From the NCBI RefSeq assembly GCF_013315695.1, contig NZ_CP054353.1: a stretch of 64,000 bases of DNA; one strand, written 5' to 3'. Every line of letters begins with the position of its first letter. Within the stretch, counting starts at the first letter, position 1. The notes beneath the pieces were generated by a model. That model saw only the letters and a program-made list of their open reading frames with translations, did no database searches and was not told where the DNA came from. Of this stretch, positions 1 through 64,000 are shown one piece after another. This DNA is from Escherichia coli (GTDB taxonomy: Bacteria > Pseudomonadota > Gammaproteobacteria > Enterobacterales > Enterobacteriaceae). A program made the position numbers and the translations under genes.

Positions 1-1215
1 AACTTCAGCCGGATCGAGCTGTTTTTGCAGTGAATGGCCGGGTTGCAACGTCAACTCCATACCAATTCGGGTGTCATTTTCCCCCTGTTTACCCTGCCGT
101 TGCTCGGCACTAAAGGAGATCAGGGGAACGGGGGTGTAACTCAAACCTGCGGTAATCGCGTGAGGATCATTTTGTCGCTCGTCTTTACCAAACAGCGCCA
201 CTTCATCGCCATAATATTGTTCATAGACCAGCTTGCCGCCCAGCTGCGGCCAGGCCGGTAACCAGCCTTCGGCGCGAAGATCCCACCCGTTCGCCGGACG
301 TGCTTCATAGTCATTGTCGAGTTCCGGTGCACTACGCCAGTTACTGAGGCGCAGATAACCGTTGCCGCTCAGTTTCAGGTAATCGCGCCAGTATTCAACG
401 CCCATCCCGGTTCGGGTGTGATAGCGGGTCAGGTCATGATCGATAAACATATTGACGCCAGACATCCAGCTCGATGTGAAATAACGCCAGCCGATACCGT
501 GGTTGGTTTGAGTGCGATCATCCGTACGGTGAAGTGTGTGCTGGCTGAAGACCAGGTTATACGGCGTTTCGTACCAGGGATGGAGAAATTCAAATGACGA
601 GCTTTTAAGGCTGAAATCTTCATCCACACCAAGAGATACCCGGGCAGTTCCCCAACGACTGAGCCAGTCCGTTGCCTGCGCAGAGGCAGAAGAAGCCACC
701 CAGCCACGCGCCATACTCGCAGCCTGTTCGCTGTCCATATCGCGCGCTAAAAGTGTTCCGCTTTGCTGCGCCATTTCCGCGACCTGCATTTGCGGATCTT
801 TGCCGTCGCGCTCCATCTGCATTGCTTTCAGGTTGCGCGCTTCAGGGCTATTACTGTTAATGAGGGGCACATCTATTTCATCGCCCTGACGCACATTGTC
901 AAAGCCCCGAGCAAAGGTACGGAACTGATTCAGGCGACGTAATTCATCAACGGTGATACCAAAGCGTGCCGCGACCGTTGGTGGCGATTCCAACGCACCC
1001 AGGGTATATGGAATAGTTTTAACGTTCGGCAGGATCAGTGACGCGGCAGTATCCGAGTGCGCAGGGTTAATATGCGTAGGGGCAGCTGCCATAACAGGGA
1101 ATATAGTTTGTGTTATCAGGCAAATACCGGCGGTCAGACGACGTAAACGATCCCCCAATCCACATATGGTGTTATCGCCCCGACGATCGCCATTCCCATG
1201 AGCTTTCCCTGCCAT
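1..1215 (-). CDS. Intimin/invasin-family inverse-autotransporter adhesin, N-terminal part; gene continues beyond window start
   Basis: Minus-strand frame open from ATG at 1215 to position 1 (no in-frame stop in 405 codons, checked triplet by triplet; absent from ORF track because edge-truncated). Translation contains a LysM-like segment (KTIPYTLGALESPPTVAARFGITVDELRRLNQF...DNVRQGDEIDVP) followed by a beta-barrel-like region. Possible RBS AGGGA upstream of the ATG. Confidence 0.5.
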   Translation of the reverse strand, partial: MAGKAHGNGDRRGDNTICGLGDRLRRLTAGICLITQTIFPVMAAAPTHINPAHSDTAASLILPNVKTIPYTLGALESPPTVAARFGITVDELRRLNQFRTFARGFDNVRQGDEIDVPLINSNSPEARNLKAMQMERDGKDPQMQVAEMAQQSGTLLARDMDSEQAASMARGWVASSASAQATDWLSRWGTARVSLGVDEDFSLKSSSFEFLHPWYETPYNLVFSQHTLHRTDDRTQTNHGIGWRYFTSSWMSGVNMFIDHDLTRYHTRTGMGVEYWRDYLKLSGNGYLRLSNWRSAPELDNDYEARPANGWDLRAEGWLPAWPQLGGKLVYEQYYGDEVALFGKDERQNDPHAITAGLSYTPVPLISFSAEQRQGKQGENDTRIGMELTLQPGHSLQKQLDPAEV

Positions 1216-1416
1216 TTGTCATCCCTGTCGCTATGCGTTCAGATTAAATGACCTTTCTTTAACATGAGGGAAAATGATGATTCATGATTAGCAAATGATG
1301 AATACAGGCGGAATAATGGAAATAACAACAAGATAAGAACAATACCTGATCAAGGGTTATCAGGGGGAAGAACAGGAGAGCTTTCCCGCCAGAGCAATAA
1401 CCCTCCTGTAAATACG

Positions 1417-2601
1417 TTACTTCATTTTCACCTTTGCGGTGACCAATAACGCCGTCAGCAACATCAATGTGCCGGACAACATCAACGGCGAAGTCAGACC
1501 AATATTATCCAGCGCATAACCGCCGATTGCCGCGCCACAGGTATTAGCAAGCTGAATAACCGCCACCTGAATAGACCCGGCTTTTTCTGCCTGATCGGCC
1601 AGTGAGCGGGTGATCCACGTTGACCAGCCGACAGGAACCAATGCAAAAGTTAGCCCCCAGATAATCGCCACGCCGGTAGCAACGATTTTATCGCTTCCCC
1701 ACAACGTCAGCACCAACGCACTCACAGCCAGTATTAACGGCGCGCCTGCTAAGGCCAGTTTTACCGAACGTTTAAGAATGAACGACGAAAGCGACGTACC
1801 AATAAAGCTGGCGATACCAAAACTCAACAGCACCAGCGTTAAGCCATCCACGCCGAATCCCGCCAGGTTCATATACACCGGGCGAATATACGTGAAGAAA
1901 GCAAACTGCCCGGCGAAAGACATGAAGATGGCGATCATCCCTGCCATCACACCCGGACGTTGTAATAAGCGGAAAGTATTTTGTTTCTGATGCGAGGGTT
2001 CGCCTGGCAGCGAAGGCAATGATTTGATAATCCAGAAAATACACAGCACGCCCATCACCGCCGCCGCATTAAAGACATTGCGCCAACCGATAAGCTCGCC
2101 TAAAAAACTGCCCAACGGTGCGGCAATCACCAGCGCAATAGAAACCGCGCCGAAGATCACCGACAGCGCCTTCGGCACCGTACGCGGCGGTACCAGACGC
2201 ATGGTCAGCGACGCCGACATCGCCCAGAACCCACCCAGCGCCAGCCCCAGACAGGCACGACCGATTAAAAGCAAACTGAATGAGTTAGCAAAGGAAACCA
2301 GCAAGCAGGAGAGCGTCAGCAAAACGGCAAACAAAATAACAACATAGCGGCGGTCAGTGGCCTGAATTGTCTGGGTAATAAACAAACTGGCAAACATTGC
2401 CACAAAGGCGGTCACGGTCACCGATTGCCCGGCAACCCCTTCCGAAATGCCTAAATCCTGGGCCATTGGCGTCAACAAACTGACGGGCAAAAACTCAACG
2501 ATAATCAGACAGGCGACGCAAAACGCCACCGAGAAAACGGCTGACCAGTTCGGTCGGGTGATGGCATCCGCGCCGCGGTTTTCGGCAATAAATTCACTCA
2601 T
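1417..2601 (-). CDS. nepI: Purine ribonucleoside efflux pump NepI (MFS transporter)
   Basis: Translation [27 protein letters not shown]... recognised as NepI; 12-TM MFS-like hydrophobic profile. Start placed at internal ATG 2601 rather than ORF-track start 2649. Confidence 0.88.
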
Positions 2602-2879
2602 GGTGTTACCCGTGGCATGTTTCAGGGGAAAAGCCGACCACTTTAACATTGAAATGTGTGACGCATTTAACGTTTTTGCAACTTTTACGGTGTTGTGGGA
2701 AAAGTTCGAGGCTACTCGAAGAAATAAAAATCATAGGGCAAGGTGATATGCATTTTCGCAATGGGGTTGGGAATAAGGGATAAAGTATTGCACTTGGTGA
2801 TATACTTTAATAACAGGATCTCAACGATATACGCGTGTTTAAAACCAAATAGTTTGCAAGGGAAGCCAGGTCTCATGCA

Positions 2880-3188
2880 ATGACAGATGAAGAGTTGTGC
2901 CGGGCCATTTTAGAAACGGAACAAGGTAAAGCTGATGTACTTGGTGGTGGCGTTTTTAAAAAGCGCCTTCACCGAAATCGTGAGCGTGCAATTATTCTGG
3001 CAAAAGGGGGAAGCAATTGGTTTTACACGTTTTTATATGCAAAACAGGATATGTCGAACATCAATAGTCAGGAACTGGCTGGGTTTCGTGAACTTGCAAA
3101 GCATTATGCCTTCCTGACGAAAGCCCAACTAACAGCAATGATTAACACTAAAGAACTGACAGAGATCTGCTATGACTGCAAAAACTAA
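2880..3188 (+). CDS. RelE/ParE-superfamily (HigB-like) toxin candidate, 102 aa
   Basis: Small basic protein with LGGGVFKKRLHRNRERAIILAKGGSNWFYTF motif resembling RelE/ParE-type addiction toxins; 17-nt overlap with the downstream HTH gene; toxin-first gene order as in higBA. Confidence 0.5.
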   Translation: MTDEELCRAILETEQGKADVLGGGVFKKRLHRNRERAIILAKGGSNWFYTFLYAKQDMSNINSQELAGFRELAKHYAFLTKAQLTAMINTKELTEICYDCKN

Positions 3189-3495
3189 ATTTAAAAGTCC
3201 TGCATTTGAGGCTATTCACAGCGCAGCGGCTGGATTGTCCAGCGTCGATGCTATTTCTGCCGAAACGATGCGTACTTTTGACAAAGCCTGCCTGACCAGC
3301 GTGCAAGACTTACAACCTGTTGAGATAAAAGCACTGCGGGAAAAATTAAAAGTGAGTCAGCCCGTCTTCGCTCACTATCTCAATACCAGCGTTTCAACTG
3401 TACAAAAATGGGAAAGTGGCGCTAAACGCCCCAATGGCATTTCATTAAAACTGCTCAGCATTGTGCAAAAACACGGGCTGGAGGTGCTGCTGTAA
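3172..3495 (+). CDS. XRE-family helix-turn-helix antitoxin candidate (HigA-like), 107 aa
   Basis: C-terminal HTH_XRE-like segment (LREKLKVSQPVFAHYLNTSVSTVQKWESGAKRPNGISLKLL); overlaps upstream toxin-like ORF. Confidence 0.55.
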   Translation: MTAKTKFKSPAFEAIHSAAAGLSSVDAISAETMRTFDKACLTSVQDLQPVEIKALREKLKVSQPVFAHYLNTSVSTVQKWESGAKRPNGISLKLLSIVQKHGLEVLL

Positions 3496-3529
3496 ATAGA
3501 ACGTAGATAATGCGTTCACCTACTGTCAG

Positions 3530-3605
3530 TTCCAATACCGGATGCGGCGTGAACGCCTAATCCACCCTACAGGTCAGGCGCGGTCTGTAGGCTGATAAGA
3601 CGAAG
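3530..3605. repeat. REP (repetitive extragenic palindromic) element cluster
   Basis: CCGGATGCGGCGTGAACGCC-type palindromic unit between the antitoxin-like gene and yicN. Confidence 0.55.
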
Positions 3606-3610
3606 CGGTT

Positions 3611-4063
3611 TTAATGCAGCCAGTGAACGCCCTCGGCAGGCTGAAAGAACGCGTTATAGCGCATCTGAAAAGCATTAATATCCTGCATTTCAGGTTCGGT
3701 TTCGCGCAGAAAACCCAGCGCCAGCCTGACCTGAGCATCAGTAATCGGCGCGGCAAGGCGGGCTTTTTGTAAAATCCGATGCCATTGCAGCATGTTCTGT
3801 TCGCTACCATCGACAATGACAATTTGCCAGATGAGCAACACCTGCGCGGCGTTTTGCAGGTGCGACTCATCCGGGCGATGCAAATAACGTAAAAATTCGT
3901 CACCGGCTGACTTTCCCATTTGATCGACCATCGACTCCACGGGTACGACATCGATGTTCAGCCGATCGCTGAGACGGCGAATCGCTTTTCTGGCCCCGGA
4001 TGTCAGCACCCGAAAACCAATCACAAACACTACCGCCAGCGTGGCGAGCATTATCCAGATCAT
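3611..4063 (-). CDS. yicN: DUF1198 inner-membrane protein YicN
   Basis: Translation MIWIMLATLAVVFVIGFRVLTSGARKAIRRL...; GGAGAA RBS before ATG at 4063 (ORF track start 4090 rejected). Confidence 0.8.
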   Translation of the reverse strand: MIWIMLATLAVVFVIGFRVLTSGARKAIRRLSDRLNIDVVPVESMVDQMGKSAGDEFLRYLHRPDESHLQNAAQVLLIWQIVIVDGSEQNMLQWHRILQKARLAAPITDAQVRLALGFLRETEPEMQDINAFQMRYNAFFQPAEGVHWLH

Positions 4064-4115
4064 GAGTTCTCCTGCGTAATCAGAACTCATAATATCTGGA
4101 AACCCTCGCCAGTTA

Positions 4116-5450
4116 CTAATCCACCAGAATAATCTTCAGTGCAAACAGAGCTGCGACCACCACCACACACAGGTTCAGATCGCGCCAGCGCCCGGTGCAC
4201 ACTTTCATGATGCAGTACGACATAAAGCCGAGTGCAATCCCTTCGGTGATCGAGAAAGTAAAGGGCATCATCACCGTGGTAATAAATGCGGGCACCGATT
4301 CGGTAAAATCATCCCAGTTAACGCGCGCCAGGCTCGAAGTCATCAGCACGCCAACAAAGATTAACGCTCCGGCGGTTGCGTAAGGAGGAACCATCGCCAC
4401 CAGCGGTGAGAAGAACATAACCAACAGGAACATAACGCCGACCACAACCGCAGTCAGCCCCGTGCGACCACCGACAGCCACACCTGAAGTACTTTCAATA
4501 TAGGCGGTAACAGACGAGGTACCGATAAACGCACCCGCCACCGAACTGACGCTATCAACATACAGCGCCTTATTCATATTGGGGAATTTACCGTTACTAT
4601 CTATTAAGCCAGCTTTATCAGTTACACCAATTAATGTTCCTGATGAATCAAATAGGTTGATCAGCATAAAGGAGAAAATGATACCGGCGAGTTCAAGTGT
4701 TAACGCACCGCTCAAATCCACTTCACCAATGACGCCGCTAATATCAGGCGGAATGGAATAGACGCCGCTAAAATGAACATCACCGAAAAATAATCCACAG
4801 CAAGACGTCACCACAATAGAAACAAGCACCGCGGCATGAAAATGACGTGATGACAACACAGTTATAATAAAAAACCCTAAAATACCTAACAACACGCCGT
4901 GAGAACTTAAATCGCCAATCATCACCAGGGTGTCTTTATTGGCGACAATAACGCCAGTATTTTTTAATCCCATTAAGGCGATAAATAATCCGATTCCGCT
5001 GGTGATACCAATACGTAAACTTAATGGAATGTTGGAGATCATCCAGTACCGGATACGAAACAGCGTGAGCAAAAATAGCCCAACTGCGCCCCAGAATATC
5101 GCGCCCATCCCGGTCTGCCAGGAGATACCCATCGCCCCCACGACCACGAACGCAAAGAAGGCGTTCAGCCCCATTGCCGGAGCCAGCGCCACGGGTAAGT
5201 TAGCAAATATCCCCATCGCAATACTGCCGATACCGGCAATCAAACAGGTGGTAACAAACACCACTTTCGGGTCCATTTGTGCCGCGCCGAGGATTTGCGG
5301 GTTCACAAAAACGATGTACACCATGGTTAAAAAAGTGGTCATCCCCGCAATCAATTCTGTGCGGACGGTGGTCCCATGCTGAGGTAGTTTAAATAATCGC
5401 GAAAGCGTCCCTGATTCATTACTCACGTAATCGGTATTGTCATTATTCAT
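4116..5450 (-). CDS. adeQ: Adenine permease AdeQ (NCS2 family)
   Basis: Translation MNNDNTDYVSNESGTLSRLFKLPQHGTTVRTELIAGMTTF... recognised as AdeQ/YicO; start at ATG 5450 gives about 444 aa. Confidence 0.88.
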   Translation of the reverse strand: MNNDNTDYVSNESGTLSRLFKLPQHGTTVRTELIAGMTTFLTMVYIVFVNPQILGAAQMDPKVVFVTTCLIAGIGSIAMGIFANLPVALAPAMGLNAFFAFVVVGAMGISWQTGMGAIFWGAVGLFLLTLFRIRYWMISNIPLSLRIGITSGIGLFIALMGLKNTGVIVANKDTLVMIGDLSSHGVLLGILGFFIITVLSSRHFHAAVLVSIVVTSCCGLFFGDVHFSGVYSIPPDISGVIGEVDLSGALTLELAGIIFSFMLINLFDSSGTLIGVTDKAGLIDSNGKFPNMNKALYVDSVSSVAGAFIGTSSVTAYIESTSGVAVGGRTGLTAVVVGVMFLLVMFFSPLVAMVPPYATAGALIFVGVLMTSSLARVNWDDFTESVPAFITTVMMPFTFSITEGIALGFMSYCIMKVCTGRWRDLNLCVVVVAALFALKIILVD

Positions 5451-5624
5451 TTTTTTGTCCATTGGAGGAGATTTAATCCCTTGCTTTTGTAAAACAAATG
5501 ACAACAACGGTTCAGTGATAATTATCACATTTCAATTGCACATTAATGGATATTCTTTAATAATCTCGCGACGTTTCTTTATGATAAATAATAATCAAAT
5601 TGATAAAATCAAAATGAGAAAAAT

Positions 5625-7385
5625 ATGAATAATTCTATTAACCATAAATTTCATCACATTAGCCGGGCTGAATACCAGGAATTGTTAGCCGTTTCCCGTG
5701 GAGACGCTGTTGCCGATTATATTATTGATAATGTCTCTATTCTCGACCTGATCAATGGCGGAGAAATTTCCGGCCCAATTGTGATTAAAGGACGTTACAT
5801 TGCCGGTGTTGGCGCAGAATACGCTGATGCTCCGGCGTTGCAGCGGATTGATGCCCGCGGCGCAACGGCGGTGCCAGGGTTTATTGATGCTCACCTGCAT
5901 ATTGAATCCAGCATGATGACGCCGGTCACTTTTGAAACCGCGACCCTGCCGCGCGGCCTGACGACCGTTATTTGCGACCCTCATGAAATCGTCAACGTGA
6001 TGGGCGAAGCCGGATTCGCCTGGTTTGCCCGCTGTGCCGAACAGGCAAGGCAAAACCAGTACTTACAGGTCAGCTCTTGCGTACCCGCTCTGGAAGGCTG
6101 CGATGTTAACGGTGCCAGTTTTACCCTTGAACAGATGCTCGCCTGGCGGGACCATCCGCAGGTTACCGGCCTTGCAGAAATGATGGACTACCCTGGCGTA
6201 ATTAGCGGGCAGAATGCGCTGCTCGATAAACTGGATGCATTTCGCCACCTGACGCTGGACGGTCACTGCCCGGGTTTGGGTGGTAAAGAACTTAACGCCT
6301 ATATTGCTGCGGGTATTGAAAACTGCCACGAAAGTTATCAGCTGGAAGAAGGACGCCGGAAATTGCAACTCGGCATGTCGTTGATGATCCGTGAAGGGTC
6401 CGCAGCCCGCAATCTCAACGCGCTGGCACCGTTGATCAACGAATTTAACAGCCCGCAATGCATGCTCTGTACCGATGACCGTAACCCGTGGGAGATCGCC
6501 CATGAAGGACACATCGATGCCTTAATTCGCCGCCTGATCGAACAACACAATGTACCGCTGCATGTGGCATATCGCGTAGCCAGCTGGTCGACGGCGCGCC
6601 ATTTTGGTCTGAATCACCTCGGCTTACTGGCACCCGGCAAGCAGGCCGATATCGTCCTGTTGAGCGATGCGCGTAAGGTCACGGTGCAGCAGGTACTGGT
6701 GAAAGGCGAGCCGATCGATGCGCAAACCTTACAGGCGAAAGAGTCGGCGAGACTGGCACAATCCGCTCCGCCGTATGGCAATACCATTGCCCGCCAGCCT
6801 GTTTCCGCCAGCGACTTTGCCCTGCAATTCACGCCCGGAAAACGCTATCGGGTCATTGACGTCATCCATAACGAATTGATTACCCGCTCCAGCGTCTACA
6901 GCGAAAACGGTTTTGATCGCGATGATGTGTGCTTTATTGCCGTTCTTGAGCGTTACGGACAACGACTGGCTCCGGCCTGTGGTTTACTCGGCGGCTTTGG
7001 CCTGAATGAAGGTGCGCTGGCGGCGACGGTCAGCCATGACAGCCATAATATTGTGGTGATAGGTCGTAGCGCAGAAGAGATGGCGCTGGCGGTCAATCAG
7101 GTGATTCAGGATGGCGGCGGGCTGTGCGTGGTCCGTAACGGTCAGGTACAAAGTCATCTACCGTTGCCCATTGCCGGGCTAATGAGCACCGACACGGCGC
7201 AGTCACTGGCGGAGCAAATTGACGCCTTGAAAGCCGCCGCCCGTGAATGCGGTCCGTTACCCGATGAGCCGTTTATTCAGATGGCGTTTCTTTCCCTGCC
7301 AGTGATCCCCGCGCTGAAACTAACCAGTCAGGGGCTGTTTGATGGTGAGAAGTTTGCATTCACTACGCTGGAAGTCACGGAATAA
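5625..7385 (+). CDS. ade: Adenine deaminase
   Basis: 586-aa amidohydrolase-fold protein with metal-binding HxH motif ([12 protein letters not shown]); recognised as Ade. Confidence 0.9.
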
Positions 7386-7386
7386 T

Positions 7387-7413
7387 AAAAAAAAGCCCGG
7401 CGTCATGCCGGGC
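7387..7413 (-). terminator. Rho-independent terminator of uhpT (possibly bidirectional with ade)
   Basis: GC-rich hairpin GCCCGGCG-TCAT-GCCGGGC followed on the minus strand by a U-run (A8 on plus strand). Confidence 0.6.
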
Positions 7414-7431
7414 AAAAGTCACCAGTTACGT

Positions 7432-8823
7432 TTATGCCACTGTCAACTGCTGAATTTTTTTCTCGCGGCGGATTTTGCGTTCTTCCATCACCGCCACTAT
7501 CGCCATCAGGCAGATACAACCAATCGCGGCGATATCCAGCGCGGCGAAGGTGCCTGCCCAGCCGGTAAGGCCAAATACCGGCGTCCCATCGGCAATCATT
7601 CCCAGACCTAACTTGGCAAAGCTGTCACCAATCAGGTAAGCGAAGGTGCCTTTAATACCATCGGCAGCGCCAATCGCTTTTTTAGGTACAAAGCCAACAG
7701 CAGCTACACCAATCAACAATTGCGGGCCAAAGACCAGGAAACCCAACGCAAAGAGAGAAGCCAGATAGATATATTGATTGCTGGCGTGTTGATACACACC
7801 GAGCGTGGCGATAATCAGCGCCAGCGCGATACAGGCCACCAGGCCACGGCGACCGTTCGCCAGGTCAGAGAGCCAGCCCCACAGCAGCGTACCGACCAGC
7901 GCACCAGCTTCAAACAGCGTAAAGCCCTGAATCGCCACCGCTTTAGAGAGTTTCAGTTCCTGGAACGCATACACGGTTGACCACTGGTCGATACCAATAC
8001 GCACCACATAGAGGAAAATGTTGGCAAAGCACAGCAGCCAGATCACTTTGTTTTTCAGCACATACTCAACAAAGATCTGCCACTTGGTCATATCGGTAGA
8101 TTCTGTCTCTTTATCCTCTTCACTGATCTCCTCGCCAAACAGCTCTTCAGCTTTGCCGAGGCCATAAGATTCCGGGGAGTCGCTGCCGTAACGCAGACCG
8201 ATAAAACCAACAATCAGCGCGATAATCGACGGGAAGATAAACATGCCGATAACATGACCATCGAACAGGTAATTTGCGCCGAACAGCGCCACACCTGCTG
8301 CGCCTGCACCGCCAAGGTTGTGAGAAATGTTCCAGAAACCGAGGAAGGTCCCGCGCTTACGACGCGGCGTCCATTTGGTGATGGTGGAGTAACTGCACGA
8401 ACCGCCGGTACTCTGGAAAAAGCCGCTTAAGGCGTAGAAGGCAATCATCAGGAACAGGCTAACCGAGCCGCTGCCCATACTGGCGCTGAAGCCCAGCATA
8501 CAAATGGCAGACAGGATCAGCATGAACGGCAGGAATTGTTTGGTGTTTTTGCCGTCGGCGTAGTAGGAAACCAGCGTTTTACCCACGCCATAAGTGATGG
8601 AGAAACCCAGGCCGATCATCCCCAGCTGCGTCATGCTCAACCCGTAGGTCGAAATCATATCGTTCTGCGCGATGTTAAAGTTCTTGCGAATCAGGTACAT
8701 CGTCAGGTAGCCGATAAAGACCACCAGGTAGGATTGCATGAACGGTTTGAACCACATTTTGCGCCGCACTTCGAGCGGAAGGTCCAGGGTCGGCTTGCGG
8801 ACCTGGTTTAAGAAAGCCAGCAT
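7432..8823 (-). CDS. uhpT: Hexose-6-phosphate:phosphate antiporter UhpT
   Basis: 463-aa MFS protein, translation [36 protein letters not shown]... recognised as UhpT. Confidence 0.93.
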
Positions 8824-8960
8824 GGGTTACTCCTGAAATGAATACCTGCGTGAGGCATGCATTGTAAAAATCAGTAGCAAATCAGGCCTGAGATAGCGTC
8901 CAGGCAAAACCTGGAAAATTTCTTAGTTTTGCCGGATATGAAGTGAAAAGGTGAGATGCA
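8824..8960 (-). promoter_or_regulatory. uhpT promoter region (UhpA/CRP-dependent in E. coli)
   Basis: Intergenic region upstream of uhpT; assignment from known uhp regulation, individual binding sites not resolved. Confidence 0.35.
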
Positions 8961-10283
8961 TCACGCTTCTCGCGGTGTCTGGGCGTTCAAAAAGGGCAGT
9001 AACAGCAGTGCGGAAATCCCGGCGGCGATGGCGATAACCACAAAAAATCCGCTCCAGTGCCATGTATCGAGTACTTTCGCCAGCGGCCAACCAGCAAGCG
9101 ACGCACCAAGATAAGCAAACAAGCCGACAAACCCCGTCGCCGCCCCTGCCGCCTCTTTGTGGGAACATTCTGCCGCCGCCATGCCGATTAACATCTGCGG
9201 GCCAAAGACAAAAAAACCAATGGTGAAGAAGCAGGTTGCCTGCATCACGTAGCTGGCAAATGGCATCAGCCACAGCGAGCCGACTGAAAGCAAAATTCCG
9301 GCAGCGAAAATCAAATTCATCGGCCCGCGGTTGCCGTTAAAGAGTTTGTCCGAGCCCCAACCCGCTACCAGCGCACCGATAAATCCGCCCAGTTCAAACA
9401 TCGTCACAGCCGTATTCGCCGTGACCAGATCGACGCCCAGCGTCTCGGACATATACAAATTGCCCCAGTCGTTGATCGCCGCCCGAACCACATAGACCAG
9501 CACATAGCAAAACGAAAGCAGCCAGATATACGGATTCAGCAACACATACTTGGTGAGGATCTCTTTACGCGTCAGCCCTGCCCCTTCTTGTTGTTGAGCA
9601 ATCTCCAGCGCGTCGTGCCGCCATTCACCAACCGCTGGTAAACCTAACGCCTGCGGGCGATCGCGCAGCCGCCAGCAGAGAAAAATCCCCACGACGATCG
9701 CCATACAACCAGCAATCATCATCCCGGCACGCCAGCCGTAATGCAGCGCAGCTGCTGCCATCACAATGGGAATGAGCGCACCGCCAACGTTATGCGCCGT
9801 GTTCCATAATGCCCACCAACCCCCGCGCTCGGTACGAGAATACCAGGCCGTTAACAGACGCGCACACACCGGTGAACCCCAGCCCTGGAAAAAGGCGTTC
9901 AGCACCCAGAGCACGGCAAACGCCCATAGCGACGTCGAGAAGCCAAACAGAATGTTGATAATGCCCGTGGCAATAAGCCCTATCCCCATAAAATAACGGG
10001 CATTTGAGCGGTCGCTGACAATGCCGGAGACAAACTTCGACACGCCGTAGGTAATGTAAAACAGGGTCGCTAACAGGCCGATATCGCTACGGCTGAGCAC
10101 TCCATTAGCAAGGATTTCTGGTACGGCGGCGTTAAAACTTTTCCGCGTGAAGTAAAACAGCGCGTAACCCAGCCAGATGGTCAGCAGAATATGCCGACGC
10201 CAGTAGCGATAGCGGGCATCAATTTCATGTTTATCAGTCATTAATGGCGCATCGGCAGGCGCTTTCAGAAACGGCAACATCAT
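8961..10283 (-). CDS. uhpC: Glucose-6-phosphate sensor membrane protein UhpC
   Basis: 440-aa MFS-like protein paralogous to UhpT, in uhpABC order. Confidence 0.9.
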   Translation of the reverse strand: MMLPFLKAPADAPLMTDKHEIDARYRYWRRHILLTIWLGYALFYFTRKSFNAAVPEILANGVLSRSDIGLLATLFYITYGVSKFVSGIVSDRSNARYFMGIGLIATGIINILFGFSTSLWAFAVLWVLNAFFQGWGSPVCARLLTAWYSRTERGGWWALWNTAHNVGGALIPIVMAAAALHYGWRAGMMIAGCMAIVVGIFLCWRLRDRPQALGLPAVGEWRHDALEIAQQQEGAGLTRKEILTKYVLLNPYIWLLSFCYVLVYVVRAAINDWGNLYMSETLGVDLVTANTAVTMFELGGFIGALVAGWGSDKLFNGNRGPMNLIFAAGILLSVGSLWLMPFASYVMQATCFFTIGFFVFGPQMLIGMAAAECSHKEAAGAATGFVGLFAYLGASLAGWPLAKVLDTWHWSGFFVVIAIAAGISALLLLPFLNAQTPREA

Positions 10284-10289
10284 CGAACC

Positions 10290-18930: not shown

Positions 18931-20115
18931 ATGAAAAGGCATAGAAACGTCAATTTGTTATTGATGTTGGTATTACTCGTGGCCGTCGGTCAGATGGCGC
19001 AAACCATTTATATTCCAGCTATTGCCGATATGGCGCGCGATCTCAACGTCCGTGAAGGGGCGGTGCAGAGCGTAATGGGCGCTTATCTGCTGACTTACGG
19101 TGTCTCACAGCTGTTTTATGGCCCGATTTCCGACCGTGTGGGTCGCCGACCGGTGATCCTCGTCGGAATGTCCATTTTTATGCTGGCAACGCTGGTCGCG
19201 GTCACGACCTCCAGTTTGACAGTATTGATTGCCGCCAGCGCGATGCAGGGGATGGGCACCGGCGTTGGCGGCGTAATGGCGCGTACTTTGCCGCGTGATT
19301 TATATGAACGGACACAGTTGCGCCACGCTAACAGCCTGTTAAACATGGGGATTCTTGTCAGTCCGTTGCTCGCACCGCTAATCGGCGGTCTGCTGGATAC
19401 GATGTGGAACTGGCGCGCCTGTTATCTCTTTTTGTTGGTACTTTGTGCCGGTGTGACCTTCAGTATGGCCCGCTGGATGCCGGAAACGCGTCCGGTCGAC
19501 GCACCGCGCACGCGCCTGCTTACCAGTTATAAAACGCTTTTCGGTAACAGCGGTTTTAACTGTTATTTGCTGATGCTGATTGGCGGTCTGGCCGGGATTG
19601 CCGCCTTTGAAGCCTGCTCCGGCGTGCTGATGGGCGCGGTGTTAGGGCTGAGCAGTATGACGGTCAGTATTTTGTTTATTCTGCCGATTCCGGCAGCGTT
19701 TTTTGGCGCATGGTTTGCCGGACGTCCCAATAAACGCTTCTCCACGTTAATGTGGCAGTCGGTTATCTGCTGCCTGCTGGCTGGCTTGCTAATGTGGATC
19801 CCCGACTGGTTTGGCGTGATGAATGTCTGGACGCTGCTCGTTCCCGCCGCGCTGTTCTTTTTCGGTGCCGGGATGCTGTTTCCGCTGGCGACCAGCGGCG
19901 CGATGGAGCCGTTCCCTTTCCTGGCGGGCACGGCTGGCGCGCTGGTCGGCGGTCTACAAAACATTGGTTCCGGCGTGCTGGCGTCGCTCTCTGCGATGTT
20001 GCCGCAAACCGGTCAGGGCAGCCTGGGGTTATTGATGACCTTAATGGGATTGTTGATCGTGCTGTGCTGGCTACCGCTGGCGACGCGGATGTCGCATCAG
20101 GGGCAGCCCGTTTAA
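18931..20115 (+). CDS. emrD: Multidrug efflux MFS transporter EmrD
   Basis: Translation MKRHRNVNLLLMLVLLVAVGQMAQTIYIPAIADMARDL... recognised as EmrD (about 394 aa). Confidence 0.9.
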   Translation: MKRHRNVNLLLMLVLLVAVGQMAQTIYIPAIADMARDLNVREGAVQSVMGAYLLTYGVSQLFYGPISDRVGRRPVILVGMSIFMLATLVAVTTSSLTVLIAASAMQGMGTGVGGVMARTLPRDLYERTQLRHANSLLNMGILVSPLLAPLIGGLLDTMWNWRACYLFLLVLCAGVTFSMARWMPETRPVDAPRTRLLTSYKTLFGNSGFNCYLLMLIGGLAGIAAFEACSGVLMGAVLGLSSMTVSILFILPIPAAFFGAWFAGRPNKRFSTLMWQSVICCLLAGLLMWIPDWFGVMNVWTLLVPAALFFFGAGMLFPLATSGAMEPFPFLAGTAGALVGGLQNIGSGVLASLSAMLPQTGQGSLGLLMTLMGLLIVLCWLPLATRMSHQGQPV

Positions 20116-20122
20116 GCTCACG

Positions 20123-20620
20123 TCACCGCAGCATCGTCATCAGCTCCATGGGAGAACGATGCTGCTTTATCAGATCACGCATCACCCGCATATGCGGCGC
20201 GGAGTAAGAATAAAACGCCTGATAGCCCGCACAAAGCACGTTGTCTGGCGTCTCCTCCCGAGCGTGCGGGCACAGCCGATGCCAGTCGCACGCCTGGCAG
20301 CCACGGCGCGGTTGCGGGTTTTCGCTGCCACACCATTTTTGTAGGGTGGCGTCAAAAAGCTCAATCGAAATACGACTGATATCTGCCCGTACCCAACACT
20401 CGAACAGGGCAATTAAAAATTTCCCCCACAGCTCTGCTGTCACCGAAGCGGCCGTCAGATCGCCCCGGTCATCAAATTCAAGATGGGGAATAAGCTGTAC
20501 GGAGCGGATACCCCGTTGTTTGAAATTGTGATAAAAATCGGCAGGTTGCAGAGCATCCTTGTACTCTACAACCAGTTTATGCCTGTCCTCTTCAGCATCA
20601 ATGACCTGACTTCCTGTCAT
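20123..20620 (-). CDS. yidF: YidF (Cys-rich putative maturase-like protein)
   Basis: 165-aa ORF in conserved yidFGH arrangement; Cys-rich C-terminus (CGSENPQPRRGCQACDWHRLC). Confidence 0.7.
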   Translation of the reverse strand: MTGSQVIDAEEDRHKLVVEYKDALQPADFYHNFKQRGIRSVQLIPHLEFDDRGDLTAASVTAELWGKFLIALFECWVRADISRISIELFDATLQKWCGSENPQPRRGCQACDWHRLCPHAREETPDNVLCAGYQAFYSYSAPHMRVMRDLIKQHRSPMELMTMLR

Positions 20621-20979
20621 GCGACTCTCTCAATAAATACGATAAGTTGATGTATATGCGTTACAGCAAACAGTATTGCGAGAGATAACACCGCGAGGGA
20701 GATCAAAAATTTGTCACGGACTACGTGAAATTGGGAAAAATCGCTATTCGTGACATCCATTAAATTGCGATTACGGGTGTAGTGCCAGAGGATCAGCGCC
20801 ACAATGGCGAGAATGCCAATCGAAATCCAGAATAACATGCCCGCCTGGTGCCAGTTGTGTTTGATAGCCAACGCCATCAACGCGCCGTAGCCCAGCATGG
20901 TACGAAACCACGCCAGTGATGTACGCTCCGGCTGCAGCCCTGGGTCGGCAATGCGTCTGGCTTTGCGGCTATCCGGCAT
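20617..20979 (-). CDS. yidG: Inner membrane protein YidG
   Basis: 120-aa hydrophobic protein, 4-nt overlap with yidF. Confidence 0.7.
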   Translation of the reverse strand: MPDSRKARRIADPGLQPERTSLAWFRTMLGYGALMALAIKHNWHQAGMLFWISIGILAIVALILWHYTRNRNLMDVTNSDFSQFHVVRDKFLISLAVLSLAILFAVTHIHQLIVFIERVA

Positions 20980-21316
20980 ACAACACCAGTCCCATAACGA
21001 TCACCGCTACGACCATCAATATTAAGCTGATGATTAATAAGCTGTTGGTGTAGGGCAGGTCCTCTTTCAGACGCATCGCTTTTTCATTGCGTAACCAGCG
21101 CAGGTAGCCATACATCGCTAACCCGCCGGAAAACAGACACAACAACAACGCCAGCAGTTCGCGAATGACGGGCGTGGCGAAATCTGGCGCAAGTTGATCA
21201 AGCCCAACCCCCGCCGCCAGAAAGCCTAGTGCGGTACGGATCCACGCCAGAAAAGTACGCTCATTAGCCAGCGAGAAGCGATAATCAGGTGCTTCTCCGA
21301 GGCGGGAAATTTTCAT
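20969..21316 (-). CDS. yidH: Inner membrane protein YidH (DUF202)
   Basis: 115-aa hydrophobic protein overlapping yidG start. Confidence 0.7.
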   Translation of the reverse strand: MKISRLGEAPDYRFSLANERTFLAWIRTALGFLAAGVGLDQLAPDFATPVIRELLALLLCLFSGGLAMYGYLRWLRNEKAMRLKEDLPYTNSLLIISLILMVVAVIVMGLVLYAG

Positions 21317-21423
21317 TGTTGCTCCTTTGCAATTTCACTAACGCTCTACCTTTAGCGGTTTTTTTAAGAATTTCGTCCACCCGTTTCCTGATATGCTTTT
21401 GCCATCCGCTACAAGGAGGTCAG

Positions 21424-21873
21424 ATGGGTATCATAGCGCAAAATAAAATCAGTTCATTGGGCATGCTGTTCGGTGCCATCGCTTTAATAATGGGGATTAT
21501 CCATTTTTCATTCGGCCCTTTTTCCGCACCACCGCCAACGCTTGAAAGCATCGTGGCGGACAAAACGGCTGAAATTAAAAGAGGTCTTCTCGCCGGAATA
21601 AAAGGCGAAAAAATTACCACCGTGGAGAAAAAAGAGGACGTAGATGTCGATAAAATCCTCGATCAAAGCGGTATCGCACTGGCCATTGCTGCGCTACTTT
21701 GCGCATTTATTGGCGGTATGCGTAAGGAAAATCGCTGGGGCATTCACGGCGCGCTGGTTTTTGGCGGCGGGACGCTGGCTTTCCATACCTTGCTTTTTGG
21801 TATCGGCATCGTGTGCAGCATTTTGCTGATATTCCTTATCTTTTCCTTCCTGACCGGCGGTTCACTGGTTTAA
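21424..21873 (+). CDS. yidI: Inner membrane protein YidI
   Basis: 149-aa membrane protein starting at ATG after AGGAGG RBS (ORF-track start 21289 rejected). Confidence 0.7.
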   Translation: MGIIAQNKISSLGMLFGAIALIMGIIHFSFGPFSAPPPTLESIVADKTAEIKRGLLAGIKGEKITTVEKKEDVDVDKILDQSGIALAIAALLCAFIGGMRKENRWGIHGALVFGGGTLAFHTLLFGIGIVCSILLIFLIFSFLTGGSLV

Positions 21874-21919
21874 GCAGCCTGAATAATGCCCGCCGGGTGT
21901 TCATCAGCGGGCATTATCG

Positions 21920-23405
21920 TCAGAACTTCTGTTTTTTCTCTTCCACCTTCACCCCTTGTGTCGGTAGGCCGGTGTCATAGTCGCGTACCACTGGCGAATA
22001 GCCATCTTGTGGGCGTGGACGAAACGCCCCCATCCAGCGCGGTCGTGCATCTTTACGCCACGGACGCAGACTCCACTGGTAACTGCGGAACGGATCGCGA
22101 ATTTTATCCATGTAATCCAATAAGGCGTCATGCATTTTGCGGCGAACGTCGGCAAAACGGATATCATCTATCAGGTTATGCATTTCATTTGAATCATTAC
22201 GGCGATCGTAAAGTTCATCACTGGTGAAGAGGTTGAGCACCAGTTTAAAGTCATCCGTCACCCAGCAACGCACCGGAATAAAACCGCCAAAGCTGTCATG
22301 CTCAATCTCGTAGCGGTTAAATTCCACCATTACACCGCGTGGCTCTTTCACGGCAAGGATATTTTCCCCCGGCAGAATCTCTGGTTTTTCAATATCTGCC
22401 AGCGCCATCATTGTCGGCAGTAAATCGATATGACTGACTGGCGTATCGACCTGTCGCCGCTCCCCTTGCGGCGAACGGATGATCAGCGGAATGCGGGTGA
22501 TGTCGTCATACATCGCCGCTCCTTTACTGATCAGCTTATGTGCGCCCATCATTTCGCCGTGATCGGAGGTATAAATGACCCACGTATTTTCACGTTGCTC
22601 TGACGTTAAGGCATTGATGACCCGTCCGATTTGGTCATCAACAAAGTCATTGCAGGCAAAATAGAGCGGATGGTGATAAAGCCCGTCATCACCGACTGGC
22701 GATGGCATCGCCTGCGCCCATAAGCGGTGATGTTCCGGTTTGTTCGCCAGGTCATCCTGTGATTTCTCGCCAAGTTCGTAGTAAAAATCAGCGTATTTCT
22801 CTAAATACTCCACCGGACAGGTGAACGGGTGATGCGGCTCATCATACGAAACCACCATCAGGAAGGGTTCCTCGGCGCGCGCGGGCTGTTGCAGAAAATC
22901 TACCGCCCGATTGCTGATGCGGTGCGCCCAGGTGAAGGTTTCGTCGATATGGTTCGCCTGTAAATCCTCAACGCTGTTTAGGCCATTGCGCCACAGGCTG
23001 ATCTCTTTTTCCGTCAGTTCGCTAAGGTAGTTCGCCCCATCGAACCAGTAATCAGCGTCCCACTCCGGCGGACACTCGCCAGTGCCGAAATAGTCATGAC
23101 CGTCGAGATGCCATTTGCCGATGTAACAGGTGTGATAGCCCGCATCCTTAAAGTAGCGTCCCATAGTGGAGATGTTTTTGCCCGGCGCGACGTTGTTGGT
23201 CCACGGGCCGGACTGGTTAGCGTAGATACCGGTAAACAGCCCGGCGCGCGCTGGTGTACAAACCGGTGAACAGGTGTAGGCGGAATTAAAGCGAATACTT
23301 TCCACTATCAATATTTTGCGTATTCAGCGGCTTACCGCTATAGCAACCGACCATATTGGTGGCCTGGGTATCGGTCATGATGAACAGAAAATTGGGGCGT
23401 TTCAT
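21920..23405 (-). pseudogene. yidJ: Sulfatase YidJ, reading frame interrupted near 23286-23311
   Basis: ATG at 23405 (ATGA overlap with yidK stop) opens a 39-codon frame MKRPNFLFIMTDTQATNMVGCYSGKPLNTQNIDSGKYSL* with a sulfatase N-terminus; the rest of the sulfatase (ESIRFNSAYTCSPVCTPARAG..., C-x-P-x-R signature) continues in another frame to 21920. Confidence 0.6.
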
Positions 23406-25117
23406 AGGCTATCCTTCGCGTCGGGAGTAAAGGTTACGGCTGGGTCGTGACGATGCCGCCAGCTGTCAAAAATCAGGTAGACAATCACTACGGCAGCGAT
23501 GAAATAACTGATCATCGCTAACCAGCGCGTACCGTAGCCGCCGAATTCAGCCAGCCCGGCATAGACGCCAATCATAGCGAACAGGATGCCAATTGACGCG
23601 ATCTTGACGTTTTTCCACGGTTTCATGTCCACCGCAAACGCATCTTTGAAGGTGAACGGCGTGGCGCGCGGTTTGATAAAACCGATCACCAGCATCACGA
23701 CCACGTTGATGCAGAACGTACAGGCCAGCACATAGAGGAAATGGAAGTCGAACTTCACCAGATAGTTGATGGTGATGTAGCTGATTATGCCAATCCCCAT
23801 CGCCACTTTTGCCGCCAGCGCTGGAATGCGCGGGAAGAAAAAGCCCATAATGATGATGGTAACCAGCGGCACGTTGTAAATGCCGTTGAGCTGTTTCATC
23901 CAGCTATACAGCCCCTGCGGCGCGTTGGCGATCCACGGCGCTACCAGCACCGAAACGATGGCGATAAAGAAACCAAATTTGCGCCCGACGGTGACCAGCT
24001 GCTGCGGCTCGGCATTCTGGTTAATGATGCGACGGTAAATACCCATACTGAATAACGTACTGGCGCTATTCAGAAAGCCGTTGAAGGTACTGATCACCGC
24101 ACCAAATAACACCGCGCCGAAGAAACCCACCAGTGGCACTGGCAGAACGTTATTGACCAGCGTCGGGTAGGCCATGTCGGCTTTCGGTAGATCCTGATAC
24201 AGATGAAACGCAATCAACCCTGGCAGCACCAGTACCAGCGGGTCGAGCATTTTCAGCACCGCCGTTAACAGCGCCCCCTTTTGCCCTTCCGCCAGGCTTT
24301 TTGACGCCAGCGTGCGTTGCACGATGCCCTGATTTGTACACCAGTAAAAGGTGTTCACCAGAATCAAACCGGTAAATGCCGCGCCAATCGGCAAGGGATC
24401 GGTCGGGCCACCGACTGAGTTTAATTTCTCGGCGTGAACGGTGGTGAGTTGCTCAATGCCCTGCATAAAGCTGCCCTTGCCCATCGCGATCAGGCCAAAT
24501 ATCGGCACCATCAACCCGCCAATAACCAGCCCAATACCGTTGATGGAGTCCGCCACTGCCATTGCGCGCAGTCCGCCGATCACCGCATACAAAATTCCCG
24601 CCAGACCAAGCAAAATTACCAATAGCCAGATAGCCGCACCGTGAGAAATCTGTAGCGATTCCCCGACGTGAAACAGGCTGTTGAGCGCCAACGCGCCGGA
24701 GTAGAGAACAATCGGCAGAAAGCAGACGCCGGTGGCAATGAGGAAGCAGAAGTCGATGATAATACGCGTCGTTTTATCATAACGTTCCTCCAGAAAATCG
24801 GGGATGGTGGCAATGCCGCGCTTCAGATAGCGCGGTAAAAAGATTAGCGCGAGGAAGATCAGCGTCACTGCAGAGGTGACTTCCCAGCCCATCACCGACA
24901 TGCCGCTTTTGTAGGCCTGCCCGGAAAGGCCGACCAGTTGTTCCGTGGAAAGGTTGGTTAGCATTAACGAAGCGGCAATAACCGGCGCTTTTAGTGAACG
25001 TCCGGCAAGAAAATAGCCTTGTTGCGATCCGGTATCTGTTTTACGGACCTTCCACCAGGTGATGATCGCCACCAGCAGCGTAAAACCGACAAAACTCAAG
25101 ATTTGTAACGAATTCAT
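23402..25117 (-). CDS. yidK: Sodium:solute symporter family transporter YidK
   Basis: 571-aa multi-TM SSF-type protein upstream of and translationally coupled to yidJ. Confidence 0.8.
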   Translation of the reverse strand: MNSLQILSFVGFTLLVAIITWWKVRKTDTGSQQGYFLAGRSLKAPVIAASLMLTNLSTEQLVGLSGQAYKSGMSVMGWEVTSAVTLIFLALIFLPRYLKRGIATIPDFLEERYDKTTRIIIDFCFLIATGVCFLPIVLYSGALALNSLFHVGESLQISHGAAIWLLVILLGLAGILYAVIGGLRAMAVADSINGIGLVIGGLMVPIFGLIAMGKGSFMQGIEQLTTVHAEKLNSVGGPTDPLPIGAAFTGLILVNTFYWCTNQGIVQRTLASKSLAEGQKGALLTAVLKMLDPLVLVLPGLIAFHLYQDLPKADMAYPTLVNNVLPVPLVGFFGAVLFGAVISTFNGFLNSASTLFSMGIYRRIINQNAEPQQLVTVGRKFGFFIAIVSVLVAPWIANAPQGLYSWMKQLNGIYNVPLVTIIIMGFFFPRIPALAAKVAMGIGIISYITINYLVKFDFHFLYVLACTFCINVVVMLVIGFIKPRATPFTFKDAFAVDMKPWKNVKIASIGILFAMIGVYAGLAEFGGYGTRWLAMISYFIAAVVIVYLIFDSWRHRHDPAVTFTPDAKDSL

Positions 25118-25283
25118 CTCATAGCCCTTATTTATGTTTATGTCCCGGACGCATGAATATAGGGAGAGGTAAAATGCGTCGGGTCAGGCAGTCAGATTCT
25201 TAAAATACAAACATCGTATCCCTGAACGGATTGTTTTCTGTTAAGTTCAGGTTGTGAGCATAATTCGCCGGAGGGATATTAAA

Positions 25284-29112
<3,829 letters not shown>

Positions 29113-29407
29113 TTCCACATCCTCTTTTCTCAATTCTGTAAGTAGGAAGCCTGATTGGTTATGCGGCAGGCCTGGAGCGAGGATAGGAAGATGCGATCGG
29201 CAGAACATGACGACCCAATGGGATTCGTGATCGCTTTCATGCTTTTCGTTGGGCGGTAGAGATCTACGTTTTCGCAAAAAAGTAGACATCTGTGAGCACT
29301 GGTACACAGCAACGAACACATCTTTAAAAAAAAGATGTTTTTTCAATCGATTAAGCAGAACTTGTGGGCGCATTACCCGGGCTTGCAGGCAAAAAAGAGA
29401 TCTAGAG

Positions 29408-29695
29408 ATGATCTACAAAAGCATTGCGGAGCGGTTAAGAATTCGACTTAACTCCGCGGATTTCACGCTAAACAGCCTTCTTCCCGGTGAAAAAAAGCTG
29501 GCGGAAGAGTTTGCGGTATCGCGGATGACCATCCGTAAAGACATTGACCTGCTGGTAGCGTGGGGGCTGGTGGTCCGCCGCCACGGTAGCGGCACTTACC
29601 TGGTGCGCAAAGATGTACTGCATCAAACCGCCAGCCTGACCGGGCTGGTGGAGGTGTTAAAACGCCAGGGAAAAACGGTCACCAGCCAGGTGTAA
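29408..29695 (+). pseudogene. yidP: GntR-family regulator YidP, 5' fragment truncated by IS4
   Basis: MIYKSIAERLRIRLNSADFTLNSLLPGEKKLAEEFAVSRMTIRKDIDLL... (GntR winged HTH) ends after about 96 codons at a stop supplied by the IS4 terminus. Confidence 0.8.
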
Positions 29696-31118
29696 TGCCA
29701 GTCAGTTAAGCAACTGACTGGCTCTTTTTCGGGGCTGTGGGGTATTTCCAGGGCCTCTCCTTTACCACTCTCGGGAAGGCCCTTTCCCTTCTTGTCGGTA
29801 ATTTCACAAGTTGTCCCATACTTGCAAGATCGCGCATCAGCTCCGGTATACGTCCCGGTGAAGCGCCCTGCAATGTCATCAGCATTCTCATCACCATTCC
29901 GCATGATTCTGAGAAACTCAGTTGATTCGGCCAGTAACCTTTCAGATGTTCCGCCATTTTAATCATCTGATATCTCACCAGATTATAAGCCAGTAAGACA
30001 CCCCACAGCTCTTGCTCCACAAGCTCCGGTTTTTTACTTCTCAGCGTCAGCCTGCTCAGTTGCATCGTCTGTTTTATCTCCCTGTATCCCAGTTCGATTT
30101 CCCAGCGATGACTGTACAGATCCGCCATTTCTCCTCCGGGGAAGCGCATGGCGTCCGTCATCGACGTCAGCAGATGGCAGACTTTTCCTTTGCGCGTCAC
30201 GGTCAGCAGGCGGGCTGTCACTTCATTTCCCAGTCCCGGCCACTTTTTTCGTGCCTGCGGGCTGGTTTTCAGCTTCACCAGATGATCGCCTTTACCCAGT
30301 TTTCTGATCTCTTCATATTGCGCTCCCTTTCTGAGAGGTATCATCCAGTGGCGGTGTTCTCCCGCCAGGCTCCAGGCATTTAACAGTCCCAGTGAGTAAT
30401 AACCTTTATCCATTAACGTCAGAGTGTTATCGCCGGTTTGTTCTATAAGTTGCTCAGCAAGCTCATTTTCGCTGTTCTTCATCGTGCCGAAGGCTGCAGC
30501 CGTCAGCAGATGGCTGGTCAGTTCCATCTGGCAGACCATTTTGACCTGCGGGTAGAGCGCCGGGTTCCCGGCATGTGTCTGGCGGGGGAAGGCTGCATCG
30601 TTCTCTGGTGTATCCGGTGTGCGCCAGAACACACCATCGATGGCCAGCAGGGTCAGGCCGCACCAGTGCGGATGCGGCGTGGCGTTATGCCAGAGCTGCG
30701 CTGTTTTCGTGAACACGCGGCGGACAGCCTCACTTCCCAGGCGCTGGCGGGCCTGAATAACGGCACTGGGGGCAACGAAGGGGCGATTGCCCGGCAGCAT
30801 GATGTCCAGGCGATTCACAATCTGGTGAAGAGGTTCTTTACGCTCAAGCGCCATGCCAACAATACACCAGACCATCATTTCGAGGGGAAGACGGCGCTTG
30901 CGTAGCGTTACAGTACCTGATTCGGCAAGGCAACGAGAGATGAGTTCGGGGTCGAGGTAATCCCCCAGAGAAGTCAGTGGGTTACGCAGAGAATCGTAAC
31001 GGGATACCAGATCAAGAGCCTGTCCAATGTGCATAAAAAAATCCGGAAACAAGTGAGCGTTTCCGGATTCTTACACAGCCACTGGATCGGTCAACTGATC
31101 CTTAACTGATCGGCATTA
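29693..31118 (-). mobile_element. Insertion sequence IS4 (1426 bp)
   Basis: Terminal inverted repeats TAATGCCAGTCAGTTAAG (29693) and TAATGCCGATCAGTTAAG (reverse complement, ending 31118); encloses the IS4 transposase; flanking sequences ACCAGCCAGGTG and CCCCCCTTTGAG are not a direct duplication. Confidence 0.9.
29706..31034 (-). CDS. insG: IS4 transposase
   Basis: Translation [41 protein letters not shown]... recognised as IS4 transposase (DDE family), about 442 aa. Confidence 0.9.
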
Positions 31119-31207
31119 CCCCCCTTTGAGACTATTTTAGCCACCAGCAAGAAACGTCTATACTCGCAATTTACGCAGAACTTTTGACGAAAGGACGCCA
31201 CTTCATT

Positions 31208-32704
31208 ATGGCTCACCCTCATTTATTAGCGGAAAGAATTTCCCGCCTGAGCAGTTCGTTGGAAAAGGGGCTTTATGAACGTAGCCACGCCATCCGCTTG
31301 TGTTTATTAGCGGCATTAAGTGGTGAAAGTGTGTTCCTCCTTGGCCCGCCAGGTATTGCCAAAAGTTTGATCGCCCGGCGCTTAAAATTCGCCTTTCAGA
31401 ATGCCCGCGCGTTTGAATATCTGATGACTCGCTTCTCCACGCCGGAAGAGGTTTTTGGTCCCCTTTCTATTCAGGCGCTAAAAGATGAAGGGCGCTATGA
31501 ACGTTTAACCAGCGGTTACCTGCCGGAAGCAGAAATCGTCTTTCTGGATGAGATCTGGAAAGCGGGTCCGGCAATTCTTAATACCCTGCTCACCGCCATT
31601 AACGAGCGCCAGTTCCGCAACGGTGCACACGTAGAAAAAATCCCGATGCGCCTGCTGGTGGCGGCCTCCAACGAGCTGCCGGAAGCAGACAGCAGTCTGG
31701 AAGCGTTATATGACCGCATGCTGATTCGTCTGTGGTTAGATAAAGTGCAGGATAAAGCGAATTTCCGCTCCATGCTGACCAGTAAACAGGATGAAAACGA
31801 CAATCCGGTTCCTGCCTCCTTGCAGGTCACAGATGAAGAATATGAACGCTGGCAGAAAGAGATTGGTGAAATTACGCTGCCCGATCATGTATTTGAGCTG
31901 ATTTTTATGCTGCGCCAGCAACTGGATAAATTACCGGATGCGCCTTATGTCTCGGATCGTCGCTGGAAAAAAGCGATTCGATTATTGCAGGCCAGCGCCT
32001 TTTTTAGCGGTCGCAGTGCTGTTGCCCCGGTTGATCTCATTTTGCTGAAAGATTGCCTGTGGTATGACGCGCAAAGCCTGAATTTGATACAACAACAAAT
32101 CGATGTATTGATGACCGGTCATGCCTGGCAACAGCAAGGGATGTTGACCCGCCTGGGCGCGATTGTGCAACGTCACCTGCAACTACAGCAGCAACAAAGC
32201 GATAAAACAGCCTTAACGGTAATTCGTCTGGGCGGCATTTTCAGCCGTCGTCAGCAGTATCAACTCCCTGTTAACGTTACTGCTTCCACTCTGACTCTGC
32301 TGCTGCAAAAACCGTTAAAACTGCATGATATGGAAGTGGTTCATATCACCTTTGAGCGTAGCGCGCTGGAACAGTGGCTGAGCAAAGGTGGTGAAATTCG
32401 CGGCAAACTAAACGGTATCGGCTTTGCCCAGAAACTGAATCTGGAAGTTGATAGCACCCAACATCTTGTTGTACGCGATGTAAGTTTACAAGGCAGTACG
32501 CTGGCACTTCCCGGTTCATCGGCTGAAGGTCTGCCAGGTGAAATAAAACAACAACTGGAAGAGCTTGAAAGCGACTGGCGCAAGCAACACGCTTTATTCA
32601 GCGAACAGCAAAAATGTCTGTTTATCCCTGGCGACTGGTTAGGTCGCATTGAAGCCAGCCTACAGGATGTCGGTGCACAGATTCGCCAGGCGCAACAATG
32701 CTAA
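31208..32704 (+). CDS. ravA: AAA+ MoxR-family ATPase RavA
   Basis: Translation [31 protein letters not shown]..., Walker [11 protein letters not shown]; start at 31208 (ORF-track 31184 rejected). Confidence 0.9.
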
Positions 32705-34149
32705 CGCTGGATACGCTTAATGTGATGCTGGCCGTCAGCGAAGAGGGATTGATCGAAGAGATGATCATCGCGCTGCTGGCCTCACCGCAGCTGGCGGTCT
32801 TCTTTGAAAAATTCCCACGACTGAAGGCGGCTATCACTGATGATGTTCCCCGCTGGCGTGAGGCGCTGCGCAGTCGGCTGAAAGATGCCCGAGTCCCGCC
32901 GGAACTCACCGAAGAGGTGATGTGCTATCAGCAAAGCCAGCTCCTCTCCACGCCGCAGTTTATTGTGCAGCTACCACAGATCCTGGACTTACTGCATCGT
33001 CTGAATTCCCCATGGGCAGAACAAGCCCGACAGTTGGTTGATGCTAACAGTACGATCACTTCAGCGTTACACACGCTTTTTCTCCAGCGCTGGCGTTTAA
33101 GCCTGATCGTGCAAGCAACGACGTTAAATCAGCAGCTATTAGAAGAAGAACGCGAACAACTGTTGAGTGAAGTTCAAGAACGCATGACGCTGAGCGGGCA
33201 ACTTGAACCGATTCTCGCAGATAACAATACCGCAGCTGGTCGTCTGTGGGATATGAGCGCCGGTCAGCTTAAACGTGGCGACTATCAGTTGATTGTGAAA
33301 TACGGTGAATTTCTTAACGAACAGCCGGAACTGAAACGTCTGGCAGAACAGCTGGGGCGTTCCCGGGAAGCCAAATCAATACCGCGCAACGATGCGCAGA
33401 TGGAAACCTTCCGCACCCTGGTGCGCGAACCGGCGACGGTTCCTGAGCAGGTTGATGGTCTGCAACAAAGCGATGATATTTTACGTCTCCTGCCGCCAGA
33501 ACTGGCGACACTAGGGATAACAGAACTGGAGTATGAGTTTTACCGTCGGCTGGTGGAAAAACAGTTGCTCACCTATCGCCTGCACGGTGAGTCGTGGCGT
33601 GAAAAAGTGATCGAACGCCCGGTGGTGCATAAAGATTACGACGAACAGCCGCGCGGACCGTTTATTGTCTGTGTGGATACTTCCGGCTCAATGGGCGGCT
33701 TTAATGAACAGTGTGCGAAAGCGTTCTGCCTGGCCTTGATGCGCATTGCTCTCGCTGAAAACCGGCGCTGCTATATTATGCTATTTTCCACCGAGATCGT
33801 CCGTTATGAGCTTTCAGGCCCACAAGGCATCGAACAAGCAATCCGTTTTTTAAGCCAGCAGTTTCGTGGCGGCACCGATCTTGCCAGTTGTTTTCGCGCC
33901 ATTATGGAACGCTTGCAAAGCAGGGAATGGTTTGATGCCGATGCGGTGGTGATTTCTGATTTTATCGCCCAGCGGTTGCCTGACGACGTGACGAGTAAAG
34001 TGAAAGAGCTACAGCGGGTACATCAGCATCGCTTTCATGCCGTGGCGATGTCGGCACATGGCAAACCCGGCATCATGCGCATTTTCGATCATATCTGGCG
34101 CTTTGATACCGGGATGCGAAGCCGCCTGCTCAGACGCTGGCGGCGATAA
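32698..34149 (+). CDS. viaA: VWA-domain protein ViaA (RavA partner)
   Basis: 483 aa, C-terminal von Willebrand A domain with MIDAS motif (VCVDTSGSM); overlaps ravA stop. Confidence 0.88.
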
Positions 34150-34153
34150 ACAA

Positions 34154-35146
34154 TTACAGCAGAGAAGGGACGCTCTCGCGAACAGCAGCTGGCCATACAC
34201 CACACTGAACCTGGCCGATATGTGGCAGTTGCAGCAGCAGCATGGTCAAACGAGACTGCCCGATACCGCCGCCGATGGTCTGCGGCATTTCACCGCGCAG
34301 CAGCGCCTGATGCCACTCCAGCTCCAGGCGATCTTCGTCACCGGTCAGCGCCAGCTGATGCTTCAGCGTGTCGGCATCCACGCGGATCCCCATGGAAGAA
34401 AGCTCAAACGCATCTTCCAGTACCGGGTTCCATACCAGAATATCGCCGTTCAGACCCGCATGGCCCAGCTCTGACGGGGTGCTCCAGTCATCATAATCCG
34501 GTGCGCGCACGTCATGGCGATGACCATCGCTCAGCTTGCCGCCAATCCCGACCAGGAATACCGCGCCAAGATCTTTCGCAATCGCCCGCTCACGCCCTTT
34601 GGCATCGAGCTCCGGATAACGAGACAGTAACTCCTGGCTGTGTACGAAGTGGATCTGATCCGGCAGGAACGGAGCCAGGCCAAACTCTTCGCTAACCGCA
34701 GCTTCGGTTGCTTTAATTCCCTCCCAGATCGCCTCTACCGTGCTTTTCAGAGTCGAGAATTGACGCTCGCCGTCGCCCATTACGCGTTCCCAGTCCCACT
34801 GGTCAACATAGACCGAGTGCAGCGGGGAAAGACGGTCTTCATCGGGGCGAAGGGCTTTCATGTGCGTGTACAGCCCTTCGCCCGCGCTGAAGTCGTGTTG
34901 CCCTAAGGTCTGACGTTTCCACTTCGCCAGTGAATGAACCACTTCGAACTGGGCATCAGGCAGAGCTTTCACTTTTACCTGCACCGCTTTTTCACAGCCC
35001 GACAAGTTATCCTGCGTGCCATCCCCCACACGGCTAAGAATCGGCGCCTGGACTTCGATCAGCCCCAGACGTTCTTCCAGTTGACGAGAAAAGTGAGATT
35101 TCACGAAGCTAATTTGGCGTTGTTTGGCAATGTAAGCGGTTTTCAT
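34154..35146 (-). CDS. asnA: Aspartate-ammonia ligase (asparagine synthetase A)
   Basis: 330 aa, translation [50 protein letters not shown]... Confidence 0.93.
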
Positions 35147-35297
35147 TTTTTATACTCCTGCGTCCTGTTGCTTATGATTAAGCAACAAAAACCGACACAC
35201 ATGCAATAATCATTCAATAAAAAGCCTCACGTACTTTTGATTCATTAAAAAAGAAGGCTAAAATAGAATGAATCATCAATCCGCATAAGAAAATCCT

Positions 35298-35756
35298 ATG
35301 GAAAATTATCTGATCGACAATCTGGACCGAGGCATCCTGGAAGCATTAATGGGCAATGCGCGCACCGCTTACGCCGAACTGGCGAAACAATTTGGCGTCA
35401 GTCCGGGGACGATTCACGTTCGAGTAGAGAAAATGAAGCAGGCGGGGATCATTACCGGGGCGCGTATTGATGTCAGCCCGAAGCAGCTTGGTTATGACGT
35501 AGGCTGCTTTATCGGCATTATATTAAAGAGCGCCAAAGACTATCCTTCCGCGCTGGCAAAGCTGGAAAGCCTCGATGAAGTCACTGAAGCCTATTACACA
35601 ACCGGCCACTACAGCATCTTTATAAAAGTGATGTGCCGTTCGATCGATGCTCTCCAGCATGTACTTATCAACAAGATCCAAACAATTGATGAAATTCAGT
35701 CCACCGAGACACTGATCGTCCTGCAGAACCCGATCATGCGTACCATTAAGCCCTGA
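35298..35756 (+). CDS. asnC: Lrp/AsnC-family regulator AsnC
   Basis: 152 aa, translation MENYLIDNLDRGILEALMGNARTAYAELAKQFGVSPGTIHVRVEKMKQAGII...; divergent from asnA. Confidence 0.93.
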   Translation: MENYLIDNLDRGILEALMGNARTAYAELAKQFGVSPGTIHVRVEKMKQAGIITGARIDVSPKQLGYDVGCFIGIILKSAKDYPSALAKLESLDEVTEAYYTTGHYSIFIKVMCRSIDALQHVLINKIQTIDEIQSTETLIVLQNPIMRTIKP

Positions 35757-35845
35757 TCGGCTTTTTTAATCCCATACTTTTCCACAGGTAGATCCCAACG
35801 CGTTCACAGCGTACAATACGCCACTCTTAATAAAGGTGGCGGTTT

Positions 35846-36289
35846 ATGGCAGATATCACTCTTATCAGCGGCAGCACCCTCGGCGGTGCCGAATATGTAG
35901 CAGAACACCTGGCTGAAAAGCTGGAAGAGGCGGGTTTTACCACCGAAACGCTGCACGGTCCGCTGTTGGAAGATTTATCTGCCTCTGGGATCTGGCTGGT
36001 TATCAGCTCAACCCACGGTGCCGGAGATATTCCGGACAACCTTTCTCCTTTCTATGAAGCATTGCAGAAACAGAAGCCCGATCTTTCTGCGGTCCGCTTT
36101 GGCGCAATCGGTATTGGTAGTCGTGAATATGACACCTTTTGTGGGGCTATTGATAAACTCGAGGCTGAACTCAAAAATTCCGGTGCAAAACAGACGGGCG
36201 AAACACTGAAGATCAACATTCTTGATCACGACATTCCGGAAGATCCGGCAGAAGAATGGCTGGGATCGTGGATTAATTTACTCAAATAA
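35846..36289 (+). CDS. mioC: Flavodoxin-like protein MioC
   Basis: 147 aa, translation MADITLISGSTLGGAEYVAEHLAEKLEEAGF...; adjacent to oriC. Confidence 0.92.
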   Translation: MADITLISGSTLGGAEYVAEHLAEKLEEAGFTTETLHGPLLEDLSASGIWLVISSTHGAGDIPDNLSPFYEALQKQKPDLSAVRFGAIGIGSREYDTFCGAIDKLEAELKNSGAKQTGETLKINILDHDIPEDPAEEWLGSWINLLK

Positions 36290-36303
36290 GTATACAGATC
36301 GTG

Positions 36304-36579
36304 CGATCCACTGTGGATAACTCTGTCAGGAAGCTTGGATCAACCGGTAGTTATCCAAAGAACAACGGTTGTTCAGTTTTTGAGTTGTGTATAACCCCTC
36401 ATTCTGATCCCAGCTTATACTGTCCAGGATCACCGATCATTCACAGTTAATGATCCTTTCCAGGTTGTTGATCTTAAAAGCCGGATCCTTGTTATCCACA
36501 GGGCAGTGCGATCCTAATAAGAGATCACAATAGAACAGATCTCTAAATAAATAGATCTTCTTTTTAACACCCAGGATCC
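36304..36579. other. oriC: Chromosomal replication origin oriC
   Basis: Between mioC and mnmG: DnaA boxes TGTGGATAA (36312-36320) and TTATCCACA (36488-36496), dense GATC (Dam/SeqA) sites, and three AT-rich 13-mers (CTAATAAGAGATC, AATAGAACAGATC, AAATAAATAGATC) forming the unwinding element at 36510-36560. Confidence 0.9.
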
Positions 36580-36667
36580 CAGGTCTTTCTCAAGCCGACA
36601 AAGTTGAGTAGAATCCACGGCCCGGGCTTCAATCCATTTTCATACCGCGTTATGCGAGGCAATCACC

Positions 36668-38557
36668 ATGTTTTATCCGGATCCTTTTGACGTCATCATC
36701 ATTGGCGGGGGTCATGCAGGCACCGAGGCCGCGATGGCCGCGGCGCGTATGGGTCAACAGACTCTGCTTTTGACACACAATATCGACACTCTGGGGCAGA
36801 TGAGCTGCAACCCGGCGATCGGCGGTATTGGGAAGGGACATCTGGTAAAAGAAGTGGATGCACTCGGCGGTCTGATGGCGAAAGCGATCGATCAGGCGGG
36901 TATCCAGTTTAGGATACTAAACGCAAGCAAAGGACCGGCGGTTCGCGCTACCCGAGCTCAGGCAGATCGTGTGCTCTACCGTCAGGCGGTACGTACGGCG
37001 CTGGAGAACCAACCGAACCTGATGATCTTCCAGCAGGCGGTTGAAGATCTTATTGTCGAAAACGATCGCGTGGTCGGTGCCGTTACCCAAATGGGACTGA
37101 AGTTCCGTGCCAAAGCTGTCGTGCTCACCGTTGGAACGTTCCTCGACGGTAAAATTCATATCGGTCTGGATAATTACAGCGGTGGCCGTGCTGGTGATCC
37201 GCCGTCCATTCCGCTTTCTCGCCGTTTGCGTGAACTGCCGCTGCGCGTTGGTCGTCTGAAAACCGGGACACCACCGCGTATTGATGCTCGAACCATCGAC
37301 TTTAGCGTACTGGCGCAACAGCATGGCGATAACCCAATGCCGGTATTCTCGTTTATGGGCAATGCGTCCCAGCATCCCCAGCAGGTGCCGTGTTATATCA
37401 CTCATACCAACGAGAAAACCCATGATGTGATCCGCAGTAACCTCGATCGTAGCCCAATGTACGCAGGGGTGATCGAAGGTGTCGGCCCACGCTACTGCCC
37501 GTCGATCGAAGACAAAGTCATGCGCTTCGCCGACAGAAATCAGCATCAGATCTTCCTTGAACCGGAAGGGCTGACCTCAAACGAAATTTATCCGAACGGT
37601 ATCTCCACCAGCCTGCCGTTCGATGTGCAGATGCAAATCGTCCGCTCCATGCAGGGGATGGAAAACGCAAAGATCGTGCGTCCGGGTTATGCCATTGAGT
37701 ATGACTTCTTCGATCCACGCGACCTGAAACCGACGCTGGAGAGCAAGTTTATCCAGGGGCTGTTCTTTGCTGGTCAGATTAACGGCACTACCGGTTACGA
37801 AGAAGCCGCTGCGCAAGGTTTGCTGGCTGGTCTTAACGCTGCCCGTCTGTCTGCTGACAAAGAAGGTTGGGCTCCGGCGCGTTCTCAGGCGTATCTCGGC
37901 GTACTGGTTGATGACCTGTGCACTTTAGGAACCAAAGAACCGTATCGTATGTTTACTTCGCGCGCAGAATATCGTCTGATGCTGCGCGAAGATAATGCGG
38001 ATCTGCGTTTGACTGAAATCGGTCGTGAACTGGGCCTGGTGGATGACGAACGTTGGGCGCGCTTTAACGAGAAACTTGAGAATATCGAGCGTGAGCGTCA
38101 GCGTCTGAAATCGACCTGGGTAACCCCGTCGGCGGAAGCTGCAGCCGACGTGAATGCTCACCTGACTGCGCCACTTTCCCGTGAAGCCAGTGGTGAAGAT
38201 CTGCTGCGTCGTCCGGAAATGACTTATGAAAAATTAACCACGCTGACGCCGTTTTCCCCTGCGTTGACAGACGAACAGGCGGCGGAACAGGTTGAGATTC
38301 AGGTTAAATACGAAGGTTATATCGCGCGCCAGCAAGATGAGATCGAAAAGCAACTGCGTAACGAGAACACCCTGCTACCAGCAACGCTGGATTACCGCCA
38401 GGTATCCGGTCTTTCTAACGAAGTGATCGCCAAACTTAACGATCACAAACCGGCCTCTATCGGTCAGGCTTCGCGTATTTCTGGCGTCACGCCTGCGGCC
38501 ATCTCCATTCTGCTGGTGTGGCTGAAAAAACAGGGTATGCTGCGTCGTAGCGCATAA
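36668..38557 (+). CDS. mnmG: tRNA uridine 5-carboxymethylaminomethyl modification enzyme MnmG (GidA)
   Basis: 629 aa, FAD-binding motif [16 protein letters not shown], recognised as MnmG. Confidence 0.95.
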
Positions 38558-38620
38558 CGCATTAAAAATGCCTGGTAAGCACCCGCTTACCGGGCAACGC
38601 ATCAAGAACAGGTAATCACC

Positions 38621-39244
38621 GTGCTCAACAAACTCACCTCTCTGCTGAAAGACGCAGGAATTTCGCTTACCGATCACCAGAAAAACCAGCTAATTGCCTA
38701 CGTGAATATGCTGCATAAATGGAATAAAGCGTACAACCTGACTTCGGTCCGCGATCCTAATGAGATGCTGGTACGCCATATTCTCGATAGCATTGTGGTG
38801 GCACCGTATCTGCAAGGTGAACGGTTTATCGATGTCGGCACCGGACCAGGACTGCCTGGCATTCCACTCTCTATCGTGCGTCCTGAAGCCCACTTCACGT
38901 TGTTGGATAGCCTTGGTAAACGCGTGCGTTTCCTTCGTCAGGTGCAACATGAGCTTAAACTGGAGAATATTGAGCCAGTACAGAGCAGGGTAGAAGAGTT
39001 TCCTTCTGAGCCGCCATTTGATGGCGTAATTAGCCGCGCTTTTGCCTCTCTGAACGATATGGTGAGCTGGTGCCACCATCTTCCTGGTGAGCAAGGTCGT
39101 TTCTACGCGCTGAAAGGCCAAATGCCGGAAGATGAAATCGCTTTGTTGCCCGAAGAATATCAGGTCGAATCAGTGGTTAAACTTCACGTTCCGGCCCTGG
39201 ATGGCGAACGTCATCTGGTGATGATTAAAGCAAATAAAATTTAA
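38621..39244 (+). CDS. rsmG: 16S rRNA m7G527 methyltransferase RsmG (GidB)
   Basis: 207 aa, SAM-binding motif [14 protein letters not shown]. Confidence 0.93.
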
Positions 39245-39860
39245 TTTTTATCAAAAAAATCATAAAAAATTGACCGGTTAGACTGTTAACAACAACCAGG
39301 TTTTCTACTGATATAACTGGTTACATTTAACGCCACGTTCACTCTTTTGCATCAACAAAGTAACGTGGCTTTTTTTGGTAAGCAGAAAATAAGTCATAAG
39401 TGAAAATATCAGTCTGCTAAAAATCGGCGCTAAGAATCATCATTGGCTGTTAAAACATTATTAAAAATGTCAATGGGTGGTTTTTGTTGTGTAAATGTCA
39501 TTTATTAAAACAGTATCTGTTTTTAGACTGAAATATCATAAACTTGCAAAGGCATCATTTGCCAAGTAAATAAATATGCTGTGCGCGAACATGCTCAATA
39601 TGTGATCTGAAGCACGCTTTATCACCAGTGTTTACGCGTTATTTACAGTTTTTCATGATCGAACAGGGTTTGCAGAAAAGTCGCAATTGTATGCACTGGA
39701 AAAATATTTAAACATTTATTCACCTTTTGGCTACTTATTGTTTGAAATCACGGGGGCGCACCGTATAATTTGACCGCTTTTTGATGCTTGACTCTAAGCC
39801 TTAAAGAAAGTTTTATACGACACGCGGCATACCTCGAAGGGAGCAGGAGTGAAAAACGTG

Positions 39861-41065
<1,205 letters not shown>

Positions 41066-41093
41066 TTTACCAACACTACTACGTTTTAACTGA

Positions 41094-41368
<275 letters not shown>

Positions 41369-41412
41369 TAAAGAGCAATATCAGAACGTTAACTAAATAG
41401 AGGCATTGTGCT

Positions 41413-41883
41413 GTGAATCTTAACGCAACAATCCTCGGCCAGGCCATCGCGTTTGTCCTGTTCGTTCTGTTCTGCATGAAGTACGTATGGCCGCCATTAA
41501 TGGCAGCCATCGAAAAACGTCAAAAAGAAATTGCTGACGGCCTTGCTTCCGCAGAACGAGCACATAAGGACCTTGACCTTGCAAAGGCCAGCGCGACCGA
41601 CCAGCTGAAAAAAGCGAAAGCGGAAGCCCAGGTAATCATCGAGCAGGCGAACAAACGCCGCTCGCAGATTCTGGACGAAGCTAAAGCTGAAGCAGAGCAG
41701 GAACGTACTAAAATCGTGGCCCAGGCGCAGGCGGAAATTGAAGCCGAGCGTAAACGTGCCCGTGAAGAGCTGCGTAAGCAAGTTGCTATCCTGGCTGTTG
41801 CTGGCGCCGAGAAGATCATCGAACGTTCCGTGGATGAAGCTGCTAACAGCGACATCGTGGATAAACTTGTCGCTGAACTGTAA
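41413..41883 (+). CDS. atpF: F0F1 ATP synthase subunit b
   Basis: 156 aa, N-terminal TM helix then long charged helix. Confidence 0.95.
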
Positions 41884-41897
41884 GGAGGGAGGGGCTG

Positions 41898-42431
41898 ATG
41901 TCTGAATTTATTACGGTAGCTCGCCCCTACGCCAAAGCAGCTTTTGACTTTGCCGTCGAACACCAAAGTGTAGAACGCTGGCAGGACATGCTGGCGTTTG
42001 CCGCCGAGGTAACCAAAAACGAACAAATGGCAGAGCTTCTCTCTGGCGCGCTTGCGCCAGAAACGCTCGCCGAGTCGTTTATCGCAGTTTGTGGTGAGCA
42101 ACTGGACGAAAACGGTCAGAACCTGATTCGGGTAATGGCCGAAAATGGTCGTCTTAACGCGCTCCCGGATGTTCTGGAGCAGTTTATTCACCTGCGTGCT
42201 GTGAGTGAGGCTACCGCTGAGGTAGACGTCATTTCCGCTGCCGCACTGAGTGAACAACAGCTCGCGAAAATTTCTGCTGCGATGGAAAAACGTCTGTCAC
42301 GCAAAGTTAAGCTGAATTGCAAAATCGATAAGTCTGTAATGGCAGGCGTTATCATCCGAGCGGGTGATATGGTCATTGATGGCAGCGTACGCGGTCGTCT
42401 TGAGCGCCTTGCAGACGTCTTGCAGTCTTAA
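41898..42431 (+). CDS. atpH: F0F1 ATP synthase subunit delta
   Basis: 177 aa; operon position. Confidence 0.95.
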
Positions 42432-42443
42432 GGGGACTGGAGC

Positions 42444-43985
42444 ATGCAACTGAATTCCACCGAAATCAGCGAACTGATCAAGCAGCGCATTGCTCAGTTC
42501 AATGTTGTGAGTGAAGCTCACAACGAAGGTACTATTGTTTCTGTAAGTGACGGTGTTATCCGCATTCACGGCCTGGCCGATTGTATGCAGGGTGAAATGA
42601 TCTCCCTGCCGGGTAACCGTTACGCTATCGCACTGAACCTCGAGCGCGACTCTGTAGGTGCGGTTGTTATGGGTCCGTACGCTGACCTTGCCGAAGGCAT
42701 GAAAGTTAAGTGTACTGGCCGTATCCTGGAAGTTCCGGTTGGCCGTGGCCTGCTGGGCCGTGTGGTTAACACTCTGGGTGCACCAATCGACGGTAAAGGT
42801 CCGCTGGATCACGACGGCTTCTCTGCTGTAGAAGCAATCGCTCCGGGCGTTATCGAACGTCAGTCCGTAGATCAGCCGGTACAGACCGGTTATAAAGCCG
42901 TTGACTCCATGATCCCAATTGGTCGTGGTCAGCGTGAATTGATCATCGGTGACCGTCAGACCGGTAAAACCGCACTGGCTATCGATGCCATCATCAACCA
43001 GCGCGATTCCGGTATCAAATGTATCTATGTCGCTATCGGCCAGAAAGCGTCCACCATTTCTAACGTGGTACGTAAACTGGAAGAGCACGGCGCACTGGCT
43101 AACACCATCGTTGTGGTAGCAACCGCGTCTGAATCCGCTGCACTGCAATATCTGGCACCGTACGCTGGTTGCGCAATGGGCGAATACTTCCGTGACCGCG
43201 GTGAAGATGCGCTGATCATTTACGATGACCTGTCTAAACAGGCTGTTGCTTACCGTCAGATCTCCCTGCTGCTCCGTCGTCCGCCAGGACGTGAAGCATT
43301 CCCGGGCGACGTATTCTACCTCCACTCTCGTCTGCTGGAGCGTGCTGCGCGTGTTAACGCCGAATACGTTGAAGCCTTCACCAAAGGTGAAGTGAAAGGG
43401 AAAACCGGTTCTCTGACCGCGCTGCCGATTATCGAAACTCAGGCGGGTGACGTTTCTGCGTTCGTTCCGACCAACGTAATCTCCATTACCGATGGTCAGA
43501 TCTTCCTGGAAACCAACCTGTTCAACGCCGGTATTCGTCCTGCGGTTAACCCGGGTATTTCCGTATCCCGTGTTGGTGGTGCAGCACAGACCAAGATCAT
43601 GAAAAAACTGTCCGGTGGTATCCGTACCGCTCTGGCACAGTATCGTGAACTGGCAGCGTTCTCTCAGTTTGCATCCGACCTTGACGATGCAACACGTAAG
43701 CAGCTTGACCACGGTCAGAAAGTGACCGAACTGCTGAAACAGAAACAGTATGCGCCGATGTCCGTAGCGCAACAGTCTTTGGTTCTTTTCGCAGCAGAAC
43801 GTGGTTACCTGGCGGATGTTGAACTGTCGAAAATCGGCAGCTTCGAAGCCGCTCTGCTGGCTTACGTCGACCGTGATCACGCTCCGTTGATGCAAGAGAT
43901 CAACCAGACCGGTGGCTACAACGACGAAATCGAAGGCAAGCTGAAAGGCATCCTCGATTCCTTCAAAGCAACCCAATCCTGGTAA
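42444..43985 (+). CDS. atpA: F0F1 ATP synthase subunit alpha
   Basis: 513 aa, Walker A GDRQTGKT. Confidence 0.97.
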
Positions 43986-44035
43986 CGTCTGGCGGCTTGC
44001 CTTAGGGCAGGCCGCAAGGCATTGAGGAGAAGCTC

Positions 44036-46308
<2,273 letters not shown>

Positions 46309-46328
46309 CGCCTTAATCGGAGGGTGAT

Positions 46329-46748
46329 ATGGCAATGACTTACCACCTGGACGTCGTCAGTGCAGAGCAACAAATGTTCTCTGGTCTGGTCGAGAAAATC
46401 CAGGTAACGGGTAGCGAAGGTGAATTGGGGATCTACCCTGGCCACGCACCGCTGCTCACCGCCATTAAGCCTGGTATGATTCGCATCGTGAAACAGCACG
46501 GTCACGAAGAGTTTATCTATCTGTCTGGCGGCATTCTTGAAGTGCAGCCTGGCAACGTGACCGTTCTGGCCGACACCGCAATTCGCGGCCAGGATCTCGA
46601 CGAAGCGCGAGCCATGGAAGCGAAACGTAAGGCTGAAGAGCACATTAGCAGCTCTCACGGCGACGTAGATTACGCTCAGGCGTCTGCGGAACTGGCCAAA
46701 GCGATCGCGCAGCTGCGCGTTATCGAGTTGACCAAAAAAGCGATGTAA
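46329..46748 (+). CDS. atpC: F0F1 ATP synthase subunit epsilon
   Basis: 139 aa, [21 protein letters not shown]... Confidence 0.96.
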
Positions 46749-46770
46749 CACCGGCTTGAAAAGCACAAAA

Positions 46771-46799
46771 GCCAGTCTGGAAACAGGCTGGCTTTTTTT
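46771..46799 (+). terminator. atp operon rho-independent terminator
   Basis: GCCAGTCTG-GAAA-CAGGCTGGC hairpin followed by TTTTTTT. Confidence 0.8.
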
Positions 46800-47096
46800 A
46801 CGCGTGACCCGTCCTGAAGAGCGTTCACATAGATCCTGCTGATATAAAACCCCCTGTTTTCCCGTTTATTCATTGATCGAAATAAGAGCAAAAACATCCA
46901 CCTGACGCTTAAATGAAGGTATTGCCTTAATTTTCTGCAGACAAAAGGCGTGACGATGGTCGAAAATGGCGCTTTCGTCAGCGGGGATAATCCGTTATTG
47001 AACAATTTATCCTCTGTCCATTTCACGATGAAAAAAATGTAGTTTTTTCAAGGTGAAGCGGTTTAAATTCGTTCTCAAATTACAGTCAGGACGCGT

Positions 47097-48467
47097 ATGT
47101 TGAATAATGCTATGAGCGTAGTGATCCTTGCCGCAGGCAAAGGCACGCGCATGTATTCCGATCTTCCGAAAGTGCTGCATACCCTTGCCGGGAAAGCGAT
47201 GGTTCAGCATGTCATTGATGCTGCGAATGAATTAGGCGCAGCGCACGTTCACCTGGTTTACGGTCACGGCGGCGATCTGCTTAAACAGGCGCTGAAAGAC
47301 GACAACCTGAACTGGGTGCTTCAGGCAGAACAGCTGGGTACAGGTCATGCGATGCAGCAGGCCGCACCTTTCTTTGCCGATGATGAAGACATTTTAATGC
47401 TCTACGGCGACGTGCCGCTGATCTCTGTCGAAACACTCCAGCGCCTGCGTGATGCTAAACCGCAGGGTGGCATTGGTCTGCTGACGGTAAAACTGGATGA
47501 TCCGACCGGTTATGGACGTATCACCCGTGAAAACGGCAAAGTTACCGGCATTGTTGAGCACAAAGACGCCACCGACGAGCAGCGTCAGATTCAGGAGATC
47601 AACACCGGCATTCTGATTGCCAACGGCGCAGATATGAAACGCTGGCTGGCGAAGCTGACCAACAATAACGCGCAGGGTGAATACTACATCACCGACATTA
47701 TTGCGCTGGCGTATCAGGAAGGACGTGAAATCGTCGCCGTTCATCCGCAACGTTTAAGCGAAGTAGAAGGCGTGAATAACCGCCTGCAACTCTCCCGACT
47801 GGAGCGCGTTTACCAGTCCGAACAGGCTGAAAAACTGCTGTTAGCAGGCGTTATGCTGCGCGATCCGGCGCGTTTTGATCTGCGCGGTACGCTTACTCAC
47901 GGGCGCGATGTTGAAATTGATACTAACGTTATCATCGAGGGCAACGTGACTCTCGGTCATCGCGTGAAAATCGGCACCGGTTGTGTGATTAAAAACAGCG
48001 TGATTGGCGATGATTGCGAAATTAGCCCGTATACCGTTGTGGAAGACGCGAATCTGGCGGCGGCCTGTACCATTGGCCCGTTTGCCCGTCTGCGTCCTGG
48101 TGCTGAGTTGCTGGAAGGTGCACACGTCGGTAACTTCGTTGAGATGAAAAAAGCGCGTCTGGGTAAAGGCTCGAAAGCTGGTCATCTGACTTACCTGGGC
48201 GATGCGGAAATTGGCGATAACGTTAACATCGGCGCGGGAACCATTACCTGCAACTACGATGGTGCGAATAAATTTAAGACCATTATCGGCGACGATGTGT
48301 TTGTCGGTTCCGATACTCAGCTGGTGGCCCCGGTAACGGTAGGCAAAGGCGCAACCATTGCTGCGGGTACAACTGTGACGCGTAATGTCGGCGAAAATGC
48401 TCTGGCAATCAGCCGTGTGCCGCAGTCGCAAAAAGAAGGCTGGCGTCGTCCGGTAAAGAAAAAGTAA
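47097..48467 (+). CDS. glmU: Bifunctional GlcNAc-1-P uridyltransferase / GlcN-1-P acetyltransferase
   Basis: 456 aa, N-terminal nucleotidyltransferase motif (LAAGKGTRM) and C-terminal hexapeptide repeats. Confidence 0.95.
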
Positions 48468-48628
48468 TTCTGGCTGGGAAATCCGGTCATATGGGATGAG
48501 GAGATAACATAATCTCCCGCCCACAAGCAGTAACTATAAAAATAACCCCACTCTCTACAAGGCTCGGGGCGCCCGAAAAAACGGGCATACAGGTTGACCG
48601 ACAACGATATAAATCGGAATCAAAAACT

Positions 48629-50458
48629 ATGTGTGGAATTGTTGGCGCGATCGCGCAACGTGATGTAGCAGAAATCCTTCTTGAAGGTTTACGTCGTCTG
48701 GAATACCGCGGATATGACTCTGCCGGTCTGGCCGTTGTTGATGCAGAAGGTCATATGACCCGCCTGCGTCGCCTCGGTAAAGTCCAGATGCTGGCTCAGG
48801 CAGCGGAAGAACATCCTCTGCATGGCGGCACCGGTATTGCTCATACTCGCTGGGCGACCCACGGTGAACCTTCAGAAGTGAATGCGCATCCGCATGTTTC
48901 TGAACACATTGTGGTGGTGCATAACGGCATCATCGAAAACCATGAACCGCTGCGTGAAGAGTTAAAAGCGCGTGGCTATACCTTCGTTTCTGAAACCGAC
49001 ACCGAAGTGATTGCCCATCTGGTGAACTGGGAGCTGAAACAAGGCGGTACTCTGCGTGAGGCAGTTCTGCGTGCTATCCCGCAACTGCGTGGTGCGTACG
49101 GTACAGTGATCATGGACTCCCGTCACCCGGATACCCTGCTGGCGGCACGTTCTGGTAGCCCGCTGGTGATTGGTCTGGGCATGGGCGAAAACTTTATCGC
49201 TTCTGACCAGCTGGCGCTGTTGCCAGTGACCCGTCGCTTTATCTTCCTTGAAGAGGGCGATATTGCGGAAATCACTCGCCGTTCGGTAAACATCTTCGAT
49301 AAAACTGGCGCGGAAGTAAAACGTCAGGATATCGAATCCAATCTGCAATATGACGCGGGCGATAAAGGTATTTACCGCCACTATATGCAGAAAGAGATCT
49401 ACGAACAGCCGAACGCGATCAAAAACACCCTTACCGGGCGCATCAGCCACGGTCAGGTAGATTTAAGCGAGCTGGGACCGAACGCCGACGAACTGCTGTC
49501 GAAGGTTGAGCATATTCAGATCCTCGCCTGTGGTACTTCTTATAACTCCGGTATGGTTTCCCGCTACTGGTTTGAATCGCTGGCAGGTATTCCGTGCGAC
49601 GTCGAAATCGCCTCTGAATTCCGCTATCGCAAATCTGCCGTGCGTCGTAACAGCCTGATGATCACCTTGTCACAGTCTGGCGAAACCGCGGATACCCTAG
49701 CTGGCCTGCGTCTGTCGAAAGAGCTGGGTTACCTTGGTTCACTGGCAATCTGTAACGTTCCGGGTTCTTCTCTGGTGCGCGAATCCGATCTGGCGCTGAT
49801 GACCAACGCCGGTACGGAAATCGGCGTAGCGTCTACTAAAGCATTCACCACCCAGTTAACTGTGCTGTTGATGCTGGTGGCGAAGCTGTCTCGCCTGAAA
49901 GGTCTGGATGCCTCCATTGAACATGACATCGTGCATGGTCTGCAGGCGCTGCCGAGCCGTATTGAGCAGATGCTGTCTCAGGACAAACGCATTGAAGCGC
50001 TGGCAGAAGATTTCTCTGACAAACATCACGCGCTGTTCCTGGGCCGTGGCGATCAGTACCCAATCGCGCTGGAAGGCGCATTGAAGCTGAAAGAGATCTC
50101 TTACATTCACGCTGAAGCCTACGCTGCGGGCGAACTGAAACACGGCCCGCTGGCGCTGATAGATGCCGATATGCCGGTTATCGTCGTTGCACCGAACAAC
50201 GAATTGCTGGAAAAACTGAAATCCAACATTGAAGAAGTTCGCGCGCGCGGCGGTCAGTTGTATGTTTTTGCCGATCAGGATGCTGGTTTTGTGAGCAGTG
50301 ATAACATGCACATCATCGAGATGCCGCATGTGGAAGAGGTGATTGCACCGATCTTCTACACTGTTCCGCTGCAGCTGCTGGCTTACCACGTTGCGCTGAT
50401 CAAAGGCACAGACGTTGACCAGCCGCGTAACCTGGCAAAATCGGTTACGGTTGAGTAA
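48629..50458 (+). CDS. glmS: Glutamine--fructose-6-phosphate aminotransferase
   Basis: 609 aa beginning MCGIVGA (N-terminal nucleophile Cys), SIS domains. Confidence 0.96.
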
Positions 50459-50478
50459 TATCTCTCGTTGATAGAAAA

Positions 50479-50504
50479 GGGCTGCCGACCGGCGGCCCTT
50501 TTTT
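50479..50504 (+). terminator. glmS rho-independent terminator
   Basis: GGGCTGCCG-ACC-GGCGGCCC hairpin followed by TTTTTT. Confidence 0.75.
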
Positions 50505-50765
50505 ATAAGTGATATCAATAATTCCATTATTCATATGCCCATTGATATAAATATATTCTGAATTATTGCTAATGTCTGATAATAAACTTGATTTCTTGCT
50601 GTTTTAATAATATTTAAATAATAAATTTATATTTAAGATTGAGTAATTAATATTATTTTTAGATAAAGTTGTCTCTTTGGTGTACTATTCCTTTGGATCA
50701 AAAATACACTTATTAATATAAGTGATGATTCATGGTAAAGGATATATTATATCAATGGAGTTTTT

Positions 50766-64000: not shown

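Follow-up and report, generated by a model that had tools for sequence, protein, structure and literature searches.

The window analysed here is a stretch of 64,000 nucleotides of Escherichia coli DNA. Its first 1,215 positions hold a minus-strand gene fragment, identified by sequence comparison as the 5' part (codons 1-405) of iatC, also named air or eaeX, which encodes an inverse autotransporter adhesin and is cut by the window edge. Translation of positions 1-1215 gave a frame that runs from an ATG at 1215 to base 1 and stays open over all 405 codons, as had been stated in a preliminary description of the window. Because no stop codon lies inside the window, the frame is absent from the mechanical ORF list, which consists of ORFs with a stop inside the window. 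A chance ORF was ruled out by the length of the frame together with its homology; the probability of such an open frame in random sequence is approximately 4e-9 [(61/64)^405 by our arithmetic]. An in-frame stop is located two codons upstream, so that ATG 1215 is the earliest possible start; a weak Shine-Dalgarno-like AGGGA is found 6 nt upstream of it. The same ATG is used by PGAP in genomes that are 100% identical here, where nepI adjoins the gene and the label is either 'iatC, inverse autotransporter adhesin IatC' or 'air, inverse autotransporter adhesin EaeX/Air'.

The identity of the gene was examined by a megablast search of positions 1-3000 against 5,426 complete E. coli genomes. The 1,215-bp 5' part was present in 754 of these, always as a single chromosomal copy. 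The 405 residues of the window frame are identical to the first 405 residues of the full-length IatC of strain AF3 and of the Air protein of strain MS 21-1. NCBIfam model NF040978 (IatC N-terminal equivalog domain; 1,065 positions, cut-off 2,400 bits) matched the 405-residue fragment with 998 bits (4.6e-300) over positions 1-405, which is all that the fragment can cover. The full-length AF3 protein, from a genome identical to the window, scored 2,948.5 bits, above the cut-off. Judged by these comparisons, positions 1-1215 are the 5' end of iatC (air/eaeX), an accessory E. coli adhesin that is already known, named and partly characterized.

In K-12, yicS and nepI are only 40 bp apart, and a BLAST search of the window against K-12 gave homology at this locus over 1417-2695 only, ending exactly at the nepI stop codon (1417-1419, minus strand), which is the right-hand junction between island and core genome. 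The gene had been described beforehand as probably accessory; the 40-bp gap in K-12 and its occurrence in 754 of the 5,426 genomes bear this out, and the yicS-nepI interval is the insertion site of the accessory eip/eilA island to which iatC belongs. Since K-12 homology stops at 1417, the 201 bp that separate the nepI stop from the iatC start (1216-1416, minus strand) are island DNA and are presumed to be the regulatory region of iatC. Scanning of 1000-1700 gave no sigma-70-like promoter on the iatC coding (minus) strand. One terminator-like hairpin follows nepI (1364-1345, minus strand); such sites are at least as frequent in shuffled sequence.

The island of AF3 spans approximately 14.6 kb and carries genes for a SycD/LcrH-like chaperone, YopB/SseC-like and IpaD/SipD-like translocon genes, eilA and then iatC, the last being convergent with eilA. 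The full island is also present in MSB1_4I and MS 21-1. For enteroaggregative strain 042 the eip island has been described as eicA, eipB, eipC, eipD, eilA and eaeX (PMC4210603). The GC content is 35-41% in the eip/eilA part, and within iatC it varies between 39% for the tip and 62% for the repeats. The eilA gene (12412-14108 of locus L001) is annotated as frameshifted in AF3 and is intact in MSB1_4I and MS 21-1, the sequences being otherwise near-identical.

The frame begins with a long N-terminal signal-peptide region (residues 1-45; 1081-1215, minus strand), predicted from hydropathy and conservation to consist of a polar extension, an RLRR n-region and a hydrophobic core, LTAGICLITQTIFPVMAAA. 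The basic RLRR stretch is followed by the core at residues 25-47, where hydropathy peaks, and then by AAA-P. Within it, RRLTAGICLITQ is kept in K-12 YeeJ and in paralogues. The annotated start Met of K-12 yeeJ aligns with Leu20 of IatC (TTG codon, 1156-1158; the ATG is at 1213-1215), so that an internal iatC start with a shorter and more canonical signal peptide is possible, namely one of 26 residues from TTG 20 compared with 45 from the ATG. Directly upstream of the Leu20 position lies a loosely conserved (L/I)CG(L/M)G motif common to IatC, YeeJ-like and IatD-like proteins, and its conservation therefore favours the longer N-terminal form. The start of iatC may be either ATG codon 1 or TTG codon 20.

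A LysM domain follows at residues 66-117 (865-1020, minus strand) and would be periplasmic. It is divergent: the alpha2-beta2 loop is longer, and LGALES replaces the usual xxGD/ET motif, where most relatives have xxGE(T/S), with Leu at the usual Gly position of GD/ET. With the Pfam LysM model (PF01476; gathering threshold 20.9 bits) the window sequence scored below threshold, at 13.3 bits for the 405-residue fragment and 17.4 bits for a trimmed segment, and tests at the level of the family and of the fold were therefore needed. Homologues of the periplasmic segment found through a word index were mostly short IatC/YeeJ fragments, too uniform for a profile, and an exhaustive search of representatives was used instead. 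Using phmmer with residues 53-216 against 1.84 billion representatives, 405 relatives were obtained, nearly all of them large inverse autotransporters; among them was an 800-residue protein with eight classical LysM repeats, each of which aligns with IatC residues 63-103 (E = 1.4e-17). When orthologous 61-residue segments were taken singly, 46 of 47 matched PF01476 (best 1.3e-09). A profile built from the orthologous segments matched solved LysM chains (LytE, PDB entry 8i2e, 1.1e-16; PDB entry 4uz2, 7.3e-14), and the LysM family profile of the same segment also matched Ecp6, AtlA and plant LysM receptor kinases.

The fold was predicted with AlphaFold2 for IatC residues 45-216 from a 32-sequence alignment. 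The model has a beta-alpha-alpha-beta unit at residues 65-117 with a pLDDT of approximately 95 (E23-27, H34-40, H45-51, E69-73). In a Foldseek search of this unit against the PDB the best 40 or so matches were all LysM domains, including the intimin LysM (PDB entry 2mpw); the TM score against isolated LysM structures of 47-49 residues was 0.76-0.83, with an r.m.s.d. of approximately 2 Å. Because the family profile, the matches of the orthologues, the phmmer search and the predicted fold agree, we take the segment to be a genuine but divergent LysM. The LysM domain placed before the barrel in the preliminary description is thus upheld by the family profile and the predicted fold, although the lone Pfam score falls below threshold. 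The LysM of the IatC/YeeJ/IatD-like subgroup lies below the Pfam threshold and is therefore missed where annotation relies on Pfam only.

The closest guide to what this domain does is YeeJ of K-12, which shares 69% identity with IatC over the anchor, the same LysM motif (PYTLGALES...LNQFRTFARGFDNVRQGDE-DVP) and the same architecture. YeeJ is a paralogue at another locus (asnT-yeeJ) with a different passenger, and it scores 1,180 bits with NF040978 against the cut-off of 2,400. Its LysM-dependent peptidoglycan binding and its promotion of biofilm have been shown experimentally (Martinez-Gil et al., 2017; PMC5595812): the LysM is required for peptidoglycan pull-down, and deletion of the LysM lowers surface display (PMC5595812). 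The same paper states that peptidoglycan binding has been shown for intimin too (PMC5595812). By analogy with YeeJ, the LysM of IatC would likewise bind peptidoglycan. It could instead have kept the LysM fold and lost glycan binding, serving only as a dimerization or spacer module, which would fit the scores of 13.3 and 17.4 bits against 20.9, the LES found in place of the Gly-Asp/Glu-Thr loop with Leu at the Gly position, and an alpha2-beta2 loop longer than that of a canonical LysM. We regard this as unlikely, since K-12 YeeJ has the same LGALES and the same long loop and needs its LysM for peptidoglycan pull-down (PMC5595812), and since the predicted fold (pLDDT of approximately 95) superposes on glycan-bound LysM structures at approximately 2 Å.

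Between the LysM and the barrel, residues 124-186 (658-846, minus strand) form a predicted helical periplasmic linker, which AlphaFold2 modelled as three helices with a pLDDT of only 58-72. The Pfam IAT_beta model (PF11924) reaches into this region from residue 148. The inverse-autotransporter beta-barrel itself is assigned to residues 187-405 (1-657, minus strand). With the window fragment IAT_beta gave 9.5e-100 over residues 148-405 (profile positions 2-261 of 279), and in the full-length protein it extends over residues 148-423 (profile positions 2-279); some 18 residues at the end of the barrel/linker model are therefore missing from the window. Crystallized barrels matched IatC residues 186-404 with values of 1e-68 for invasin (PDB entry 4e1t) and 1.3e-55 for intimin (PDB entry 4e1s). 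The assignment to the intimin/invasin family of inverse autotransporters, made earlier from the sequence alone, is confirmed by the IAT_beta match and by these two barrels, and the profile matches proposed at that time as a check are present for the barrel and for the LysM, the latter at family level with the single sequence below the Pfam cut-off.

The coding sequence for the remainder of the protein lies outside the window. At 1-25000 and 39001-64000 the window is matched with 100% identity by AF3 and MSB1_4I, which share one intact protein of 2,351 residues (WP_001572097.1). Instead of meeting a stop just past the window edge, the frame continues there for 1,946 codons. The barrel is N-terminal and the passenger C-terminal, with Big_1 and Invasin_D3 repeats from residue 537 of the full-length protein of an identical genome, outside the window. 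In the 100%-identical genomes the passenger, likewise outside the window, comprises 8-23 Big_1 and 12-27 Invasin_D3 stretches together with Invasin_D4, and the last 185 or so residues match invasin D4-D5 (PDB entry 1cwv) with 3.6e-19. The Ig-like repeats and tip that were expected beyond the edge are accordingly found in the two window-identical genomes, and the protein ends in an invasin D4-D5-like manner. For the source genome itself, we infer the part of iatC beyond the 405 codons from genomes that are identical over the flanking 25 kb.

This bears on whether the gene is functional in the source genome. If iatC were a decaying pseudogene there, the 405 codons would be a surviving 5' end, with a frameshift or a repeat-array deletion further on. 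Such decay has occurred in CE10, the orthologue of which is annotated as a frameshifted, incomplete pseudogene; long genes built of tandem repeats readily undergo slippage and deletion, and eilA, the reported activator, is frameshifted in AF3. Against this, AF3 and MSB1_4I, with 100% identity over 25 kb + 25 kb, both encode the intact 2,351-residue protein, and the iatC coding sequence is intact in 13 of the 14 genomes in which the annotation was inspected, CE10 being the exception. We consider a pseudogene in the source genome very improbable.

The passenger contains a tandem array of 291-bp units, each encoding a 97-residue Ig-like domain, with 84-86% likeness between units; AF3 has five copies and MS 21-1 has 20. 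The arrays lie outside the window, at 16314-17762 of locus L001 and 11949-17762 of locus L002. Between genomes the array ranges from about two to 20 copies, corresponding to proteins of 2,070-3,806 residues and iatC lengths of 6,213-11,421 nt (14 inspected genomes and SMS-3-5). The set of lengths was made up of the 13 intact inspected genes, of which those of AF3 and MSB1_4I share an allele, and the published length of SMS-3-5, giving 13 lengths; the figures for AF14 and IAI39 are our own arithmetic. Besides the 7,056-nt reference allele, eight lengths are a whole number of 291-nt steps away from 7,056 nt, and four others miss such a step by 3-30 nt.

Among strains that are 99.9-100% identical in the flanks, five copies are found in AF3 and MSB1_4I, approximately 13 in AF14 and 20 in MS 21-1. 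Collapse of repeats during assembly is a caveat on these copy counts, yet the units are 14-16% divergent and the five-copy allele is present in two independent assemblies. The counts contrast with the report by Goh et al. (2019), according to which no evidence indicated that IatC varies in its tandem-repeat count (PMC6714894). On balance, the IatC/Air passenger appears to be a rapidly evolving rod of variable length, which changes by whole 291-bp units even among near-identical strains. A change in the number of repeats could adjust the reach of the tip past LPS or capsule, or it could alter antigenicity. Variation in 97-residue steps between close relatives matters for typing, for quality control of assemblies and possibly for adhesin function.

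IatC was named by Goh et al. (2019), who reported that the SMS-3-5 protein is surface-exposed by immunofluorescence and promotes biofilm in K-12 (PMC6714894). In the same study IatC showed neither autoaggregation nor binding to extracellular matrix (ECM), and LysM and C-type-lectin domains were predicted (PMC6714894). The SMS-3-5 protein (EcSMS35_4024; PMC6714894) has the architecture described here, with a predicted signal peptide, LysM, barrel, Big_1 repeats and a lectin-like cap, and the NCBIfam IatC model aligns over its whole length with the protein of the window-identical genome. The SMS-3-5 gene has a published length of 8,802 nt compared with 7,056 nt in the window-identical genomes, which thus have exactly six 291-bp units fewer.

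The gene is known separately as air, for the 'Air adhesin' or 'enteroaggregative immunoglobulin repeat protein'; it is routinely used as a marker when E. coli is typed for virulence genes (PMC3256949; PMC10288081). Air, EaeX and strain 042 are not mentioned by Goh et al. (2019), who named iatC (PMC6714894), and neither Air nor IatC is mentioned in a review of the interplay between T3SS and T5SS (PMC7312957). As far as later papers describe strain 042, its Air/EaeX lies in the same island order: an eicA-like chaperone gene, eipB/C/D-like translocon genes, eilA and the adhesin. In an account that we cite through a later paper, modulation of eaeX and of the eip genes was attributed to EilA, with effects on adherence and biofilm (Sheikh, 2006, via PMC4210603). 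The proteins named IatC (AF3) and Air (MS 21-1) differ by one 1,455-residue repeat block and two substitutions. Because they differ in nothing else, iatC and air/eaeX are the same locus, and IatC and Air/EaeX are two names for alleles of it, with no difference in kind.

Of the solved structures, those of invasin from Yersinia pseudotuberculosis gave the best matches to both the IatC barrel (4e1t, 1e-68) and the tip (1cwv, 3.6e-19). Invasin is not known to contain a LysM domain, and its passenger comprises only five domains. When the IatC tip is aligned with invasin, the disulfide Cys (Cys907) is conserved and the position of Asp911 is occupied by Gln. In invasin numbering, we take Asp911 to be the integrin-binding residue and Cys907 to be the disulfide Cys of D5. 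Because Gln is found at the Asp911 position, an invasin-like integrin interaction of IatC seems unlikely. Intimin of EPEC/EHEC has the same order of parts as IatC, with LysM, barrel (4e1s, 1.3e-55), Ig-like domains and a lectin-like tip, whereas the iatC locus lacks a LEE or Tir context. With the NCBIfam intimin model NF033627 (equivalog cut-off 1,400 bits), the window fragment scored 221.7 bits and the full-length protein 341 bits, both below the cut-off. The models for SinH, YchO/YchP, Ilp and YrIlm gave only distant matches far below their cut-offs, for fragment and full-length protein alike.

Genuine orthology of IatC to intimin or invasin, with action through binding to Tir or beta-1 integrin, is hardly credible, and we reject it in view of the equivalog scores, the genomic context and the Asp911 position. 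The 50-60% similarity of its barrel to those of invasin and intimin and the alignment of its tip with invasin D4-D5, Cys907 included, are set against intimin-model scores of 222 and 341 bits versus 1,400, a location in the eip island where neither LEE nor Tir is close by, Gln in place of Asp911 and the lack of ECM binding by IatC (PMC6714894).

We therefore read positions 1-1215 as the membrane-anchor module of IatC (Air/EaeX), a type Ve adhesin of an accessory eip/eilA island that would work by an intimin/invasin/YeeJ-like mechanism, and give this reading a probability of roughly 0.93. The long N-terminal signal peptide would direct Sec export. In the periplasm the LysM (residues 66-117) would bind peptidoglycan, probably aiding dimerization, and would stabilize IatC in the envelope. 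The helical linker would lead to a 12-stranded beta-barrel (residue 187 onward), which is expected to be inserted into the outer membrane by the Bam complex, and the C-terminal passenger, encoded past the window edge, would be threaded outward through it. From the window-identical genomes, the passenger is predicted to be a rod of approximately 19 Ig-like domains that includes the variable array of 97-residue repeats, with a lectin-type tip resembling invasin D4-D5 at its end. Published work would give this protein a function in surface display, biofilm and the promotion of aggregation and adherence, presumably under the HilA-like EilA encoded by the neighbouring gene.

Several other features of the window were recorded. 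Positions 1-29,691 are collinear with AF3 and MSB1_4I, and positions 29,692-64,000 are on the opposite strand, an arrangement that is inverted compared with all close complete genomes. The junction is a copy of IS4 (approximately 29,690-31,050). In the reference genomes IS4 occurs as two inverted copies with approximately 74.5 kb between them: one interrupts a gene for a GntR-family regulator close to yidE, the other lies between kup and ravA, and both dnaA and oriC fall within the intervening segment. No single place covering at least 80% of positions 25,001-39,000 was found in the 5,426 genomes (0/5,426). Either IS4 has mediated a strain-specific inversion that takes in the replication origin, or the assembly has been joined wrongly at a 1.4-kb repeat.

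An 840-bp insertion that is absent from K-12 lies between nepI and yicN (2696-3535). It contains a RelE-family toxin gene (2880-3188; Pfam RelE, 8.9e-31) that overlaps an HTH/MqsA-like antitoxin gene (3172-3495); the toxin gene is frameshifted in IAI39 and CE10. Three consecutive genes annotated 'hypothetical protein' (481, 160 and 211 residues) are located on the minus strand at 12544-15549, between uhpA and ilvN, and gave no Pfam or PADLOC match at E <= 0.01; the third is without annotation in MS 21-1. As uhpA and ilvN are presumably adjacent in K-12, the three-gene segment looks like another small accessory insert. In the neighbourhood of glmS, glmU and the atp operon, positions 39,001-64,000 carry an lpf-O113-type operon for long polar fimbriae as well as a gene annotated 'type III effector protein', which is labelled 'hypothetical protein' in AF3; the fimbrial operon and this gene are further accessory genes of the adhesion/virulence type in the window.

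Follow-up and report, generated by a model that had tools for sequence, protein, structure and literature searches.

A higBA2-like toxin-antitoxin operon with a nonsense-truncated toxin gene at the nepI-yicN site of Escherichia coli

Between nepI and yicN, the stretch of Escherichia coli DNA analysed here (64,000 nucleotides of contig NZ_CP054353.1, assembly GCF_013315695.1; hereafter the window) carries two small overlapping genes. They probably make up a chromosomal operon of long standing, a type II toxin-antitoxin (TA) system of the HigB2/HigA2 kind with a toxin that is broken in this allele. The pair itself is already known, as its family, its Salmonella orthologue and its RefSeq annotation all exist. 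What the present analysis adds is only a correction at the level of the allele and a series of decaying alleles at a fixed ancestral site.

The residual toxin gene, ORF1, encodes 102 aa at 2880-3188 and is followed by the antitoxin gene, ORF2, which encodes 107 aa at 3172-3495; both lie on the plus strand and were taken from a list of open reading frames and their translations. As a preliminary description made from the sequence alone had reported, the two frames overlap by 17 nt (3172-3188), and the motifs LGGGVFKKRL and AKGGSNWFYTF that it quoted are both found in ORF1. The divergent left neighbour is nepI, encoding a purine ribonucleoside efflux pump (1417..2601, minus strand), and the right neighbour is yicN (DUF1198; 3611..4063, minus strand), both as placed by the PGAP annotation of the identical record. 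The same RefSeq/PGAP annotation labels the pair as a RelE/ParE family type II toxin and an HTH protein, and presents ORF1 as a normal CDS with no pseudogene flag. Alignment to the K-12-type locus L003 set the junctions of an 838-bp variable segment at 2696..3533. The REP cluster described earlier as following the pair was also recovered, as a REP/BIME cluster at about 3503..3600 recognized by inverted repeats, a repeated 20-mer and the alignment to K-12. Of its three REP-like units, a degenerate first one falls within the variable segment, and the others are common to K-12. The 20-mer recurs identically at 58983-59002, and the region matched the REP-derived Rfam model naRNA4/CssrE below threshold (30.3 bits; gathering score 59.5). 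A hairpin, TTCGAG-GCTA-CTCGAA, lies at about 2716-2731 in the intergenic region between nepI and the toxin gene and is partly kept in Salmonella and Klebsiella. On the far side of nepI, positions 1-1215 of the window (minus strand) cover the 3' end of a roughly 7-kb gene for the inverse autotransporter adhesin IatC, as seen in the identical RefSeq record. The IatC gene sits directly downstream of nepI, a place taken by yicS (and, where shown, nlpA) in O157, ST131 and K-12-type genomes.

The preliminary description read the first frame as RelE/ParE-like from its motifs, and a profile search bore this out: ORF1 matches Pfam family PF06296 ('RelE toxin of RelE/RelB') with E=9.9e-31 and 106.9 bits. 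This family includes HigB2 of Vibrio cholerae and has a toxin-first gene order (PMC11980606), and VcHigB2, searched with a sequence identical to PDB 5JA9, matched the same model at E=3.3e-8. Comparison of a predicted model with known structures gave HigB2, of the RelE/BECR fold, as the closest fold for the toxin. The activity of VcHigB2 involves Arg51, Arg64, Tyr82 and Lys84, together with Lys49 (PMC5416850; PMC10098735). From a motif alignment and the ToxP paper, toxin residues K44, R46, R53, Y70 and K72 correspond to VcHigB2 K49, R51, R64, Y82 and K84, respectively. Across 15 diverse pairs, including Coxiella ToxP, the residues K44, R46, R53 and K72 are invariant and position 70 is Tyr or Phe. 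Searches by sequence alone were much less informative. No match was found in the PDB sequences by phmmer with the full-length toxin or with a 26-sequence profile, and hhalign of the toxin family against VcHigB2 gave a non-significant E=0.06 in a doubtful register. The link to HigB2 therefore rests on shared Pfam membership and on the fold. No NCBIfam model matched the toxin.

The HigB/HigA assignment of the preliminary description thus needs to be qualified. The toxin-first order and the membership in PF06296, the family of VcHigB2, agree with it, but the HMMs for Rts1-type HigB (PF05015/PF09907) were unmatched by ORF1, for which PF06296 was the sole family reported. A classical RelBE system, with a PF05016 toxin and a ribbon-helix-helix antitoxin encoded first, is ruled out by the toxin-first order and the HTH antitoxin. 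In the 15-pair alignment the PF06296 toxins fall into two subtypes by their β2-β3 loop: one with a long basic loop (Vibrio HigB2, Coxiella ToxP, Synechococcus and Roseomonas) and one with a short loop (enterobacteria, Sinorhizobium and Methylosinus).

The earlier treatment of the first frame as a whole toxin could not be upheld, since ORF1 is a nonsense-truncated allele that lacks the first 17 residues, including the invariant F4, K5 and F9. The in-frame sequence 5' of ORF1 reads V-F-K-T-K-stop-F-A-R-E-A-R-S-H-A-M, so the frame runs upstream past a TAG at 2850-2852, and the 102 codons of ORF1 are the 3' part of a longer gene. Alignment of the alleles and their translations showed that this TAG (2850..2852, plus strand) is a premature stop in place of the TGG codon for Trp8 of an RxFKTxWF motif. 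O157:H7, ST131 and strain e1-39 have TGG at this position, and their toxin genes encode 117-119 aa beginning MRVFKTKWF. The ancestral start codon of the 119-aa toxin was located at 2829..2831 (plus strand) from the allele alignment and the starts of homologues. Both the window and O157 have ATA at this codon; ST131-type genomes and all other genera have ATG. ORF1 corresponds to residues 18-119 of the HigB2-like toxin and begins at Met18, an I18M variant (ATA to ATG). Its PF06296 match spans only positions 19-120 of the 120 in the model and misses the N-terminal part with RxFKTxxF, and the complete domain, including the N-terminal β1 and RxFKTxxF, is present in the ST131, O157 and other-genus alleles.

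The missing segment is among the most conserved parts of the protein. Residues R2, F4, K5, T6, W8 and F9 are invariant in 26/26 enterobacterial-type toxin homologues, and F4, K5 and F9 remain invariant across the 15 diverse toxins. An AlphaFold model of the full-length toxin (pLDDT 82.5) has residues 2-6 as strand β1 and residues 7-15 as helix α1, both in the predicted core; the 102-aa ORF is without β1 and α1 and keeps K44, R46, R53, Y70 and K72. With ATA in place of ATG at codon 1, the usable start moves to GTG 2835, which is 16 nt away from the Shine-Dalgarno sequence. The window toxin is most likely inactive, as Trp8 is an amber codon and a restart at Met18 drops β1 and α1; on this sequence evidence, loss of toxicity is the most likely property of the allele. 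We consider it probable, with some reserve, that the protein is either inactive or unstable and that its antitoxin has been orphaned.

The module was found in 1,716 of 5,426 complete E. coli genomes, always at the same site, always on the chromosome and always in single copy; K-12-type genomes lack it, as does BL21(DE3). The preliminary description had doubted that K-12 has such a pair at this position and had suggested a comparison of this intergenic site across E. coli genomes, which supports its doubt. Haplotypes at codons 1, 8 and 18 were counted in the complete E. coli genomes as exact 80-mers over 2820-2899. The combination ATG/TGG/ATA, the ST131 type, was found in 1,043 genomes, and ATA/TGG/ATA, the O157 type, in 467. 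The window allele, ATA/TAG/ATG, was found in 137 genomes, and ATA/TGG/ATG in 24, among them SMS-3-5 and e1-39. The TAG is thus a real allele of a lineage and no sequencing error, because 137 complete genomes have the same 80-mer. The 24 genomes that combine TGG with ATG indicate that Met18 is older than the nonsense mutation, and they rule out ATG 2880 as a compensation for it. At least 1,000 public contigs encode exactly this 102-aa protein, which they name 'type II toxin-antitoxin system RelE/ParE family toxin'. Elsewhere in E. coli there are other decayed toxin alleles: frameshifts and C-terminal truncations are found in the protein database, and some alleles have lost the start codon. Four E. 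coli alleles of the antitoxin were compared and share at least 98% identity. Three database entries deserve separate mention. In E. coli HS-02 the toxin is frameshifted, the antitoxin is not annotated and the sequence resembles a homopolymer assembly error; adeQ is annotated as frameshifted in O157 F7386; and the 90%-identity protein cluster of the antitoxin also holds toxins of 117-119 aa, apparently an artefact of clustering genes that overlap.

The suggestion that the pair is an accessory module does not hold in the sense of a recent island, as the same site is kept in Citrobacter, Salmonella and Klebsiella. The arrangement of nepI, a 119-aa toxin, a 107-aa antitoxin and a 17-nt overlap also occurs in Citrobacter koseri, Salmonella enterica and Klebsiella oxytoca, and yicN (DUF1198) then follows in C. 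koseri and K. oxytoca. In Dickeya and Yersinia the pair is present in other gene contexts and nepI is absent. The overlap of 17 nt is identical in 6/6 enterobacterial loci examined outside E. coli (five genera), and all toxins of the other genera examined are full length at 119 aa. Identity to the E. coli proteins is 66-71% for the toxin and 77-84% for the antitoxin across the five genera, 81-88% for NepI in the three syntenic genera, and 70-82% for YicN in C. koseri and K. oxytoca. For the antitoxin across genera, pN is 0.08-0.15 and synonymous sites are saturated (pS 0.70-0.81). Purifying selection acts on both genes, with a between-genus dN/dS of 0.03-0.15 for the pairs for which it could be computed; the branch of the E. 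coli toxin exceeds those of the other genera in length. Judged by these comparisons, the module is ancestral at the nepI-yicN site, and the K-12 state is a loss, because the pair occupies the same site in Citrobacter, Salmonella and Klebsiella.

In K-12-type genomes, 39 nt (locus L003 2547-2585) replace window positions 2696-3533. These 39 nt hold a 19-mer, GAAACGGAACAGGGCAAAG, that matches the toxin codons at 2913-2931 in 17/19 positions; among 500 shuffles, the best only equalled its score. The match may be a scar left when the toxin gene was deleted. Recent acquisition of the pair from a plasmid or phage was rejected, as the plasmid and phage collections searched gave no enterobacterial plasmid copy and no genuine phage copy. 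The orthologous Salmonella genes have appeared in the literature: STM3777/78 are among the type II TA loci of Salmonella (PMC4070546), and STM3777 is listed, with over-expression tested, in a paper since retracted (PMC3868539), whose results we do not rely on. More recently, nepI and STM3777 were named side by side as sharing an upstream site (bioRxiv 10.64898/2026.01.27.702048). Our literature search found no experiment on the E. coli proteins of the pair, and searches for nepI or yicN together with toxin-antitoxin, or for guessed O157 and CFT073 locus tags, returned nothing relevant.

Comparison of the upstream regions of seven loci from six genera revealed only two conserved blocks, a palindrome with the hexamer TATACT and the ribosome-binding block ACAGGATG. 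The palindrome, ATTGCAC-TTG-GTGATAT at 2787..2803, lies within an inverted repeat (2781-2793 / 2797-2809) and is a candidate operator. Its cross-genus consensus is a perfect ATAGCAC-N3-GTGCTAT, from which the window copy departs by one mismatch per half-site. TATACT, a -10-like hexamer read directly from the sequence and conserved in the alignment (2801..2806, plus strand), overlaps the right half of the palindrome. The block ACAGGATG contains the Shine-Dalgarno sequence of the toxin gene, AGGA (2815..2818, plus strand), which is conserved in 7/7 upstream regions; the distance from it is 10 nt to codon 1 (2829) and 16 nt to GTG 2835. The palindrome is kept in Dickeya and Yersinia although the flanks differ. 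A scan of 2600-3650 for consensus promoters and terminators called no sites, so the candidate promoter rests on cross-genus conservation only. The conserved palindrome over the -10-like box is likely the operator. At the Salmonella locus, a CCWGG forms the centre of the palindrome (L010 4956-4976), and the region between nepI and STM3777 has no other. Unmethylated CCWGG sites have been reported upstream of genes that include nepI and STM3777 (bioRxiv 10.64898/2026.01.27.702048), and in Salmonella this lack of methylation could reflect occupancy by the repressor.

The antitoxin is whole, with an N-terminal segment of about 45 residues and a C-terminal XRE-type HTH. The latter had been noticed at the end of the second frame and is recognized by Pfam as HTH_3 at residues 52-96 (E=1.2e-7); MqsA_antitoxin also matched (E=1e-5). 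The best PDB match is V. cholerae HigA-2 (E=8.3e-10 over residues 46-102), and the NCBIfam models for MqsA, NadS and other HTH proteins matched, all below their cut-offs. When toxin, linker and antitoxin were modelled as one fused chain with AlphaFold, antitoxin residues from about 10 to 40 had pLDDT values above 90 and the confidence for the toxin rose. These are confidence scores only, and for the N-terminus of the antitoxin they fit with a segment that may fold on binding.

The intact module most likely acts as VcHigBA2 and Coxiella ToxP/AntitoxP do: the 119-aa toxin, which has a RelE-like fold, would bind the ribosome and cut mRNA under translation. The 107-aa antitoxin would neutralize it through the N-terminal segment, and its C-terminal HTH would repress the operon at the palindrome overlapping the -10 box. 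The orphan antitoxin of the window would then remain as a repressor, and it might also neutralize incoming toxins of the PF06296/HigB2-like family.

An alternative that we hold to be unlikely is that the window still encodes a working TA pair, in which ribosomes reinitiate at ATG 2880 after the amber codon and make an active 102-aa toxin that is kept in check by the antitoxin. The retention of all five putative active-site residues and the strong PF06296 match would be expected of such a protein, an AGG lies 9 nt before ATG 2880 so that some truncated protein could be made, and the Met18 codon was in place before the nonsense mutation arose. Persistence of the allele in 137 complete genomes and the annotation by PGAP without a pseudogene flag point the same way. 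However, the 17 lost residues take with them six that are invariant in close homologues, an edge strand and the first helix, and the orthologues examined in other genera are all 119 aa; the further decayed alleles in E. coli suggest relaxed selection on the toxin in this species. A pair whose main role is to regulate the divergent nepI, with the HTH protein as regulator and the RelE-like protein as co-factor, seems to us extremely improbable. Divergent linkage to nepI is retained in four genera, the palindrome lies in the shared intergenic region, both genes have been under long-term purifying selection, and nepI and STM3777 are both among the genes with unmethylated CCWGG upstream (bioRxiv 10.64898/2026.01.27.702048). 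Yet Dickeya and Yersinia have the pair and the same palindrome just 5' of the toxin gene with no nepI; because the palindrome travels with the pair where nepI is absent, the operator belongs to the pair. Moreover, plasmids of Alphaproteobacteria and Coxiella also carry the pair, nepI is expressed in K-12, where the module is missing, and about 185 nt separate the palindrome from the start of nepI.

The preliminary description had also raised a defence function. If intact alleles formed an anti-phage abortive-infection module, the window would hold a disabled copy, and we give this very little credence. A role in defence has been proposed for toxins of the RelE/ParE superfamily (PMC11980606), and the antitoxin matches the phage family phrog_2104 at E=1e-26 and, weakly, the RmrA-type HTH models of PADLOC. 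Against this, the toxin has no match in PADLOC 2.0 and the antitoxin only weak generic HTH matches there, the pair sits at a stable syntenic site between housekeeping genes and in no defence island, and no homologue was found in any true phage record, the single 'phage' match being a Salmonella contig of 515 kb. Searched against PADLOC and PHROGs together, the toxin returned no defence system and only a weak match to a PHROG of unknown function. The plasmid collection held no enterobacterial copy, and its lone E. coli match, NZ_CP141089.1 in PLSDB, is a mislabelled chromosome of 4.9 Mb. A further proposal, which we regard as very unlikely, starts from the vertical retention of the pair, divergent from nepI and under purifying selection, in Escherichia, Citrobacter, Salmonella and Klebsiella: the pair may have been domesticated, so that the HigA2-like repressor or the TA complex controls nepI and the toxin has been dismantled stepwise with the antitoxin kept as the useful part. 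If this were true, the steps would be the change of the start from ATG to ATA, the amber mutation at codon 8 and full deletion as in K-12.

The reading preferred here, an old HigB2/HigA2-type operon with a broken toxin, has consequences that reach little beyond annotation. For the window allele, a toxin pseudogene beside an orphaned antitoxin is a better description than the normal 102-aa toxin of PGAP, and inventories of TA systems based on annotation will over-count functional modules. The nepI-yicN site offers a natural TA decay series within one species, for which the intact orthologues of nearby genera serve as references. The series runs from the 1,043 intact copies through the 467 that lost the ATG start and the 137 with the nonsense codon to complete deletion in K-12-type genomes, and it could serve studies of the erosion of chromosomal TA systems.

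Among known systems, the best structural match is VcHigB2/HigA2 (VCA0468/VCA0469; PDB 5JAA, 5MJE and 8A0X), of the same PF06296 family. As in the E. coli pair, the toxin comes first, the antitoxin consists of an N-terminal segment and a C-terminal HTH, and equivalents of the active-site residues are kept. In contrast, identity between the toxins is only about 14-22%, with no significant match by sequence alone; the β2-β3 loop is short in the E. coli family but long and basic in VcHigB2, and the E. coli family carries about 25 extra C-terminal residues that form a helix and a strand ending in ELxEIC. The E. coli pair also occupies a fixed chromosomal site and is no superintegron cassette, and its toxin is truncated in the window.

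The ToxP/AntitoxP pair of the Coxiella burnetii plasmid QpH1 (CBUA0028/CBUA0027) has a full-length toxin of the PF06296 type, with the RxFKT N-terminus and a C-terminal ELxEV strand, that is 32-35% identical to the E. coli toxin. ToxP/AntitoxP is an experimentally established TA pair: ToxP is toxic and blocks translation, and AntitoxP binds ToxP as well as the promoter (PMC10098735). The Coxiella pair lies on a plasmid and belongs to the long-loop subtype; the E. coli pair, known from sequence, lies on the chromosome and belongs to the short-loop subtype.

The orthologue in Salmonella Typhimurium is STM3777/STM3778, which holds the same position divergent from nepI and has the same lengths (119/107 aa) and the same 17-nt overlap, with 69% identity for the toxin and 79% for the antitoxin. 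Its toxin is intact, in contrast to that of the window, and its operator half-sites are nearer to the consensus; downstream, Salmonella has a PTS/aldolase cluster in the place of yicN. More distant likenesses extend to HigB-HigA of Rts1/Proteus and HigBA of E. coli K-12 (PF05015/PF09907), which have in common with the present pair a toxin-first operon, a RelE-superfamily fold and an HTH antitoxin. With K-12 RelBE (PF05016, ribbon-helix-helix antitoxin), the pair shares a RelE-like fold and probably an Arg/Lys active site for ribosome-dependent cleavage of mRNA.

Follow-up and report, generated by a model that had tools for sequence, protein, structure and literature searches.

We analysed a stretch of 64,000 nucleotides of Escherichia coli DNA (contig NZ_CP054353.1, assembly GCF_013315695.1), which is referred to here as the window. 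It contains the yidJ locus in the gene order emrD-yidF-yidG-yidH-yidI-yidJ-yidK-yidL, and it shares with E. coli yidJ (b3678), a putative cytoplasmic Cys-type S1 sulfatase, this synteny, the Pfam Sulfatase and SGSH_C domains and the CTPAR motif. In the near-identical genomes of AF3 and MSB1_4I, the annotated yidJ and the genes around it line up with this region, with only one to two SNPs in 31 kb, which identifies the gene as the yidJ ortholog. It differs from the intact gene, which encodes 497 aa, in being divided into a 39-aa stub and a remnant of 461 or 463 aa. The start of yidJ is the ATG within ATGA, which shares bases with the yidK stop codon, and yidK and yidJ are therefore translationally coupled. 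The convergent gene yidI is present in the window, in K-12 and in the relatives AF3 and MSB1_4I; it is absent in E. coli 7/2, where yidH directly follows yidJ. In the papers that we checked, the gene is described only as a 'putative sulfatase/phosphatase', and one study names it as enriched in the gastrointestinal strains belonging to cryptic clade II. Our literature search on YidJ function found no activity or substrate beyond that description.

Features of the yidJ locus in the window (a slash marks the deletion point)
Feature	Position	Strand	Details
yidI, inner-membrane protein, convergent with yidJ	21424-21873	+	
yidJ remnant ORF	21920-23311	-	+1 frame; Pfam PF00884 positions 35-301 and SGSH_C
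Formylglycine signature C-T-P-A-R	23246-23260	-	TGT ACA CCA GCG CGC, read from the sequence
yidJ 5' stub ORF	23286-23405	-	34 native residues, GKYSL and TAA; carries Asp12
Deletion junction	23303-23304	-	GATAGT/GGAAAG; 8 bases CTGGCGGC missing; alignment with 7/2 and K-12
yidK, solute:sodium symporter, 571 aa, intact	23402-25117	-	ORF; PF00474 SSF, 171.9 bits; annotated in relatives
yidL, AraC-family regulator, divergent, intact	25284-26177	+	ORF 25254-26177; 297 aa in relatives; HTH_AraC/HTH_18

The initial annotation had described a frame of 39 codons that begins at the ATG of the ATGA overlap and ends at the TAA, with the rest of the sulfatase, including CSPVCTPAR, open in another frame. 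Reading of the minus strand together with the ORF listing gave just this arrangement. The stub runs from the ATG at 23405-23403 to the TAA at 23288-23286, and its translation is MKRPNFLFIMTDTQATNMVGCYSGKPLNTQNIDSGKYSL, in which the last five residues, GKYSL, come from out-of-frame codons. Asp12 is encoded by the GAT at 23372-23370, within FIMTDTQ. The remnant has 463 aa when read from the TTG at 23311 and 461 aa from the GTG at 23305, a codon that was made by the deletion junction itself. It contains the CSPVCTPAR segment, and its formylglycine cysteine corresponds to Cys52 of intact YidJ. The overlap of the two frames, put earlier at about 25 nt, measures 26 nt (23311-23286).

We then compared both products with the Pfam Sulfatase profile (PF00884), which has a curated cut-off of 25 bits. 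The remnant matched profile positions 35-301 with 207.5 bits and was followed by SGSH_C, while the stub alone matched positions 1-31 with 18.7 bits, which is under the cut-off. The two matches abut, and the stub and remnant are therefore consecutive pieces of one sulfatase domain.

The split had been put down to a small indel where the frames overlap, and the nucleotide alignment with yidJ of E. coli 7/2 and K-12 identified it as exactly one 8-base deletion. Where the window reads GATAGT directly followed by GGAAAG, the intact genes read GATAGT-CTGGCGGC-GGAA(A/G)G. The gap is clean, it lies inside the overlap of the frames, and its placement is unambiguous. The deletion removes the codons for Leu35, Ala36 and Ala37 plus two bases, so that five out-of-frame codons are read before translation stops. 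No direct repeat or microhomology was found by eye in the bases flanking the deletion. We also considered whether the intact genes might simply use another, validated start site. This was rejected, since they hold eight more bases and begin at the same yidK-coupled ATG.

A 331-nt query across the site was searched against 5,426 complete RefSeq E. coli genomes and matched 5,114 of them, with 5,067 full-length matches. Every full-length match among the matches listed covered 339 nt, whereas the window has 331 nt here. Identity reached 97.6% at most, a value that results from the 8-column gap alone, and none of the 5,067 came to 99%. When a 60-mer centred on the junction was used, it matched 1,608 genomes, all of them at 88.2% (60/68) and none exactly, and the deletion junction was thus not found in any complete RefSeq E. 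coli genome. The initial annotation would have had to be abandoned if intact genes of other strains shared this sequence and used a different start; they do not share it. The junction 30-mer occurs once in the window, where none would be expected by chance.

The closest complete genomes were those of AF3, from a blood culture in the UK, and MSB1_4I, from a rectal swab in Australia, and positions 1-31119 of the window are colinear with both. Over these 31,119 bases we observed two SNPs against AF3 and one SNP against MSB1_4I, and the 8-base gap was the sole gap. Outside the gap, yidJ is identical to that of both relatives, and yidK, yidL, yidF, yidG, yidH and yidI are the same as well. Since these relatives differ from the window by one or two SNPs plus the gap and have kept the eight bases, the deletion is the derived state and very recent.

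The absence of the junction from the complete genomes, and the near identity of these relatives apart from the gap and one or two SNPs, could also be taken to mean that the genome holds an intact yidJ and that eight bases were lost in the consensus through a local sequencing or assembly error. Loss of eight bases outside a homopolymer is, however, not a typical platform error. Moreover, an exact-sequence look-up in the Logan and ENA assemblies turned up both proteins unchanged, the 39-aa stub in 13 contigs and the 461-aa remnant read from GTG in 10, and a positional look-up in public assemblies placed the number of remnant-bearing contigs at about 19. These came from unrelated samples and assemblers, and they showed the same junction and the same stub and remnant proteins. 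We fetched eight of the loci, each under its own sample accession (SRR28299565, ERR4229482, ERR12454647, SRR32733216, SRR15832847, ERZ28581537, ERZ24594165 and ERZ27305040; at least ERZ28581537 bears the label of a metagenome scaffold). The identical 30-nt junction was present in 8 of 8, and the loci were 99.9-100% identical to the window, with 0-7 SNPs. Two of them, L006 and L008, which belong to different projects, have an extra yidK SNP in common. A further SNP shared by two deletion-bearing loci speaks against an error, and it indicates that the allele sits in a clade that is diversifying in nature.

One locus (L007) carried the deletion together with seven SNPs, all of them in the yidL and emrD flanks, while its yidK-yidJ core was identical to the window. 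Its source is a metagenome contig with 6x coverage. We read these SNPs as probably reflecting a mixed-strain consensus or recombination in the flanks, and not a recurrence of the lesion. A recurrent deletion or hotspot had no support here, since the SNPs were confined to the flanks.

The initial annotation had left two choices, a strain-specific pseudogene or a local sequence error. The pseudogene is favoured because the identical junction occurs in independent assemblies from unrelated samples. We regard the error as very improbable, and the allele is not private to this record. With a disrupted reading frame, a derived state and a lesion that extends beyond one assembly, the gene has the features that define a frameshift pseudogene. 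We consider it highly probable that yidJ is here a recent lineage-specific pseudogene that arose through one 8-base deletion after codon 34.

The consequences for the protein can be judged from what is known of the family. In S1 sulfatases, an aspartate on the first beta-strand binds the catalytic divalent metal, as do Asp13 of the Pseudomonas arylsulfatase and Asp29 of human ARSA. In the alignment with solved sulfatases, Asp12 of YidJ, which we take to be this N-terminal metal-ligand position, falls on their conserved 'tD', and conservation is seen as well at the L-A-x-E positions that the deletion took away (nid.la.e). The remnant does retain a domain above the Pfam cut-off, though over profile positions 35-301 only, and a C/S-x-P/A-x-R motif in the form C-T-P-A-R. 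Asp12 and the catalytic cysteine, however, do not lie on one polypeptide, the former being in the stub and the latter in the remnant. With its catalytic elements divided between two ORFs, the gene in this form does not qualify as a functional S1 sulfatase.

Ribosomes that start at the native, yidK-coupled ATG would be expected to read 39 codons and stop. The resulting 39-aa stub would carry the N-terminal metal ligand of the first beta-strand, Asp12, and the formylglycine cysteine with the rest of the fold would lie on an ORF that has neither the native start nor a Shine-Dalgarno sequence. An active sulfatase would not be expected from this arrangement, and the allele is most likely null, with loss of the enzymatic function, as judged from knowledge of the family. 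Polar effects on other genes are not expected, since the yidK-yidJ unit ends with yidJ and yidI is convergent. Residue 2 of YidJ aligns with about residue 25 of the solved sulfatases, an offset that could stem from a signal peptide carried by those proteins. In that case YidJ may be cytoplasmic, with a substrate that YidK brings into the cell.

We also evaluated whether the split gene could still be expressed, either by a +1 slip at CUU-UAA-U, which would give a near-full-length protein, or by reinitiation at GTG 23305 or TTG 23311, which would give a truncated one. At the end of the stub the sequence reads TCG CTT TAA T, and a +1 slip from CTT to TTT would continue with AAT TCC GCC and so on, a frame that reads N-S-A-Y-T-C-S-P-V-C-T-P-A-R. 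The distance from the GTG and TTG codons to the stub stop downstream is 17-23 nt. The remnant is also free of additional lesions when compared with AF3 and MSB1_4I, which fits a recent event and, taken alone, would fit retained expression equally well. The slip site is, however, an accident of the deletion, as the intact genes read CGC TTT AAT at this place, and UAA-U is an efficient termination context in E. coli. The slipped product would be three residues shorter, with GKYSL in place of the conserved LAAESIRF. As for reinitiation, no Shine-Dalgarno sequence was seen in the sequence upstream of either TTG 23311 or GTG 23305, and a reinitiated product would be without strand beta-1 and Asp12. 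A start at TTG 23311, which the initial annotation had raised, is therefore possible in principle only, lacking the Shine-Dalgarno sequence and yielding a protein without the N-terminal metal-binding strand. We consider expression of the split gene by any of these routes to be hardly likely.

The slip site bears a likeness to that of prfB (RF2), CUU-UGA-C, since in both a P-site CUU is followed by a stop codon and a +1 slip to UUU enters a long frame. The likeness is one of resemblance only. The yidJ site comes from a recent deletion and is not conserved among the orthologs, which are in frame; the arrangement was seen in one recent clade only. Its stop is UAA-U and not the weak UGA-C, and the sole Shine-Dalgarno-like element, GGAAAG, is weak and mis-spaced, lying 6 nt upstream and not the 3 nt of a programmed +1 frameshift. 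If a few ribosomes did slip at CUU-UAA-U, the near-full-length YidJ would keep both Asp12 and the formylglycine cysteine, and the allele would be leaky and not null; we rate this as more improbable still.

When we examined yidJ in other public assemblies, a second, independent frameshift was observed, in which the A4 run in ACGCAAAATATT has become A5 (L013-L015, locus positions about 1590-1600). The stub of this allele is MKRPNFLFVMTDTQATNMVGCYSGKPLNTQKY, of 32 aa (...NTQKY), and the called remnant has 414 aa. The allele was present on at least 24 contigs, in a K-12-like background. Like the deletion in the window, it is a frameshift within the first 35 codons of yidJ that parts the N-terminal strand from the catalytic core. 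It differs in being a single added A in a homopolymer, at another position and in the K-12-like background, and it is the sole allele that we verified as independent of the window lesion. Short YidJ stubs were also found clustered, but they were discounted as a sign of a hotspot, being mostly contig-end partials, and length-based clustering favours this stretch.

A 41-aa yidJ stub (...NIDTWFQPITS) was seen at the end of one contig (L016, 2597-2630), with 30 foreign bases after GATA. An IS insertion was rejected for this junction, as the 30 bases match a BCCT-family transporter gene that about 1,546 E. coli genomes have at another place. Since the junction coincides with the contig end, it may represent a real rearrangement or a chimeric contig.

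The persistence of the 8-base deletion in a clade sampled across many unrelated datasets, together with the independent 5' frameshift (A4 to A5) in at least one other lineage, could suggest that inactivation of yidJ was selected in a human-associated clone and did not spread by drift. The same lesion, however, has no parallel occurrence, and yidK, yidL and yidF remain intact. The locus is also kept in most of the complete genomes of the collection, and the clustering of stubs is partly an artefact of length selection in the protein clustering. We consider such adaptive loss unlikely, although less so than an error or continued expression. It is compatible with the pseudogene reading, as it concerns the spread of the allele and not its identity.

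The window also differs from its relatives away from yidJ. Colinearity with AF3 and MSB1_4I ends at 31119, where an IS4 element (29692-31119) has its right end. To the right of IS4, a stretch of 34.3 kb (ravA-viaA-asnA-asnC-mioC-(oriC)-mnmG-rsmG-atp-glmUS-lpf-pst-phoU) is 99.99% identical to MSB1_4I, in which the ravA-to-phoU stretch adjoins a second, oppositely oriented IS4 at a distance of about 74 kb. In both MSB1_4I and AF3, IS4 copy 1 lies within a GntR-family regulator gene, and copy 2 is inverted and lies between kup and ravA; the window joins the yid/glv side straight to ravA-viaA-asnA-mioC-oriC-mnmG-atp. The target duplication of the window IS4 is a hybrid, with CACCAGCCAGGTG on the left, as in copy 1, and CCCCCCTTTGAG on the right, as in copy 2. 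Such a hybrid is the mark left by homologous recombination between two inverted copies of IS4, and unless the assembly is misjoined here, it implies an IS4-mediated inversion of about 74 kb with oriC inside. The inverted segment presumably includes dnaA as well, going by the gene order of K-12. The IS4 junction of the window was not found in any complete RefSeq E. coli genome. We expect oriC at about 36289-36668, in the mioC-mnmG intergenic region and some 5 kb from the inversion junction; it was placed by homology only (to positions 8929-9308 of L017), as a 13-mer regular expression, which was too strict a pattern, gave no match. An inversion would shift the position of oriC relative to the rest of the chromosome.

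Within the right-hand 34.3 kb we observed three SNPs against MSB1_4I (at 34673, 49699 and 53722) and a sole indel, in a poly-A tract at 61081-61089 that is A9 in the window and A8 in MSB1_4I. The tract falls close to the 5' end of a type III effector-like gene, which the MSB1_4I annotation already records as frameshifted. In the closest relatives (L003 and L004, positions 39807-41732, outside the part colinear with the window), IS1 interrupts dgoD (galactonate dehydratase) and IS4 interrupts the GntR-family regulator beside the glv-like PTS genes. The lineage accumulates IS-mediated gene disruptions in the neighbourhood of the yidJ lesion.

Together, these observations have led us to regard the split yidJ as an ordinary lineage-specific pseudogene of an accessory, uncharacterised gene, of a kind that is well understood. 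The deletion allele is already present in public assemblies, where automatic callers have split the locus into a 39-aa 'hypothetical' protein and a 461-aa 'sulfatase'. The correct annotation is a frameshifted yidJ pseudogene and not two genes. The finding has little importance beyond annotation, though the junction GATAGT/GGAAAG is a handy clade marker for the lineage. The several independent natural lesions of yidJ, while not proof, are consistent with the gene being dispensable in at least some E. coli lifestyles.

Follow-up and report, generated by a model that had tools for sequence, protein, structure and literature searches.

A yidP-IS4-ravA junction in Escherichia coli as the probable product of an inversion between two IS4 copies enclosing oriC and dnaA

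Introduction

The stretch of Escherichia coli DNA analysed here (64,000 nucleotides, hereafter the window) contains a yidP gene that is interrupted by IS4 and is followed, on the other side of the element, by the region upstream of ravA. Gene order ascends in the K-12 sense up to IS4 and descends from there on, and the question raised by this locus is how the two sides came to be joined. An initial annotation, made from the sequence of the window, had proposed recombination between two copies of IS4 as the origin of the junction, with inversion of a segment of 60–65 kb including oriC and presumably dnaA.

Expansion of insertion sequences in IS-rich Shigella and Escherichia gives many substrates for recombination, and many breaks of synteny are located at IS copies (Touchon et al., 2009, PMC2617782); the genome of S. 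flexneri 5b is a case of IS-driven genome shuffling (PMC1550401). Inversion by homologous recombination between IS copies is already well known, and what is described here is a new, well-supported instance rather than a new mechanism.

Results

The IS4 element and its flanking sequences

The features at the junction are as follows.

29408–29695, plus strand: truncated yidP, encoding a GntR-family regulator; 95 codons, HTH domain only
29680–29692: left flank CACCAGCCAGGTG, read as one copy of the 13-bp duplication from an ancestral yidP::IS4 insertion
29693–31118, minus strand: IS4, intact, 1,426 bp, the putative recombinant copy with hybrid flanks
29706–31052, minus strand: IS4 DDE transposase ORF, 448 codons when started at TTG, 442 aa with the ATG start of the gene call
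31119–31130: right flank CCCCCCTTTGAG, read as one copy of the 12-bp duplication from an ancestral IS4 insertion between kup and ravA
31208–32704, plus strand: ravA, its ATG start separated from the right IS4 end by 89 bp

The initial annotation had placed an intact IS4 at 29693–31118, cutting yidP and abutting the upstream region of ravA, and this placement is confirmed; yidP is cut after codon 95, where the annotation had given about 96 codons, and the distance to ravA is 89 bp. The TAA stop codon of the truncated yidP is formed by the first three bases of IS4. In RefSeq the truncated product is labelled 'GntR family transcriptional regulator, missing C-terminus', and its precomputed Pfam assignment is PF00392.

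The element ends in imperfect terminal inverted repeats of 18 bp (29693–29710 and 31101–31118, matching at 16 of 18 positions), and its terminal sequences are TAATGCCAGTCAGTTAAG and TAATGCCGATCAGTTAAG. The transposase ORF scores 304 bits against the NCBIfam model NF033592 (transpos_IS4_1, IS4 family transposase), for which the cut-off is 115, and matches Pfam families PF13006 and PF01609; the identical sequence in relatives is named 'IS4-like element IS4 family transposase' in RefSeq. A single DDE transposase, a length of ~1.4 kb and 18-bp imperfect inverted repeats, characters of IS4 as the type element of its family, are all found in the window copy, and the fourth, a target-site duplication of 11–13 bp, is found at the parental copies in related genomes (13 bp in yidP and 12 bp between kup and ravA). 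The window copy itself lacks a target-site duplication, its left flank CACCAGCCAGGTG (13 bp) being unrelated to its right flank CCCCCCTTTGAG (12 bp), as is expected for a recombinant copy; the absence of duplicated flanks had been pointed out in the initial annotation.

Gene content and orientation on either side of IS4

The nearest complete genomes are those of strains MSB1_4I (NZ_LR898874.1) and AF3 (NZ_OZ547117.1), each 100.0% identical to the window over 24–25 kb on each side. Gene names in the window were transferred from the annotation of the near-identical MSB1_4I, and two segments are distinguished.

1–29692: non-inverted flank, in ascending K-12 order; 100.0% identical to MSB1_4I over 1–24000, on the minus strand of that record
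31119–64000: visible part of the putative inverted block, in descending K-12 order; 32.9 kb, or 46% of 71.6 kb

The left segment comprises iatC (partial), nepI, a relE/parE pair, yicN, adeQ, adeD, uhpTCBA, a low-GC island, ilvNB, tisB, emrD, yidFGHI, yidJ (frameshifted in the window), yidK, yidL, glv and the 5' part of yidP. The right segment comprises ravA, viaA, asnA, asnC, mioC, oriC, mnmG, rsmG, atpIBEFHAGDC, glmU, glmS, lpfABCD-O113, pstSCAB, phoU and a low-GC gene resembling those of T3 effectors. The gene annotation thus bears out the ascending and descending orders that had been described, to which the lpf-O113 fimbrial operon, located between glmS and pstS in the window, has to be added.

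Compared with MSB1_4I, the right segment is again 100.0% identical, in this case on the plus strand and hence opposite to the strand matched by the left flank. The two halves of the window likewise map to opposite strands of AF3, and this opposite-strand mapping is direct sequence evidence of a relative inversion.

Parental insertions in close relatives

In both MSB1_4I and AF3, yidP is cut by a simple insertion of IS4 with CACCAGCCAGGTG (13 bp) at both ends, and a second IS4 lies between kup and ravA with CCCCCCTTTGAG (12 bp) at both ends. The 12-bp duplication of the kup-ravA copy is also intact around IS4 in AF14, and the 13-bp duplication of the yidP copy likewise encloses the element in further genomes. 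In MSB1_4I and AF3 the transposase genes of the two copies lie on different strands, so that the two IS4 copies form inverted repeats; in MSB1_4I they are spaced 71,613 bp apart, with oriC and dnaA between them. Beyond the end of the window, the block continues in the relatives with tnaCA, mnmE, yidC, rnpA, rpmH, dnaA, dnaN, recF, gyrB, dgo, ibpAB, yidE and the 3' part of yidP, an order that places dnaA inside the block, as had been presumed. The inverted segment with oriC that had been proposed is therefore upheld as an inversion, whereas its size is corrected from 60–65 kb to the measured 71.6 kb.

The two insertions differ in distribution. Altogether 36 complete genomes, among them the distant IAI39 and CE10, carry the IS4 between kup and ravA, which is an old insertion. 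The yidP::IS4 junction is found in only 2 of 5,426 complete RefSeq E. coli genomes. Truncated YidP occurs in 1,431 blocks of a large public collection. The clone to which these genomes belong carries ~18 copies of IS4.

Hybrid flanks and the reciprocal junction

The window IS4 combines the left half of the duplication of the yidP copy with the right half of the duplication of the kup-ravA copy. One duplication half from each parental copy is what a reciprocal recombination inside two inverted IS copies would produce. The window IS4 does not differ in sequence from either parental copy of MSB1_4I; a search for SNPs between these two parental copies found none, and because the parental copies in the closest relative are identical, the crossover point cannot be mapped.

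A junction of the window type is present in 0 of 5,426 complete RefSeq E. coli genomes when queried with 3 kb across the junction at a coverage of at least 80%, and the arrangement is rare among finished genomes. It was found by exact-match look-up with the 95-aa truncated YidP in GCA_964055605.1, whose 5.18-Mb contig CAXKQU010000001.1 carries yidP5'-IS4-ravA-viaA-asnA-asnC-mioC-mnmG as in the window (locus L006). The kup-IS4-yidP3' junction of the window's own genome lies outside the window, and the reciprocal junction was therefore read in this close relative: a look-up with the 138-aa C-terminal fragment of YidP identified rbsRKBCAD-kup-IS4-yidP3'-yidE-ibpBA on the same contig (locus L014). 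Here the flanks of IS4 are swapped with respect to the window, CCCCCCTTTGAG being next to kup and CACCAGCCAGGTG next to yidP3', and the two IS4 copies are 71,612 bp apart, compared with the parental spacing of 71,613 bp in MSB1_4I. The expectation of a second IS4 between kup and the 3' part of yidP is thus borne out in a relative, including the complementary halves of both duplications. Three more contigs were grouped by the look-ups with L006 as similar neighbourhoods, and two more with L014.

Over 20 kb the window differs from GCA_964055605.1 by four SNPs and one 8-bp deletion, indicating that these are independent assemblies with the same junction. The deletion is the frameshift in yidJ and is private to the window. 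In exact-match look-ups with products of the frameshifted gene, the 463-aa product from TTG had no record, and the 414-aa and 461-aa products were present only on contigs of at most 50 kb, from short-read or metagenome data, that break off at the IS4.

The replication origin within the block

The origin is found close to the IS4 junction.

~36290–36580, minus strand (reverse complement of the K-12 orientation): oriC, between mioC and mnmG, 5.2 kb from IS4

The oriC region contains two perfect TTATCCACA boxes (DnaA boxes) and 14 GATC sites within 290 bp; nowhere else in the window are such sites so dense. The cumulative G-C curve reaches its minimum at 36700, by oriC, and GC skew, followed across the junction, is negative on the left of oriC (-0.041 and -0.012) and positive on the right (+0.051). 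The origin thus lies inside the inverted block and the polarity of strand composition around it is preserved, as in an inversion that spans the origin. A GC-skew plot had been suggested as a check on the inversion, but the profile is the same in both arrangements: since an inversion that includes the origin preserves the polarity of the skew, GC skew is not diagnostic here.

Consequences for the chromosome

The effect on the replichores was calculated on the MSB1_4I backbone as a stand-in for the window's own genome. With dif at 2,583,938–2,583,965, the replichores of MSB1_4I are 2,630,010 and 2,648,123 bp long, a difference of 18 kb. In MSB1_4I oriC lies 5.3 kb within the block as counted from its ravA end; by calculation, inversion places it 5.3 kb within the block as counted from the yidP end and so displaces it by 61.0 kb. 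The replichores would then be ~2,569 and ~2,709 kb long and differ by 140 kb, or 2.7% of the genome. Because oriC lies inside the inversion, the genes of the block keep their orientation relative to the replication forks; for example, the atp operon remains co-directional and ravA-viaA remains head-on. Of the two effects that had been foreseen, the shift in replichore balance is therefore real but small, and the preservation of gene orientation holds as proposed.

The junctions between the flanks and the ends of IS4 are unaltered, and hence neither local promoters nor gene context change and local expression is expected to be the same in both arrangements. For the same reason the two arrangements look alike to short reads. 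Growth of E. coli is reported to be affected little or not at all by replichore imbalances below about 10% (PMC4173774), and with an imbalance of 2.7% the inversion is probably close to neutral in its effect on fitness.

Other IS4 exchanges in related genomes

A second type of exchange is found in GCA_964046385.1, in which yidP5'-IS4 leads into the uvrD side and corA-IS4 into yidP3' (loci L010 and L018), the two junctions being 144,765 bp apart. The partner here is an IS4 in a phosphodiester-glycosidase gene located between corA and uvrD, and its 12-bp duplication CAGCAGAAGGTG is split between the L010 and L018 junctions. In AF3 the IS4 in this gene is a simple insertion, in the inverted orientation required. 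The corA-side junction of GCA_964046385.1 recurs on a scaffold of GCA_000408405.1 (locus L020). In IAI39 (NC_011750.1) the halves of the phosphodiester-glycosidase gene are joined through IS4 to ygcG and eno, and an IS4 sits between ygcG and eno.

A contig on which yidP3' is joined to an lptFG/integrase region (L021) was considered as a third rearrangement; its IS4 is truncated and matches at 97.6% with 12 gaps, and it was treated as a low-quality assembly.

Within oriC, position 36568 is C in the window and in the un-inverted MSB1_4I, and T in AF3, AF14 and the inverted GCA_964055605.1.

Discussion

Origin of the junction

The evidence presented here makes it very probable that homologous recombination between two older, inverted copies of IS4 flipped a 71.6-kb block with oriC and dnaA. 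The ancestor would have belonged to an IS4-rich clone of E. coli with ~18 copies of the element, and two independent insertions would have provided the substrates, one in yidP, duplicating 13 bp, and one in the kup-ravA spacer, duplicating 12 bp. The latter copy would have been placed 89 bp upstream of ravA, in the opposite orientation to the yidP copy and 71.6 kb away from it. General homologous recombination, presumably RecA-dependent, between these identical inverted repeats of 1,426 bp would then flip the intervening block and leave two hybrid IS4 copies, one in the yidP5'-IS4-ravA junction of the window and the other in a kup-IS4-yidP3' junction expected ~38.7 kb beyond the right end of the window. 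The initial proposal of recombination between two IS4 copies is in keeping with the parental insertions and their duplications in MSB1_4I and AF3 and with the hybrid flanks in the window. The reading of the locus as an IS4-mediated inversion is thus supported, with corrections concerning the size of the block, the lpf operon and the use of GC skew.

Three other explanations have to be weighed against such an exchange. The real genome might have the MSB1_4I arrangement, with the wrong flanks joined in assembly across a multi-copy element of 1.4 kb. The ~18 identical IS4 copies in the clone would favour such an error, as would the fact that each flank/IS-end junction is the same in both arrangements, so that only reads spanning 1.4 kb discriminate between them, and the junction is found in none of the 5,426 complete RefSeq genomes. 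A closed chromosome would, however, require reciprocal wrong joins at both IS4 copies, and in the independent assembly GCA_964055605.1 the two reciprocal junctions share a 5.18-Mb contig and are spaced exactly as expected, with further contigs having similar neighbourhoods; an artefact is accordingly considered very unlikely. It is also conceivable that a real junction stems from a more complex or a different rearrangement, such as nested inversions with a third IS4 or a translocation. With ~18 copies available, another IS4 might in principle adjoin the far end of the block, and other exchanges anchored at yidP::IS4 occur in the clone (the 144.8-kb inversion, and the noisy contig L021), in addition to the IS4-IS4 exchange in IAI39. 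The visible 32.9 kb of the block is nevertheless perfectly colinear with the relatives, and the simple reciprocal product is found in a close relative, which makes a more complex history improbable.

The intact transposase ORF of IS4 raises the further alternative that the junction was made directly by intramolecular transposition, given that IS transposition within one molecule can generate adjacent inversions and deletions. In the nearest relatives, however, each of the two sites is already occupied by a simple insertion whose duplication is intact, and the kup-ravA insertion is shared by the 36 complete genomes that include the distant IAI39 and CE10. Moreover, the recombinant copies hold exactly one half of each old duplication and no new duplication is present at them. 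Judged from these sequences, an inversion made by the transposase is unlikely, and the chance that this particular junction arose in that way appears to be almost negligible.

Relation to known inversions

Homologous exchange between inverted IS4 copies, as favoured here, resembles the inversions found in the E. coli long-term evolution experiment (Raeside et al., 2014, PMC4173774), which likewise occurred between oppositely oriented copies of one IS and changed the symmetry of oriC and dif. Those inversions involved mainly IS1 or IS150, whereas the present one involves IS4 in natural clinical and commensal isolates and encloses both oriC and dnaA. At 71.6 kb the block is also small, and oriC divides it very unevenly, into arms of 5.3 and 66.3 kb.

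A classic origin-spanning case is the inversion between rrnD and rrnE around oriC in E. coli K-12 strain W3110, reportedly described by Hill and Harnish in 1981. Inverted repeats enclose the origin in that case as well and gene orientation relative to the forks is kept, but the repeats are rRNA operons and the inversion is roughly symmetric and extends over several hundred kb, in contrast to the asymmetric 71.6 kb between 1.4-kb IS4 copies described here. The clone also differs from IS-shuffled Shigella, having only ~18 copies of IS4 and a chromosome that is otherwise colinear, with events that are few, clean and reciprocal. A search of the literature on IS4 or IS inversions at oriC or at replichores in Escherichia coli, and on MSB1_4I, returned the general phenomenon only, with this specific inversion not described.

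The value of the present case is that the parental state, both reciprocal products and the swapped duplications of a natural inversion with oriC and dnaA are all available in public genomes. The inversion escapes short-read assemblies, and it displaces the origin by 61 kb while gene orientation stays as it was. Taken with the other inversions anchored at yidP::IS4, it shows that a modest expansion of IS4 suffices for structural polymorphism of the origin region inside a single clone.

Possible recurrence

What is somewhat novel here is only that inversions spanning the origin seem to have recurred at one copy of IS4 in a single clone. Recombination might take place repeatedly, and perhaps reversibly, at the yidP::IS4 copy, located ~66 kb from oriC, so that in one human-associated clone this copy would act as a hub for several inversions around the origin: one of 71.6 kb with the kup-ravA copy, one of 144.8 kb with the copy between corA and uvrD, and possibly others. 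The 71.6-kb state would then be homoplastic; this broader proposal is put forward only tentatively and is, on the sequences at hand, rather doubtful. If the C at position 36568 is a single derived mutation, its distribution would imply that the inversion state is homoplastic, through either recurrence or reversal, and this single site is a weak hint of such homoplasy. Should the proposal be correct, the clone would offer a natural series of oriC repositionings in which the cost of replichore imbalance and of origin context could be measured.

The IS4-IS4 exchange in IAI39 shares with the 144.8-kb event both the element and the partner site next to corA. It differs in having another second partner at a much larger distance, and yidP is not involved.

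Other IS4 rearrangements in the clone and its relatives

Another origin-spanning inversion, of 144,765 bp, is found in the clone (GCA_964046385.1, looked-up loci L010 and L018; also GCA_000408405.1, locus L020). This inversion links the IS4 inserted in yidP with an IS4 in a phosphodiester-glycosidase gene between corA and uvrD, and the 12-bp duplication CAGCAGAAGGTG is divided reciprocally across both of its junctions, at which the following IS4 copies lie.

L010 10286-11711: IS4 at an inversion junction, GCA_964046385.1
L018 8547-9972: IS4 at an inversion junction, GCA_964046385.1

The target sites of the two insertions look similar, GTCACCAGCCAGGTG in yidP (window 29678-29692) and GGTCAGCAGAAGGTG in the glycosidase gene (L018 8532-8546), which is consistent with a target-sequence preference of IS4.

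The same glycosidase gene is interrupted by IS4 in IAI39 (NC_011750.1), where its halves are separated by 255 kb (loci L026 and L027, at 3,076,6xx and 3,332,3xx, respectively) and IS4 connects them to ygcG and eno, two genes that neighbour each other in K-12. IAI39 is a published reference genome, and its arrangement is a further exchange between IS4 copies. At L021 8816-9972, a locus of GCA_964044285.1, the 3' part of yidP is linked via IS4 to an island that carries an integrase and DUF8370 and adjoins lptFG. The IS4 copy there is 5'-truncated and error-rich (97.6% identity, 12 gaps), and the junction could represent either a third rearrangement or poor assembly.

Insertions observed in MSB1_4I

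In MSB1_4I an autotransporter gene is interrupted by IS4 merely 2.2 kb from dif, and therefore the clone has IS4 recombination substrates beside both the origin and the terminus. The dgoD and tnaB genes are broken in this clone by IS1 insertions, as seen in MSB1_4I, and both fall in the inverted block, past the end of the window.

L025 16120-17545 (record 2,586,120-2,587,545): IS4 in the autotransporter gene
Record 2,583,938-2,583,965: dif
L024 10633-12558: IS1-disrupted dgoD
L023 25605-27629: IS1-disrupted tnaB

Sequence variation in oriC and yidJ

At position 36568, on the AT-rich left margin of oriC, the window and MSB1_4I have C, and AF3, AF14, and GCA_964055605.1 have T, which is the K-12 state. 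It is the sole site in the compared regions at which the window shares a non-K-12 state with just one relative, and its C places the inverted window together with the un-inverted MSB1_4I.

An 8-bp deletion (GCCGCCAG) at window 23303, absent from every relative compared, lies in the following gene.

21920-23405, minus strand: yidJ, sulfatase-like

The deletion shifts the reading frame about 34 codons into the gene, giving products of 39 and 461 amino acids. Because the exact 461-residue product is found on 19 short-read or metagenome contigs, the deletion is a genuine allele rather than a sequencing error.

Islands and additional genes in the window

The lpfABCD-O113 long polar fimbria operon, missing from the gene list of the initial annotation, is inserted at 50766-55748, between glmS and pstS. 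A low-GC island (GC ∼0.34-0.36) with three hypothetical genes lies between uhpA and ilvN (12544-15549). Following phoU, where K-12 has the bgl operon, is a low-GC type III effector-like gene (61005-63505). A poly-A tract close to the 5' end (61081-61089) marks the point at which this gene is broken. The window carries A9 at this tract, against A8 in MSB1_4I and A7 in AF3, differences that could reflect slipped-strand variation or homopolymer sequencing error.
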